Part shown: positions 1-64,000 of the stretch, piece after piece
Layout of the letters: every line of letters starts with the position of its first letter
Numbering within the stretch: position 1 is the first letter of the stretch
Assembly (NCBI GenBank): GCA_010093995.1
Contig: ML992511.1
Span: 109,917-173,916 of the forward strand
DNA: 64,000 nucleotides
Reading direction: 5' to 3'
Origin: Elsinoe ampelina
Lineage: Eukaryota
Made by a program: the position numbers and the translations under genes
Notes under the pieces: model-generated
Databases searched by the model: none
What the model saw: the letters and a program-made list of their open reading frames with translations, nothing else
Told to the model about the DNA's origin: nothing

Positions 1-146
1 AATATCTGCTTCAGAATACATATAAAACAGCTCGAAGAATGATGTTTGTCACGTAGGAAGAAGGAATAGTCACGAAGATTACGCGTTATATATATAGGGG
101 CGTGCGCGAATTGTGGGGGTGCGCGACTCGTGGGTGGGTCACGTTA
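1..146 (-). mobile_element. 5' end of a Tc1/mariner-superfamily (pogo/Fot1-like) DNA transposon; the rest lies outside the window
   Basis: The minus strand reads TA|ACGTGACCCACCCACGAGTCGCGCACCCCCACAATTCGCGCAC: a TA target site (145-146), an ACGT terminus and an internal 16-nt direct repeat (14/16 match). Then come TATATATA and ATG TAT TCT GAA GCA GAT ATT (MYSEADI, 21..1), which resembles a pogo transposase N-terminus. The host ORF stops exactly at the junction. Confidence 0.7.
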
Positions 147-1102
147 AATCTTGAGCATGGCCGTTCGGATCTCAGCTTCGGAGACGGAGCAGACGTCCTC
201 GACCAGATCCTTGCGTCGGACGATGTTCCAATTGCATGCAGCAACAGGTTGGCGGAGACCGTCTGCGATCGTGAAGCCCTCTAGCTTCGTGATCCTCTGT
301 CCACGTGATCGAGCTTTGCCGAGATTGGCAGCGCCCGAGATAGGCTCAGACCCGAAAACACGCAGCTTTGGTTGCAGCCCATGACATGCCACAGCAGTTC
401 CTGCCAACAACGATGCTCCCCCACTCGGCACGATGATAGCATCCAACGGACCTTCACCTATCTCCTCCATCTGCTCGAGGAATTCGACAGCGGCAGTCCC
501 CTGACCCAGCGTGTTGAAAGGATGGGAAGAAGTCGGCACGACTGTGGCGCCAGTCTCGCGATGGACTTCTTCTGCATACGTTGTGCACTCCGTCAGGGTC
601 GCCCCTGCTCGAATGACGGTGGCTCCTAGAGCTCGGATCTTGTCGATCTTGGTAGGACTCGCTGTGTAAGTCATGATGATGAGCACCGGTATGGGGTATC
701 CGAGAGCCCCTGATGCCTCAGCTGCCGCCAGCGCAAGTCCGATGGCATGGTTTCCTGGATGACGTTGGTATCACGGACGTCTCTTCTCCCAACCAACTTA
801 CCTGTGCTATACGAAACGACACCCTTCTTCAAAGTCTCTTCACTAAGCTGCGAAAGAAAAAAGCAAGCCCCTCTGAACTTGAAAGATCCCCCTCGCTGGA
901 AGTTCTCACATTTGAGAAAGACATTGATACGGCCAGGTCTGATATTCTCTTGCTGGCCCGAGAAGACGGACCTTTCGACCAGCTGTGTCAGTGAAATGCT
1001 CCTCAAGATCGGCGTTCGGATCGCCCGCGTCCCAAGAATATTATAGGCATATTGAATGGCTTCTAGGTTGATTTTAGAGGAGTAACCCTCGACATCATTC
1101 AT
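144..1102 (-). pseudogene. PLP-dependent serine racemase / threonine dehydratase family gene, C-terminally truncated by the transposon insertion
   Basis: Has the PLP-lysine motif LKCENFQRGGSFKFRGA. STG|NHA is joined across intron 755-801. Also GQGTAAVE, VPSGGASLLAG and TIADGLR. It ends at AEIRTAMLKI*, where the TAA comes from the TA|ACGT junction, before the expected VEPS..A segment. Confidence 0.8.
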
Positions 1103-1712
1103 CTCTGCAAAAGGAACAGTCGAGATAGACGGTGGTGGCGATGGAGTGACTATCAGCATCTAAAGCGACCCGGAGCTGCCGAGGGGAGCGCATCCTCGGT
1201 CCTAGCATCAAACTACCTGTATTACGCTGTTGACTCGACTTCTCTTGACAGGCGAGATTGGTCATACAGTCTGTCACACCCCGAGCGTCCGGCCTCTGAC
1301 GGACCTGCCGGATTCACCATGGCTCCAGACTGATGCTTACGCCAAGCCTCAGGAGGCCTTATACCCAGGACGTCAGGTCACCTCTTAAAGCGTCTCATCT
1401 CCGCTCGCGACGGAACAGAAGTGAGCTAGAACCGCACTAGATGTCGAAAAGAAGATCGTGTGGCGGAGAAACGACCCGAGAAGACCCTAGCAATGTGCAC
1501 CCTACCAGATATGGAGAACGGTCGTGAGGAGACCTTTATAATGGCCGCCATCATCGAGAGAGGTGGCTGACAGATCAGCGACTCAGCATGCAGGATCTGT
1601 CAAACATGGCCGGTCGAGGCGATGCTGTGGTCAAGCAAGCTCGCTGCCACTCTTCTACCACACTTGTCCAAGATCTCCTTTGCAGCATTCCAGGTAAGAC
1701 AGGGGAGAAGTG

Positions 1713-3429
1713 ATGGAGTCGAAGAAGCCACACCAGATCACAGTCCAGGAGACTGAAGCTAAGGAGCAAGAGCATGTCGACGTGGGGTTTGAGTCCCAAT
1801 TGTTGCTGAAAAGGCGTATGCAGGAACTCGGCGTAGAGGTCAACTCTGCAGGATTAATGGTGTGGCGGCACGACTGTAGCGACCATCCTCGCAATTGGTC
1901 ATCCTCCCGCAAGGTATACGACATTCTAGTCGTCGGACTTCTGGAGTTTTATGGGTGAGTCGTAGTGCATATGCAGACCGGCTAGCCAACTAAACAGGAA
2001 CAGCACTGTGATCAGCACCACCGGGGTGAGTACCATGACTGCTCTTTCTCCGTTTGCAGCCAGTCTGATTGGATCATCAGCCATCTGCGGCAGCTGCCTC
2101 TCGAGATGAGTACAACCTGACTGCACTCACGTCTCTCGTTGCGTTCGGCCTAGTGTATCAGCTGGGACAAGCAATTGGCGGTCTCGTTATCCCTCCACTG
2201 TCCGAGTCCTTTGGAAGGAGAACCCCATACATCGCCTCAGCAGTAGTCTACACCATCTTCTGCCTATTGATAGGTCTAGTTCCTTCAGTAGCCATGGTCT
2301 ACATAGGTCGATTCCTCACCGGACTCGCCTCAGCCGTCCCATCAGTCGTCCTCGCCGGTTCCGTCGAAGATATGTTCAACAGCCGCCAACGAAAATGGCT
2401 CGTCCTAGTCTGGGTCTCGCTCGCCACGGCCGGCCTCATCTGCGGCCCCATCTACGGCGTCTACATCTCCGCCCATCTCGGCTGGTAAGCAAACATCCCC
2501 CCCCCTTTCGTCCCACCTACTCACCCTCCAGGCGCTGGATCTACCACAGCTCCTCCATCGGCATGGCCCTCCTCACCCTCCTCCTCCTCTTCATCCGCGA
2601 ATCCCGCCCCAGCCTCATCCTCACCACCAAAATCCATCTCCTCTCCAAAGAATTCTCCACCCCCTTCCCGTACGACAACCACGACTCGGTCCCCTCCCGC
2701 ACCGCCCTGCTCAACACCATCCTCGTCCGCCCCGCTAGACTCCTCACCACCGAGCCCCTCGTCATCCTCATCACCACCCTCTCCGCCACATCCTGGGCCC
2801 TCATCTACCTCTTCACCGAAGCGCTCACAGGCATCTACCACCTCTCCCTGAACTTCCCCCCCACCACCGCCTCTCTCCCCTTCCTCGCCATGGGCGCAGG
2901 TATCCTCCTCAGCATCCCCCCTCGCTTCCTCGACCTCCGCGTAGCCAAACGACGGAAGCGCACCAACCTCCCCCTCGAGCCAGAGGACAAACTCACGGGC
3001 TTCACGCTGGCGGTCGTCGCTCTCGCGATCGGGCTGTGGTGGCTTGCGTGGACCATTCCTCCCAGAGTGACAGGGGTGCACTGGGCCGTCCCCACGGCCG
3101 GATTGGTGCTGGTTGGCTTCGCGGTGAATGAGATTGCGTACACGCTTAGTGGGTACCTGGCGGATTCTTACACCGTGTACGCTGCGTCGGCGTTTGCGGG
3201 GTTGGCGTTTGTGAGGGCTATCGTGTCTGGATTGATGCCGTTGGTGGCGCATGCGTTGTATGGGAGGTTGGGGGCGAATGTGGCTACTTCGGTCGTGGCG
3301 GGGTTGGCGACGTCGTTTGGCGTGGCGCCGTGGGTCTTGTATAGGTATAGTAGGGGGATGAGGGGGAGGAGTAGTTTTGCAAAGTATAGTCTTGAGGTGC
3401 ATGAGAGGACGAAGGTGGAGGACGATTAG
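1713..3429 (+). CDS. MFS multidrug transporter (DHA1-like), 4 exons including a ~22-nt micro-exon near 2004-2025
   Basis: HPRNWSSSRK N-terminal motif, PLSESFGRR motif A, GRFLTG, multiple TM helices and YLADSYTVYAASAFAG. GT-AG introns join ORFs 1710, 2069 and 2395. Confidence 0.9.
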
Positions 3430-3608
3430 TGTTGGTTCGCAGGTGGGTCGTAGTTGTGCAGGGTTACACCAGGTGAAAAAAATCAAGTCATATGATACAA
3501 GCTCTTAACTCGTGCTACGCTATGCTATACATGCGGCCATGCTGAACCATCCATGCCCTTGAAATCCATGCTTCCTCCACCAATGCAGGCTCCGAGATCA
3601 ACGCAAGA

Positions 3609-6600
3609 TCATGCGAAATAGCTCTTCCACAATACGCCCTCCAAATCCTCGAGCTGTTCTGGCTTGAATGCCTGTATGATATTAGCTTCACTACAATCAT
3701 CTCCATTGAAGACTTTGACTCACCTTGACATCGACATGCCATGTATCCTGCCTTGTCTTCTTGAAGTCGCTGAGCACCGTCTTGACACTCTTCCCTACCA
3801 TGCCTGGATCGGCAGCTGCTTTGCCTGCCAGGGTGGCGAGCACTTCTGGCAGCCAAGCAGGTGGCGGACTGGTGTAGGGGAATGCCTGTACCAAAGCACC
3901 CAGACCGAGAACCGCAGCATGCCTCGTGAGTACGAGCTTGTTCTGCTCTGGCGTTGGCGTACTAGGTGGCTGGTCGGCGCGGAATGGCTTCTTTTTGGGC
4001 AAAGGATTCTTGATCAGTAGATTGGTGAAATGCTTCTGTAGCGCACTGACGGTCTGATCACGGAACTTGACAGGCGAGCATCGGATCATGCCTCCCATGG
4101 TTGCGGCAGCCCCAAGGCGGACCTCGAGCTGAGTATCATGAAGCATGTCCTTGACGCAGTCGAAAAGATCCTGCGCATGATTGCGTGACATGAGGAAGAG
4201 ATGACGGAAGTACATGACCTGCATGACAATGAGGATGCGAAGACGTTGATGCCAGGAGGTAGATGTGCGCCCAATGCGAATGAGAGCAGCGATGAAAGCT
4301 GTATCCTCTTTTCCGGGAATGTGAGGAATGTTGGGCAAGTGACGGAATACGTGATAGGCCAACGACTGTAGCTCGGGATCCTCCTTGATGTCCATCATGT
4401 GCAGAAGCTGCTGCATGAACACTTCTGGGAAGAAGGGGACGAGACTGCGACAGTCGTTGCTCGAGAGGGTCGTGTCCAGCCAGAGCAGTACAGTCTTGCC
4501 AGCTTGTGTATACGGCGTGGGAGTCTGAATCCCAGCGGGACGCTCCAACCGCCATGCCTCTAGTCGGTCAAACACAGAAGTGACAATCTGCGAGAATTCC
4601 TCAGTCGGCTGATATGGTCGGACGCCAGTGGAGGAAGCCAAGCGTTGAGCCTCCAACAATGTGGGCACGTCTTTGTGTGACTCATGGTAGCGAGTGCGGA
4701 AGATGCTGGCAAGGGTCGTACCCATTACTTCTCTCACACCTTTGTATGGATGACTGATGTTGTCGACAAAATTCTTGACAATCGGCTTCTCAAGCTGAAA
4801 GTGCCAGCCAAGAGTGCCAACCAGTAGATTGATCAAAGAGATCTTGCTAGATTCCTTGAAGGCAGCATTGGTCTTCATGTCAAGTTGGTAGCTTGCTATC
4901 CAATCGACCAGTGGCCAACATCTGCGTGGGTCCTTTCCACCAAGTACAAGGCTCACGAAGGTGCTCCAGTAGCTGCTATTGTCTGGCGTTAGGCCGTCTT
5001 GGAAGATTCGGACAACGATTGGAAAGGCAAAGAGCCAAATCCGCTCTCGATGCTTAGCCTCCAGATCCTCAGCCGTCGTGAGCATAGCACCCATGATCTC
5101 AGCCGTGGCGCGGTGTTGGTGCTTGTCGGTCCCATCGCCATACACAGCCAAGGTCAGATCCTTGACGTCGTCAAAAGTCGCGACAGTCAATCCATCGAAG
5201 ACAAGCTCCAGGCAATACGCGACAATCATAGAGCTCGTCATTCTAAATCTATCCGCGTGCGAATCGCGTGGTTCCTGCTTCATGAAGTCGAAGTAGGTAG
5301 AGAACCATTTTCGATCCAGCCTCGCCCCGATCTTCTTCCTGATGCTCTTCTCTATGTCATCGTAGTTGAGCTCAGCTGCACCAGTCTTGAATGCCTTCAT
5401 CTCCTTGTTCCAGACCAGCCAGCCAGGGAAATCGGCATCGACGTAGTATTCAGCTTCTGGCTTTGCAAAGCTGTCAAGGTACCTCTGGGTCCAGCCTGGA
5501 TCTTCTGGATGGGCTGGCGCGAGTATTCTGTCCGGTGGGAATTGCTTGTCAAGAACGTAATTTTCGTACTTGTGACCGACGATCGCACGTGTCTGCACTA
5601 GATTGTAAATGGCAATCAGGGCACCAGCGTAAAGCTGTCGGAGCGATGGATGTGGGTCGATTGCCCCATTGACGACCAAGTCCAGCATGCCGTCGGAAGC
5701 AATAGTTTCGAATCGATAGTCCAGACCGATGACGAGCACAGCTGTCCGAGTGGCTTTCTTCCAGTGTGACACCTTGATCGAATCGATAAGCTCCTGACCG
5801 AGCTCGTACTTTTTTGTCTCAATGGCGACTCGTCGTCTCTTAAGGCGGTCTTGCTTGGGTGGTAGTAGCTTGTCGGCTTCTTCGATGGTCAAAGCAATGG
5901 TATCTGGGCTGCTCGTAGAGTCTGAAGGCCACAGCGCTCTGACTGTATCCTCGTCGAGGATCACCATCCGATCCGACGCCTTGCACATGTCTGATATGGA
6001 GAAGTTGCTGTTGCTGACAAGCTTCTGAATACTGGGACGGTCAAATTCAGAAACCTTCAAGAAAAGGCGAATGACCCGTGGAGTGTGTTTCCAGTTGCGT
6101 GCCAAGGTCTTTGCAAGACTGCCAAACAGTAAAGAGAAGACAGCACCCTTGATTCTTGGAATGTCAGACTTCTCAAGTCCTGTCTCCAGCGCATCGAGGA
6201 GAGGTGGGATAATAAGCGGCTTAGCCCCAACGATGCATTTGACGGCAGCTTCGCCAGCGGATTGTGCAGTGCGACGGATGTCCGTGTATGCGGAAACGCT
6301 GGATTCCGCGAGATCGAGCAACAAGGTCTTGTCAAGCTCACTCGCACCGCGTGGAGATTCATTGTGTCGCAAACGCTGAAAGTGATAAAGATTTGCTCGT
6401 TTCACTAGCAATGGTCTCGGATATGCCTTTCGTGTTCCGCTGAATTTGAATGGGTGGATGTCAGCCGCAAATAGGCGGGTCAGACGATCCAGGACGTGAG
6501 CCGACCTTTCGATGCCAATGTCAATGAACCAAGACTTGTATGCGGTGTACAATGCGTTGAAACACTGGACATCGTCTTCTTGATTCTTGGTAAGGAAGGC

Positions 6601-9600
6601 ATGTACACGGTGTAGCGTCTCGCCTGTTGCCTTCCGTAAGTCATGCACAGTCTTGTAGAGCTTGTCGTTCTCGTTCAGTGGGTACCCTGTAGGATATTGG
6701 AACGACTGGCGGATTTTCTCATCATCTGGCTCTACCAACAGAGACTCGCTGGATTCTGCGTCCGCCATCTCCACGTCACCGCTTTCTTTCGGCTTGCCAT
6801 TCGCGTAGCCATTCGCATAAGGTGAGTCGTGACCGTCCTCTCTGCGAAACAGACAAGACACACCCGAGATGACCAGCCGAAGCAGCACAAGATACCGTGA
6901 GACCTCATCTGACCAATCCTTGCCGGTGCCGTCGCGGCGCACCGGCGGATTGTCGCTGATCAAGGCATCGAGAGATTGGATGGCGTTTCCACCTTGCGAT
7001 TGGAAGAGCTTGACAGCAAAGGCAATTTCTCGCTCGCTCGGAGAGTGCCACTTGACGTTGAGAGCCTTTGGATCTGCTTGCTGACCCCAACTTGCTGGAC
7101 CCAGACCATCCTTGAAAGCGTCCTCCTCGAACAATGAGTAGTCGATTGTGTAAGTGACAGTCAAGTTGAGTAGCAAATGATGAATGAAATTCGAGACGTG
7201 CACGAGTGGGATGCCCTTGCACCGTTCCTGCATAAAGACGGCAATGTCGAATAGCTCATCTTGAAAGTCAAGGACATCAGCGCCGACGTGTACAACACAC
7301 ATGCTGAGTAGACTGATGTTCCAGACTAGTGCCCTATCACGTGGAAGGATCTCAGAGCCAGTTGTCCTGGTTGATCCTGCTCCATTCTCTTCAATCTCGG
7401 TGCGAACGCTGGAGATCAAGCTTGGCAGAAGATGCGCGAGCGCCTTCTTTGGCGCTACCTTGACAAGACTATTGCAGATAAAAGCCATGGCATCTCGAGC
7501 TTGATGTACAACATGATTTGTGATGAACTTGCTGACTTGCTGAAGGGCGATGTCATATAGCTCGGGCGAGAGTGCGGCGAGGAGAGGGGAGAAAGTCGCA
7601 GGAAGCGTATTGACGATGTTTTCTTCAGGCGAACCAGTCTTGACCCGAGAAGCGTCCGGTAAATTCTGAAGAAGGGTGAAGACTCGTCCCAAGAAGGAGA
7701 TCAGGAATTCTGCAAAGCCCGCAGTCGAAGACCGCAAGATCATCTCTTCGTCCTCGTCGCTGAGCTCAGTGTCGTAGTCAAGGCTGACAAGTGCCCCCTC
7801 CCGCTCGAATCGCTCCATCTGCTCAGTGATCCACTGCACTGCAGGACCTGTACCACTACCGTGAGCCAGGTCATCTGCATCTGCTGACTTTTCCTTGGTC
7901 AGGTCGTAGAGTGGAATATTGTAGCACACGGACTGGATGAATGCCAGAGAATGCATTGTCTTGTCCAGGTCGTTGGCATCGATACCGGGTAGAGCAAGGC
8001 CAAGGAGAGTTGTGAGATGGCATCGATATCCTTTGGTCCTTGCCATGGTCCGGGACAGCATCTGGAGAGCACGGATGGACGATACGGTGCGATGCACTTC
8101 GACTAGACCTTGCATGGCGGGGTAGATTCTTTGCAGGGCGCCAGGCAGGATCAGTGACGGCTCCAGGTACGCGAGGCTCTGAAGTGTCGAGAGCGAATAA
8201 TTCATGGCTGTGCCACTCTTCGCAAAGATGCCCATGAATACGACGTCCCGTAAGCACAAGACGAAGCGCTTCTTCAAGGCATCATTCAGGCGACGCTCTT
8301 CTGGTACATCGTACTCTCCACTCTGCTCACGGTTCCATCGCATAACAAAAAAGTCGGCAAGATAATACACTAGCTGCGATAGTGCCTTGGTCCATCCTCC
8401 AGAGTTTGAAGGATGGAAGAAAGTCTCGATGCCTTGGATGAGACCCTCTAACTGGTGGAGGACCGACTTTTCTGATCCACTGTTGAGACAAGCTGGCGAG
8501 AGTGACATGACGATCCATCGGGCGATACTATGTGCTGTGGGATGCTTCCGCTGATCTCTATCCAGCAGTATTGATAGGCCCGCACCAATGTCAACCGCCG
8601 CGCTGTACGGCGAGGTCGACTGACCGACAGGGATCTCGAGGAGGCGCAAGATGGAAGTGAAGACGAGCGTGGACTGCTCCTCAGTGAATATGCCATGCTC
8701 CGACCACGGTATGTGCTCAGCTCCCATACAATCTCTTGCCAACCTGGAGAACAGGTCGATGAACTTCTGATCTGCTGAAAGAGACCTGCTCACAACAGCC
8801 CAGAGGTGGAAGAATGTTGGGAGGTATTGCTGAGGATAGAGTTCGGGTTGATCGGCAGGTGGCACTGATGTTGGAAAAAGGAGGTTTGTGAGTGCCAGCA
8901 CTACGAAAGCATGCTCCGAGAAGGACATGCTGAAGAATGGTAGAATCTCTTCGAGCATTGCTGGGATTTCTCTCGGATCGAAGAACAGCTGCGCAAATGT
9001 GCAGAGCTTGGTGAGTGTCCTGATATTCCTTTTACTCGAGTACGTGTTCTGTGTCGAGTACTCGCTAGGCAGGACGAAGATCTTCAGCTCTTTGTAAAGC
9101 GGCCGCCAGTCCAGTATGAGATCCTTGCCGGGACGCAGGTAGTGCTTGCGCTTGGTGAGAACCATGAACATGCTCGCGAAACGCTCAGATACTGAGTAGT
9201 CCAATCCTGGCGCTAATGCGAGCTCGTAGTATAGCTTCACCAGAGCAGTCCTTTGCCGCCTTGTTAGATCGAACTTGAGTGTCATCCATCCCCTAATCTC
9301 TTTCGTCCAGTGCACCGCACCAGGAACGAAGTCGCCAGAGGATACCGCGACGTAAAGCTGCTTGATCATCTCATCAAGATCTTGTTCCCGCTTCGATTCG
9401 GTCTCCGTGTCGTACGGCAGGTATTTTGTGTAGGGAAAGACACGAGGTCTTGATCGGCCAAGGTGCTCAATGTCGAATTCGGGAGCCTCTCCATTGAGCT
9501 GAGACGAGCGACCACCTGGCGATGCTGCTCTCGAGAGGTCTCGACTACTTGCGGCGCTCATATCGATGATCATCCTTGTGCCTTCTCCTTCTGCTTTGCC

Positions 9601-9621
9601 CTGATCCCGCACCGAAGCCAT
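3609..9621 (-). CDS. BLM10: Proteasome activator Blm10/PA200 (PSME4 family)
   Basis: ~1980-aa HEAT-like ORF with LALPGIDANDLDKT, RHAAVLGLGALVQAFPY and FKKTRQDTWH. Intron 3672-3723 adds the terminal exon AFKPEQLEDLEGVLWKSYFA*. Confidence 0.95.
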
Positions 9622-10385
9622 TATGGTAATGTTACTGCGTGGGATGCCGTTCGCAGTGCATGGGATCTCCTTGCGTCTTCGTTCCGAAACGGGTGCTGGA
9701 AGGTCGCAAGCTTGGTACCGGGTGTATATGCCGATGATGGTGCGCGCGCGATGTGATGATGAAGCAGCTCCGAAGGTCTGTGTAGCTAATGCGGGTAGCT
9801 CTCACGAGTCGCAGACGGAGCTCCGTTTCGGCGGGCTTCTGAATTAGCTCTGCGCTTGATGCTGGTCGGATAACGATCGAAGAGCTCAAATGAATGAAGC
9901 TCTGCAATCCAGAGCGTTTGGTTGGAGATGATTGAATAAGCAGCGGCCAATTCAACGAATGGTCGAGCTTTGGTTGATCTTCAGAGGATGATCTCAGCTC
10001 TGAATCTCGGAAGGTTTAGGCGCGGAGATTGATGGTCATTCCTCCTTGTCCGACCACGGCGCGTCTTTCTGGATAAACACTACTGGACAAGCTTGATTCT
10101 GATGGGATCAGTGACTGCTTGATGACGAAGAGATGTCGTGAAACGAATGGTGGTGTGTGAATTGTGGCAAGCAATAAGAGAACGGCGTTCCGGCGGATAC
10201 TCTAGTATTTCAAGCGCCGCTCAAGGCAGCCTTCACGTACGCAAGCTCAGCACAGCACACGACAAAGACAAAGGACCACTCGTCGCAGACTGCCTGGCCG
10301 CGGACGAACCACATCCCGTCACACCTTGCGCTGATCTCTTGCCTCGAATCCAAGTCTCATCATCCGAGAACCGCCATTACCAATC

Positions 10386-10925
10386 ATGTCCTCCTACTAC
10401 GACATCGACGCCATCCTCACCGACGCCCAAAAGGTGCCCGTGACCTTCGAGATCGATGTACCTGGTCTTGGTTACTTGAATGGCAATGTCGGCGGAGACA
10501 TCAAAGCAGGAACAAAAGTCGAGCTTCCACTATGGCTGGGTGAAATGCTGGCCGTGTCTCAACCATCCGGCACTTCCGCCCTCGCCACCCTCGATCTGCC
10601 CACCGCCCTCTCTCAGCGAGTGGTCAACGCCTTAAAAGCTGATGCCAAATCCGTCGACATCAGAGCTCAGGCGCAGCATTTCTACTCGATAGGTGCACGT
10701 ATGCTGGAATTGTTCGAGGAGGAAGAGCTCATCGACATTCTCACAGAGACCTTTCGGAAACGGGCAGCTGAAATTGCCGACCATGCTCATAATTCTCGGA
10801 GTGCACTCGGAGAAGGCGCAGAGTTCATGCGGAGTCTGGACGAGACGGAAAGGAAGCTGTTTCATGCAGCACATGACAATAGCAATGCTGTCAAGAAGTG
10901 GTTCGAGACTGCTGGCAAGGGATGA
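10386..10925 (+). CDS. PSF3: GINS complex subunit Psf3
   Basis: MSSYYDIDAILTDAQKVPVTFE, KVELPLWLGEML, ALKADAKSVD and LDETERKLF are typical of Psf3. Confidence 0.92.
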   Translation: MSSYYDIDAILTDAQKVPVTFEIDVPGLGYLNGNVGGDIKAGTKVELPLWLGEMLAVSQPSGTSALATLDLPTALSQRVVNALKADAKSVDIRAQAQHFYSIGARMLELFEEEELIDILTETFRKRAAEIADHAHNSRSALGEGAEFMRSLDETERKLFHAAHDNSNAVKKWFETAGKG

Positions 10926-12075
10926 GATGTGTTTTCTCAGGTAGTCGCACCGACACTCTCCGGCTGCGTGAAGCAGCGTTTATTGCCACAGCAAGTGGCG
11001 ACTGTCTGTGGGTCTGGATCAACCACACAAACAGACTGCACTCGTACTGGAGACAAGCAGCTCCGCGGCATCCATACAATGATACACGCTCAATGTCACG
11101 GAAATGCCAGTCTCGCCGCCGAACCAAGATGTATTTGGTCTGGGTCGTTTATGCGAGGTGGAGTCGCCTGCTGCCAGATGGCGCAGAAGCTTGAACAGCG
11201 CACCAAGACTTCAGATGGTGACAACCAGCGGCCTATACAAAGGGCTATGGTAGTTCGGAATAGCATATTTACAGGGACCTAGTAGCACATCGGTCAAAGG
11301 CCCCCGATGAGGTTGACGGCTGTGTTGAACGCCAATCAGTCGAGCACTAAATGGATCAAGGTATTCAATCAGTGCATTGATACAATCATAACTTCGTAAT
11401 TGTCAAATGACCTGGTAGTTACTGGAAAGCCCTGGTAGTTGCGGTGACTGAACGTTCTGGTAGTAGTGTGATCTCGTGGCGACACGACATAACGACCTGG
11501 TCGGTAGTTGAGGTAGCCTGTATGTGGAGTGGCTTCGTCAACTTGCATGATAAGTGCCACAAGTCGATAAGGTATGTGTCTTACAAACCCCCAACCAGCC
11601 CGGTATCGTTCCCCAGGGCAGCTGCAAAGACATGATAGTCTGATAGAAAGCTGATCATGGTCGGGATGACGCAGTCAGAAGGGCCGACTATGAATTAAGA
11701 TGCACATTGGTATAAGCTAATAGTTGAACTACCAGCAGTGTCGAGAGAAGATAAGAATGTGCGTCTGAACGAAGGACATCTGGTAGTCCCAAGCCAGGAT
11801 CTCGTGTCGGTGACTTTGCATGATTTCTAAAAGGCTGGTCTGACTACCATGGCCTGGTAGTTGTCTGCAAGCCACACTACCATACAACATTCCCACGTAT
11901 CTACGATTCGTCTCGGATGATCGAGGAGGCGTCATTGCACCCGAGATCGTGAAGCCAGTGTGTGGTCATGTCAAGAAGTGATCCATTTCGCTATGTAGAG
12001 CACCGCCATTTCGCATGACTTTTTCCGTCATGTCATGAACGCCGGTACGCAGTGAGACAGGAGAAGCTGGGGAAT

Positions 12076-13182
12076 CTAGATCTTGATCGCAGCATCAAGA
12101 GCCTTCTGCTTCTTCGCAGTCTTCGCCTGGGCCTTGGCGCCCATTATCCCGCCACCCCAGTGGCGCTTGGCCTCCTCGTTCTGTGCAAGGTAACCCTCCT
12201 TGACGGTGGAGATGAGCTTGGAGAGCTCGTTCTTGTCTTCTTGGCGAACCTCAGTGAGTGCGAGGACAGCGGCAGTCTGCGATGTGGTCAGCCGAAGTCG
12301 GAGTAACTAGAGCAAAGAGTTTTGTACCTTCTTGTGAACGACAGTGCCCAATCTCGCCTTTCCCTTTACTATAACGTATGGAATACCCATTTTGCGGCAA
12401 AGGGCAGGGAGGAAGATGACAAGCTCGATGGGGTCGACATCGTTGGGAATAAGGACGAGGGCAGCCTTCTTGTTCTCGATCAGACCGACGACGTGGTTGA
12501 GACCGTACTTGACGGTGTATGGCTTCTTGCTGACGTCTTCCTTCTTCTTGCCTTCTGAAACAGCAGTGGCCTCCTTGTGCAGACGGTCCTTCTTCTCAAC
12601 CTTGGTCTCTGGTCGGTACTTGTTGAGGAGCTTGAAAGCCTGAGCGGCGGTGTTGCGGTCGGCGACGTTGCTGAACTGGGCGATGGCAGGAGGGACCTTC
12701 AGGCGCATCTTGAGGATCTTTCGCTGGCGTTGAAGACGGACATACTCGGGCCACTTTACCATGCGCGAGAGGTTGCGCTTGGGCTGGATGTCGGCACCGA
12801 TGCCAAAGTTCTTCGGCTTGCGCTCGATGAGGGGGTTCTGGCCGTGTGAGCTCACTCATTGCTGTCAAGTCAGTGGGATCGTCACGTACCTTGGCCTGCT
12901 TCTTTGACACTCCCGCCTTGGAGGCAGGGAATGGGGCCGGGGCGGCCTTCTTTCCAGATTTGGGAGGCTATCATTGAGAAAAGCAATCAGCGAATGTTCT
13001 ATACGCTGCAATGCTTTGTCTCTAAAGGGCGACCAAGGGTATTTCTACACCAAGGTCGCCCAAGCCAAACGAGCTCCATGCTGTCGCGCAAGGGCGACGG
13101 AGCCTCACTACGACTATCCAAGCATGCCGTGAAGCTATACTCAGAGTAGCGAGTGGATTCGAAGGGGATAATAGCTTACCAT
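12076..13182 (-). CDS. RPL8: 60S ribosomal protein eL8 (L8/L7a)
   Basis: Exon 1 is ATG only (13180-13182). Exon 2 (12890-12967) encodes [13 protein letters not shown]. Exon 3 encodes [38 protein letters not shown]...[14 protein letters not shown]. Exon 4 encodes [11 protein letters not shown]...AAIKI*. Confidence 0.97.
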
Positions 13183-13588
13183 GACTGTTGTTGTGTGGTC
13201 GACTGTTCACCAAAGTCGTGCTGAGGTCGAGAAGGAGATTTTCGAGATGTCGAAATTTGAAAGTGTGTGGAGATCGGGACAATTCTTGGCGCCACTTTGA
13301 GAGCAGAGCCGCATGTTCGCCCGCGCGACACAATGTCAACCCTGCTTTCTTCACAATTTGTCTCTGGCAGTCACTTCCATTGGCGTGTGATATTCATTGA
13401 TCGAGTCTGCACCCTACACACTGCTTTGACCGAGTACTTCATATTCGGCGCCTCAATGAACCCGCGAGCTGACCAAAACCACTGACTAAGCGACCCGCCG
13501 TGAAGCTTCTCATCTTTCGAGTCGTTTTGGTAGCTATACTTCCATCATATCTCTCTGCCTTTCGTTCTTGTCATTGCTGGTAGCAATC

Positions 13589-14935
13589 ATGCCTCTCACA
13601 ATACTGACTGACAGCGATGTCAGTACCGTCTTACATTCCCTCACGAGGGATGACATATTGGACCTGCAACAATCCCTAGCGGATGCCTTGCACTTTTACT
13701 CGACATCCGGTGGGGACAACCTATGCTGTTCATCCTACCAGCCTATGCGGACTGCTTTGAAACGACAAGACGGCAAGACCACCTTGTTCATGCCCGCCAG
13801 TGCCAATCAAGGTCTGGGTATCAAAGTCGTAACTCTCAGTACACCCAAAGGTCCCGAGACACCAAGCATGGACAACCTGTCCATAGCATCGACAGCCAAC
13901 GAGTCACCTCGAGCATCCATTTCCTCACGTGACACATCCAGCACTGGACCCGTCACCGCCCCTCCATCTCTCGCCAGTGCAGATTCCACCACACCCAAAG
14001 GCTCCCTCACCCTCTTTGACTCCCAAGGCAACCCTACCGCGCTGATCAACGCCGAAGAACTCACCGCCTTCCGCACCGCTCTAGCCACCAACGCCCTCTT
14101 CAAAAAGCGCCACTCCGTCCACGACCTCGTCGTCTTCGGCGCCGGCAAGCAAGCCTACTGGCACATCCGTGTCGCCATGCTCCTCCGCGGCCCGGAAATC
14201 CACCACCTCAACATCATCAACCGCTCCTTCGACCGCGCCCGCGAACTTTTCATGCGCCTCTACAACCCCATGCCCGGCGACCCGGACTACACCAACCCCA
14301 TCGGGCCCAAATACGACTCGAAAACCAAATCCAGCATCCTCACCCCTTCCTCCCCGGAATACTCCCGCCTCCTCAAAGAACAAGTCCGCTCCGCCAACGT
14401 CATCTTCTGCACCACCCCATCCACCACCCCGCTCTTCCCGGCCTCGTACCTCACCAACCCCGGAGGCCAAAAAAAAGGCCGCTACATCGGCCTCGTCGGC
14501 TCCTACCGCCCGCACATGGTCGAAATCGACCCTTCGATCCTGCAACAGGCCGTGCGCCCGCAACGGGAACACCGGCACTTCCACAAACACCAACGCGAGG
14601 GCGGCGCCGTGGTCGTGGATTCGGTCGAGGCGTGTTTCCAGGAGGCGGGCGAGGTGATACAGGCCAGGCTGAAACCCGAGCAGGTGGTCGAGTTGGGGGA
14701 ATTGATTATGCTGCGGAGGGACGCGGAGAAGAGGGCGTTGGAGCGGAGGGAGAGTGGTGAGGAGGAGATGAAGGGGGTGCAGGTCGCGGAGGGGGAGGGG
14801 ATGAAGGAGTGGTTGACCAGGGGGAATGTGGTGTATAAATCTGTGGGGTTGGGGCTGATGGATGTGGTGGTGGGGAATGAGTTGGTGAGGTTGGCGAGGG
14901 AGAGGGGGGTGGGGACTGTGGTGGAGGGGTTCTAG
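13589..14935 (+). CDS. Ornithine cyclodeaminase / mu-crystallin family protein (PrnX-like)
   Basis: TTLFMPA, GIKVVT, INAEELTAFRTALA, Rossmann motif VFGAGKQAYWH, IFCTTPS, VGSYRPHMVE and YKSVGLGLMD. Confidence 0.88.
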   Translation: MPLTILTDSDVSTVLHSLTRDDILDLQQSLADALHFYSTSGGDNLCCSSYQPMRTALKRQDGKTTLFMPASANQGLGIKVVTLSTPKGPETPSMDNLSIASTANESPRASISSRDTSSTGPVTAPPSLASADSTTPKGSLTLFDSQGNPTALINAEELTAFRTALATNALFKKRHSVHDLVVFGAGKQAYWHIRVAMLLRGPEIHHLNIINRSFDRARELFMRLYNPMPGDPDYTNPIGPKYDSKTKSSILTPSSPEYSRLLKEQVRSANVIFCTTPSTTPLFPASYLTNPGGQKKGRYIGLVGSYRPHMVEIDPSILQQAVRPQREHRHFHKHQREGGAVVVDSVEACFQEAGEVIQARLKPEQVVELGELIMLRRDAEKRALERRESGEEEMKGVQVAEGEGMKEWLTRGNVVYKSVGLGLMDVVVGNELVRLARERGVGTVVEGF

Positions 14936-15111
14936 GAGCTTTGATAAGATTTTACATGGACATGGGGAGGTGCGAATCGGAACACGTGCCGTGGAAGAGA
15001 CGGAATGATGCGAGGGCAAAGTAATTTTGACGCCGATAATGATTACAAGACTATGTGCCATTGCTCTGCTAGAACAACAAATCTCCTTCCTCCACAATCC
15101 CTGGCCCATAT

Positions 15112-18100
15112 TTACGCTTCACCCTTGAGCTTATCCTGCTTCACCTCCCACGCCATGGCCAAGAAATCTTGCTCCTCCTTCATATGGCTTGACTTGAGAC
15201 CCGTCGCCACGGACGCGCTCGGGTTACGGCCGGCGTACAAGACGTGGCGCCTGTTGTGGTGCTCGGTCTGGTTCAGAAGAGTCTCGATACGGGGTTGGGT
15301 GAACGACCACGCGCCAGCGTTGAGCGGCTCTTCTTGACACCAGACGATGTTCTTGGCGTTGGGATACGAGTCGAGATTCTCCTTGAGCTGAGCCCATGGG
15401 AAGGGGTTGAGCTGTTCGATACGGGTGATGGCAGTGTTGGTGAGCTTGTTCTGCACGCGGTGCTTGTGAAGAGTGGCGAAGACTTGACCGGTGCAGATGA
15501 TGACGCGGTCGATCTCTTCGTTAGGAGCGATCTGGATGTCCATACCCTCCTTGTGGGCGGGGTCTGGAATGATCCATTGGAAGTGCGACTCGCCGGTGAA
15601 GTCTTCGATGTTGCTGCGTGCGAGAGGATGACGGAGGAGAGACTTTGAGAAGAACAGGATCAAAGCTAGACGATGTCAGTTGTGTCTGCAAAAGATCGGT
15701 GACGCGACTCACGTTTACGGAATTGCCTGTTCATCTGTCGGCGGAGAAGATGGAAGGTGTTTGAAGGAGTGGTGCAGTAAGCGACCTGCATGTTGCAGTC
15801 CTGATGTTGACGATCAAGCTTAGCCTCTGATGGGAAGATACGCGGGTCCTCGTTGCAGAGTTGCAAGAAGCGCTCCATACGTCCAGAAGAGTGCTCAGGA
15901 CCCTGGCCGTCATAACCGTGGGGCAAGTTGACGACAAGACCGGATCGCTGTAGCCACTTGACTTCACCTGAAGCGATGAATTGATCGATGATGACTTGGG
16001 AAGTGTTGGCGAAGTCACCGAATTGTGCTTCCCACATGACTAGGGCGGAGGGTGACGACAAAGAGTAACCGTATTCGAATCCAAGAACACCGTACTCGCT
16101 CAAGGATGAGTTGGTGATGACAAAGCTGCCTTGGTCCTTGCCGAGGTTCTTCAATGGGGTGAAAGTGCTCTCATTTTCCTGGTCGTGGAGGACAGCGTGT
16201 CGTTGTGAGAAGGTTCCACGCTCGACGTCCTGACCGGAAACACGGACGTGGTGGCCTTCCAGGCAAAGGGAACCAAATGCCAAAGCCTCAGCAGTGCTCA
16301 TGTCGATACCCTTGCCTTCATTGATGGTCTTGGTACGGCTAGACAAGATACGCTTGAGATTGCGGTGGGTGTTGAAGTCCTTGGGAGGGTTTCCGATTAC
16401 TTCACCGATGTGCTTGAGAGTGTCGAGTTCTACTGCGGTGGGTAAATGGGGCAATACCTCGGTGGCGAGTTCCTTGGGCGACTTGAAGCCGTTCCATGCA
16501 CTGGTGAGCCATTCCTTCGCGGTTGGTTGGTAATCCTTTGACTGGGCGAAACTGTCCTCGAGCATTCCCCAAACCCACTTCTTGTGCTCGTCGATGTCCT
16601 CTTGAGTAAAGGTCTTTTCCTCGAGCAGCTGAGCGACATATCTATCCAAAGTCGGCTTTTGCTCGCTGATACGCTTGTACATGAGTGGCTGGGTGAAAGA
16701 TGGTTGATCTGTTTCGTTGTGGCCTGATTTGCGGTAGCAGACAATGTCAATGACGACGTCCTTCTTGAACTCTGCACGCCAGTCGGAAGCAAGTTGGGAG
16801 ATGAAGTTGACTGCCTCTACATCGTCGCCATTGACGTGGAAGACTGGTGCTTCAATGGCCTTAGCGATATCGGAACAGTAGGGGGTTGACCTAGCAAAAC
16901 GTGGATCGGTAGTGAAACCAATCTGATTGTTGACGACAATGTGGATGGTACCTCCTGTCTGATACGATGGTAGAGCATGCAGACCCATGGTCTCATACAC
17001 TACACCTTGACCGGAGAATGCAGCGTCACCGTGAAGAAGGACTCCCATGGCTGTGGTCGCGTCCTTCTCGTCGTTATTGTAGTGAAGGATGGCTCTGGTC
17101 TTGCCCAAAACAACCGGATCCTCTGCTTCAAGATGCGAAGGGTTGGCCACAAGTGAAAGCTGAACACGTTTGCCCGATGGTGTTGGTCGTTCGAAGTTCA
17201 TACCAAGATGGTACTTGACATCGCCGGAACCTTCGTCAGAGGGCTCAGCACTGCCACCAAATTCGGAGAAAATTGACTGATTTGGTTTCCTGACGACATT
17301 GGAGAGCACATTGAGACGCCCACGATGAGGCATGCCAATGACAATATCCTTCACACCATGGTCGACACTCCGATCAATGAGAGCCTTCATACCAGGAATC
17401 AGCGATTCACCACCCTCAAGACCAAAGCGCTTGTCGTTAGGGTACTTTGTAGCCAGGAAGTTCTCAAAGCTCGATGCCCAGATCAGACGATCGAGGATGC
17501 GCCTCTTCTCGTCGACAGAGTACTTGTATGGCTGCGGCGTCTCGAGACGCTCCCTCAACCAATCGCACTGCTCGCGATCGGAGATGTGGATGTATTCAAC
17601 ACCGTAGCTGCCGCAGTATAGCCTCTCGCAAGTCTCGATGATCTCTTTCAGCTTCATCTTGCGGCGGTCGGCCGTGGCGAAGCGTGGTAGGATACCGGGA
17701 CCAAGCTCGAACTCTTGCTCCATATCTTGCTCTGAGAACTGGTAGGCTTCGAGGTTGAGTTCCTTGGGATCGCTGGTAGCGAACTTGCTGGCTTCATTGT
17801 GGATGCCGAGGGGATCGATCTTCGCCTTGTGGTGTCCTCGTGCCTGGTATGCGCGTACGAGGAGCTGAACTTTCAGATGGTTGCTGACGTCGGAGCCGCC
17901 CATGGAAGCTTCGGTGAGGGAGGGTACACCTCCACTTGGTTGTGAGACGATTGAAGGTGGTGGTTGAAAGGCTTGAGAGATGGGCATGGTACCGGACTCC
18001 ATGTTCTTGAAGTAGTGCTGCCATGAGACGTGAACGGAAGTAGGATCGCGCTTCCACTCCATATACATTTCGTCTATGTAGTTTGCCGTGTTGCCTTGGA

Positions 18101-18366
18101 GGAAAGAATCGTTCGGGTCCTGTGACCGTGGTTAGCAGAGTGGAGTCAAGCTGTCTGGCTATACCTACCACTCCTTTCGAGGTGTCCTCTGCAGCGACAG
18201 CGTAGCTCCGTTTTGAGGCGCCATTCTGAGTGAGAGCGAGATCTCTCCTTCGTGAAACGAGCGCAGATGCCGGCCTGACCCTGTGGTAGGATGAAAGTGA
18301 CGCTCTAGTGCCAGAGCTGGCATTCAGGAGGCGTCGTTCACATTGCCGGAGAGTGGAGAGCAACAT
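15112..18366 (-). CDS. KGD1: 2-oxoglutarate dehydrogenase E1 component, mitochondrial
   Basis: Arg-rich presequence, [20 protein letters not shown], ThDP motif [19 protein letters not shown] and [12 protein letters not shown]. Introns at 18120-18168 and 15666-15712. Confidence 0.98.
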
Positions 18367-18731
18367 GCTGGTAGTTGCTCACGGCTGGGTCGTGGTCATA
18401 AGCACAGACTGAAAAGCCGTGCAGAGTTGTATAGGTAGAGGTGATGTAGGAGGAGCAGAATGGCGATCTTGAGGATTTGCACGGGTCTGAGCTGTGTCAC
18501 TGGTTGCAAACAAAACCATGCGGCTCCGGATCTGCTTCGCTGGCGGATGGTTCCGCATGTGGAGGAGAAGAGCCAATCAGAAATACTTCACGAATTATTT
18601 ACGGAGCTATGACGGCTGCCGTGCATTTGCTGCGTCTCGTGCAGGTGGTCGGTTGTCAAGTGCTTGCTTTGCGGCAAATTACATTTCTGTACTTCTATTT
18701 GACGTGACATGATACCCATATTCCAGACCGC

Positions 18732-20748
18732 CTATGCGGTGGGTACCTGGTTCTGTGACGACTGAGGAACACCGTCCGTCAGTGTTCCATATGGCACAGC
18801 AGGGTAATCGCCATTGCAGCTGTAATCGTACTGCGCCTTTTCGAGACTGTTCGACTGCAACTTTAGGAATGTGCTCAACTCGCACCAACCACCATCTCTT
18901 TCTTCGCATTCGGGGAAGGACCTGTGAAGTGGAATCGTCCTTTGGTTCAACACGAAGTGAATGTATCGTGTCGCATGGCCATGACCGTATGGTGAGGATG
19001 CGTTCCGCTTGGCGAGAACGGGATGTGGGGCGTCGATAAGCTCGATGTCGAGACGGGCTGCGAAGGGTTCCAGGTGAGAGACGATGAGATCTCGAGGTAC
19101 CATGTGTGTTTGTGGTAGGACCTTTGCAAATTGCTTGAATCCAAATGCGGTCAAGATGGACATGATGTTGGCTGTTGTCAATCAGCATTCGCTCCGTCTT
19201 CGAGTTGATAGTACTTACTGTCATGAGAGAAATCAAAGTACAGGCTCTGGTTGAGCGGGAATGTCGATGGCATGCTGTCCAATGTGACATTGACCTGAGC
19301 TGTGGGCTGGGTAATGAGGTGGTGATTGAGTCTGGCAAGGACCTCTTCCACAAAGCCAACACCAACAGCACGTCCGGTCGGACTCTGGAAAGCATCATTG
19401 CCTGCGAAGCTGATGTCCACGCTATATTCGTAGCCTTCCCACTCTTGGTAGGTAAAGAGATCGCAGAAAGCCGAGTAACCCAACGCGACCGTCTCGTAAG
19501 CACACATGCTCTGCGCATTATATGAGTCGGTAGCTGTCCAGTTGTATCCGGGCGCCAAATTCCCAAGTCTAGTGGTCGCGTCTGCGAGGTATGTTTTATA
19601 CCATGCAGTACTCGCATTGGTGCCTCCAAAGCTGACCCCGGTGTTGGAGTTGTTGCAGTTGTAGTAGCCTGCAAGAGTGTTGTTCCAAATGCCTTTGGTG
19701 TCTTCGATTACTAGCTCAAGGGTGGCGTTCTGCACTATTGTCAGGATCTTTGCTCGCGACATCTATCTCGTGCGTACGTACCTGAGTCCACTTCAAGCCA
19801 AAGAACCCAGCCAAGAAATACTCCGCTGACTGAGTCATTCGATCCTGCGTGGTGCTTCTTGCGATGATCTTGCTGCCATTGTTGTTGTAGAGATGACCAT
19901 ACTGATAGTAATGTAGCACACCCGAGTCGAAGAGCTCCTGATGCCCGACAGGTACAAGGATATCAGCACCGAGCTTGAATGTCCAATCGTTCAAGAATGA
20001 CAAGGCCCCTTGATAGTTGACCTTCCTAGTCAAGTTCTGGTGCTTTTGCGCGAACTGAAAGACACCGCTCCCAGTGGTCGGGTAGCGCGAACCATGGCGG
20101 TGTAGCATGTTGAGCCATGAGATATTGCTACCTTTGGGAAGCGCATACTCCTTCACACCGAATCCATCAGGGTTGGGAAAGTAGTGGCTCAGCTGGCCGT
20201 GTAGTTGGAAGATATTGCTGTTATTCACATTGCCCGAGATCGGCACTTGGGTCTCGAGTGGATTATTGGGAATGTAGGAGACCGTGGGGAAAGGAGCTGG
20301 GTTTGTTTCCGCAAGGAATGGAGCTGACCCAGTGGGAGTCGGTCCTGCTACAAGTAAGCTTACAGGTAGGTAGTCGTCATGGGCTATGTTACTGACCGGC
20401 ATATAATTCTGGCTCTGTCTGAAAGTACTGCGGTACACCCGAAGATGAGGAAGCCCCCTGTCTCCGATCCGCCAGACCTGCACAAACACAAGTCGCGCAG
20501 GTAGACACAGCAAAAGCCTTCCATAGCATGACGAAGAAGATGACCGAGCCGATCAAGAACAAGAGATGAAGACCAATACCTGCTCTGGAAGAAGCAAACT
20601 CGGCAGATTTAGAGCTCGAAGCAACACTCACAAGCGGCGGCCTGCGCCATCTTGTATCCTTCCTCGTCCCCGCCCTCGAGTCTTCTACATCCGAGTACCC
20701 GGGGGCTCGAGAGCTTCCATCTTCTCCATCGACATTCTGATAGTGCAT
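18732..20748 (-). CDS. Histidine acid phosphatase / 3-phytase-like protein with N-terminal TM anchor, 4 exons
   Basis: Catalytic RHGSRYP and DFSHD motifs, and MCAYETVALGYSAFCDLFT. A hydrophobic segment LHLLFLIGSVIFFVMLW follows a ~60-aa N-terminal tail. ORFs 20389, 19716, 19178 and 18732 are joined by GT-AG introns. Confidence 0.9.
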
Positions 20749-21161
20749 TAGGAAGGTCCCTTGGGCCCCATGGATGGGAAGGTTGGAGAAAAAAGATGGA
20801 CGCCGACGTCACCGTGTTCGCTTCAGAGGGCCGTGACGCGCACGATTGGCACGCCAGGAAAGCTTCGCGAGCTTGTCCAAGGCTTGTTTCTGGCGAACGA
20901 TCCCAGTAGTTGTCGATCTGACCCACTTATTTGCTGTCGAGGTGCAGAAGCGTGCTTAGGCCAGGCGCGGGGATTGGTTATCGATCTGAATAGCTCAGAT
21001 GGACTGTCAAGCCGCTGACTCAATTGTACACATGCATGGGAAAGCACAGCATCAAGGGCATGTGTATCATTGTTGGGCAACCAGACTATTGGATCCCTCG
21101 GAAGTCGTTCATCATCTATCGTATGACCGCGTGGGTCGTCTATGTACTTCCAAAGCAACGC

Positions 21162-24100
21162 TTAGCTCAGGTCAAAGCCCGCACCGGAGTTGACCGCGTA
21201 GAGCAGCTTATCTTTCAGCGTCTGCTTGCTCCGATACCGTGGCAACTTGAGCAGATTGACACAAGTAGACGTCGTCGGAAATCTCGACTCATCCTCTCCA
21301 CTATCCCTAATACTGAACTTCGGATTCAAGCTGCCAAAGCCTAGCAATGGTGCTCGAGGGGTGCTCGTCACGAATTTCAATACCTTACGCTTGTCCTCGT
21401 CGGTGAATTCGTGCATGGCTTTCCAGAATAGCTTGATGACTGGGTGCTCTTCATTATCATCCCCAACGACGTAGAGACCGCTATAGATTGTGTTGCGGCG
21501 CAAGTCCTCGATGTCGATGGACGAAGCCGATCCGCCCACAAGATTTTGAATCTCCGACTGATTGAACATCGATAGCCACCCGGGTTGGACTATACTTGCA
21601 AGACCTTTGAGAAACGCATTCGTCTGAGGCGCAGATTGTCCTTGGAGTCGATAGCGCGCTACGCGAGAGATGTAGATGAGTCGATTCTCGTTATTTACCG
21701 GTATGTTTGCACCGTTGGGTATCAGCTCTCGCTCGACAGTCTTGACACGACCATCTTCCAAGGGGATCTCATCGGTGATGGAAAATGTCAGTGACAGATC
21801 TTCAACATTGCCTTGGTAGTTCTTGAGCGACAATAAACCCTGATACAACTCCTCGTCGAGATCTCGTAGGTCGTTGATGCCCGCGCGATATCCAGAGTCA
21901 TGCGAGAGTCCATTGGATCCCGTCAGTGCCCATTTCACAAGGAAGAACCCAGCAAACGATATGTCCACCAAGATACCTTCGTACAGACACTTGCCTACCA
22001 CTCTGCCAGCAAATTCATAAGACTGGAGGAGTCGCTGGACCTCCTCTCCATACTCTGGATCAAGCCGGCCAACAGCAGCCAAGTAAGCTTCCTTCATCTC
22101 GTCCATGGCTGTCGGATTGGGGTAAAGCAGATGTTGAGAATTGGATCTGAAAAGGTGATAATCAGGTGAGAATGCCTGAGCGGTTACGCTTGTCAAAAAC
22201 TCTTTGGTGACTCCTCCTCCATCAATACCGGCTTCCACCATGTCGAATTCATCGACAAATGTGATTTGAATTGGTTCTTTGAGAGCTGGTCCAAGTTCGT
22301 AGAATTGATCCATTGCGTCTTGAAATTCGTGCTTCCTCCGAACCTTGGCATGGTGCCGACTGAGCTCCCTTTCTGGATCTCGTCCCGTGGTCTGATGTAA
22401 GTTGAGTGACTGTCGCCACATTTCGGGTTCAGTATGACCGTTGCGGCGTTTTATCTGATCGAGGCGTACGAATTCCCGGAAGATTTGTACTCTGATATCG
22501 AAGGGAATCAAGAAGGGCATGTTTTGTAGAATCTCTAGACGAGGCGCGACCGATTCTAGGTATCTCTTCCTGCTTGCTTTACGCAGTGCTCTTTGTTTGC
22601 GCTCGACATCCATCATTCTGCGGATGTGGCTGTTCATGTTCACCATGGCGTCGACGTCGTTTTCGTCCTCCGAGTCTTGTCCCACGTCTTCATCTTCCAT
22701 GTCCTGTATCTGATGGCGGCTCTCTTCCTCAGCGACAACATCTGATATGAAATTAGACATGTCGAACTCTGAAGTCATCAACCAGTGGTGTTTGGGCAGA
22801 AATCTCCGGCGAGAGTCCCGCTCGTATATCGATCGGACCAGGCCCGTCACGATACTTTTGACGTAATCAAGACTGACGCCCGGTAATCCAGCAACCAGTA
22901 CAGCCTGATTCGCAGGCTCAGTCCTAGCTGTAGCCCCGGCTTGTTGGGCAGCTCCAAAATGGCGGCTGAGACTCTGCTTGCTTAAGGGCTCTTGTTGTGG
23001 ATTGAGCTCGCTGGAAATCTGCTGCGTGTGGTAGTACATGGAGAAGCCAAGGTGTTTGAGAAATACAACAAGCTCGGCTATGTCGGATATCGAGAGGGGA
23101 TTGGTTCTGGATCTGGCCTTGTGAGTCACTTGGCCAAGGAATTCTTCATCGTCCATTAGCTTCAGAGCAAAAGTGTAGAGCTCCAAAAAGATCAGAACGA
23201 CCTTCCATTCATCCGCTACCAATGTTGCTTGGTCAGGCTTTCCGGGGGCTTGCCAGGATGACATTAATGGCTTGTTGACGATCAAGCTGACCGCTGCTCT
23301 TGCGTTCCTAGTGATCGATTGGACCACACCGGACTTCTGTGCTTCTTTCCAGAAGAATGCTACCGGAGACATTTCCTGCTGATCCAGAGACCGGTCCGAA
23401 GGCCCTAGATACAACCACATGCGAATATCATCTGCGTGATTGTAGAATACTCGTAGAAGGGTGAGTACATACGTAGCGAGCTCGGTGGATGAATCACTTT
23501 TCGACCCCTGGAAGCTGACTAGTACACCACGAATCGTCGCCTGATCGATCAACGTCGAGATGCTGGACTTGAGAAAGAGGTTGAGAGGAGCTTTGGTCGG
23601 CTTGCCAGAGAGCATTGCTCGATCAAAGTCCATGTTATCCATATCTACCGGTGTAGCTTCAACGTCAAAGTAGGACGCTATGCTGGCCAGCAATTGACCT
23701 ATCACTCCGATGGCTCCCGAAGCTTGCAATCCGACCTTGGTGGAGAGGATATAGACGAGCTGACCCAGTAGCCATATTGAAGGACGAGTATCGTGTGATT
23801 GGGATGCTGTGTATCTTGTAGCCTCGACTAGGAGTTCGGGTCTTATCACTTGTCCAAGCTCTTGCAAGATCTCTGGCTGCTGTGGTCTTGTGAGGAATTC
23901 TGTTGCGAGTGCTCTGTAATTTGTTGGATCGGAGGCCTCGACCAGTCCCTTAATGACTGATAATAAGCTGAATTTGCTCGACCGCGGCTTTTGCAGAGAG
24001 AGTGACAATGCTCGGAACAGGTCGTGGGCAGAACGACTACTCTGCGAACCAGCATAGCGCACAAAGTATAGTAGGAGCTCGGAGAGGTCGGAGATGGTAC

Positions 24101-24617
24101 CAGCTTCGATTGTTTGGAGACCGGAAAGTCGTTCTAGTGCTTTCAGACAGCAATTCTGAAGCCGCAGATACAAGACCGGCCATGGGCCTGCTCTGTACTG
24201 TTGTTCGACTTCCGAGCTTCTTGACAGGCGCTGACCTAGCACCAGCAGACGCTCGATGTCCTCGTCCTTGGTATGATTGAAGAAACCAAGTAGTAGCCGG
24301 ACTGCAGCTTGTGCCTCCTGCTCGCTACTGAAGATTGCTTGATCCGCATCTGCGCGATGAGTATCCCAGGCCTCCCTCCATTGTTGTTGGACCTCTTTCC
24401 TTGTGCTGTACCCGCGCCAGAGTCTTTGCAGGTTCTTCGCTGCTGCCAACTCCTCTCTTTGCCTTGCTCTTTGCTGCCGATCATGCTGTGCATTCTGCAA
24501 GGCTTGTTGCGGCCCGGCTTGTGCTGGACTCCCAGTAGCAGCGAATGGATTTGCCTTCCGGCCCGAGAGATCTACTTGACGTGGTCTTCGGGACGCCCCA
24601 GTGAAGGTGTGATACAT
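21162..24617 (-). CDS. HUL5: IQ-motif HECT E3 ubiquitin ligase (Hul5/UBE3C-like)
   Basis: IQ-like AAKNLQRLWRGY, EAGIDGGGVTKEFL, LKFVTSTPRAPLLGF, catalytic PTTSTCVNLLKLP, and C-terminal GAGFDLS. Confidence 0.88.
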   Translation of the reverse strand: MYHTFTGASRRPRQVDLSGRKANPFAATGSPAQAGPQQALQNAQHDRQQRARQREELAAAKNLQRLWRGYSTRKEVQQQWREAWDTHRADADQAIFSSEQEAQAAVRLLLGFFNHTKDEDIERLLVLGQRLSRSSEVEQQYRAGPWPVLYLRLQNCCLKALERLSGLQTIEAGTISDLSELLLYFVRYAGSQSSRSAHDLFRALSLSLQKPRSSKFSLLSVIKGLVEASDPTNYRALATEFLTRPQQPEILQELGQVIRPELLVEATRYTASQSHDTRPSIWLLGQLVYILSTKVGLQASGAIGVIGQLLASIASYFDVEATPVDMDNMDFDRAMLSGKPTKAPLNLFLKSSISTLIDQATIRGVLVSFQGSKSDSSTELATYVLTLLRVFYNHADDIRMWLYLGPSDRSLDQQEMSPVAFFWKEAQKSGVVQSITRNARAAVSLIVNKPLMSSWQAPGKPDQATLVADEWKVVLIFLELYTFALKLMDDEEFLGQVTHKARSRTNPLSISDIAELVVFLKHLGFSMYYHTQQISSELNPQQEPLSKQSLSRHFGAAQQAGATARTEPANQAVLVAGLPGVSLDYVKSIVTGLVRSIYERDSRRRFLPKHHWLMTSEFDMSNFISDVVAEEESRHQIQDMEDEDVGQDSEDENDVDAMVNMNSHIRRMMDVERKQRALRKASRKRYLESVAPRLEILQNMPFLIPFDIRVQIFREFVRLDQIKRRNGHTEPEMWRQSLNLHQTTGRDPERELSRHHAKVRRKHEFQDAMDQFYELGPALKEPIQITFVDEFDMVEAGIDGGGVTKEFLTSVTAQAFSPDYHLFRSNSQHLLYPNPTAMDEMKEAYLAAVGRLDPEYGEEVQRLLQSYEFAGRVVGKCLYEGILVDISFAGFFLVKWALTGSNGLSHDSGYRAGINDLRDLDEELYQGLLSLKNYQGNVEDLSLTFSITDEIPLEDGRVKTVERELIPNGANIPVNNENRLIYISRVARYRLQGQSAPQTNAFLKGLASIVQPGWLSMFNQSEIQNLVGGSASSIDIEDLRRNTIYSGLYVVGDDNEEHPVIKLFWKAMHEFTDEDKRKVLKFVTSTPRAPLLGFGSLNPKFSIRDSGEDESRFPTTSTCVNLLKLPRYRSKQTLKDKLLYAVNSGAGFDLS

Positions 24618-25139
24618 CGTGGGTCACGCTGGGGTATAGAAATATCGCTGATTCAGAGCTCAAGATCATGCATAATGACCGATGCAGTATGTCGGCCGAG
24701 GTCGCTACTCTAGTCGCGGTGAATGCAGGTGAGGTCTGTCTACAGGCTGTAGTCCAGAGGTTAGTGAATACTTCGGGTTGTGTAGTGGCTGAGTAGAACT
24801 GTCATGCAGCTCAACGCCACAGCTGGCAAGCAGCGACAGTAGAGATATGTCACAAATGATTACCGCGGGCTTCTTCGAGCTTCCGTCATCATCAATCGGC
24901 ATTAATCTTCCTAGCCGCAGAGCCGCACTAATCAGCCCAAGGGCCCCCAAATTAGCATGGCTCAGGCTCAGGGTCCTGCCCGCTGTCTCACCCGTCTCGC
25001 TTGGCTCGCTTGTTGTCTCGCCTGGCCTGCGACATCTCACTCTTGCGCGTGACACTGATGCACCTTGCTTCATTGAAACCACTGGCAATGCTTGCACCAA
25101 CCGTTGCCATGAATATCTGGTAGTGCCTCATGCTTGATC

Positions 25140-26510
25140 ATGGACCAGGACACCAAAGACAATACACTGGCGACGGCGACGAGAATGTCTGGGCAGTATG
25201 AGCAACTCAATACCTCGGAAACTGTCCAGTATCGAGTCTACAAACGACGCTTTTTCGGTCTGGTTCAATTAGTTCTGCTCAACATCGTGGTATCCTGGAG
25301 TTGGCTCACTTTCTCGGCGGTATCGACGACTTCTGCGGTATTCTTCAATGTCTCTGCCTCGGCCATCAATTGGCTGTCGACTGGATTTCTGTTCGCCTTC
25401 GTTATCGCATCTCCCGCGACGCTGTACGCTTTAAACAAGTACTCGCCCAAGGTCTCGCTGGTCATTGCTTCCATTCTAGTCCTCGTTGGTAATTGGCTGC
25501 GCTATGCTGGCTCTCGCGCAAGTCCTCATGGCAATTTTCCTCTGGTGGTATTTTCACAGGTCATTATCGGCTTATCGCAACCCTTTGTCCTCGCCTCACC
25601 GACACGATACTCGGACGCCTGGTTCTCCAGCTCGGGTCGCGTCTCTGCGACTGCAGTCGCTTCCCTTGCTAATCCTCTAGGAGGAGCGCTTGGTCAGCTG
25701 ATCGGCCCGATGCTGGTAGGTACTGACCCCGGATCTATCCCGAATCTTGTGCTATATATATCGATCATTTCGACCGTCGCAGCAGTCCCAGCATTCTTCT
25801 TACCGTCATTGCCTCCTACACCACCGTCACCGTCTACGTCCTCACGGCAACCACTACCACTCCGAGACGCGTTGCGACTGCTCCTGACCAACAGGGATTT
25901 CTATCTTCTCTCGACTCCCTTTGCGGTTTACGTCGGCTTCTTCAATGCTGCGTCATCCCTCATCAATCAGTTCCTCGAACCATACGCGTTCAGTGAGGAC
26001 GAAGCTGGTATAGCTGGCGCTCTGCTCATTGGCGTCGGTCTGGTAGTTTCAGCAATTGTCTCGCCTGTGATTGACCGGACAAAGGCGTACCTGGTCACGC
26101 TGAAAACTCTGGTACCTCTCATAGCGATCGCTTATCTTATCCTTGTCTTTGCTCCTGGTACGAGAAGCCTAGCTGCTGTTTGTGTCACCATGGCACTGGT
26201 CGGCGGTGCAAGTTTCAGTCTCCTTCCTTGCGCTCTGGAATACCTCGTTGAGATCACTTGGCCTGTGAGTCCGGAGGTGAGCTCTGTCACAAGTTGGACG
26301 GCCGGTCAATTGCTTGGCGGAGTATTCATCATTATTATGGACCATCTGAGAGATGGATGGGCGGGTGAACCAGCGGGTACATTGAAGAGGGCTCTTGTGT
26401 TCCAGGCTGTCATCTGCTGGGTCGTCCTACCTTTGCCGATGCTGCTAGGTATTGGTAAAAAGGCAAGGGAAAGAGGCGCAGGAGCAAGAGATGGTATCAT
26501 TCAAGGCTGA
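25140..26510 (+). CDS. MFS transporter, FLVCR/SLC49-like
   Basis: YRVYKRRFFGLVQLVLLN, LVGNWLRYAG, QPFVLASPTRYSDAWF, SLANPLGGALGQL and ALEYLVEITWPVSPE, with about 12 hydrophobic segments. Confidence 0.88.
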   Translation: MDQDTKDNTLATATRMSGQYEQLNTSETVQYRVYKRRFFGLVQLVLLNIVVSWSWLTFSAVSTTSAVFFNVSASAINWLSTGFLFAFVIASPATLYALNKYSPKVSLVIASILVLVGNWLRYAGSRASPHGNFPLVVFSQVIIGLSQPFVLASPTRYSDAWFSSSGRVSATAVASLANPLGGALGQLIGPMLVGTDPGSIPNLVLYISIISTVAAVPAFFLPSLPPTPPSPSTSSRQPLPLRDALRLLLTNRDFYLLSTPFAVYVGFFNAASSLINQFLEPYAFSEDEAGIAGALLIGVGLVVSAIVSPVIDRTKAYLVTLKTLVPLIAIAYLILVFAPGTRSLAAVCVTMALVGGASFSLLPCALEYLVEITWPVSPEVSSVTSWTAGQLLGGVFIIIMDHLRDGWAGEPAGTLKRALVFQAVICWVVLPLPMLLGIGKKARERGAGARDGIIQG

Positions 26511-26708
26511 ATTTGCTCTGTAGGGACTCTCGCACGGCCTCGTAAATTTTGTGGATATTATGCACAAATTGATGATTCACGATCGAAGCCTGATGGCAGT
26601 TCTTGCACATGTGCGTGCTTTGCGGAGAAATTGTGGCTGTCTTTCTCCTTCCCTGTGAAAACCCACCACAACTCAGGCTGTCTGCATCTGACCATATTGT
26701 TTTCCACC

Positions 26709-28409
26709 ATGACCTCAATGCCATCGCATTCTAAAGCTGAAGGGGCCGCGGCTCCACGCGGGCGGAGGTTCTCTACTTCCAAAGAGCCCACTGATAATGG
26801 TGAGTAACCATTCCCTTGGCGCCTAGCCACCGGTCCGCAGATCGTTCCAATTCGTACTGACCAGGACGGCAGAGCTCAATTCGACCATTCATCTGCAGTT
26901 CCGCTCAGCTCATGAAGGTCACAAGCCACAGTAAGCGACAGGCTCTTGAGACAGGGTCGTGAGCTGTTGTCTGACAACCCCAAAGTGCTGGTCTTGACCC
27001 CTCTCGAGCTTCGACCGGAGTCGTCTGGACTACGGAGCGGGCGTACGAACATGGCTTTGCTGATGAGCCCGAGCTATGGGCCAATCTAGGTCAAGGAGCA
27101 CCTGAGGTCGACGACGATATCGAGGGTTCTTTCCCCAGGCCGAAAACCATTGATATTTCCATGACTGGGCGCGAATATGTAGGTGCTTTTATGGGTCTTA
27201 TCGGAAATGGACCATCTTATTCTCTCTAGGGTCCTACTGCCGGGATCAAGCCTCTGAGATCCGCAATTGCTCATCTGTACAATGAACATCATCGTCAAGG
27301 GAAGGCCAGCAAATACACCGCCAAGAACGTTTGTGTGGTACCAGGCGGAAGGGCGGGATTGATCAGAATCGCTGCAGTCTTGGGTAATGCCTATCTTGGA
27401 TTCTTCATTCCAGATTACACGGCCTACAATGAGATGTTGAGCCTCTTCAAGAATGTAAGTATAGCAATTCCCGTGCCTGATAGCATTTGGAGTCATGATA
27501 AATCGAGTGTTTTGGACTAAAATTTACCAGTTCGCGGCAATCCCTATCCCGCTCTCTAGGGAAGACAATTACCACATCCATCCCGAGAAGATCAAAGATG
27601 AGATTGCTCGAGGAACGTCCGTGATACTGACATCCAACCCGAGAAACCCGACAGGCATGGTAGTCCAAGGTGATGAGCTTGCTCAGATTCAGGAGATATG
27701 CCGAGATCGAGCAACACTAATCGCCGACGAGTTCTACGGAGGATACAATTACTCATCGGACTGTGATGGCACGGTAATCTCTGCTGCGGACAATGTCGTG
27801 GATGTGAACAAGGACGATGTGCTAATCATTGACGGACTGACGAAGCGGTTTCGTCTACCAGGTTGGCGTGTGGCATGGATCGTGGGACCAGAGGAGTTCA
27901 TCAAAGCAATCGGATCCTGTGGATCGTATCTCGACGGAGGTACAAACGTGCCGTTCCAGGAGGCAGCTGTCGCCATGCTAGAGCCAACCAAGGTCCGTAA
28001 CGAGATGCGAGCGTTGCAGCGACACTTCAAGGACAAGCGGGACTACGTGTTGGGACGTCTCAGAGCCATGGGTTTCAAGATTCCTACACCTAACTCGACA
28101 TTCTACCTGTGGCTGGACCTTTCAGGACTTCCAGAAGGCATCAACGATGGCTTGAACTTCTTTGCTGCTCTGCTCAAGGAGAAAGCGATTGTGGTTCCTG
28201 GCATTTTCTTCGATCTGAACCCATCACGAAGAAGAGACTTGTTCGATAGTCCTTGCCATCACTTTGTCAGGCTGAGTTATGGACCGAAGATGGATGTACT
28301 TGCAAAGGGGTTGGATGCGATTGAGCGAGTGATCAAGAGTCATTCGGGCGTGGCAGTCGACGAGGGTAAGCCTGGAGCACACTCTGGCGGACAGGGACAG
28401 CACCCATAA
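26709..28409 (+). CDS. Class I/II PLP-dependent aminotransferase (aspartate aminotransferase-like), multi-exon
   Basis: Reconstructed MTSMPSH...WANLGQGAPE...EY|GPTAGIKPLR...VVPGGRAGL, followed by SNPRNPTG, DEFY, the PLP-lysine motif DGLTKRFRLPGWRVAW, and FVRLSYG. Confidence 0.9.
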
Positions 28410-28647
28410 CGGGACACTATCACACTCTTTCCATACACCGTACCTGCTAAACGTGTGGCAATGACTTCTATCACTATCCTGCGAATGTACTAAGATTGAT
28501 GCATCATAGACTCGAGTCAGTTAATCACGTGATCTGATCGTTTTGAGAGTCAGTCAGGCTTAGCCTGGCCGTCTGTGACATCGCCTCGCATGCGTACCTT
28601 GACACTATCACCACACATTGCCAAAGAACGACCCACACTCGCCCAAC

Positions 28648-31509
28648 ATGGCTGCAAGCAAGGATACTCTCTTCCGCTCGGTGGAGATGTCCCTGGTGCA
28701 GCTGTATATGTCAAACGAAATAGGTCGAGAAGTCGTTAGCAGCTTGGGAGAGCTCGGCATCATGGACTTCAGAGATGTACGTATGACATTCTGAGCTTGT
28801 GTTCCATGGTTTTGTGTCTTTCGAAGAGTGGCGAAAGAGCGCGTTCAATCTTGATACCTCTTCGGAACGGCATCCAGTGGTGTGACGTTCTCTTTGGCAG
28901 TCGAAGGGAGGCGAGAAACAAGCCAGGCTGACGCCCTCTATAGCTCAACTCGGAGACGAATGCCTTCCAGCGCACTTTCACTCAGGAGATTCGACGTCTC
29001 GATAATGTTGAAAGGCAGTTGAGATACTTCCAGTCGCAATGCGACAAGTCCTCAGTCCACATGCGCCCGATGTGGGAATTTGCCAACAACATGTCCGCCC
29101 CAACCGCCCCCGAAATCGACGAGCTTGCTGAACGCAGCGAAAGTCTCGAGCAGAGGATCAAGTCTCTCAACGACAGCTACGAGACTCTGAAGAAGCGGGA
29201 GATGGAATTGACAGAATGGAGATGGGTGTTGAGAGAGGCTGGCGGCTTCTTTGACAGGGTATGGCATCTCCCATGGCAAACAGAAGAAGTTATACTGAGA
29301 TGATACAGGCTCGTGGCCAGACTGAGGAAATCAGACAGTCCATCGAAGAGGACGATGCACCTCTGCTGCGTGACATGGAACAGGCTGGACAGAATGGCGA
29401 CGCTTCCGGCGACCGAGCTTTCTCGGTCATGAACATTGGTTTTGTGGCTGGTGTCATTCCTCGCGAACGTGTTGCTGCATTCGAGCGGATCTTGTGGCGA
29501 ACTCTTCGTGGCAACTTGTACATGAATCAGTCCGAGATTCCAGACAAGATCATCAACCCTGAGACCAACGAGGAGACGTCCAAGAATGTCTTTGTGATTT
29601 TCGCCCATGGCAAGGAGATTATCAACAAGATCAGGAAGATATCCGAGTCGCTCGGTGCAGATATCTACAACGTTGACGAGGACTCCGGACTGCGTAGGGA
29701 GCAGATGCAGGAGGTCAACACCCGACTTGGAGATCTCAACAACGTTCTCAGTAACACCAAGCGCACTCTTGATGCAGAGCTTGCTCAGATCGGTCGCAGC
29801 CTCACTGGATGGATGATCGTCATCAAGAAGGAGAAGGCGACATTCCAGACTCTCAACCGCTTCGTTTATGACCAAGCTAGGAAGACACTCATTGCTGAGG
29901 CATGGTGCCCGACCAACTCTCTTCAGCAAGTCAAGGCTACCCTGCAGGATGTCAATGAGCGTGCTGGACTCTCCATTCCCACCATCGTCAACACCATCAA
30001 AACGAACAAGACGCCACCGACTTACAACAGGACCAACAAATTCACCTTGGCTTTCCAGACTATCATCGATGCTTACGGGACAGCAAAGTACCAGGAAGTC
30101 AACCCTGGTCTTCCCACCATCGTCACTTTCCCGTTCCTCTTCGCTGTCATGTTCGGAGATTTTGGTCATGGTATCATCATGACCCTCGCTGCCTCGGCCA
30201 TGATCTACTTCGAGAAGCCCCTCCAGCGTGGCAAACAAGACGAACTCTTTGGCATGGCCTTCTACGGGCGCTACATTATGCTCATGATGGGTATTTACTC
30301 GATGTACACCGGTCTCATCTACAACGACATGTTCTCCAAGGAAATCCCACTTTTCAAGTCTATGTGGGTCATTGAAAGGGAGTTCAAGGCCAACGAGACT
30401 GTACCATTCGCTCGCAGAGACGGATACACCTATCCCTTCGGTATTGACTGGCGCTGGCACGACACGGACAACGAATTGCTCTTCTCCAACTCTCTCAAGA
30501 TGAAGCTTTCTATCATTCTTGGTTGGGCACACATGACATACTCTCTCTGCTTGTCGTATGTGAACGCACGTCACTTCAAATCACCCATCGACATTTTCGG
30601 AAACTTCATTCCCGGCATGATTTTCTTCCAGAGCATTTTCGGGTACTTGGTGGTCTGTATCATATACAAATGGTCCGTCGATTGGCTTGGAACAGGACGA
30701 CAGCCTCCTTCCTTACTCAATATGCTTATTAACATGTTCCTGAAGCCCGGAACTATCGAGGAAGAGTTGTATCCTGGTCAGGGGGGTCTTCAGGTGGTTT
30801 TGGTGCTCTTGGCACTGGTATGCGTACCGATCATGCTTTTCCTCAAACCACTCTATTTGAGACGCGAACACAACAAAGCCAGGGCTATGGGCTACCGTGG
30901 CATCGGTGAGACAACTCACGTCTCTGCCCTCGACGACGATGAAGACGAGCATGACCACTCAGGGCAAATGAACGGTGGCGGACGCCAGAGCTTCGCGCAC
31001 AGCGACGATGGTGACGCACTGATCACACAGGATATCGGGCACGGTGAAGAGCACGAGGAATTTGAGTTCAGCGAGGTCATGATCGAACAAACCATTCACA
31101 CCATCGGTAAGTTGAGGTTGAAGTGATTGCCTACTTGGGACATGGTATACTAAGTCTTGGCACAGAATTTTGCTTGAACTGCATTTCTCACACAGCATCC
31201 TATCTTCGTCTCTGGGCTCTGTCATTGGCTCATCAACAGCTCTCTATCGTCCTCTGGTCTATGACCATCGATAATGCCGTGTCCTTTACCGGCGGTGTCG
31301 GTATCGTCGCCACCGTCGTGTTCACCACGATGTGGTTCGTCCTGACACTTGCGGTCCTGGTCGTCATGGAGGGAACGAGTGCTATGTTGCACAGTCTGAG
31401 GTTGCACTGGGTCGAGGCGATGAGCAAGCACTTCGTCGGCGAGGGCATCGCTTTTGTGCCGTTCTCATTCGAGCAAATGCTGGAGGAAGAGTTGACAGAG
31501 CTGAAGTAG
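28648..31509 (+). CDS. VPH1: V-type H+-ATPase V0 subunit a
   Basis: [54 protein letters not shown], the essential-Arg motif [16 protein letters not shown] and [10 protein letters not shown]. Three introns. Confidence 0.96.
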
Positions 31510-31860
31510 CGTCGTAACATAGGTAATCCTGTATAGATAAATTGTGCAATACGCTGAACAGAAGATAGTTCTCTGATAAGGCAACTCCGAAATCCTGACG
31601 CACGTGAACTTGGGCATGAGTAATCCGCCCCATGTCAACACTCGAGACCTTGCCCTGCACTTCGCGTTGGTAAGCTGACCTTCGATACCCTTCAGCCCTC
31701 ACTCCACCCTGCGCAGATCTCTGTTGACCACAATAGACCCTGATTGTGCCCACAACTAGTAAGTACAAGACCTCGGGTCCCAACCCCGAATCAAACCTCA
31801 TTACGAGCTGTAGTCTCTCTTGCTGCTTCTCTACAACATCACAACGAATCCCCCACCAGC

Positions 31861-32607
31861 ATGACCATCCTCATCACCGGCTCCACCGGCAGCCTCGGCA
31901 GCACCCTCATCGACCTCCTGCGCAGCCCCAGTCACCCCTTCTTCGCAGCAACCAGACGCCCTCCCCCACCCCGGCCCTCGCCTCTCACCCGACCGTCCAC
32001 CTCGACTAGTACGACGAAGCCACCTGGACTGCCCTTTTCTCCCCTCTTCACCATCCATCGCATCCATGTTCCTCCTCGCCGTCCCAGCACCACCCCTCAA
32101 GTCCGCAAGTTCGCCACCCTCTGCGCCTTTAAAGGCGTGAAGCGCATGGTCTTCATGGCCGGTGCATCAGCCGTCAAGCGGCAAGGGATATGGGCTCAGT
32201 TAGATTAGCTGAGGGAGTAGCATGGGATTGCGTACTCGTTGGTGAGTCCGTGTCGGATTAACGAGAATCTGTTGACGGAAAGGTAGGTGGCAGAGATCAA
32301 GCAGGGGGTGATCAGGAATGGGTTGGGAGGTGGCCGGGGGTATGTGCTGACCGACGTAGATTGCGAAGACATTCACGAGGGTGCTGGGAGGAAGGCGGAG
32401 CATTTCCATCTGAGCATGGAGGAGAGTGAAGTATCTGAAGGGGCTTGGGTATCCAGAGAATCTGCACAGCTTGTGGCTCGGATAGAAGCGTGTAGTGCGG
32501 CAGGCAAGCTTGAGCAGGTCTCGTACGAAGATATCGAGGAGAGGATTGGGAGACCTATGGTGAGATTCGAGGACTGGGTTGAGGAGCACAAAGGGATCTG
32601 GCGATGA
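31861..32607 (+). pseudogene. NmrA-like / atypical SDR (EasG-like) NAD(P)-binding protein, disrupted
   Basis: Rossmann start MTILITGSTGSLGS, then LD*YDEATW, KGVKRMVFM and a C-terminal GRPMVRFEDWVEEHKGIW. Contains frameshifts and TAG stops at 32007, 32206, 32218 and 32284. Confidence 0.72.
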
Positions 32608-33063
32608 GAGTGACCGAGTCCTGTGCTTCGTGAGATCCTTCTGAGTGATCATAGCAGACTGACTCCAAGTACAATGAATGAGTCAAGATCTCTCAATGGA
32701 TCATCTCGCATCGGATTCTCCATGTCTGACGGTTCAAAGCCAGACTCCGATAAATCACAATCAGCACCACGAAGCTAAATGCCACAACAATTGGCGCAGC
32801 ATTTGTGGCCACCAGATGCCTGAATAAGCCACCCAAGCTGCCGGTCACCGATGCCAGCAAGCAGATCAAGCAGATCCACCAGACATAGGACTCGACCTAC
32901 TTCAAGAGGTACAGCAAGGCCTTCTAATAAGCTATTGCCCAGAAGAAGCCACAAGAAATTCCCCCAGACGAACGACAAGACATCGCCACAGGAATCCTCG
33001 ACTCAGCAGGAAGGTATACCAAATCAGGCAAGTGTAAACTCCATCACATTCTTCAATCACAAA

Positions 33064-35109
33064 TCATATCTCAATCCACCTTCCCATCCACTCCTGCACA
33101 ATCTGCTTCGCCTCATCCACCAACCCCTCCTCCAACAGCAACTGCACCGTCCCCCTGACCGCCGAGTCCAACGCCGAGAAAATCCACGCATGCGTGTAAC
33201 TCGTGTGCTCCCCGATGAAAATCGTCTTGAACTCCGTCTGGTAGTACGCAGGCAGGTACAAATCCTGCTGGCCCGCGTTCGGACTCGCCCACGCACCGGC
33301 CTGATGCTCGTCCGTCTCCTAGCACTGCCTGTCGTAGTTGCCCGTGAACTGCTCCGCGGCGACGGGGCCATGCGCCTCGACGATAGCGCGCTGCACGAGG
33401 GCGACGTGATCTGCCTCGCTGAGAGCGGCGAAGGAGCGGGCGGCGGTGCCGGAGGCGTAGGAGCCGAGGATCACGCCGGGCCCGGACGAGTTGATGGCGT
33501 AGGAAGGGTAGCAGATGTTGCCTAGGCCCGGGATGTCGGTGGAGCCGCATCCGCCGAGGATGGGAGGGGAGAGCTTCTCCCAGAAACGGGTCTGGTAGTG
33601 GAGCGCGACTTTGCACGAGGGGGAGTAGTTCATGGTTGAGATGGCGCGGGAGAGGGCCGAGGAGTAGCGTGGAGTGCGCCATAGGCGGACTTTGGTGAAG
33701 GGGGCGGCGACGATGGCGTAGTCGTACTCTTCGCTCTCGGGCGTTTGTTGGAAAGGGTCATTGCGCCAATTGATGGCGATCTTGCTGGTAGTACTATTGC
33801 TGGTAGTACTCGAGTATGTCAGACCTTCAATTTTGCGCCCGTAGGTGACCCTGTCACGAAGCATGGGTACAAAGGCCCGTGGAAGCATCTCAATGCCTTT
33901 GTCGATGGTTCGCCAGGCAGTGGCAGAAAAGTAGACGCTGTCGTACCAATCGCCCCACTGGTCACCGTTGCCTGTTCCGGCAACAAAATCCGTGACGTTC
34001 GCGCTCTGGTTGAGCTCGTAGCGGACGTATGCTGCCTCGGAGAATGCAAAGAGACCACGAGCGATGGCGTCCTTGTGGGCTTTGTACATGTTCTGGGCAA
34101 TACTGGCTATACGCTCGCGGGTGAGACCAATGAAGGAGCTAACACTACTAGAAGCAGCACTGACGGCTGCAGCATCGGGAGGAGGCTGCGCAGGTACTGA
34201 AAGTGATGGGTTCGCCCTGACCTGAGCAGCACTCGGTATCTGGCCGTTTGGTAATCGCCCTTCTCGAGAATTGGTAGGTGCATTCGCATTACTCTGGATC
34301 CAAGGAATGAACGATACTGCCAGATCCGTGCGATTGCCATTCATTCTATTTAGAGTGTCGGCGAGCTGAAACACCATCTTGTGATCCTGTATCTCAAGTG
34401 TCTCATTGGTGTTGGCGTAGCGTATTGATACTGGGAACCGCATCGGCCCCATCTCCTGATACTGGTAGTCCTCTGGCTTGGAGTTGGCCAGATACTTGGT
34501 GCGGACACGACCTCCTACACGTTGCGATGATTCAGTGATGTGCCAGTTTGTCATACCCACTGAGTCCAGCAGGAGCCCCGTCATCAAGCCAGACATGCCT
34601 CCTCCGATGATGGCAATACGTTTGGCCTTCGCCTCCGAAACGACCGTCGGCGCGTTGGTCTTGTTCTGCATGAATGCGACGCCTTCGAACCATGGTCCTT
34701 CATAGTCGGCGACATCCGCTATGCTTTGACGTCTCTGTAGTCGCTTGGCGACCTCTATAGGCTGAGATCTGCCAATCAAGATCGACCCATGGTAGGCATG
34801 TAGGCAGCCGTTGTGTCGCGCATCTTCCGGGACGATCCAGACGAACCGGTCGGGTTTGCTCTCTCGGCGGAAGAAAGTAGTACCAATGTCGTGATGGCGC
34901 TCGTGGGGAGCCCGGATGTCGCAATCGCCGTGGACCAACCGGATCTCTCCCTCGAAATTTGAATCGAAGAAATCCACGTGGATGTTGTGGAGAGAACCAG
35001 CATTGACTTTTGACGGTTGCTTAAATCGTATTCTCTCTGTATCGATTCGTGGAGTCGCCAAAGCACTCTTCAAGATCAAAACTACCAGGGGTAGGGACAG
35101 TGCCTTCAT
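33064..35109 (-). CDS. Secreted flavin amine oxidase / L-amino-acid oxidase-like gene interrupted by a single in-frame TAG at 33319-33321
   Basis: Signal peptide, dibasic KRLQRR, FAD motif IAIIGGGMSG, RVGGRVRT, EMGPMRFP and KVALHYQTRFWE. After the stop the same frame continues ETDEHQAGAWA...IFIGEHTSYTHAWIFSALDSAVRG...WIEI*. Confidence 0.88.
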
Positions 35110-35922
35110 GGTGGCTAATTGATGCAGAAGCGGCTCAATGTAGGATCTGTAGGAAACATGCTTGCGGACCTACCTTATACTCACGCAGTATAGATGCACA
35201 GGATAGTGAGGACCGAGATCGCCCAAGGTCGAGAATTGAATTGGGTAATTCTTAGACGGTTATGATAAGAGAGGGAAGGTCATGTACCACATAGGCACCG
35301 GAGCGTTATCTTTGACTTCCTGGAGGCGAAAGAGAAGCATGCAATGTGGTTGACCAAGTCCCAACAGGCATCTTAGTAAAGCTTCCGATTATTTCCAATT
35401 GGTTGTCTGAACGCTGGTGCAGCGCTGTTCCGGGAACGAGCTGATGCGGTCGGACACATCACGGCCCTAAAATCTCATGCCAAGAAGCGGTCGCCGCCAT
35501 GCAGCTAATGCTACCCTGATCAGGCAGGCCGGAGTATCGCTGTGAGATCTGCGGTCCTGGGGTTTCTCGACAGTACAAGGCCGGTCGTGGAGAACGGACG
35601 ATAAGAATGAAGATCTTTCGGTACAGTCATCAATGGATCGGGCATGGTTGCTCCGCTTAAAGGCTTGATAGTAGAATGTGCGGAGGCGGCTCAACGATGC
35701 TATAGGAATGGCAGGTCGCCCAGTGAGAGAATCAGCCGTTGGTTTCCGCTTCATTTGTTCCGCTTCATTTGTGGTAGGATTTTGGGTGAAAAGACAGTGA
35801 GGCGAGAGCGGTGTTCGGAAGGCGGACGGCCTTGGCACCGTGTTTTGCCGAGGTCCGTTATTGCAGGTCGAGTGCCAGACTGCCGAGTGTCAATCACGAC
35901 AGCGTAACATGCAGCGGTGACA

Positions 35923-36450
35923 ATGAGTAAGGGCCAGTCTACTTCCAAGCGGCTTATACACGAGATACAGTCCTATGGTCAGGAACCTAGCGAGGCTCTC
36001 ATCGACTTAGGCCCCGTTCACGACGATGACTTATTCCACTGGTCGGCGGTGATGAGGGGGGTGGAGGGAACAGCGTACGAAGGTCTGCTACTTCAAGCTA
36101 GTCCTGAGACACACAAGCTGACTAGTACTACAGATGGTTTATGGAAGCTGGACATCCAGATCCCAGATAATTACCCGCTTGCGCCACCCAAGGTCAAATT
36201 CGTCACACCCATCTGCCACCCAAACGTTCACTTCAAGACAGGAGAGATCTGTCTGGACCTCCTGAAGACGTCTTGGTCGCCAGCTTACACCATCGCTTCG
36301 ACCATGAATGCGATCCAGCAACTGCTTACTTCAGCGGAACCGGACTCGCCACTGAATGTAGATATCGCTCAGTTATTCCGTCAAGGGGACGAGGTCGGCT
36401 CTCAGTCGCTGATCAGATTCTATACCAGCTTGTACCGATATAGTGAATAG
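35923..36450 (+). CDS. Ubiquitin-conjugating enzyme E2, Pex4-like
   Basis: KRLIHEI, YPLAPPKVKFVTPICHPNV, catalytic GEICLDLLK, WSPA and EPDSPLN. Intron 36083-36133. The Pex4 assignment is by resemblance only. Confidence 0.9.
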   Translation: MSKGQSTSKRLIHEIQSYGQEPSEALIDLGPVHDDDLFHWSAVMRGVEGTAYEGLLLQASPETHKLTSTTDGLWKLDIQIPDNYPLAPPKVKFVTPICHPNVHFKTGEICLDLLKTSWSPAYTIASTMNAIQQLLTSAEPDSPLNVDIAQLFRQGDEVGSQSLIRFYTSLYRYSE

Positions 36451-36613
36451 TTTGCTTCTTGTACATATTAGCATTGCCTGCGAGGCGTTCAGGAGGAATA
36501 ATTCATGTGTAATATTTTACATTCAAACATAAGTAGAGAAGCTCCATGCTAATGCCACAGTCATGAGCGCTATCCTTGGCCCACAAAACGCCATCGCCGG
36601 ATCATACCTCCGT

Positions 36614-37508
36614 CTATGACCTCAACCCAAGAAGGAAGTTGCCTCCCTTCGACCCACCCTCTCCTCCTGCGCCTCCACCAGGCAAGTACGTGACATTTGG
36701 GTTGTTGGCCAGCATCTGCGCGAGTTCCTTCTGCGTCTCTATCCGTCTGATTTGAATGAGGCCATCACCACTCTTAGCCACTGCCTTGCTGATTGTGTCT
36801 GCAGCCTCAGCTTCTCCTTCAGCCCTGATGACATTGGCCTGTCTCTCCTGCTCGGCCTTTTCGACGATAAATCGTGCTCTTTCGGCTTCTTGTTGTGCGA
36901 TCTGTTTTTCCTCAACTGCGCGAGTGAACTCCTTCCCGAAAGTCATGTGGGTGATCGACACGTCCTCGAGAGCAATGTTGAACTCGGAAGCTCTTCGCAG
37001 AAGGTCGGTCCGTATTCTGTTAGAGACGGCCTCTCGCTGTGTGATGAGCTCCGCCGCATCGAATTGAGCGACAATCGCCTTGAGAACTTCGTTTCCGATC
37101 GAGGGAAGGACACGCTCATCGTAGTCTTGACCGAGATTCTGCGCGGCTGTTAGTGCTGTGTCGATGGTTCGCTTTCGTCTGCCATACCTGGTAGATCTTG
37201 GGTAGTGCCTTCACTTCAGGCCTGTGAAGCACACGCAGCGTCAAGCTGACCATCTGAAGATCCTTGCTACCAGTTGTCGTGCTGATGTTTCTCGGTTTCG
37301 TGCGCACATCGTAGATGATCGCCCTCTGAAGCCACGGGATCAAGAAGTGTGTACCCTCGTTGGCCACTGTATCCTTCACTCCAGACAGACGATCGAAGAT
37401 GACTGCTCTCGTACCACCCTTGACATCGTACAAGGAAGCGCTGACAAAGGCTGCACCGACAGCTACCGGCACGGCAAGTCGCTGGATGTTGTGGAGAACG
37501 TTCGCCAT
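36614..37508 (-). CDS. PHB1: Prohibitin 1
   Basis: [38 protein letters not shown] and [15 protein letters not shown]. Intron 37139-37187. Confidence 0.95.
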
Positions 37509-37847
37509 GTTCGACCTAGGTGGAATCGAGTGATCAGTGCACTATTGTTATTCGGAGTGTATTCTGCGCAGCCTGGAAGTGTCACTTAGGCGAGGAGGAT
37601 GCGAAAGGGTGTTGTTGAACGACGGCGACAGCTCGAACAATGTGCCTGCAGCTCCGAATGATGATGCTCGAAAATCTGTATGCTAGTCCTAAACAGGCAA
37701 AGCGGCCGAGCTTCTCAGTTTCCTGCAGTCTCCGGGTCGTTTTCGAACTTCAACGAATACCAGGCCAGACAATTACAGCTACTTATCAACCCGCAACACC
37801 ACCTACACAGCCCGACTTCTAATCACAGTACTTGCCAGTTATACACA

Positions 37848-38333
37848 ATGGGTGGCGGCGGAGAGAAACTTCCTGGCCAGTACGTTCATCGCGCGGGGGC
37901 AATCGCATCCAGCGCAAAGACACCAACGAGAAACATGGACTGACATCGCCCAGATACGTCGGTGAATGGGGCAACCTTGGTACGCAATCGACATCGACAT
38001 CCTCGAAACTGAGGACTTTTTCTAATGGTCCTTCCAGGCTCCCCGACACAGCGCGGCATTGTATCCTATGGGCTATCACAAAACAGACAGCGCCCATTGG
38101 CCGGAACTGCCCATGCTGCGGTCTTCAACACATTCAGAAGGAGCAAGGCACAAATCCTATACTGGTCGCTACCACTCTTGATCGGTTACGAGACCATGCA
38201 GTGGGCTATTGAGAGGTAAGGAGGATCGAGATGGTCAAAGAGGTCGAAGTGGCAGGAAGCGGCTGACCCTCTTTTTAGGAACGAGTATCTCAATTCGAAG
38301 GCTGGACGCGCAGAGTATGCCGACTCGGAATAG
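37848..38333 (+). CDS. QCR8: Cytochrome b-c1 complex subunit 8
   Basis: Spliced product MGGGGEKLPGQ|YVGEWGNLG|SPTQRGIVSYGLSQNRQRPLAG...WAIER|NEYLNSKAGRAEYADSE*, with 3 introns. Confidence 0.93.
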
Positions 38334-38626
38334 ACGATATTCTGGCGGACCGACGAGGATCTCTTCATGCTCTCATAATGGTAGAAGCGTGCACAGAAGG
38401 AACCAGACTGTACTGTACCAAAATTAAGAGCTAGCGAATGCATTACAACCTTCATTGTCGATTTAGCACTCTCCATGTAACGCATGGAAGATGGACACTT
38501 CACATGTTTACGTCTCGGCCCGGAGCTCTTGATCATAGCTGTGTCGGCACCACGCAGGGGTGTGTCAGGACCCGCTCAATAACGTTACGCTTTGAGCGTC
38601 ACTTCTTATTCGTCAGTAGACTTGCG

Positions 38627-38692
38627 GGATGCTGTGGGATTGCTCTCGGAGCGACGGATGCTGTGGGATTGCTCTCGGAGCGATGGATGCTG
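38627..38692. repeat. 29-nt tandem duplication (about 2.3 copies)
   Basis: GGATGCTGTGGGATTGCTCTCGGAGCGA(C/T) twice, followed by GGATGCTG. Confidence 0.9.
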
Positions 38693-41461
38693 GCGGATTA
38701 CCAATGCTTCCTCTTTCTCTTTGCATACTTGAAGGGACGAGAGGAGAAGGGCGGATGGAAAGGAGTCACACCGCCTCGCTGCCGTCAAATGGTGATCAGA
38801 GAATCACACATTTGGGTTGCTGCGAGAGCTGCATCCTTACATTGCCTTTCCTGACTCGACCAATTTTCCACCCTGGCTGCTAGACATTCGGGTGTTGTAT
38901 GGCGAGTGATCCTACAATTGAATTGCGGTATTGATGCGTGAAGGAAGAAATTTTCGAAGACAATGGGTGACGGCTCCGACGCAATGACTTCCAACGCAAT
39001 GTCAAGACCGCGGACCTCCCACCTCTTCCATCTCGCCTCGGAAAATCGCTTACGAGGTCAAACTCACCAAATCAGCCTCATCGAGTCACCTTTATCACTG
39101 ACTGCACCTTTCTGTCCTGTTCTTTCGTACTGCGATGACGGCTTGTGCAGGCGATGTTCAGAGACCTGCCCATGCAGCGACGAGTACGAGTGCGAGCCCA
39201 AGGCCATGGCATGAAGCTAGCCGCATGCATCTCCTACCCATCTCCAAGCCGTCTCTGCAGATCCATGGCTCAATCACTGTATCCCAAGACATGCTGGTCG
39301 CTCAGTTAGACCGTTAGCTTCCCGAACTTGCTGGGAAGAAGGGCCGACGACTGCGTGACACGTCTGAATATCCGGACCCCGCGCGACCAGTTCAAACCTG
39401 ACGAAGAGATAAGCCTGGTAGACCAGGTAGCCCGAATCGATCAGTAAAACCACGCCGACGACAGGATTGTGGAGGTGTGAACGGCCTGATCTGGACAACG
39501 CTGTAGAAACACCTTACATACATGACGACTTTGGCTGCTGGATCTTAGTCATACAAAAGCGGCTGACATGTGATTGCTCAGGCTGGTTGTGGCGATTTGT
39601 GCTTGGACGCGCAGAGGACATTTGAGCCTCTATCACCACACCTTTAGAGATCGTCAGAGGCGACCCGCTTGATAAGCCTGACCATGGGATGAGTCGATTT
39701 GCACACCAGTCCAACACGAGTGTTGAGTAGCCCGATCAGATGGGGCGATTTTGAGGTTAGCAATTATGTTGTCATGATACCACAAGGATAAGAGTCAGAT
39801 CCACTTCCACACTTGGTGCTGGTAGTGTATGAACACGGTTCAACGAGGCAACACAATAGCAACACGTCGTCCACAATTGAAGGTCGCGCCAGGTGCGGCT
39901 TGCTTTCGCGTTTGATGAGGAATGACTTCTACAGATGTCGATGTCGCGAATGGCGGTACGCTTGCAGGCTATAAACAAGATTTGCGTTGCTGCCCGGCCA
40001 AAAGATGGCGACGGAGCATCAACAAATGCCATGAAATGAATTGCCGCACGAACGGGCAACGAAGCATCTGTCGAGACCGTGCGGAGTCAACGTGTTCGAG
40101 CATTGGACACCCACCAGGATGACAGCGGGACCTGCATGGACGAAAGTTGGCATTGATCACGACTGGGAACTTGAGGTCGAATGTGATGGAGCTTCCATCA
40201 CAAGCAACGTCGCAGGCATGCTGACTCGATCGATGCGCGCAGCCGCAGTGAACCTCGATACCGAGAACATGTTGCAGCCTGCTTGAAGATCCCTGACTAC
40301 ACGTCAACAACACCAACTGGCAGCAATGCGAAAGAAGCCCTGACGACAATCTTTGCAGAAAGTTCTTCTCTATCGTTGGGATCTCAAGGGTCGTGCCAAG
40401 TTGTGACACGCATTATTTCGAAACTGGAGACATGTGTCGCATCATCGATCGAAGTCCAAATTTGGTGCCCGGGCCACCGCGGAGGCCCAAGAGGAGTACC
40501 AGGTAACGTGATGAGTCCGAGAATCGTCTCGTTCTCTCCGTGCGGTCTCTTTGGCTATTGTAGCCGGACACAAGGCACCATTGACGGGTAGGTCGCAGAT
40601 GCGCAAGCTAGACAAAGAAGCGGAAGTCCTTTTGTGCTTCGCGGAACGGCAGCAGAGGGGAGATCGCTGCAGATTGACGATAGTGGGCACGAGTGGGCTG
40701 GTAGTAGCGGCGCTAAAAACTGCCAGAGCCATTGTCATAGTCTGTTAAGGTCAGGACAAAGAGGACAAGCTCTTGACGACGTCGATCTGTACCTTCGTAC
40801 TACGTCAAGCCGTTGCAAGTGGCTTGTGGGGTTTGAAGGAATGGAATGGTCAGCGTCGACGCTGGTCTTTTTCCTTCGACCGTTGTCAAAAAAGCTCTCT
40901 ATTGTGAAATAGTAGCTGTCATATTCTTTGGGACATATCTAGCCCCTCGGACTTTTGTTAATAGGTGTCACGAATCCTCCGCAACCCTGAGTATCCCTGA
41001 GTATCAGAATCGCGCCATCTACCGGACTCTTCGGAAAGCTGAGCGGAGTTGCAAAACAACATCCTGCGGTACCAGAGCTCGCCTGCAACCAGACGCGGGA
41101 ACCAAGTCTCTGCGTACCTCAATTTCCCAGCAAAGATACGCAAGGAATCGTCGCGACCTCACGCTTCAGAAAAGAGTGGAGCAGCCCGATTTCCAAACCG
41201 CGCTCATCGCGTCCATCAATTTCCTCCAACACACTAGCCCTGTCCATCCTCCAGCGTGCCGGATCACGGCAGACGGCAGCACACATCCACAAGCCAACAC
41301 TTGAACCACGTATAACTTATACGCCTTGCCCTGCCTGGATCGCTCACTTTAGGAGTTCACATATCTTTCGAAATCGAAGACAACAACTCCACGAAAACAC
41401 TGCGTTGGCCGACCGGGATTTACTCCGTTATCAATTCAACACTATTTTGTCCAAATCAACC

Positions 41462-42037
41462 ATGCCGTCAGCCCGGCCAACAACGGCGATGCGTCCTACA
41501 ACGCCCCTCTCACCTCGCTTTGATGGTACCTCTTCGAGATACGATGGCTTTCAGGCCTCACGACAAAATGCATACCAGTCGAGGAGTCCTTCTTCATCAC
41601 AACAGCGACGTAAATACGGAAACAATCTCTCCTTGCCAGGCTTGCCGCGATTCCACCCCGCCAACTACGCCTCGTCACACTCCTCCTTTGCCAACACCCC
41701 AGCCTCTGGTCCTAGCAGTCCTCATGGGCCAGCATCCCCGGGCGTGCAACAGAAGCTCTACACTGAAGGTCAACGTCAACTTTACAACTACCAGCTGAGC
41801 CGGACACCGTCTTCGCAATTCCTCGAGCGACCAGATAGCCCACGTCTTCAACCTCTCGGCAGCCCCGGGCCAGTGACCCCTCTCGAGCTCGAGACCCACG
41901 AGAGTTACCTGTCCATCGGCAAGTCTCCAAGCAGGGCTACTGCAGTGGACCAACCTGAAGAGCTCGCGAGCAAACTTGCCCAGGCCGCACGACAACAGAA
42001 ATCACCACGAGTGGCCTCCAACCCTCGTACTAGGTGA
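41462..42037 (+). CDS. Uncharacterised Ser/Pro-rich fungal protein (start uncertain)
   Basis: Good start context (CAACCATG). Low-complexity ORF with conserved-looking blocks LPGLPRFHPANY and PDSPRLQPLGSPGPVTPLELE. Confidence 0.7.
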   Translation: MPSARPTTAMRPTTPLSPRFDGTSSRYDGFQASRQNAYQSRSPSSSQQRRKYGNNLSLPGLPRFHPANYASSHSSFANTPASGPSSPHGPASPGVQQKLYTEGQRQLYNYQLSRTPSSQFLERPDSPRLQPLGSPGPVTPLELETHESYLSIGKSPSRATAVDQPEELASKLAQAARQQKSPRVASNPRTR

Positions 42038-42503
42038 ATATGAATATATTACCACCACAACTCCATACACGCATCATGCATAACGGCCGCGAATAGAAAT
42101 GGGGGCGAAATCACTGAAAGAGCATCGGCAATAAATTGGCAAGCGATAAGGGTTTACCAAGGTGGACATCAACTTTTCTGTTCTTTCTTTTGGAGTTTTG
42201 CAACCGGAAGGAACACTTTGACGACCATGATACCAAGTCCTCGGCCAATCGTCTCGCCAAGGCAATTCTTTCACATCAGACCGCTGGATGCTGCGTCAAG
42301 CCATCACGACCATCGCTCTACGAAACGGGTACACCCTCGTTGTCACGTAGCAGAAATGAATCAATCGATATTTCAAGAAGTAAAACATTGTTCCCTCTGT
42401 GAAGAAGCAGTGACTGATCTGTCGTGATACTATTCCCAAGCCATCCCCTCCGCCACCCCTCCCGTCCATCTCGCACCTAACCCTACCTGACCTCTTGAAC
42501 CCT

Positions 42504-43034
42504 CTACAACCCCAAAGGATTCTGCCCCGTCTGCTCATTGCCCCCGATCCTCTTCTCCTTCTTCTCCTCCTGCTCCTTGCGCTCCCCCCTATCCTCCATC
42601 CCCAACGCACTCATCGCCGGCTTCGTCAAATTCCCAGCTCCCTCCGCCACAGGCCCCGTGACTTTGCCCACCCCAGCACCGATCGGGGAGAGGCCCGTCT
42701 CGAGACCCTTGCCCAGCGGGTCGCCGACGGCAGAGAGCACGCCGCCTGGGAGGGATGTCAGTGGTGCATCATAACGGGAGGGCGGAACGTTGGGGGTGGG
42801 ACGGTGAGACGGTGGGTGGGGTGAGACATTGTGAGGGCATCCATGGGGAGAGGAGGGTGGTGCCGCGGGGGAGGGGAGGGAAGGTTGCGTAACGGTTTAA
42901 GGCTGGTTTCGCATCATCGGGGGGGTGGAGGGCTGTTTGTACGATGGTGGAGGAGGATAGATGGTCTTACCTTTCTCGTTGCCCTGCTTGTCTTGGACCT
43001 TTTCGGGGAAGATCTTGCGGTCGGTGCCTGGCAT
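42504..43034 (-). CDS. Small (~100 aa) Gly-rich hydrophilic hypothetical protein, 2 exons
   Basis: Exon 1 MPGTDRKIFPEKVQDKQGNEK G|GTAAG, an intron of about 42748-42970, then exon 2 GVLSAVGDPLGKGLETGLSP...GGNEQTGQNPLGL* in the correct phase. Confidence 0.7.
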
Positions 43035-44143
43035 GTTGAACTGGGTGGTAGGGTTGGTTTCTGATCGGTGTAGCGAAGTGAAATTGGATGAGAAAGGTGT
43101 TGCGATGATTTGATGATTTGAAGTACTGTGGCTAGAGAGGCGAAGTGGCTAGAGAAATAGAATGCCCGGGCCGCCGAGGTGAAAAGAGGTGTCGCTGTCG
43201 CTGCGGGCACTTCGTCATGGGCACCTACGTCATCTGCGGGACGGGGACGAGCGGGAAGTACGGGATTTGGGTACCTCGCGCTGAGCAGACAAAAATCCCC
43301 CAGCACAAACATACAACCTTGAATTCGAGGTTCACTCTCGTCCCTGCATCTTCGTCGTAGCTGATGCCTGAGGCTAACATCTACACTAGTTCATGGATGC
43401 TGTCAGAAACGCGCACGCAAGCCACACATGACTACCTTGATTGACCGGTTGACGTGGCTGGTGCCATGTGAAAGTGGAGTTGGCCATATTAGGCAATCAA
43501 TAGTGCAGCAGGCTTGGAAGTACTGTTGCCCCACAGCCTTGTCAGTGTCAGCTCCTTCGTTTGAGATTGTCTATCTTTGCAGAGCTGAATGTAATGTACA
43601 ACTTGCTTGCATCTCAGCTGTAATTAGGATGTTTCACAAGGCGAAAAGGATCAACGACAAGCGTCGGCTCTGAAGTGAGCAGCGTACAGTAAAAACACCG
43701 GAGCAATGCTGCTCGTTCTATACTACGCCGCTGCACCCGCCGCTGCACAGCCACTGTGGCTCTTTCACTGGCAATTTCTGCCCAATCATGTCTCCGGCAG
43801 GCTGTGATGACTCTGCTGGGGCTGCGCGTTCTTCTGACGAACTCATCCCGACAATGTGGTAGTTCCTAAGTTACATGGCGCAGACTTTGATAGGTCTGTC
43901 GGTCGCTTGAATATCAGTCACCTTCTCTTCTTAAGACTGGTACATTGATTCTGAGGCTGATTCCACGTGGTGTTGTTCCTGATGACCACAGAAACACTCA
44001 GCCTGACCACCTGAATGCACAGTGGTTTGCCTTGAGTCCTAGGGCGGTTGACCGGGCTGCATTTGCTACCCGTGTGGTGCATGCAGCAGACAAGGGAGTA
44101 TTGTATTTAGGACTCCAACTTGACTTCCTTTCCTCAACTTGCC

Positions 44144-46808
44144 ATGGCATTATCAGAAGGTATATCGTTGTTGACGTTGACTGAGACAAAAGGTTGCCTG
44201 CCAATGCTTGCCATCGCCCAGTCATCTTTGCCTGATGCGACCTCGCCTGCTACGACAACAACCAAGCATGACATATCAAAGCTCAGTGCTGCCTTGCGCA
44301 TCACTCGTTTGCTCGGCTCCCTCAAGCTCCGCGTCAAAGCTCGCGACTCTGCCACCCACCTGACCCCGAATGACTTTGAGGATTGCTGGCGCGACCTATG
44401 CCTGGATATTGAGGCAGTAGACGACTGTCCATTCGCTAGACTTGGTCGCACGCCATCTTTCGGACTACCAGAGCTTCGATCGCCTCCGACTCCTCCACAG
44501 ACAGTCATGGCTTCGCCGAGCGAGGAAAGCTTCCCGCCCTTGCTAGATACAACCCCAACCTCATGTGCCCCAAGGCAAGTAATATTCCCCAAATACTGCC
44601 ACTGGTCTTGCTAACGATGGTCAACAGTCCCAGTCCGGTCGAGAATCCCACGTTGGCCTCGTTCATCGAGCTCAGTGGCGGCGATGATGCCTTTTTGACC
44701 ATGTCAAAAGACTTCATGTCCAAGCTTACCTGCTGGGATACCAACATGGTCACAGCAATTCAGCAAACCATTGAGCGGATCCTGATAGTCGTGCACGCCG
44801 ACACCGCAACCTTGTCCCGCCGAGATGCCACGGATGCACTGGCGATTGAAGCCAAAGAAGCCGGTCTTACCAACTTAGAGGACTTACTCTGGGGATTGTG
44901 CTTCGATCTGGAGGCCTTCAAGACTGCAATGAACGAGAAGATCTTCCTCAAGCACATCCAAGATTGCCAACAGGACGAATCGATCCGCGAGGAAGACTGG
45001 TACAGCATCTTCCCAGATGCAAGGCACCCGCTTAGCACAACCTGGCCCTGGAGTATTAAGCCTTCCTTGGCCGTCATCTGGGGAGTCTGCTGGATGTTTT
45101 ATCCTACCTGGCAGTCCGATGAAAATTCCAACTACCAGGCAAATGACCCAAATCAGCAGCAGATGCCAGATAACTTATATGATTTGCCGCTATTCACGAA
45201 CATGGACGATCAGCAGAATCAAGCACGTATGTTTCCGTGGCTGACCTGAAAGTAATATCCTGTTTGGCTAACGGAGCATCATTAGGTGAGAATGCGGCTC
45301 TGCGGATGACGCACGGACTGGGGCAAAATCAGGCGGCAACAATTCGAGTTGCACCGCCACCAAGACACGACGCTTGTGAGTCGAATCGCGGAGTGCATCA
45401 CACGACCATTCGGTAGATCGGTTGAGTCTGATTCTACAGTGACTAATAGTAGGCAGCGGCTCCAGATCTTCATTCATCACAAGCTTTTCGGCCGGGTCCA
45501 CACCATACAAATGGGCCACGTACACCCTTTGCAGAGCAAAGCTTAACCAATGGTACAGAGCTGCAGCATTTCTTCGGGCAGTCGGGCAGTACTCCACCGT
45601 CTCATCACTATACAACCGACCATGCTGCCAGCACGGATTCGTTCTTCTCCGGATTTCCAAATCTTTCAACGGACATAAACGAGTACGATTACTACCAGCC
45701 AAACCATCAGCAGGCGCAGCAGCCGAATTTGCCACAGTTAAATCACCGAGCCGGCCAGTCACGTTTCTTTACGAACACTACTGCCTTGAACACGTCGACG
45801 ACTCATCCGCCACCGCCCGGCGCTTCCACACCTATAAGGTCCGCTCCGCCCTTCTCTCAGGCATCAAATTTTTCGACCTTTCCACCATCTATACGCTCCG
45901 GTCTCCAACCACCTAATCTCATGAGCCCAGTCATTATGCAATCACCTGTCAGTATTGCTAGAAGTAGGGAAGGATCAGGACCACTGTCGCCCGGACGGAA
46001 ACGAGCTCTATCAGATGCATCTCTACCCGCACACTCCAGACCCTCCCCACAGCCTCTGATCGCCTCGACGCCGGACTCGAGGACTGACGAGTACGATCTC
46101 GGCAACAATGCTACAACACCAGATCGACCAGAACCGCGGAAGAATGAACACGGACAATACATCTGCACGTTCCCAGGGTGTACCAGCGAAGTCTTTGAGC
46201 GCAAGTGCGAGTGGACGTGAGTAGACCAGTCATGTCAAGGGCCTAATCAAATACTAATGACCTATAGCAAACACTTTGACAAGCACGATCGACCATACAA
46301 GTGCAAGGATCCGGCATGCACGAAACTTCAAGGCTTCACATACTCGGGCGGGCTCCTTCGTCACCAACGTGAGGTTCACGGCATGCATGGCGGTCCCAAA
46401 GAGAGACTCTTCTGTCGATTCCCTGGCGACTGTAAACGGAAATCCGAAAAGGGCTTCACTCGCAAGGAGAACCGCGATGAGCACGAACGTAGAGTGCACA
46501 GTGGTCCTTTTGACGGTCTGCTAAAGGAAGAGACCACCAGTCCGCAGGCATGGAGCGAGTCGTCAGAAGTTAGGCGCTTGTCAGTCCCGACAGGCAAGCG
46601 GAAAGCCAGCGAAGCGTCCGAGACGGACATTGAAGACCTGAGGGGCGAGCTCAAGCGTCTGCGACAAGACAACGACGAACTGCGACAGAAAGTTAATATT
46701 TTGCTTGCCAATCAGAAGTACCAACCACCGCAGCCGCAGCGACATCCATCGCCCGCTCCACCAGAAGAGCAAGTTGGGGCATGGAGACCAGCGAACTCCG
46801 AACGGTAG
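44144..46808 (+). CDS. C2H2 zinc-finger transcription factor with C-terminal coiled coil (multi-exon; 5' start and middle exons uncertain)
   Basis: Three fingers: CTFPGC..FERKCEW|KHFDKH, CKDPAC..GFTYSGGLLRHQREVH and CRFPGDC..FTRKENRDEHERRVH. These are followed by LRGELKRLRQDNDELRQKV. Upstream ORFs 44120 and 44563 are linked in frame by a GC-AG intron at 44575-44627. Confidence 0.78.
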
Positions 46809-49377
46809 AGGATCGTGATGCTTTCTTTGTTTGAGATTGAGGATTTGTACATTCTTTAGCAGCACAGCGTGGCGTTTTGGGAACACAGCATCACCAGGAT
46901 GGGGTAGAGGATCGGATGAGATACCATGACCGGCAGATACCACTGGGACGATCAATAGACGATACCAACGAATACCATCTTTCTCGACTCTATAGTATTT
47001 GCAATTCTTGTGGACAAGTGAAGATACAATATGAGAGTGCACAGGATCCGAAAGGCTTGCTTCATCAGGTGGAGCTGTAAGGGGTTGTCAACCGCACATC
47101 ATTCACCTCTGGCTCGGCGTCGACCCGAAACGATAGAGTTAGGTAGAACAGACCAGCGGTACGATGCTGACAGTCGGTGACACAGGTTTCGGGCAGGATG
47201 CGTTTGACCACGTCGACGGTCTGGCATCCTGTCCACCAAACTCTGCGAAACCATCCCAGTGATCCTGCATCACAAACACCACCAGCCCCACGCATCGCAT
47301 TATTGACGTTACGAACCCAACAGCAGCAAATCTCCCCCTCGTAGCCCGGACCGATCACATGTCACTTTGCACCCGGGTGACACAAGTTGATCTGATCCAG
47401 AAGCCAGGGTGTGATCGTTTCGTTCGGCCGTCCGGCCCCAGGGTTTGATTGGATTTGTTTCAGGATTTCGTTTTTCTCGCTGGCCAAACGGGAGCGAGGA
47501 GGGAGCGAACAAGACCCTGGACGTGAAATCATGAGACGTTCGTTTGGACCCGGACAAGCCGATGGTGCGGAAAAAGTAGGAGAGGCGCGAGTCACGTCCC
47601 CTTACCCTGTGCGATGGGCTTGGGGGGTTTTGGGAATGGCGTTCGGGAGAGGGGATGATGGTTGACTCGCGAAGGGGACAGTGCGCGTTGAAGGTCATGG
47701 TTGATGGGAGCTGAGACTGCTGAGTACTGGTGGTGCTGTACTGTAAGATCAAGGATAGCAGGCTTAGGCTGAGGAACAGTCGTGCAGCGACGACGGGCAA
47801 CGTTTGATAGATCGCGATAAGGGCGCGCGAGATACAGCGCGCTGTACATGTGAACATTCTGTGTACATCCAGCCCGTAGTCGGGTCCACTTTCAGCCCGC
47901 CTCTTGCGTGGCATTGCGGCTTGCGCAGAAAGACCCTGGTGGTCGTTACGTTCCATGCAGTCAACGCGAATGTGCGTTTGCTGTTTCCAACGGTCTTGAC
48001 ATGGATCTGCTGATTTGATGGCACGTCGAGACGACTGTGCATGGTGAAATCTTGAAAAGCTGGAATGGCATGGACTGAACGAGATGATCGCCGTACGGAG
48101 TAGCGCTCCAAGAAGGCCCGAGACCTCGTGGCGGCATCGTTCCTGCATGAGGCTAGGCTGGTTCTGGGTATGGTTGGTTTGCTACGAAGGCACTAGAACA
48201 GGAGCAGCCGCCTGGATGAAATTGAAGGACATGTGCATATGGAGAGGGCGGCTGGCAGGATATGATGCCCGTCGATGCTCTTTTACATACGAAGAGAGGC
48301 AAAATTGGTGTGTCAGGTCAGCAAAGGCTGCTCAGGAAGTGCCGGTGGATAGCCCAAATCAATGTCTGCACTGTGACGCACCGGGAAAGACACCAACAAG
48401 GGGGTTCCAAGGTTGCCGGACGAGGCTTCACACATCCCAAATTTTCTTATCGCCGTCCACCCCCTCACCTGCATTACAATACTACTCAAGAGTGGGTCAT
48501 TCTCACCACCATCAGAGACTGCTTCATGCAGCTATTCTCGGCAACCTTTCGGACTCAATCTCCCATCTCGCCTGTCAAACGTTGCTTGCCGTCGGACCGT
48601 TTGCACCCTGCGCAATCACCTTCTGTCGCGGCGGGACAAACATTAACGAACGGGAGCATCATATTGTACAATGGCATCACAGATGCGATGGGATGGGCGC
48701 TTGAGTATGGACAGGAATTGAAGTCTCAGTGCGAAACATAAGTGTGCGTCGAATAGGCCGGACGCCAGGCACATCAGATCAGGCCCGAGGCGCTGATCCT
48801 TCTTTCTAGCGCCGCTTCTGGCTGCAATCGACAGGTACACTTGCCGTCTTGGTTCCATCCCCTACTCCCAGTCTCCCACCCTTCTCTCATACACTCCCAC
48901 CACTCCAACCAGGTCTGTGTGAGATTAGACGCCATCCACCCCCCGTTGACGACGTCTGTGGACTTGTGGAGCCTCACAACAGGGGACTACCGCTGCCGTT
49001 TGTGGCTCTCGCCCGTCGAAAACTGGTCTCGCCTTGGCTACCTGCACCATGCATGTGCCAACAGAAGCCATGCAGCGCCTATCCCGAGAGAGAATGTGAG
49101 GCAACACAAGCCCCCCAAACCTTGTTTCATTCAAGTATGCCATCCCATCCGGCCTGGCTCTGCTTTTCTCTAGTTCATCCACATCCGTCAGTTCACCTTC
49201 AACCACCAGCTTTTACACCACGGCGTTTGGTCTGTGACCAGTCCTTCCTTTCGCTCATTCGAGCAGTCACTCCTTTTGGGTTTTCTTCAAGTCACTCCTT
49301 GACAGCATAGTCTGCGATTCAGATCTGTGATCTTCACCAGAAACTTTCAACCAATTTCACACAGGACAACTTGAAAA

Positions 49378-51159
49378 ATGCATTTCGTCAACTCTGCCAT
49401 GGGCATTGCTGCTCTCCTCGCTGCTCCAGCAGAAGCCTTCTTCCGTATGGGATGCGGCTCTCCCATCGTCACCGAGCGTATCGATCCTATCATCTCGCCC
49501 GGGCAAGTCAGTGGTCACGTACATCAAGTCGTGGGTGGCAATGGGTTCGGCTTCACCCAGGACTTTGCCGCAGCACGTCGCTCCACCTGTACCTCTTGCA
49601 CCGTCTCCAAGGATCTATCCAACTATTGGACCCCAATCCTGTACTACAAGAACAAGAATGGTAAGCTCGAGAGGGTCGAGCAGAATGGTGGCGTGCTGGT
49701 CTACTATCTCCAGCGCCCAGAATCCAACAAGAACCTGAAGGCGTTCCCTGAAAACTTCCGCATGGTCGCCGGCGACCCCTTCAGGCGCAATGCCACCTCC
49801 GACTTTGCCGGAAAGGCAGTCAACTTCGCCTGTCTCAACTACAATGGCCCAGCCAAGCCGGAGACTCAGAACCTTCCTCCCTACAATTGCCCGAATGGTG
49901 TTCGTGCTCAAGTCTTCTTCCCTTCATGCTGGGATGGTAAGAACACCGACTCTCCCGACCACAAGTCTCACATGTCCTACCCTGCTTCTGGAAGCCACGA
50001 CAATGGTCCTTGCCCTGCTTCTCACCCAGTGCAGCTGGTCTCCATTTTCTACGAGGTCATCTTCAACACCAACAAGCTTGAATTTTGGGCTGGCGACCAG
50101 GGTACCAACCAGCCTTTCATCTTCGCCCAAGGTGATGCCACTGGCTACGGCTTCCACGGTGACTTCTTGAACGGCTGGGACATTCCTCTTCTCCAGAAAG
50201 CTGTCGATCAGTGCCGCAACCTCAGTGGTGAGCTCGAGGACTGCCCTGTACTCAAGCCATACCTTCAGTCTGGCCAAGCTCAGAACCAGTGCACCATTCC
50301 TGATTCCGTTGGCGAAGACATCACCGGTCCTTTCGACAAGCTTCCTGGTTGCAATCCTATTACTGCTGGACCTGCTAGAGCCGCCCCCGTCGCAAATTGC
50401 GCCATCACCCGCATCGCTGGACCTAAGCTTTCCTTCACCGACAAGCTATCCGCTGGCTGGGCTTACCAAGGATGCGCTCCCGACAACACTGGGACACGTA
50501 CCCTCACTGGTTACAGCAATGTCTACAACACTGATCAGGGTACCACTTCCGTCGACACCTGCATCGCCAAGTGCAAGGGCTTCCAGTACATGGGTCTCGA
50601 GTACGGCAAGCAGTGCTTCTGTGGAAACTCTCTGCCTTCCGACCGTGTTCCTTCGTCCACAACCTATGGACAGTGTAACATGCCTTGCGCTGGTAATAGC
50701 ACTCAGATTTGCGGTGGTGGATCACAGCTCAGTCTCTACAAGGCTTGCACAGGCTCAGGCTGCACTAACGCTGCTTACAAGCCCATCGGCGACTTGACTG
50801 GCAGTGGTGGCAGCATTTCGCCCACTTCTTCCGCTGCTGCGCCAGTCGTACCTGCTGCTAGCAGCGCGACAGCTCCTGCTCCTGCTAAATCCAGCACCAC
50901 TGTTCAAGTCGCGCCTGCTGCACCCACCACCACAAAGCTCGCCAACAACAACGCAGCGGCTCCACCCGCAGCTACGACAACCCCCGCTTCTCCTCTGCCA
51001 AATGGCTACACCTACGCCACGGTCACCATCAACAACGTCGTCTATGTCACCGCCATCAAGACAGTCACTGCCGACACCCCCGCAGCTACGACTACCACCA
51101 GGAGGAAGAGAAAGCACGGTCGCGCTCACAGGGCCATGCTTAAGAGGGACAGTTTCTAG
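49378..51159 (+). CDS. Secreted DUF1996 + WSC domain protein
   Basis: Signal peptide, ERIDPIISPG..SGHVHQVVGG, DLSNYWTP, FPSCWDGKN and GYGFHGDFLNGWD. WSC domain YQGC...YMGLEYGKQCFCG...CNMPCAGNSTQICGG, then an Ala/Thr/Pro-rich tail and a basic C-terminus. Confidence 0.92.
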   Translation: MHFVNSAMGIAALLAAPAEAFFRMGCGSPIVTERIDPIISPGQVSGHVHQVVGGNGFGFTQDFAAARRSTCTSCTVSKDLSNYWTPILYYKNKNGKLERVEQNGGVLVYYLQRPESNKNLKAFPENFRMVAGDPFRRNATSDFAGKAVNFACLNYNGPAKPETQNLPPYNCPNGVRAQVFFPSCWDGKNTDSPDHKSHMSYPASGSHDNGPCPASHPVQLVSIFYEVIFNTNKLEFWAGDQGTNQPFIFAQGDATGYGFHGDFLNGWDIPLLQKAVDQCRNLSGELEDCPVLKPYLQSGQAQNQCTIPDSVGEDITGPFDKLPGCNPITAGPARAAPVANCAITRIAGPKLSFTDKLSAGWAYQGCAPDNTGTRTLTGYSNVYNTDQGTTSVDTCIAKCKGFQYMGLEYGKQCFCGNSLPSDRVPSSTTYGQCNMPCAGNSTQICGGGSQLSLYKACTGSGCTNAAYKPIGDLTGSGGSISPTSSAAAPVVPAASSATAPAPAKSSTTVQVAPAAPTTTKLANNNAAAPPAATTTPASPLPNGYTYATVTINNVVYVTAIKTVTADTPAATTTTRRKRKHGRAHRAMLKRDSF

Positions 51160-51780
51160 ATATTCCTCGAACCCATCTAGACACATTACGAATACCTTGA
51201 CTTCTACACTTTCGCTTATGACTTTGACGATGGGGATTTGGCAAGGTCTCTGGGACGACTTGCGGCGGATTGAGGATACAAGGACTGGGTGGCGCTATCT
51301 GGCTGGAGATGACTGTAACGGCTTATCCTAGTGGATGGTAAGGGATTTCACTTCTGACATGTTCGAATATGAAAAGCTTCTCTGTCCCTGTCTGGCATCA
51401 CGTGTGAAATTTCCTTGACCTACCACCATGCTGCATTTCAGTCACTTGTGTCCGCGGAAAAGCAATGCGGCGTGATTTCATTAGTCACTATTACTGGTTC
51501 ACTGATCTAGATCATCGATCTCGCGGAGCCGGAGACATCTCCTTGCCTTTTTCGGCTGCGGCAGCTCCACCTATCATCTTTTCGTCAGCTGGGCAAACGG
51601 ATGCGTTTCCGAACAAGAATAGGCCTCGGACCATTTCCCTCCCCCATTGATCGTCACGTCCTCCGTCCTACCGTCAATTCTGACAACTTGGCCCACTACA
51701 CGTGAAAATCTCCTTGTGGCGGCACCACCAGGAACGCCTATGAACCAGCCACATGGAAACGACCACTTGTCGATCCCTTG

Positions 51781-54046
51781 ATGCCGCAACAACGCGTCCT
51801 CTTTCCCAACCAAGGATTTAGGACGCCCAACGACGATCAAGCAGCCTCCGAAACATCGAAACACCGAAAGCGCACTCAGATCAACGTCGCGTGCAACTAT
51901 TGTCGCAGTCGAAAGCACAAAGTCGGTACTTGGCGACTGTGAGGACAAGTGCATACACTGACATCTCACCAGTGCAGCGGTGAACGACCAGTATGTGCAG
52001 CGTGTCAGGACAGAGGCAGAGAATGTGTATACGAAGCAGACCCGGACTCGACGCGTGCCGTCACGCTCAAACGAACGCACGCTGTACTCGAACAAGAAAC
52101 TCAGAATCTACGACAGCTGGTGGAGCTTTTGCGAACGCGACCTCGAACAAATATCGAAGCCATCATCCGACAACTGAGGGAGGGCGACGACGTGCAGACT
52201 GCGATTGGCAACGCTGATGCGGCAGTGGAAAGATTGACAGGTCGACTGAGTGGCATAGAGGTGCAATGGAACCTAGTAGTGGCGGGTCGAGACACACTGA
52301 GGGATCTGGTGAGGTCAAACTTCAAGTCGCTATACCCCGTCATCCCTCCTGGCAGGAGCGCTGCCTCTTCTCGAACGTCATCAACATGCTCGAGTAAGGA
52401 CCGCCGCATGACAATTCGCAACCTGTTAGCGACTGATGAGCCGGATAGTCGTCAGCAACGAATTCATGGCGTTACAACACCTCTCACCACTGGCTTCGAC
52501 CCCGCTTCCTTGTCCCAATTGAGACCACTGGTAGATGATCGATTGGCTGCGGTGGAACCGAGATTGTGGACGACGGTTAGTGTGTCGCAGATCGAGATGG
52601 CGAACATGCTGTCGGTGTATCTCTGCTGGCATCACACCGAATACCGCCTATTCGACGAGGACGCGTTCATCCAGGATCTGTTATCGGGAGACACGGAATA
52701 CTGCTCGCAGCTGCTGGTCAATTCCATCTGCAGCTTCGTAGCAGTCAGTTTGGTCATTGTGCTACCAGTGAGGTTCTGACAAAACATAGACTAAGCTCGG
52801 AAACCATGACCGCGGTCGAACGCTGACACTTAGGCAAGCTTTCATAGAAGAGGCCATTAGGTTGTGGACAGAGAGCCGTCAGCTATTTACGGTGACAGTA
52901 GTATCGGCTGCTTGTATCCTCAGTCTGTCCGACTATTTCCACACCAACGAGACTTTGTCGACAAACATTCTCCAGCATGGCTTTTATGTGGCTGGTAGGC
53001 TTGGTATCTTTAGTGCGACGACAGCGACAGAACCCACAACGAGCGCACTTCAGAAGGAATACAAGGCAAAAGCGATCGCTGGCTGGGGATGCTACAGAGT
53101 CTGCACGTAGGTCATTTCCTTTCGTGTGCGCCAACAGATCAGACTCTTACCAAGGACCAGAACAGTAGCACTTCACGTTTTGGAAGGACCGGATTGCTCA
53201 AGAGAGCCCTCCTTACCAGCAATCGGGAAAGATGTGGCGGATGTAGACAAGTGGCTGTCGTGGCCGCGCAGCTCGGATGTGGAAGAGTCAACACCTTTTT
53301 CGACTTCATCTAGCTTTGCCTCCTGCTCTTTAGCAAGGCTCATGTCAGATCACACTTCACTACGTCGATACCTGATCGACGCGAGGCTGGCGGGTCGAGC
53401 TACCAGCGAAGTAGTCTCACTACAGATGGCCACTCTCCTCCTACACAACTTGACGCAATGGGCCGACAGTCTGCATCCTCAGCTGCAATGCCACGCGTCA
53501 GCGCGCCCATTTGTGCTTGGGATGCACTTGACTGCACACAAGATCGTTCTTGAGAGCTTCCGACCATTCGTGGGTCGTGATAGGATCTCTTCACAGATCT
53601 ACACGTCTTCGTTGAAGCAAATGACCGAGCTGATACGACAATCGCACAGGCAATGGGGCAGGCTGCCCAACTTGTCAAACGCGGTCGGCACCCTTTATAA
53701 TGTCTTGTACAGCCTCACTCCATTCCTCGAGATGGACCGCGAAGCCAATGAGTCTTTCCTCCTAGTCGCAGAGATACTCCGTCACCAGAGCGGCACCAAC
53801 CCCATGATAGCTGGGCTTCTTCGATACGTCCTGTCTGCCGCCGTCGAGAAAGGCGCGCGACTGCCTCCAGAAGCGGACGAGATCCTGCAAAAGCTCCTGG
53901 TCGAAGAAGATGACGCGAACCCAGACGACAAGGTCAACGCGAGTTCTTTCTCCTTCATTGCCGACCTGGATATGTTATATTCGGACCCTGAGGCAGCGAC
54001 GTTGAGATCCTCTTTGAAGAGAATGAAGGATGGAAGGATACCCTAG
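51781..54046 (+). CDS. Zn(II)2Cys6 fungal transcription factor, 4 exons
   Basis: ACNYCRSRKHK|CSGERPVCAACQDRGRECVY spans an intron at about 51922-51972, followed by a coiled coil. The middle region has WTTV..LSVYLCWHH..FDEDAFIQDL..YCSQLLVNSI. Confidence 0.88.
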
Positions 54047-55298
54047 AGTTTACACGATTAATATGAGTCCACGAGCATGAATACACGGCCTTTCTTCAAT
54101 CGTCCAACCTACCTCGAACATGTCTCGCGCAAAGACTTGCGCCAAACCATCGAAAGACGCGTGACCGAATAATGCACGTCTGGACGAACAAACAACATTC
54201 TCACAACGACCAAAACCAAACCTCTCAAGCGAGTGCGACCCAGCACCAGACAATCACCTGGTCCAAGCAACCCCCAAACAACCGTCAACCATAGCCCTAC
54301 CGTGCTCGCCCAGCCGTGCAATAACCCTCGATGACCCACCTCCCACAGATGCCCGCGTCGAACCACGCGCTCACGCATCGGCAAGAGGAAAAAAACCCGG
54401 CACAAGCCAGCCAGTCAGTCCCAATGAAAAGCTCTAGCGCGAGAGACACTCCCACACGCAAGCCACTAGCCCCTAGCGGCCGAAACCTCCTTTGGAGTCT
54501 TTGACAAGCTCAACTCGACCAAAGACGCGACAGCAAACATCCCATCCCATCCCATCATCTCATGACCGACAGTCAGTTAGGACACCACGAGGCACCACCA
54601 TCGACGTCCTTTCAAACAAACCACCAACCCCAACCTTCACGAAAACTACCCGGCCAACTTCCCGTCCAAGTCGCCCGCGAGTGAGCGCGAAGGAAGAAAG
54701 AAAAACCACCACCCGTCTGCAAGTGACTGAACCCTGTGGCTCGAGTGAGTGATGAAGCTGCGACACTAAATTAGCCCGGGAATTTTTGCGCGACTTTTTC
54801 GGGGCACGGGGGCGAACTCGAAAGGAGGCGCGGGACGGCCCGTGGGGGCGGGTGGCGGTGATGTCATTCGCATCGGGCATCGGGTTTGGGGTGCGGGCGG
54901 GCGAGGCGGGGAACAACAAGGGGAGTGAGGACGTCGGTGGAGATGGTTTGGGATTTTACTTGGTCGAACGATCTTGAGAGAGAACGGCGAGCGTCTGGTG
55001 GACACTGCCCCTGGCTACGTCGAGCGAGTGCGGGTTGGAGCAATGGTCGTGGTCAGGTAAGAAGCGTCACCGCGCTGTGTGTCGAGAGACCCGTAAGAAC
55101 AACAGCACAGACGTGAAAGGCAAACAGCCAAGTCGTCAATCGTTCATTCAAGTCATGATAGCTACGAATACCAATCATACCGCCCATATCATGACATTCA
55201 TCACTCTGAGTCGCCACACATCACACTCACAAGCCCTTCCCTTCCCGCCCGCTTCTCGTCACGTCCGTCCACCATTCACCCGTACTCCTCCTTCCTCT

Positions 55299-57519
55299 CT
55301 AAGCCAAGGTACACTCGCTCGACACACCTCCCGTCTGATCACAAGTCCCCGCGAAAGTCCCCGACCCAAACCCATCGGTCGCGACACCCGACCCGCTCTG
55401 TCCACTGTTGAACAAGCGACATGCGCCCGTTGCGTTCTCGAAATCGAAGCTGAAGCAGTTGTCAAAAGAGTCGCAGTAGAACTCGCAGAGACCGTAGTCG
55501 CGCACCGAGCTGATGGTGCGGAGGACGGTGGTGCCCGAGAAGCGTTGACCGCAGGTTTGCGTGTACTGGCATCTGCAGGGGCCGGCGCCGCCGAATGTTG
55601 GTGGAGAGTTGACGCAGGTGCGGGCATCGGTGGGCGTGGGGAATGCGGAGCTGGTCGTGGTGGTAGAAGTGGTCGTGGTCGATTCTGCTGTGGTTGCGGT
55701 GGTGGAAGGCTCAGTCGAGGCAGTAGTTGTGGTTGTCGCAGTGGCGGTGGTGGATTCTGTAGTCGTGGTGGTAGTAGTGGAATCTGTGGTTGATGCCGTA
55801 GTTGATGCAGTGGTCGATGCAGTAGTGCTAGCAGTCGTGGAAACCGTGGTTGTGAGGGTTGTAGTCGCAGTCGTTGAAGCAGTCGTGGTGGCTGAAGTCG
55901 ACAGTTTGCTGCTCGAGGATGTTGAGCTCAAAACCTGACTACAAGCCGAGGAAAGGATCGATGCAGGGAAGCGGCGCAATCCATCTGGAGTTGCAACGCC
56001 TGCTGGAGATGTGCTTGTTGTGGTTGCGACAGTGATAGTCCGCTTCTGAAGTCTTCGTGCCGGTGTTACCGCAGCATAGATGCCGTCGGTCTGGGTTTCA
56101 GCATAATTATGCTTAAGCTGAACTTGGTTGGCAGCTCGGCGGCGCAGGCTAGCGGCAAGGCTTGGTGTGGTAGAAGGAGTCGTGCTTGGTGTAAACACTA
56201 GGGTGGTGGATGGAGTCGTGATTGGAGTTGTGGTTGCAGTTGTGGTGGCCTGTGAAGTGCTGGTAGGTGAGCCGCCGGACCCTAAAAGGGTTGAGCAGAA
56301 CGGCTGCAGGCTACTGAAGACAATGGCTCTCCTTGCCTGGTAGATTGCAAGAGGTTTGTTAGGCTTTACACCTGCGCTGGTGGCGTTTGTGAAAGCGTAA
56401 CTGTTTGCAAGAAGATAGCGATCATTGCCACGGACCTGGCCTCTGTTGGTGGCGAAGCTAGCAGGCCACGAGGTCGAGTAGAGAGCGCAGACTTGTCCTT
56501 GTAGTTGCCTAGTGTCGTTGACATAGAGGATGTAGGTGTTGAAGAACTGGCACGTCTGCACAGGGCCACCGTCAGATGGGGGGTTGCGAATGGCATAGGC
56601 AGTCCTCAAAGTACAAGCGTCTGCACAGAGGGAAGCATTGTAAGGCCCAGATGTGAAGATGGAGACTCCCAAGTAGGTATCAGCGCCCTCCGAGTCATAG
56701 GGAGCGTTAATTGCCGAGTTATTCAGGAAGAGAGGATCGGTGTAGCCACGCGGAATGGGAATGGAGCTGTTCTGGTAGCCGTTGGACCCAGCGATAAGGG
56801 TCCGGAACTGGTTGCGAGTCTGACCAAAGTTGTTGGCATTCTCGGCGGTGACTGGTCCTCCCCAAAAGACGCATTTGATGTAGGTCACACTGGGAGGATT
56901 GGGACAATTCGCACCGGGGGTGACGCTCGGCTCCCTCGAGAAATAGATGTTGAAAGATTGGCATCCGGATATCCTTGAGCACCTTGCACCGCAAGCATTG
57001 GTATCGTATGTGCTTAGTCTGGTGAATCCAAGGTAGCCATACGCACTAGTCTTGATTAATTCCCATTCGAGATTACGGCCTAGTATGTACATACTTATTG
57101 GAAGCGTTGCGGTTGCTGAAAGACAAGGAGTAGCCTGTTGGTACTGGTGCATTCGTCGCGGCCGAGGCGAAAGCGGGATTGGTGCTGAAAGCCGAAGGAG
57201 TGTCAGGGCTATAAGAGTAGCCAGTGACACCGGTTGGATTGGGATCGCAAGCAGCCCGCTTCTGCAGGGTAGCAGACTTCGTAGGTGCGACCACGAGCGT
57301 AGTCTTGGTATCGGTGATCTGCGGCAGAGCCGAAGATAACACGGCAGCAGCATTGTAGCTGACGATTTGCGCAGTGGCGGTTGCGGGGACCACAGTTGGG
57401 TAGGTAATATCAGGGACAGTTGCGGCCAGCGCAACGAAATCGATATTCTGAGGCATGGCAGCTGGTACGGCGAAAGCCACACCTGCCAGAGCAGGGATGA
57501 CAGCCTTGAGTCCAAGCAT
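55299..57519 (-). CDS. Secreted Cys-containing, Thr-rich protein with PAN/apple-like modules
   Basis: Signal peptide MLGLKAVIPALAGVAFA and intron 57046-57094. Cys modules CGARCSRISGCQSFNIYF and LCADAC..CQFFNTY, a long Thr/Ser stalk, and C-terminal CEFYCDSFDNCFSFDF..CRLF. Confidence 0.85.
55650..55900 (-). repeat. Coding low-complexity repeat, (STTA)n / poly-Thr
   Basis: Degenerate 12-nt units (e.g. GTTGATGCAGTG on +) encoding STTASTTASTTA. Confidence 0.8.
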
Positions 57520-59983
57520 GTTAAGAGAGATATAAAGAAGGGGCTTTAAAATGGAGGAGTAGGAGTTGATGATCAAGGAAGTACTCCAAGAGGAAATCGA
57601 CGGAGATCTTATAACATTGAGGGCGCCCAAGCTTTTGGGAAAGAAGAACGATCACGCACTCCACGAATGCATGTCGATCCAAGGCATTTGTCCACTACCA
57701 GACCTTTAAGATGCCGGATATCCATCGGTGTAAGCGACACCATGAACATGCAGATGGGCCGGTGAACCTCTCGTGCAGCACTGGGATCGCCTCCTGCTCA
57801 GCATCAAGTTTTGGCAACCTCGCCGACCAATGATGATGGTGCACATGGCAGGGATTTGCGACTACCACCAACCAGAATATGGAGAGGCAGGTCGTGAGCT
57901 GCGAGACCGTTCGCATGAGCTGGAATACGAAGTGGTCATCGCTTGGGGCACCGCTGTGCCGTCGAGTACAGAACAGACTGTTGGACATGTATGGTCGTTG
58001 TTGCGACGGGTTTGTCACCCGTGTAGAGTCGCGTTGTAGGCGCAACGGCCACAAAGCGCGAGAAAGGAGAGACTGTGGCTTGGTGACAAGTGAAGCCAGA
58101 TGATGTCGGTGGAGGGTCAGTCCATTGCATGAATGTTGACAGTATTTGGCAATGTCGGACATGGCTGACACGACTTGAGGATACCGCAGGGTAGTAGGAA
58201 GGAACCGACCTTGCGTGTAGTAGAACGTGGTCGTAAGTGGAGGCAAGTTGCACTGACCAGTCAAGGAGACAGCTGCCCTGGCGATCTGCTCTTGCCCTGC
58301 AGAAAGGACCATGTATGCAATTTTGAACATGCAGGCACAGCATGATCCTCCATCAGTCAGGACCGCAGTACGCATCATCAGCTTCGCCAACGATGTCTTT
58401 GCCATGAACGCCAAAAGGATATCCCAATGCCTTACATCATCAATGTTCCAAGATGCAGTGTTCCAATAGTTCGGCCGCCATCTCAGGCGTTTCTCATGTT
58501 ATAATCGGTCGTGCATGCTGTGTTCGGCGCAGGCCATGGAACGCGATGGGACCTGGTCAAAGCGGGAGTGCATGCACTGCGGCGGCGACCTCCTGAACCG
58601 ATCGGGGAACGCAGAACGGTTTGTCCTGCAGGTCGGACAGCACATTATCAATCTCACGTCGACCACATTGCTGGTAGAGACGTCTCTGGGTCGGTAGCGC
58701 TGTATCTCGTTCGGGCGGGACGCGCTTCCGTCAACGTGTTTTTTGTTGCTGCTGTGAACGCCAGCCAGCCACGTCGACCGCTGTAAGGGATCTTTCTGCG
58801 CTGTACTGGGTCGACGGATCTGAGTGCCATCGCGACGTGTCGATCACGCGTGATAGCGACGAATCTTTGCGAGGCGTGCACTGACAAAGATGAGAAAGCG
58901 GGAAGTAAGATAGATGCGAAGCACTGCGTTTGCCGAGGATAACATTCAAGTCACGTGAGCCTCACCACAGTTGCCAAGGCCAAGTGTCTTCGGTCCGACA
59001 AAGGACCCATAAAGGCCATCGACTGGTCAATAATAATTCCAGCGCCGACCGCAGAGATACAAGCCGTCCACGGTTCTTGCACTATGCGACACATCTCAAC
59101 CAGCTCGGAGCTCTATGGCGCATTCCAGTACTGGTGTGTTTGATTAGTGAAGTTCTTCGCTTCGGCGCAATTCGAGTCGTTTGCATAACGATAGCAACGG
59201 TAACGACATGACGTCTCCCATGATTCTCACTTCGAGAGAGGCTCTGGGAGTCAGAAGCCTTCGGATGCGGAATTCTCGGCCATGATCGGATATCCGGCGG
59301 CTGAGGTAGCGAGGAACATGGCGCTTGATGGCATCTTTTGCCAACCTACGCCAACAGCAATGAGAGACAGCGATAAGAGGGGGTACTCGGCGCGAAGTCG
59401 CCTAAATCACGGATCAAGCTTCCAGAATCCTGCTATCGCTTCATTTTCGGACATGACCGTAAAGCCATGATTCGCAAGTCAAGTGGCCGACATCGGTAAC
59501 AGCCCTCAATGCTGGGGAGCTTGGCTCTCGACATGTATTACGGCTATCTTGACGAGTCTATTATTCCTGGTATCAGTCAAGGCAAAACACATAACCTTCA
59601 ATGGTACAGTTGTGGTAGTTTGTTGAAACCAAACAGCAAACAGTAGCCGGACTGCTCGCCAATACATGCTTGTGAACGGCCATCTCAGCTCTGGATTACT
59701 CATATAAACCACATGGCATCCAAGCTTTTGCCTATAAGCTTCGAGGGTTTCAAGCCTCAGGGCCTTCGACCCGCATTCTACGCTGAACCGACGAATAAGA
59801 GATAACCAACGCTCCATATCGTTCCCCATCGGCCGCTTAGGTCGTCGACGCCACACCATTCGAGACGTCTCGGTCGGAAAGTCAAAGAAATGAACATAAG
59901 TCGGCCCTGTCACCGTGCAAAAATAGGTCTTTGTATCCCAGCCTCTTCATTCTTGCTAGCTTCTTTATTCCTATTCTACCAAC

Positions 59984-61111
59984 ATGTCGGATTCAGGGAC
60001 CCCAGGGGTCAACGTTCGCCCAGATGTGATCATCAACAATTCGATCGCCATGGTGATCCTTGCTACCATTTTTGTGTCACTCCGGTTCTACGTTCGGGCC
60101 ATCATGATAAAGTCGTTCGGCTACGACGATTGGATCCTCCTAGCCGCATATGTATGCACGAGCATTTCAAACTACCTTGCATATACTAAGAGGCATAGAT
60201 CAATTTCATTGTCCTGTCGTCTTTGTCCCTGGCATACGGCTCGCTGGTCAAAGCCAATGGGTTAGAGCCTGTCATTGATCAAGCCACTCTGGTACGATGT
60301 CTGTATTGGAATGCATTCTCGTCGCTGACTTGACCAGATCCTGGTCTTCCGCTCCTTCTTCTACTCAGTTGACATGACCATGGTCAAACTCGCTCTCGCA
60401 GCATTTTACTTCAAGGTCTTACCAAGAGATACCTGGCAACGACACGTCGTCGTCATTGCTACTGGGTTGTTCACACTTTACACCATCACCCTTGGCTTTG
60501 TCTTCCTCTTCCAATGCGGCAACCCAATGGACATTGAATCTACCGATTGCCTACCAGCCCCACCACTCCTAGCTACATCATGGACTCAGGCCTCGCTCAA
60601 TGCTTTTATGGACTGGCTCCTCACCCTGCTCCCTGTCACCATCATCTTCAAAGCGCAAATGTCCAAGCGTACCAAGATCTCCGTCATCGCCCTACTCGGT
60701 CTGGGAGTTCTAGCATCTATCATATCAGTCGCACGCATGCCTCTGCTTCATACTAGCAATGTCACCGGGCTTGACACCTATGTCCGAGTGACTACGCTCC
60801 TGGTAGTGTCCAACTGGGAGAATTGCATCGGTCTCATGGCCATTTCTCTCGCAGCCCTCCGGCCCCTCCTCAGGAAGATCACCAAGGGATCCACCTACGC
60901 CACAGCACAGTACCCGACTGGCAATACGAAGCACGCTTCTATGAAACAGTACAACAAAAGCAGAACGCAAAAGAGCCAGATCGAGGTCCAGACTACCTTT
61001 CAGGTGCATGCCGAGTCCAGCCAAGAAGAGATTGAGCTGATGCGGAGGAGCGAAGAGACCAAATACACTGTTGATGTTGCCAAGGAGCAAGTGAGGAGAG
61101 ACATGGTCTAG
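59984..61111 (+). CDS. PTH11-like (fungal rhodopsin-domain) integral membrane protein without CFEM, 3 exons
   Basis: FVSLRFYVR..FGYDDWILLAA, VKLALAAFYFKV, FQCGNP, MDWLLTLLP..AQMSKRTKISV, ISVARM and WENCIGLMAISLAALRPLL. Confidence 0.88.
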
Positions 61112-61420
61112 AAGACGCCGGATGTTTTTGTGTTGTTAGCAGGCGGCGGGAATTGCATCTTTTTAGCATGGAGTCTTGGTTGTACATATATATACTGGAG
61201 GCAGGAAGATGAGAATTCTAGGGACTTAAGATACCACATATAGCAGAAAAAGGATCTAAAACCATCATTGAGCAATCAGATTCGAAATGAATCCTTGAAT
61301 TGCTCGATCGACACTGTCTGTCTGAGGGCCTGCTACGCCTCGAACAGATTCATCTCCGACGGGACAGCTTAGCGATTCTTGCGCCAAACCTGCCACCCTG
61401 CCTCAGGCCACGCGATATAT

Positions 61421-62845
61421 CTATGCTGTCTTTTCTTTCAAGCAATCCCACATCCACCCATCCCCCTCCATCCACCACCGCAACGCGCTCCACGGCACAG
61501 TATAGTTCCCAAACCAACCCATCTGCCTCCCCGCCTCCCCCAGCAACGGAAAACACACGCACGACCACCCAAAAATCCACACCGCATACGCCGCCATGCC
61601 CGCCCACGTCCCCACCCTCCCCTCCCTCCACCCCACCGGCACCCACCCCCTCACCGCCCCGGCCCCCCACCTCTCCACCGCCATCCCCAGCGGCTGCACC
61701 CAAAAGAACCCACCCACCAACAACCTAATCCTCCCCGGCCCCACCTCCCCCTTCGGACTCCTCGGCACCAATCCCATATGAATACACCCAGACAACCCAA
61801 ACGCCACGAGCGTCAACAACATGAACCTCATCCCCCTGGCCCCCCTCCCTTTCCCGAGGAGGAGATCCACGACCGCCTCCCCCGGCCCCGCGACGACGAA
61901 ACGCATCGCTTGGTGCCAGTACACGGACCAGAAACCGCGGAGGCCGGAGGTGAGCACCGCCTTTGCGGGGCCGAAGGGAGGGGGCCAGAGGTGCGGGGAC
62001 CAGGTGTGCGGGAGGAGGCGGAGGTAGTGCAGCGCCGCGGGGAGGGTCATGGGGAGGTGGTAGTTCTGGGATATCAGGGACCAGGCTTGGGTTGCGACGA
62101 GGGAGGCGCGGAAGGCGAGGGTGAGGAGGGGGGAGGCGTGGAGGGGTTGGAGGAGGGGAGGGAGGGGGCAGGAGGGGGAGGGTGGGGTGAGGAGAGGGAT
62201 CGAGGGGTTGGTGAAGTAGGGGTCCAGGGACATGAGGTGGGAGGAGAGGTCGAGGAGGAGGTACCCGATGAGGGAACGGAGGAGGGCGTGAAGGATGAAT
62301 TCGAGGTGGTGGCGGGGGAGAGGGGCGTGCGGTTGGCGGCGGTCGTGGTGTGGGGAGGAGATGCGCCAGTTCGTGAAGCGGAGGGAGATGAGGAGGGTGC
62401 CGACCCAGGTGAGGCGGGAGGAGAGGGAGGAGGGGTAGGGGATGGGGTCGTAGAGGAGGTTGTGGTAGGTGAGAGGTTGGTCGGGGATCTTGGGAGAGTC
62501 GTCCTTTTCATGCGGCGGCTGGGATGTGTGTGGGCCCACTTGGTTGGTTCGCTGAGAGAGGTATACAAAGTCCTTTCGAGGGTCTTTGATGCCAAGGAGG
62601 TAGATTGACCAGAGCAGGGCGTCCATGGAGATCACGTCAACTGCGCCCATTGCGTACCAGGCATGAAAGACAGCCGCCGTGATAATGGGGATGAAGAGGT
62701 AGCATTGCCCCTGATGTGAGAGTATCTCTGGAGGAAGAAGCAGTCCTAGCGGTAACAAAATGAATGGTACAAAATAGCTGAAGCTCTGTGGACCTGGCAC
62801 GATGTGGTTGACAAGATGATAGTACGAGATGTCCAGACACCCCAT
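61421..62845 (-). CDS. Membrane-bound O-acyltransferase (wax synthase / Tri7-like, MBOAT_2)
   Basis: WPPPFGP, LRGFWSVYWHQAMR, AFGLSGCIH and FFWVQPLGMAVE, with multiple TM segments. Confidence 0.88.
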   Translation of the reverse strand: MGCLDISYYHLVNHIVPGPQSFSYFVPFILLPLGLLLPPEILSHQGQCYLFIPIITAAVFHAWYAMGAVDVISMDALLWSIYLLGIKDPRKDFVYLSQRTNQVGPHTSQPPHEKDDSPKIPDQPLTYHNLLYDPIPYPSSLSSRLTWVGTLLISLRFTNWRISSPHHDRRQPHAPLPRHHLEFILHALLRSLIGYLLLDLSSHLMSLDPYFTNPSIPLLTPPSPSCPLPPLLQPLHASPLLTLAFRASLVATQAWSLISQNYHLPMTLPAALHYLRLLPHTWSPHLWPPPFGPAKAVLTSGLRGFWSVYWHQAMRFVVAGPGEAVVDLLLGKGRGARGMRFMLLTLVAFGLSGCIHMGLVPRSPKGEVGPGRIRLLVGGFFWVQPLGMAVERWGAGAVRGWVPVGWREGRVGTWAGMAAYAVWIFGWSCVCFPLLGEAGRQMGWFGNYTVPWSALRWWMEGDGWMWDCLKEKTA

Positions 62846-63452
62846 CAGTGCCGCTGACCTGCTGTATAGCTTGACCTACCACGAGGGTCACGAAACATCA
62901 CAAACTCCCAAAAATGGAAGAAGCATTTCGGACCCCTGCAAGATCTCATCCACGTCATGACCCTGGTCGAAGATCCGGCATTTCACATGCAAGATCCAAT
63001 GACTCGTCCCCAGATCCGGTCTGGTCTCGCCTGACTCTCGTACCCCTCGGCTTTGTCCCCGACGGTCTTTTCCGATAAGATTCGACATCATATGCCGCCA
63101 AATTTTTGCATCTCTGATGTCGTTATCAGGCGTTTCGTACGTCTTTGTTTCCACAGTTCTGCGCTCAGACCCAATCGTTGTCTTTGGCATTAGTCCCTGG
63201 TCCGCGGTCCACATGTCAGGCCCGTTGGTGGTCGGCAGACCTGCTGCCCTGACGAAAGGTCTGGAATGCATTCCGAGCCTCGGTGGATACTGGTAGTATT
63301 GTGGTTCCACTCTGGTGTTTGGTAGGTTGATTTGAATGGCCCTTGCCACGAGACCGAGGTGCTCGTCAGTGTCGATATCCACTCGTGTTCTTTGTCTTTA
63401 CACTTCCCCGTATCCACTCCACAATCTCTCCTTGCCAACTACACCCACGACC

Positions 63453-64000
63453 ATGTCCAAGCAAGGCGACTTCGAGGCCGTCCGAAAGGACATCGCCGCC
63501 CTCCTCCACCAACCAGAATACGATGACGGCAGCGCTGGCCCCGTCCTCGTCCGTCTAGCCTGGTAAGCACCTCGGCCTCCGCACCCCTCCATCCCTAACC
63601 TGCCAGGCACTCCGCCGGCACCTACGACGCCTCGACCGACACAGGCGGCACCAACGGCGCAGGCATGCGCTACGAAGCCGAAGGCGGCGACCCGGCCAAC
63701 GCCGGTCTCCAACACGCGCGCGTCTTCCTCGAACCCGTCAAGGCCTCCCACCCATGGATCACCTACTCCGACCTCTGGGTGCTGGGCGGCATCGTCGCCA
63801 TCCAGGAAATGGGTGGCCCCGGCATCCCCTTCCTACCAGGCCGCACCGATTTCGTGGACGACAGCAAGTTGCCCCCACGTGGGCGCCTCCCCGACGGCGC
63901 AAAAGGCGCAGACCACGTCCGTCATGTGTTCTACCGCATGGGGTTCAGCGACCAGGAGATCGTCGCCTTGTCCGGCGCGCATAATCTGGGACGATGCCAC
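63453..64000 (+). CDS. Class I heme peroxidase (cytochrome c peroxidase-like), runs off the window end
   Basis: [22 protein letters not shown] spans an intron at about 63563-63607. Also [21 protein letters not shown] and proximal [14 protein letters not shown]. No mitochondrial presequence. Confidence 0.93.

Follow-up and report, generated by a model that had tools for sequence, protein, structure and literature searches.

Previous studies of Fusarium graminearum described 71 premature-stop-correction (PSC) genes, among them PUK1, AMD1, FgRID and FgAMA1 (PMC10776026, PMC11156358, available parts), and in the accessible text of the first of these reports the PSC sites reach a median of 79% editing in perithecia and the functional PSC stops are mostly conserved. 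According to the sections of PMC11087585 at hand, editing in Fusarium requires Ame1, a DUF726 protein in which MV500-501 replaced the ancestral KN, and editing in Pezizomycetes arose independently. Hyphal editing in F. graminearum has a mean under 5.5% and a highest value of 30% in the available portion of PMC11169179. As regards other fungi, a review states, in the part available, that there is no editing in Aspergillus nidulans or Botrytis and that other groups remain to be determined (PMC11156358), the accessible part of a 2026 paper mentions no ascomycetes other than Sordariomycetes and Pezizomycetes (PMC13431901), and an excerpt of a further paper holds a claim of basidiomycete editing (PMC13608869). 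Our literature search returned, judged by titles that all pointed to Fusarium-centred work, no report of A-to-I mRNA editing in Dothideomycetes and no paper on an L-amino acid oxidase in Elsinoe, both weak blanks, with accented genus spelling unsearchable and subscription papers outside the search. A first-pass annotation had proposed that an in-frame TAG in an oxidase gene, if a conserved editable stop, would extend the editing system if the fungus stood outside the Sordariomycetes, which it does, as Elsinoe ampelina is a Dothideomycete. Here we compare this locus with the described systems and argue that the TAG is probably a young nonsense allele.

The window, that is the whole stretch of DNA analysed, comprises 64,000 nucleotides of the E. 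ampelina genome (GCA_010093995.1, contig ML992511.1, positions 109,917 to 173,916). On its minus strand the oxidase frame opens with ATG at 35109, runs through 596 codons to TAG at 33321-33319, stays open behind it for 84 sense codons and closes with TGA at 33066-33064 (Table 1); re-derivation gave the same coordinates as the first-pass annotation. The further claim that the downstream segment completes the oxidase was borne out by the Pfam Amino_oxidase profile (PF01593), which is matched over positions 1-370 only by the genomic 596-aa form (108 bits) and over positions 1-438 of 443 with the stop read through (140.5 bits). A full flavin amine oxidase / fungal LAAO domain together with the N-terminal dinucleotide motif, around which NAD_binding_8 is weakly matched (residues 167-207), was found only with the stop read through. 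Moreover, there are matches to a reconstructed tetrapod LAAO (E 5e-27) and to L-lysine alpha-oxidase (E 4e-25), the orthologues carry the name L-amino-acid oxidase from their sources, and the predicted gene product is an L-amino-acid-oxidase-like flavoprotein. Both GAWA and IFIGEHTSYTHAWIFSALDSAVRG are encoded within the 84-codon tail, whose GEHT...HAWI region presumably serves in FAD and substrate binding as in solved LAAOs. A search across the stop for an in-frame intron having a consensus donor or branch site gave none, so intron skipping of the stop was rejected, and the 119 homologues examined (among the matches listed) align gap-free across the site, in agreement with the earlier statement that frameshift and splice signals are absent there.

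Table 1. Coordinates of the oxidase gene, its in-frame stop and the related features (plain numbers are positions in the window)
Feature	Location	Strand	Remarks
L-amino-acid-oxidase-like flavoprotein CDS, fungal, intronless, 596 codons	33322..35109	-	PF01593; ends with the domain incomplete
Probable signal peptide, ~18 residues, hydrophobic core	35056..35109	-	visual inspection of the translated sequence
GxGxxG-type dinucleotide-binding motif, residues 169-174	34588..34605	-	G169, G170, G171 and G174 invariant (70-sequence alignment)
Premature TAG, codon 597, invariant Trp column	33319..33321	-	variable base 33320; TAG in X1, TGG in X4
84 sense codons past the stop, completing the oxidase domain, undecayed	33067..33318	-	80/84 identical to E. 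fawcettii
GEHT...HAWI segment, residues 633-643	33181..33213	-	aligned to PDB 9rvj and 9run, C-terminal GEHT...HGWI of solved LAAOs
Family-standard stop TGA	33064..33066	-	0/119 homologues (among matches listed) end before query residue 670
Decayed NmrA-like/NAD(P)-binding gene, convergent with the oxidase	31861..32607	+	frameshifts and four TAGs (32007, 32206, 32218, 32284)
Intact paralogous oxidase (L002/L003), two exons	G000:C1:1184467-1186541	+	40-47% identical
Ame1-type DUF726 gene (L033)	G000:C11:580735-581784	-	one of two full DUF726 matches
Giant gene, very long frame	G000:C11:352587-356799	-	in-frame TAGs at 356259 and 354579

The homologue set held 119 proteins, obtained from the 120 listed of 536 matches by dropping the window's own protein, and the best named matches were those of Elsinoe fawcettii (84%) and Sphaceloma murrayae (81%). 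The stop had been placed at a probable Trp, and indeed the codon-597 column holds Trp in 119/119 homologues (among the matches listed), none of which ends early. The suggestion of a conserved editable stop found no such agreement: TAG is absent and Trp present in E. fawcettii, S. murrayae and a 78%-identical relative (P0005), and metagenome DNA, scanned as well since protein collections may hide truncated forms, gave 0 matches to the TAG form of the motif and 28 loci with the TAG-or-TGG form, 28/28 of them TGG. Among 91 short homologous fragments (30-373 aa, region 540-681) the best was not above 88% identity, and therefore none comes from the same species. Identity to E. fawcettii is 80/84 in the tail and 388/432 over residues 160-596, and 0/53 near-invariant tail columns are altered. 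The intact tail is not a matter of chance, because it completes the PF01593 match and keeps that identity to E. fawcettii; a young null and an edited gene would both be expected to show it, and it does not separate them. One DUF726 protein of the genome is 100% identical to a protein carrying the name E. ampelina. The nearest named relative is E. batatas, whose DUF726 protein is 95% identical (97% over the searched region), and no E. batatas orthologue of the oxidase is among the 120 of 536 matches listed; a search of the literature on the E. batatas genome gave nothing useful (a weak blank). The cluster of the truncated 596-residue protein contains a second member, which may share the stop. 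Taking the length of this member from the cluster representative was rejected because the clustering is too loose, as two DUF726 proteins 95% identical fall in separate clusters.

Sequencing runs were compared at the locus for X1, X3, X4 and X5 of 11 listed runs, none of which is on record as RNA, a fact that says nothing about expression. One X1 contig spans the whole 2,501-base stretch at a depth of 229 and reads TAG without any variant at 33320; X1 is possibly the run behind the sequence of the window and hence not independent, and contigs drop rare variants. X2, from the sample of X1, has 0.99 of its sampled words in common. In X4, which belongs to another sample and study, is labelled organism B unlike the source runs and has no kind on record, a contig of 416 bases (33081-33496, depth 6.1) differs from the window only by T>C at 33320, giving TGG on the coding strand, with the variable base 177 letters from the contig end and no TAG contig beside it. 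Three further X4 pieces (92, 70 and 247 bases) match the window exactly, for which reason X4 is taken as the same species, and the total is 1 difference in 825 aligned bases. These short pieces, confined to the coding region, look like RNA from a mixed sample, and X4 represents either the intact allele of another isolate or highly edited RNA. The first-pass annotation had predicted T>C at 33320 in RNA; the change itself is there in X4, but since X4 is unrecorded both as RNA and as the same isolate, it fits editing and equally the opposing case in which other strains carry TGG, and the A of X1 and the G of X4 come from different samples. X3 and X5, guessed to be RNA, have contigs that leave 33320 uncovered, and such holes prove nothing. 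In 1,865 aligned bases X3 shows one difference, C>T at 35014 (synonymous at Pro32, depth 16.9, 31 letters from the contig end), a change that A-to-I cannot make and which is either an error or a difference between isolates. A GC-rich gap (33319-33534) is flanked by two X3 contigs that terminate in adapter letters, one of them stopping exactly at 33319, one base short of 33320; the break could reflect a coverage drop or a mixed site. X9-X11 (organism C) share 0.05, and organism C is probably a sister species.

Besides the observed change, 66 other single transitions would create a stop in the oxidase gene, 14 of which are Trp-to-TAG, and therefore no special cause has to be invoked for the Trp-to-TAG pattern. 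On the plus strand the observed change is a CpA-to-TpA one. RIP damage of the gene was not seen (composite index -0.53; 32/32 2-kb windows negative), RIP-like blocks occur elsewhere in the genome (60/400 windows), and RIP leakage was rejected because the window has no RIP signal and the nearest block, on the downstream side examined, lies about 130 kb away. In G000:C3:600001-800000, where GC is near 30%, 41/100 2-kb windows have a positive composite RIP index, and judged from this region RIP was strongly active in the genome's past. A changed genetic code was also rejected, since TAG ends 34/97 long ORFs in 864 kb. A survey of 864 kb for stops with at least 100 open codons before and at least 60 after gave 455 sites, 32 of which passed the coding filter (14 TAG, 13 TGA, 5 TAA); 20 sites were read by eye and 12 TGA/TAA sites with intron candidates were set aside. 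The only survivors, both on one contig, were the oxidase site and the giant gene, which has 559 open codons between its TAGs and 663 after them, and no further case occurred in the blind-chosen 600 kb, a sample too small to test for a system in which about two genes of this sort would occur per Mb.

The neighbouring gene lies 457 bases beyond the oxidase end. Where its four TAGs stand, an intact 282-residue relative (P0333) has Trp, Gln, Glu and Tyr, the one at Trp (32007) being aligned by eye across frames, and a 115-aa fragment of the neighbour is present in a protein collection (P0334). Since editing cannot repair the frameshifts of this neighbour, decay is what produces TAG stops here, those at Trp included. 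The paralogous oxidase, on another contig, has Trp at the codon-597 column and no stop inside its matches. Pieces of the paralogue occur in X1, X3, X4 and X5.

From these observations we consider it very probable that the sequenced isolate or an E. ampelina sub-lineage carries a young nonsense allele, with a probably inactive short protein and a loss that the paralogue may cover. We draw this conclusion because the stop is absent from the relatives read, the Ame1-type protein described below lacks MV, frameshifts and four TAGs have destroyed the gene beside the oxidase, an intact paralogue exists, the samples differ at the locus (C>T at 35014 in X3), and the majority G of X4 suits another isolate, Fusarium hyphal editing being mostly low (PMC11169179, available portion). 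A young null was already named as an alternative in the earlier annotation, and it is this alternative that the absence of the stop from the relatives read, the Ame1-type gene, the paralogue and the TGG of X4 favour. Presumably, one recent G-to-A transition turned the Trp597 codon into TAG, and the mRNA would be translated into a 596-residue protein short of its final 84 residues, among them the conserved C-terminal FAD-domain segment; the short protein is most likely inactive. The tail would be intact because the mutation is too young for decay, the loss would be tolerated, perhaps through compensation by the second intact oxidase gene, and the TGG contig of X4 would be the allele of another isolate. 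Against a young null stand the facts that the sole X4 difference is exactly the A-to-G change predicted by editing, that the E. batatas orthologue is absent among the matches listed while the second cluster member may share the stop, and that the X3 contig end one base short of 33320 is a possible effect of a mixed site.

Restorative A-to-I editing, which we regard as unlikely, would mean that the TAG is fixed in E. ampelina and perhaps its nearest sisters, that a Tad2/Tad3-type deaminase makes UIG, read as Trp, and that production of the oxidase is confined to sexual or infected tissue, with a new origin of mRNA editing in Dothideomycetes. Just as doubtful is the corollary that Elsinoe has its own A-to-I editing independent of Ame1-MV, of which the X4 TGG would be the first direct glimpse as majority-level correction in host-associated tissue. 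In favour of editing, A>G at the stop is the only difference in the 825 X4 bases and the contigs are RNA-like, Trp is invariant and the tail undecayed, the giant gene of the same contig has two in-frame TAGs, and sexual and asexual stages of E. ampelina were reported together in some epidemics (PMC8295512, available part, where two sequenced isolates are listed). On the other hand, the relatives read do not share the stop, whereas most functional PSC stops are conserved (PMC10776026, accessible text), and the guessed-RNA contigs end at or before the site and yield no edited read; a majority of G as in X4 would be unusual outside sexual tissue.

The E. ampelina genome has two full DUF726 matches, and the Ame1-type protein, of the size class of Ame1 orthologues, has KS at Ser-30/-29 and AK at Ser-31/-30, not MV, with Asp at Ser+58 in agreement with the spacing in PMC11087585 (available sections); the register was inferred from the catalytic Ser, without a Fusarium Ame1 sequence as positive control. 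MV at that site occurs in 0/120 listed DUF726 proteins, and an editing-competent Ame1 with MV at the Tad3 interface, as in the Sordariomycete system, was not seen in the Ame1-type gene. Supplementary Data 6 of PMC11087585, as far as available, has one listed Ame1 copy for each of four Myriangiales species; these four rows are grouped together, apart from the other Dothideomycete rows. The MV test does not close every editing route, because the Pezizomycete (Pyronema) system has a separate origin (PMC11087585, sections at hand), a precedent on the side of editing. The stop context UAG-GAG had been held to fit editing, and U(-1), G(+1) and A(+3), with purines at +1 and +3, are present, but this carries no weight because every TAG supplies U(-1) and G(+1) by itself and the two letters that follow belong to the Glu598 codon, invariant in 119/119 homologues (among the matches listed). 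RNA folding in four windows left the A of the stop codon unpaired in every centroid, and the UAG did not fall within a stable hairpin (z 0.41 to 0.78 against shuffles). Among other candidate targets, the four DNA-methylase matches, in which the RID orthologue is expected to be represented, contain no stop (a low-power check), and a kinase search in which 125/193 candidates were scored gave 31 stops in 23/137 matches; for 26 of these, including all 12 TAGs, a permissive rule yields an in-frame intron candidate, while the remaining 5 sit in non-kinase-like text, so that the stops in kinase matches look intronic, again at low power. No stops occurred in 9 scored of 324 MFS candidates, which is uninformative.

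Translational readthrough, in which low-rate passage of the UAG yields a little full-length enzyme, is very unlikely. The tail is intact and in frame as this would need, but known leaky stop contexts have C following the stop, and UAG-GAG is an ordinary context, G coming next in 10 of the 34 long ORFs of the sampled DNA that close with TAG. Besides, the amino acids put in when a UAG is read through are mostly Gln, Tyr or Lys, and the column here holds Trp in 119/119 homologues (among the matches listed). No downstream structure stands above shuffles and the relatives read lack the stop, so that the features of programmed readthrough were not found, and the TGG in X4 is left unexplained. We give a similarly slim chance to a gene dead in the whole species or clade, with the TGG contig as an artefact or a rare revertant: the neighbour is decayed, no E. 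batatas orthologue is among the matches listed and the X4 depth is low, but 0/53 near-invariant tail columns are changed, and an error is unlikely in a contig of depth 6 that carries the ancestral base as far as 177 letters from its end. Lastly, an assembly or sequencing error in the window, which the first-pass annotation had kept as an alternative and which a single base read as TGG in another run (X4) might suggest, is hardly credible in view of the separately assembled X1 contig, which reads TAG at depth 229 without a variant, and of X2 from the same sample, which shares 0.99 of words.

Under the young nonsense allele that we prefer, the locus holds an ordinary loss-of-function allele, and two warnings follow: the public protein model of 596 residues represents an incomplete allele, and a Trp replaced by TAG says little in favour of editing in the E. 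ampelina genome. If editing were true, it would switch on a secreted peroxide-producing oxidase only in host-associated tissue, would be a third origin of fungal restorative editing, and would bring fungal mRNA editing into a class for which the available part of the review leaves the question open (PMC11156358). The oxidase site would then be a cheap place for an editing test, as the sole spot with a TGG contig seen here.

Compared with the secreted ascomycete LAAOs (ncLAAO1 of Neurospora crassa and cgLAAO1 of Colletotrichum; PMC8364938), the Elsinoe gene has the same PF01593 domain, which is also in common with the solved LAAO / L-lysine alpha-oxidase structures, whereas the Elsinoe allele ends 84 residues early. 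With the F. graminearum PSC genes, as described in the accessible parts of PMC10776026 and PMC11156358, it has in common a TAG at the Trp of its relatives, an open frame downstream, U at -1 and purines at +1 and +3; it differs in belonging to Dothideomycetes, in a stop not conserved in the relatives read, in an Ame1-type protein without MV and in the lack of a stable hairpin. Hyphal PSC editing of CHE1 in F. graminearum is alike as a UAG-to-UGG correction outside the sexual stage, but in the available portion of PMC11169179 its level is low and its stop is conserved among Fusarium, whereas X4 has a majority of G and the oxidase stop is absent from the relatives read. An in-frame genomic TAG interrupts a conserved domain at a Trp column, and the oxidase resembles a PSC gene in anatomy, but it is not filed as one, because the Ame1 test failed and the TAG of X1 and the TGG of X4 belong to different samples. 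Isolate-level nonsense alleles are common in fungal pathogens. At this locus the polymorphism is inferred from one low-depth run, and the oxidase is like such alleles in its one transition, its intact flanks, an ancestral allele apparently found in another sample and its paralogue in reserve.
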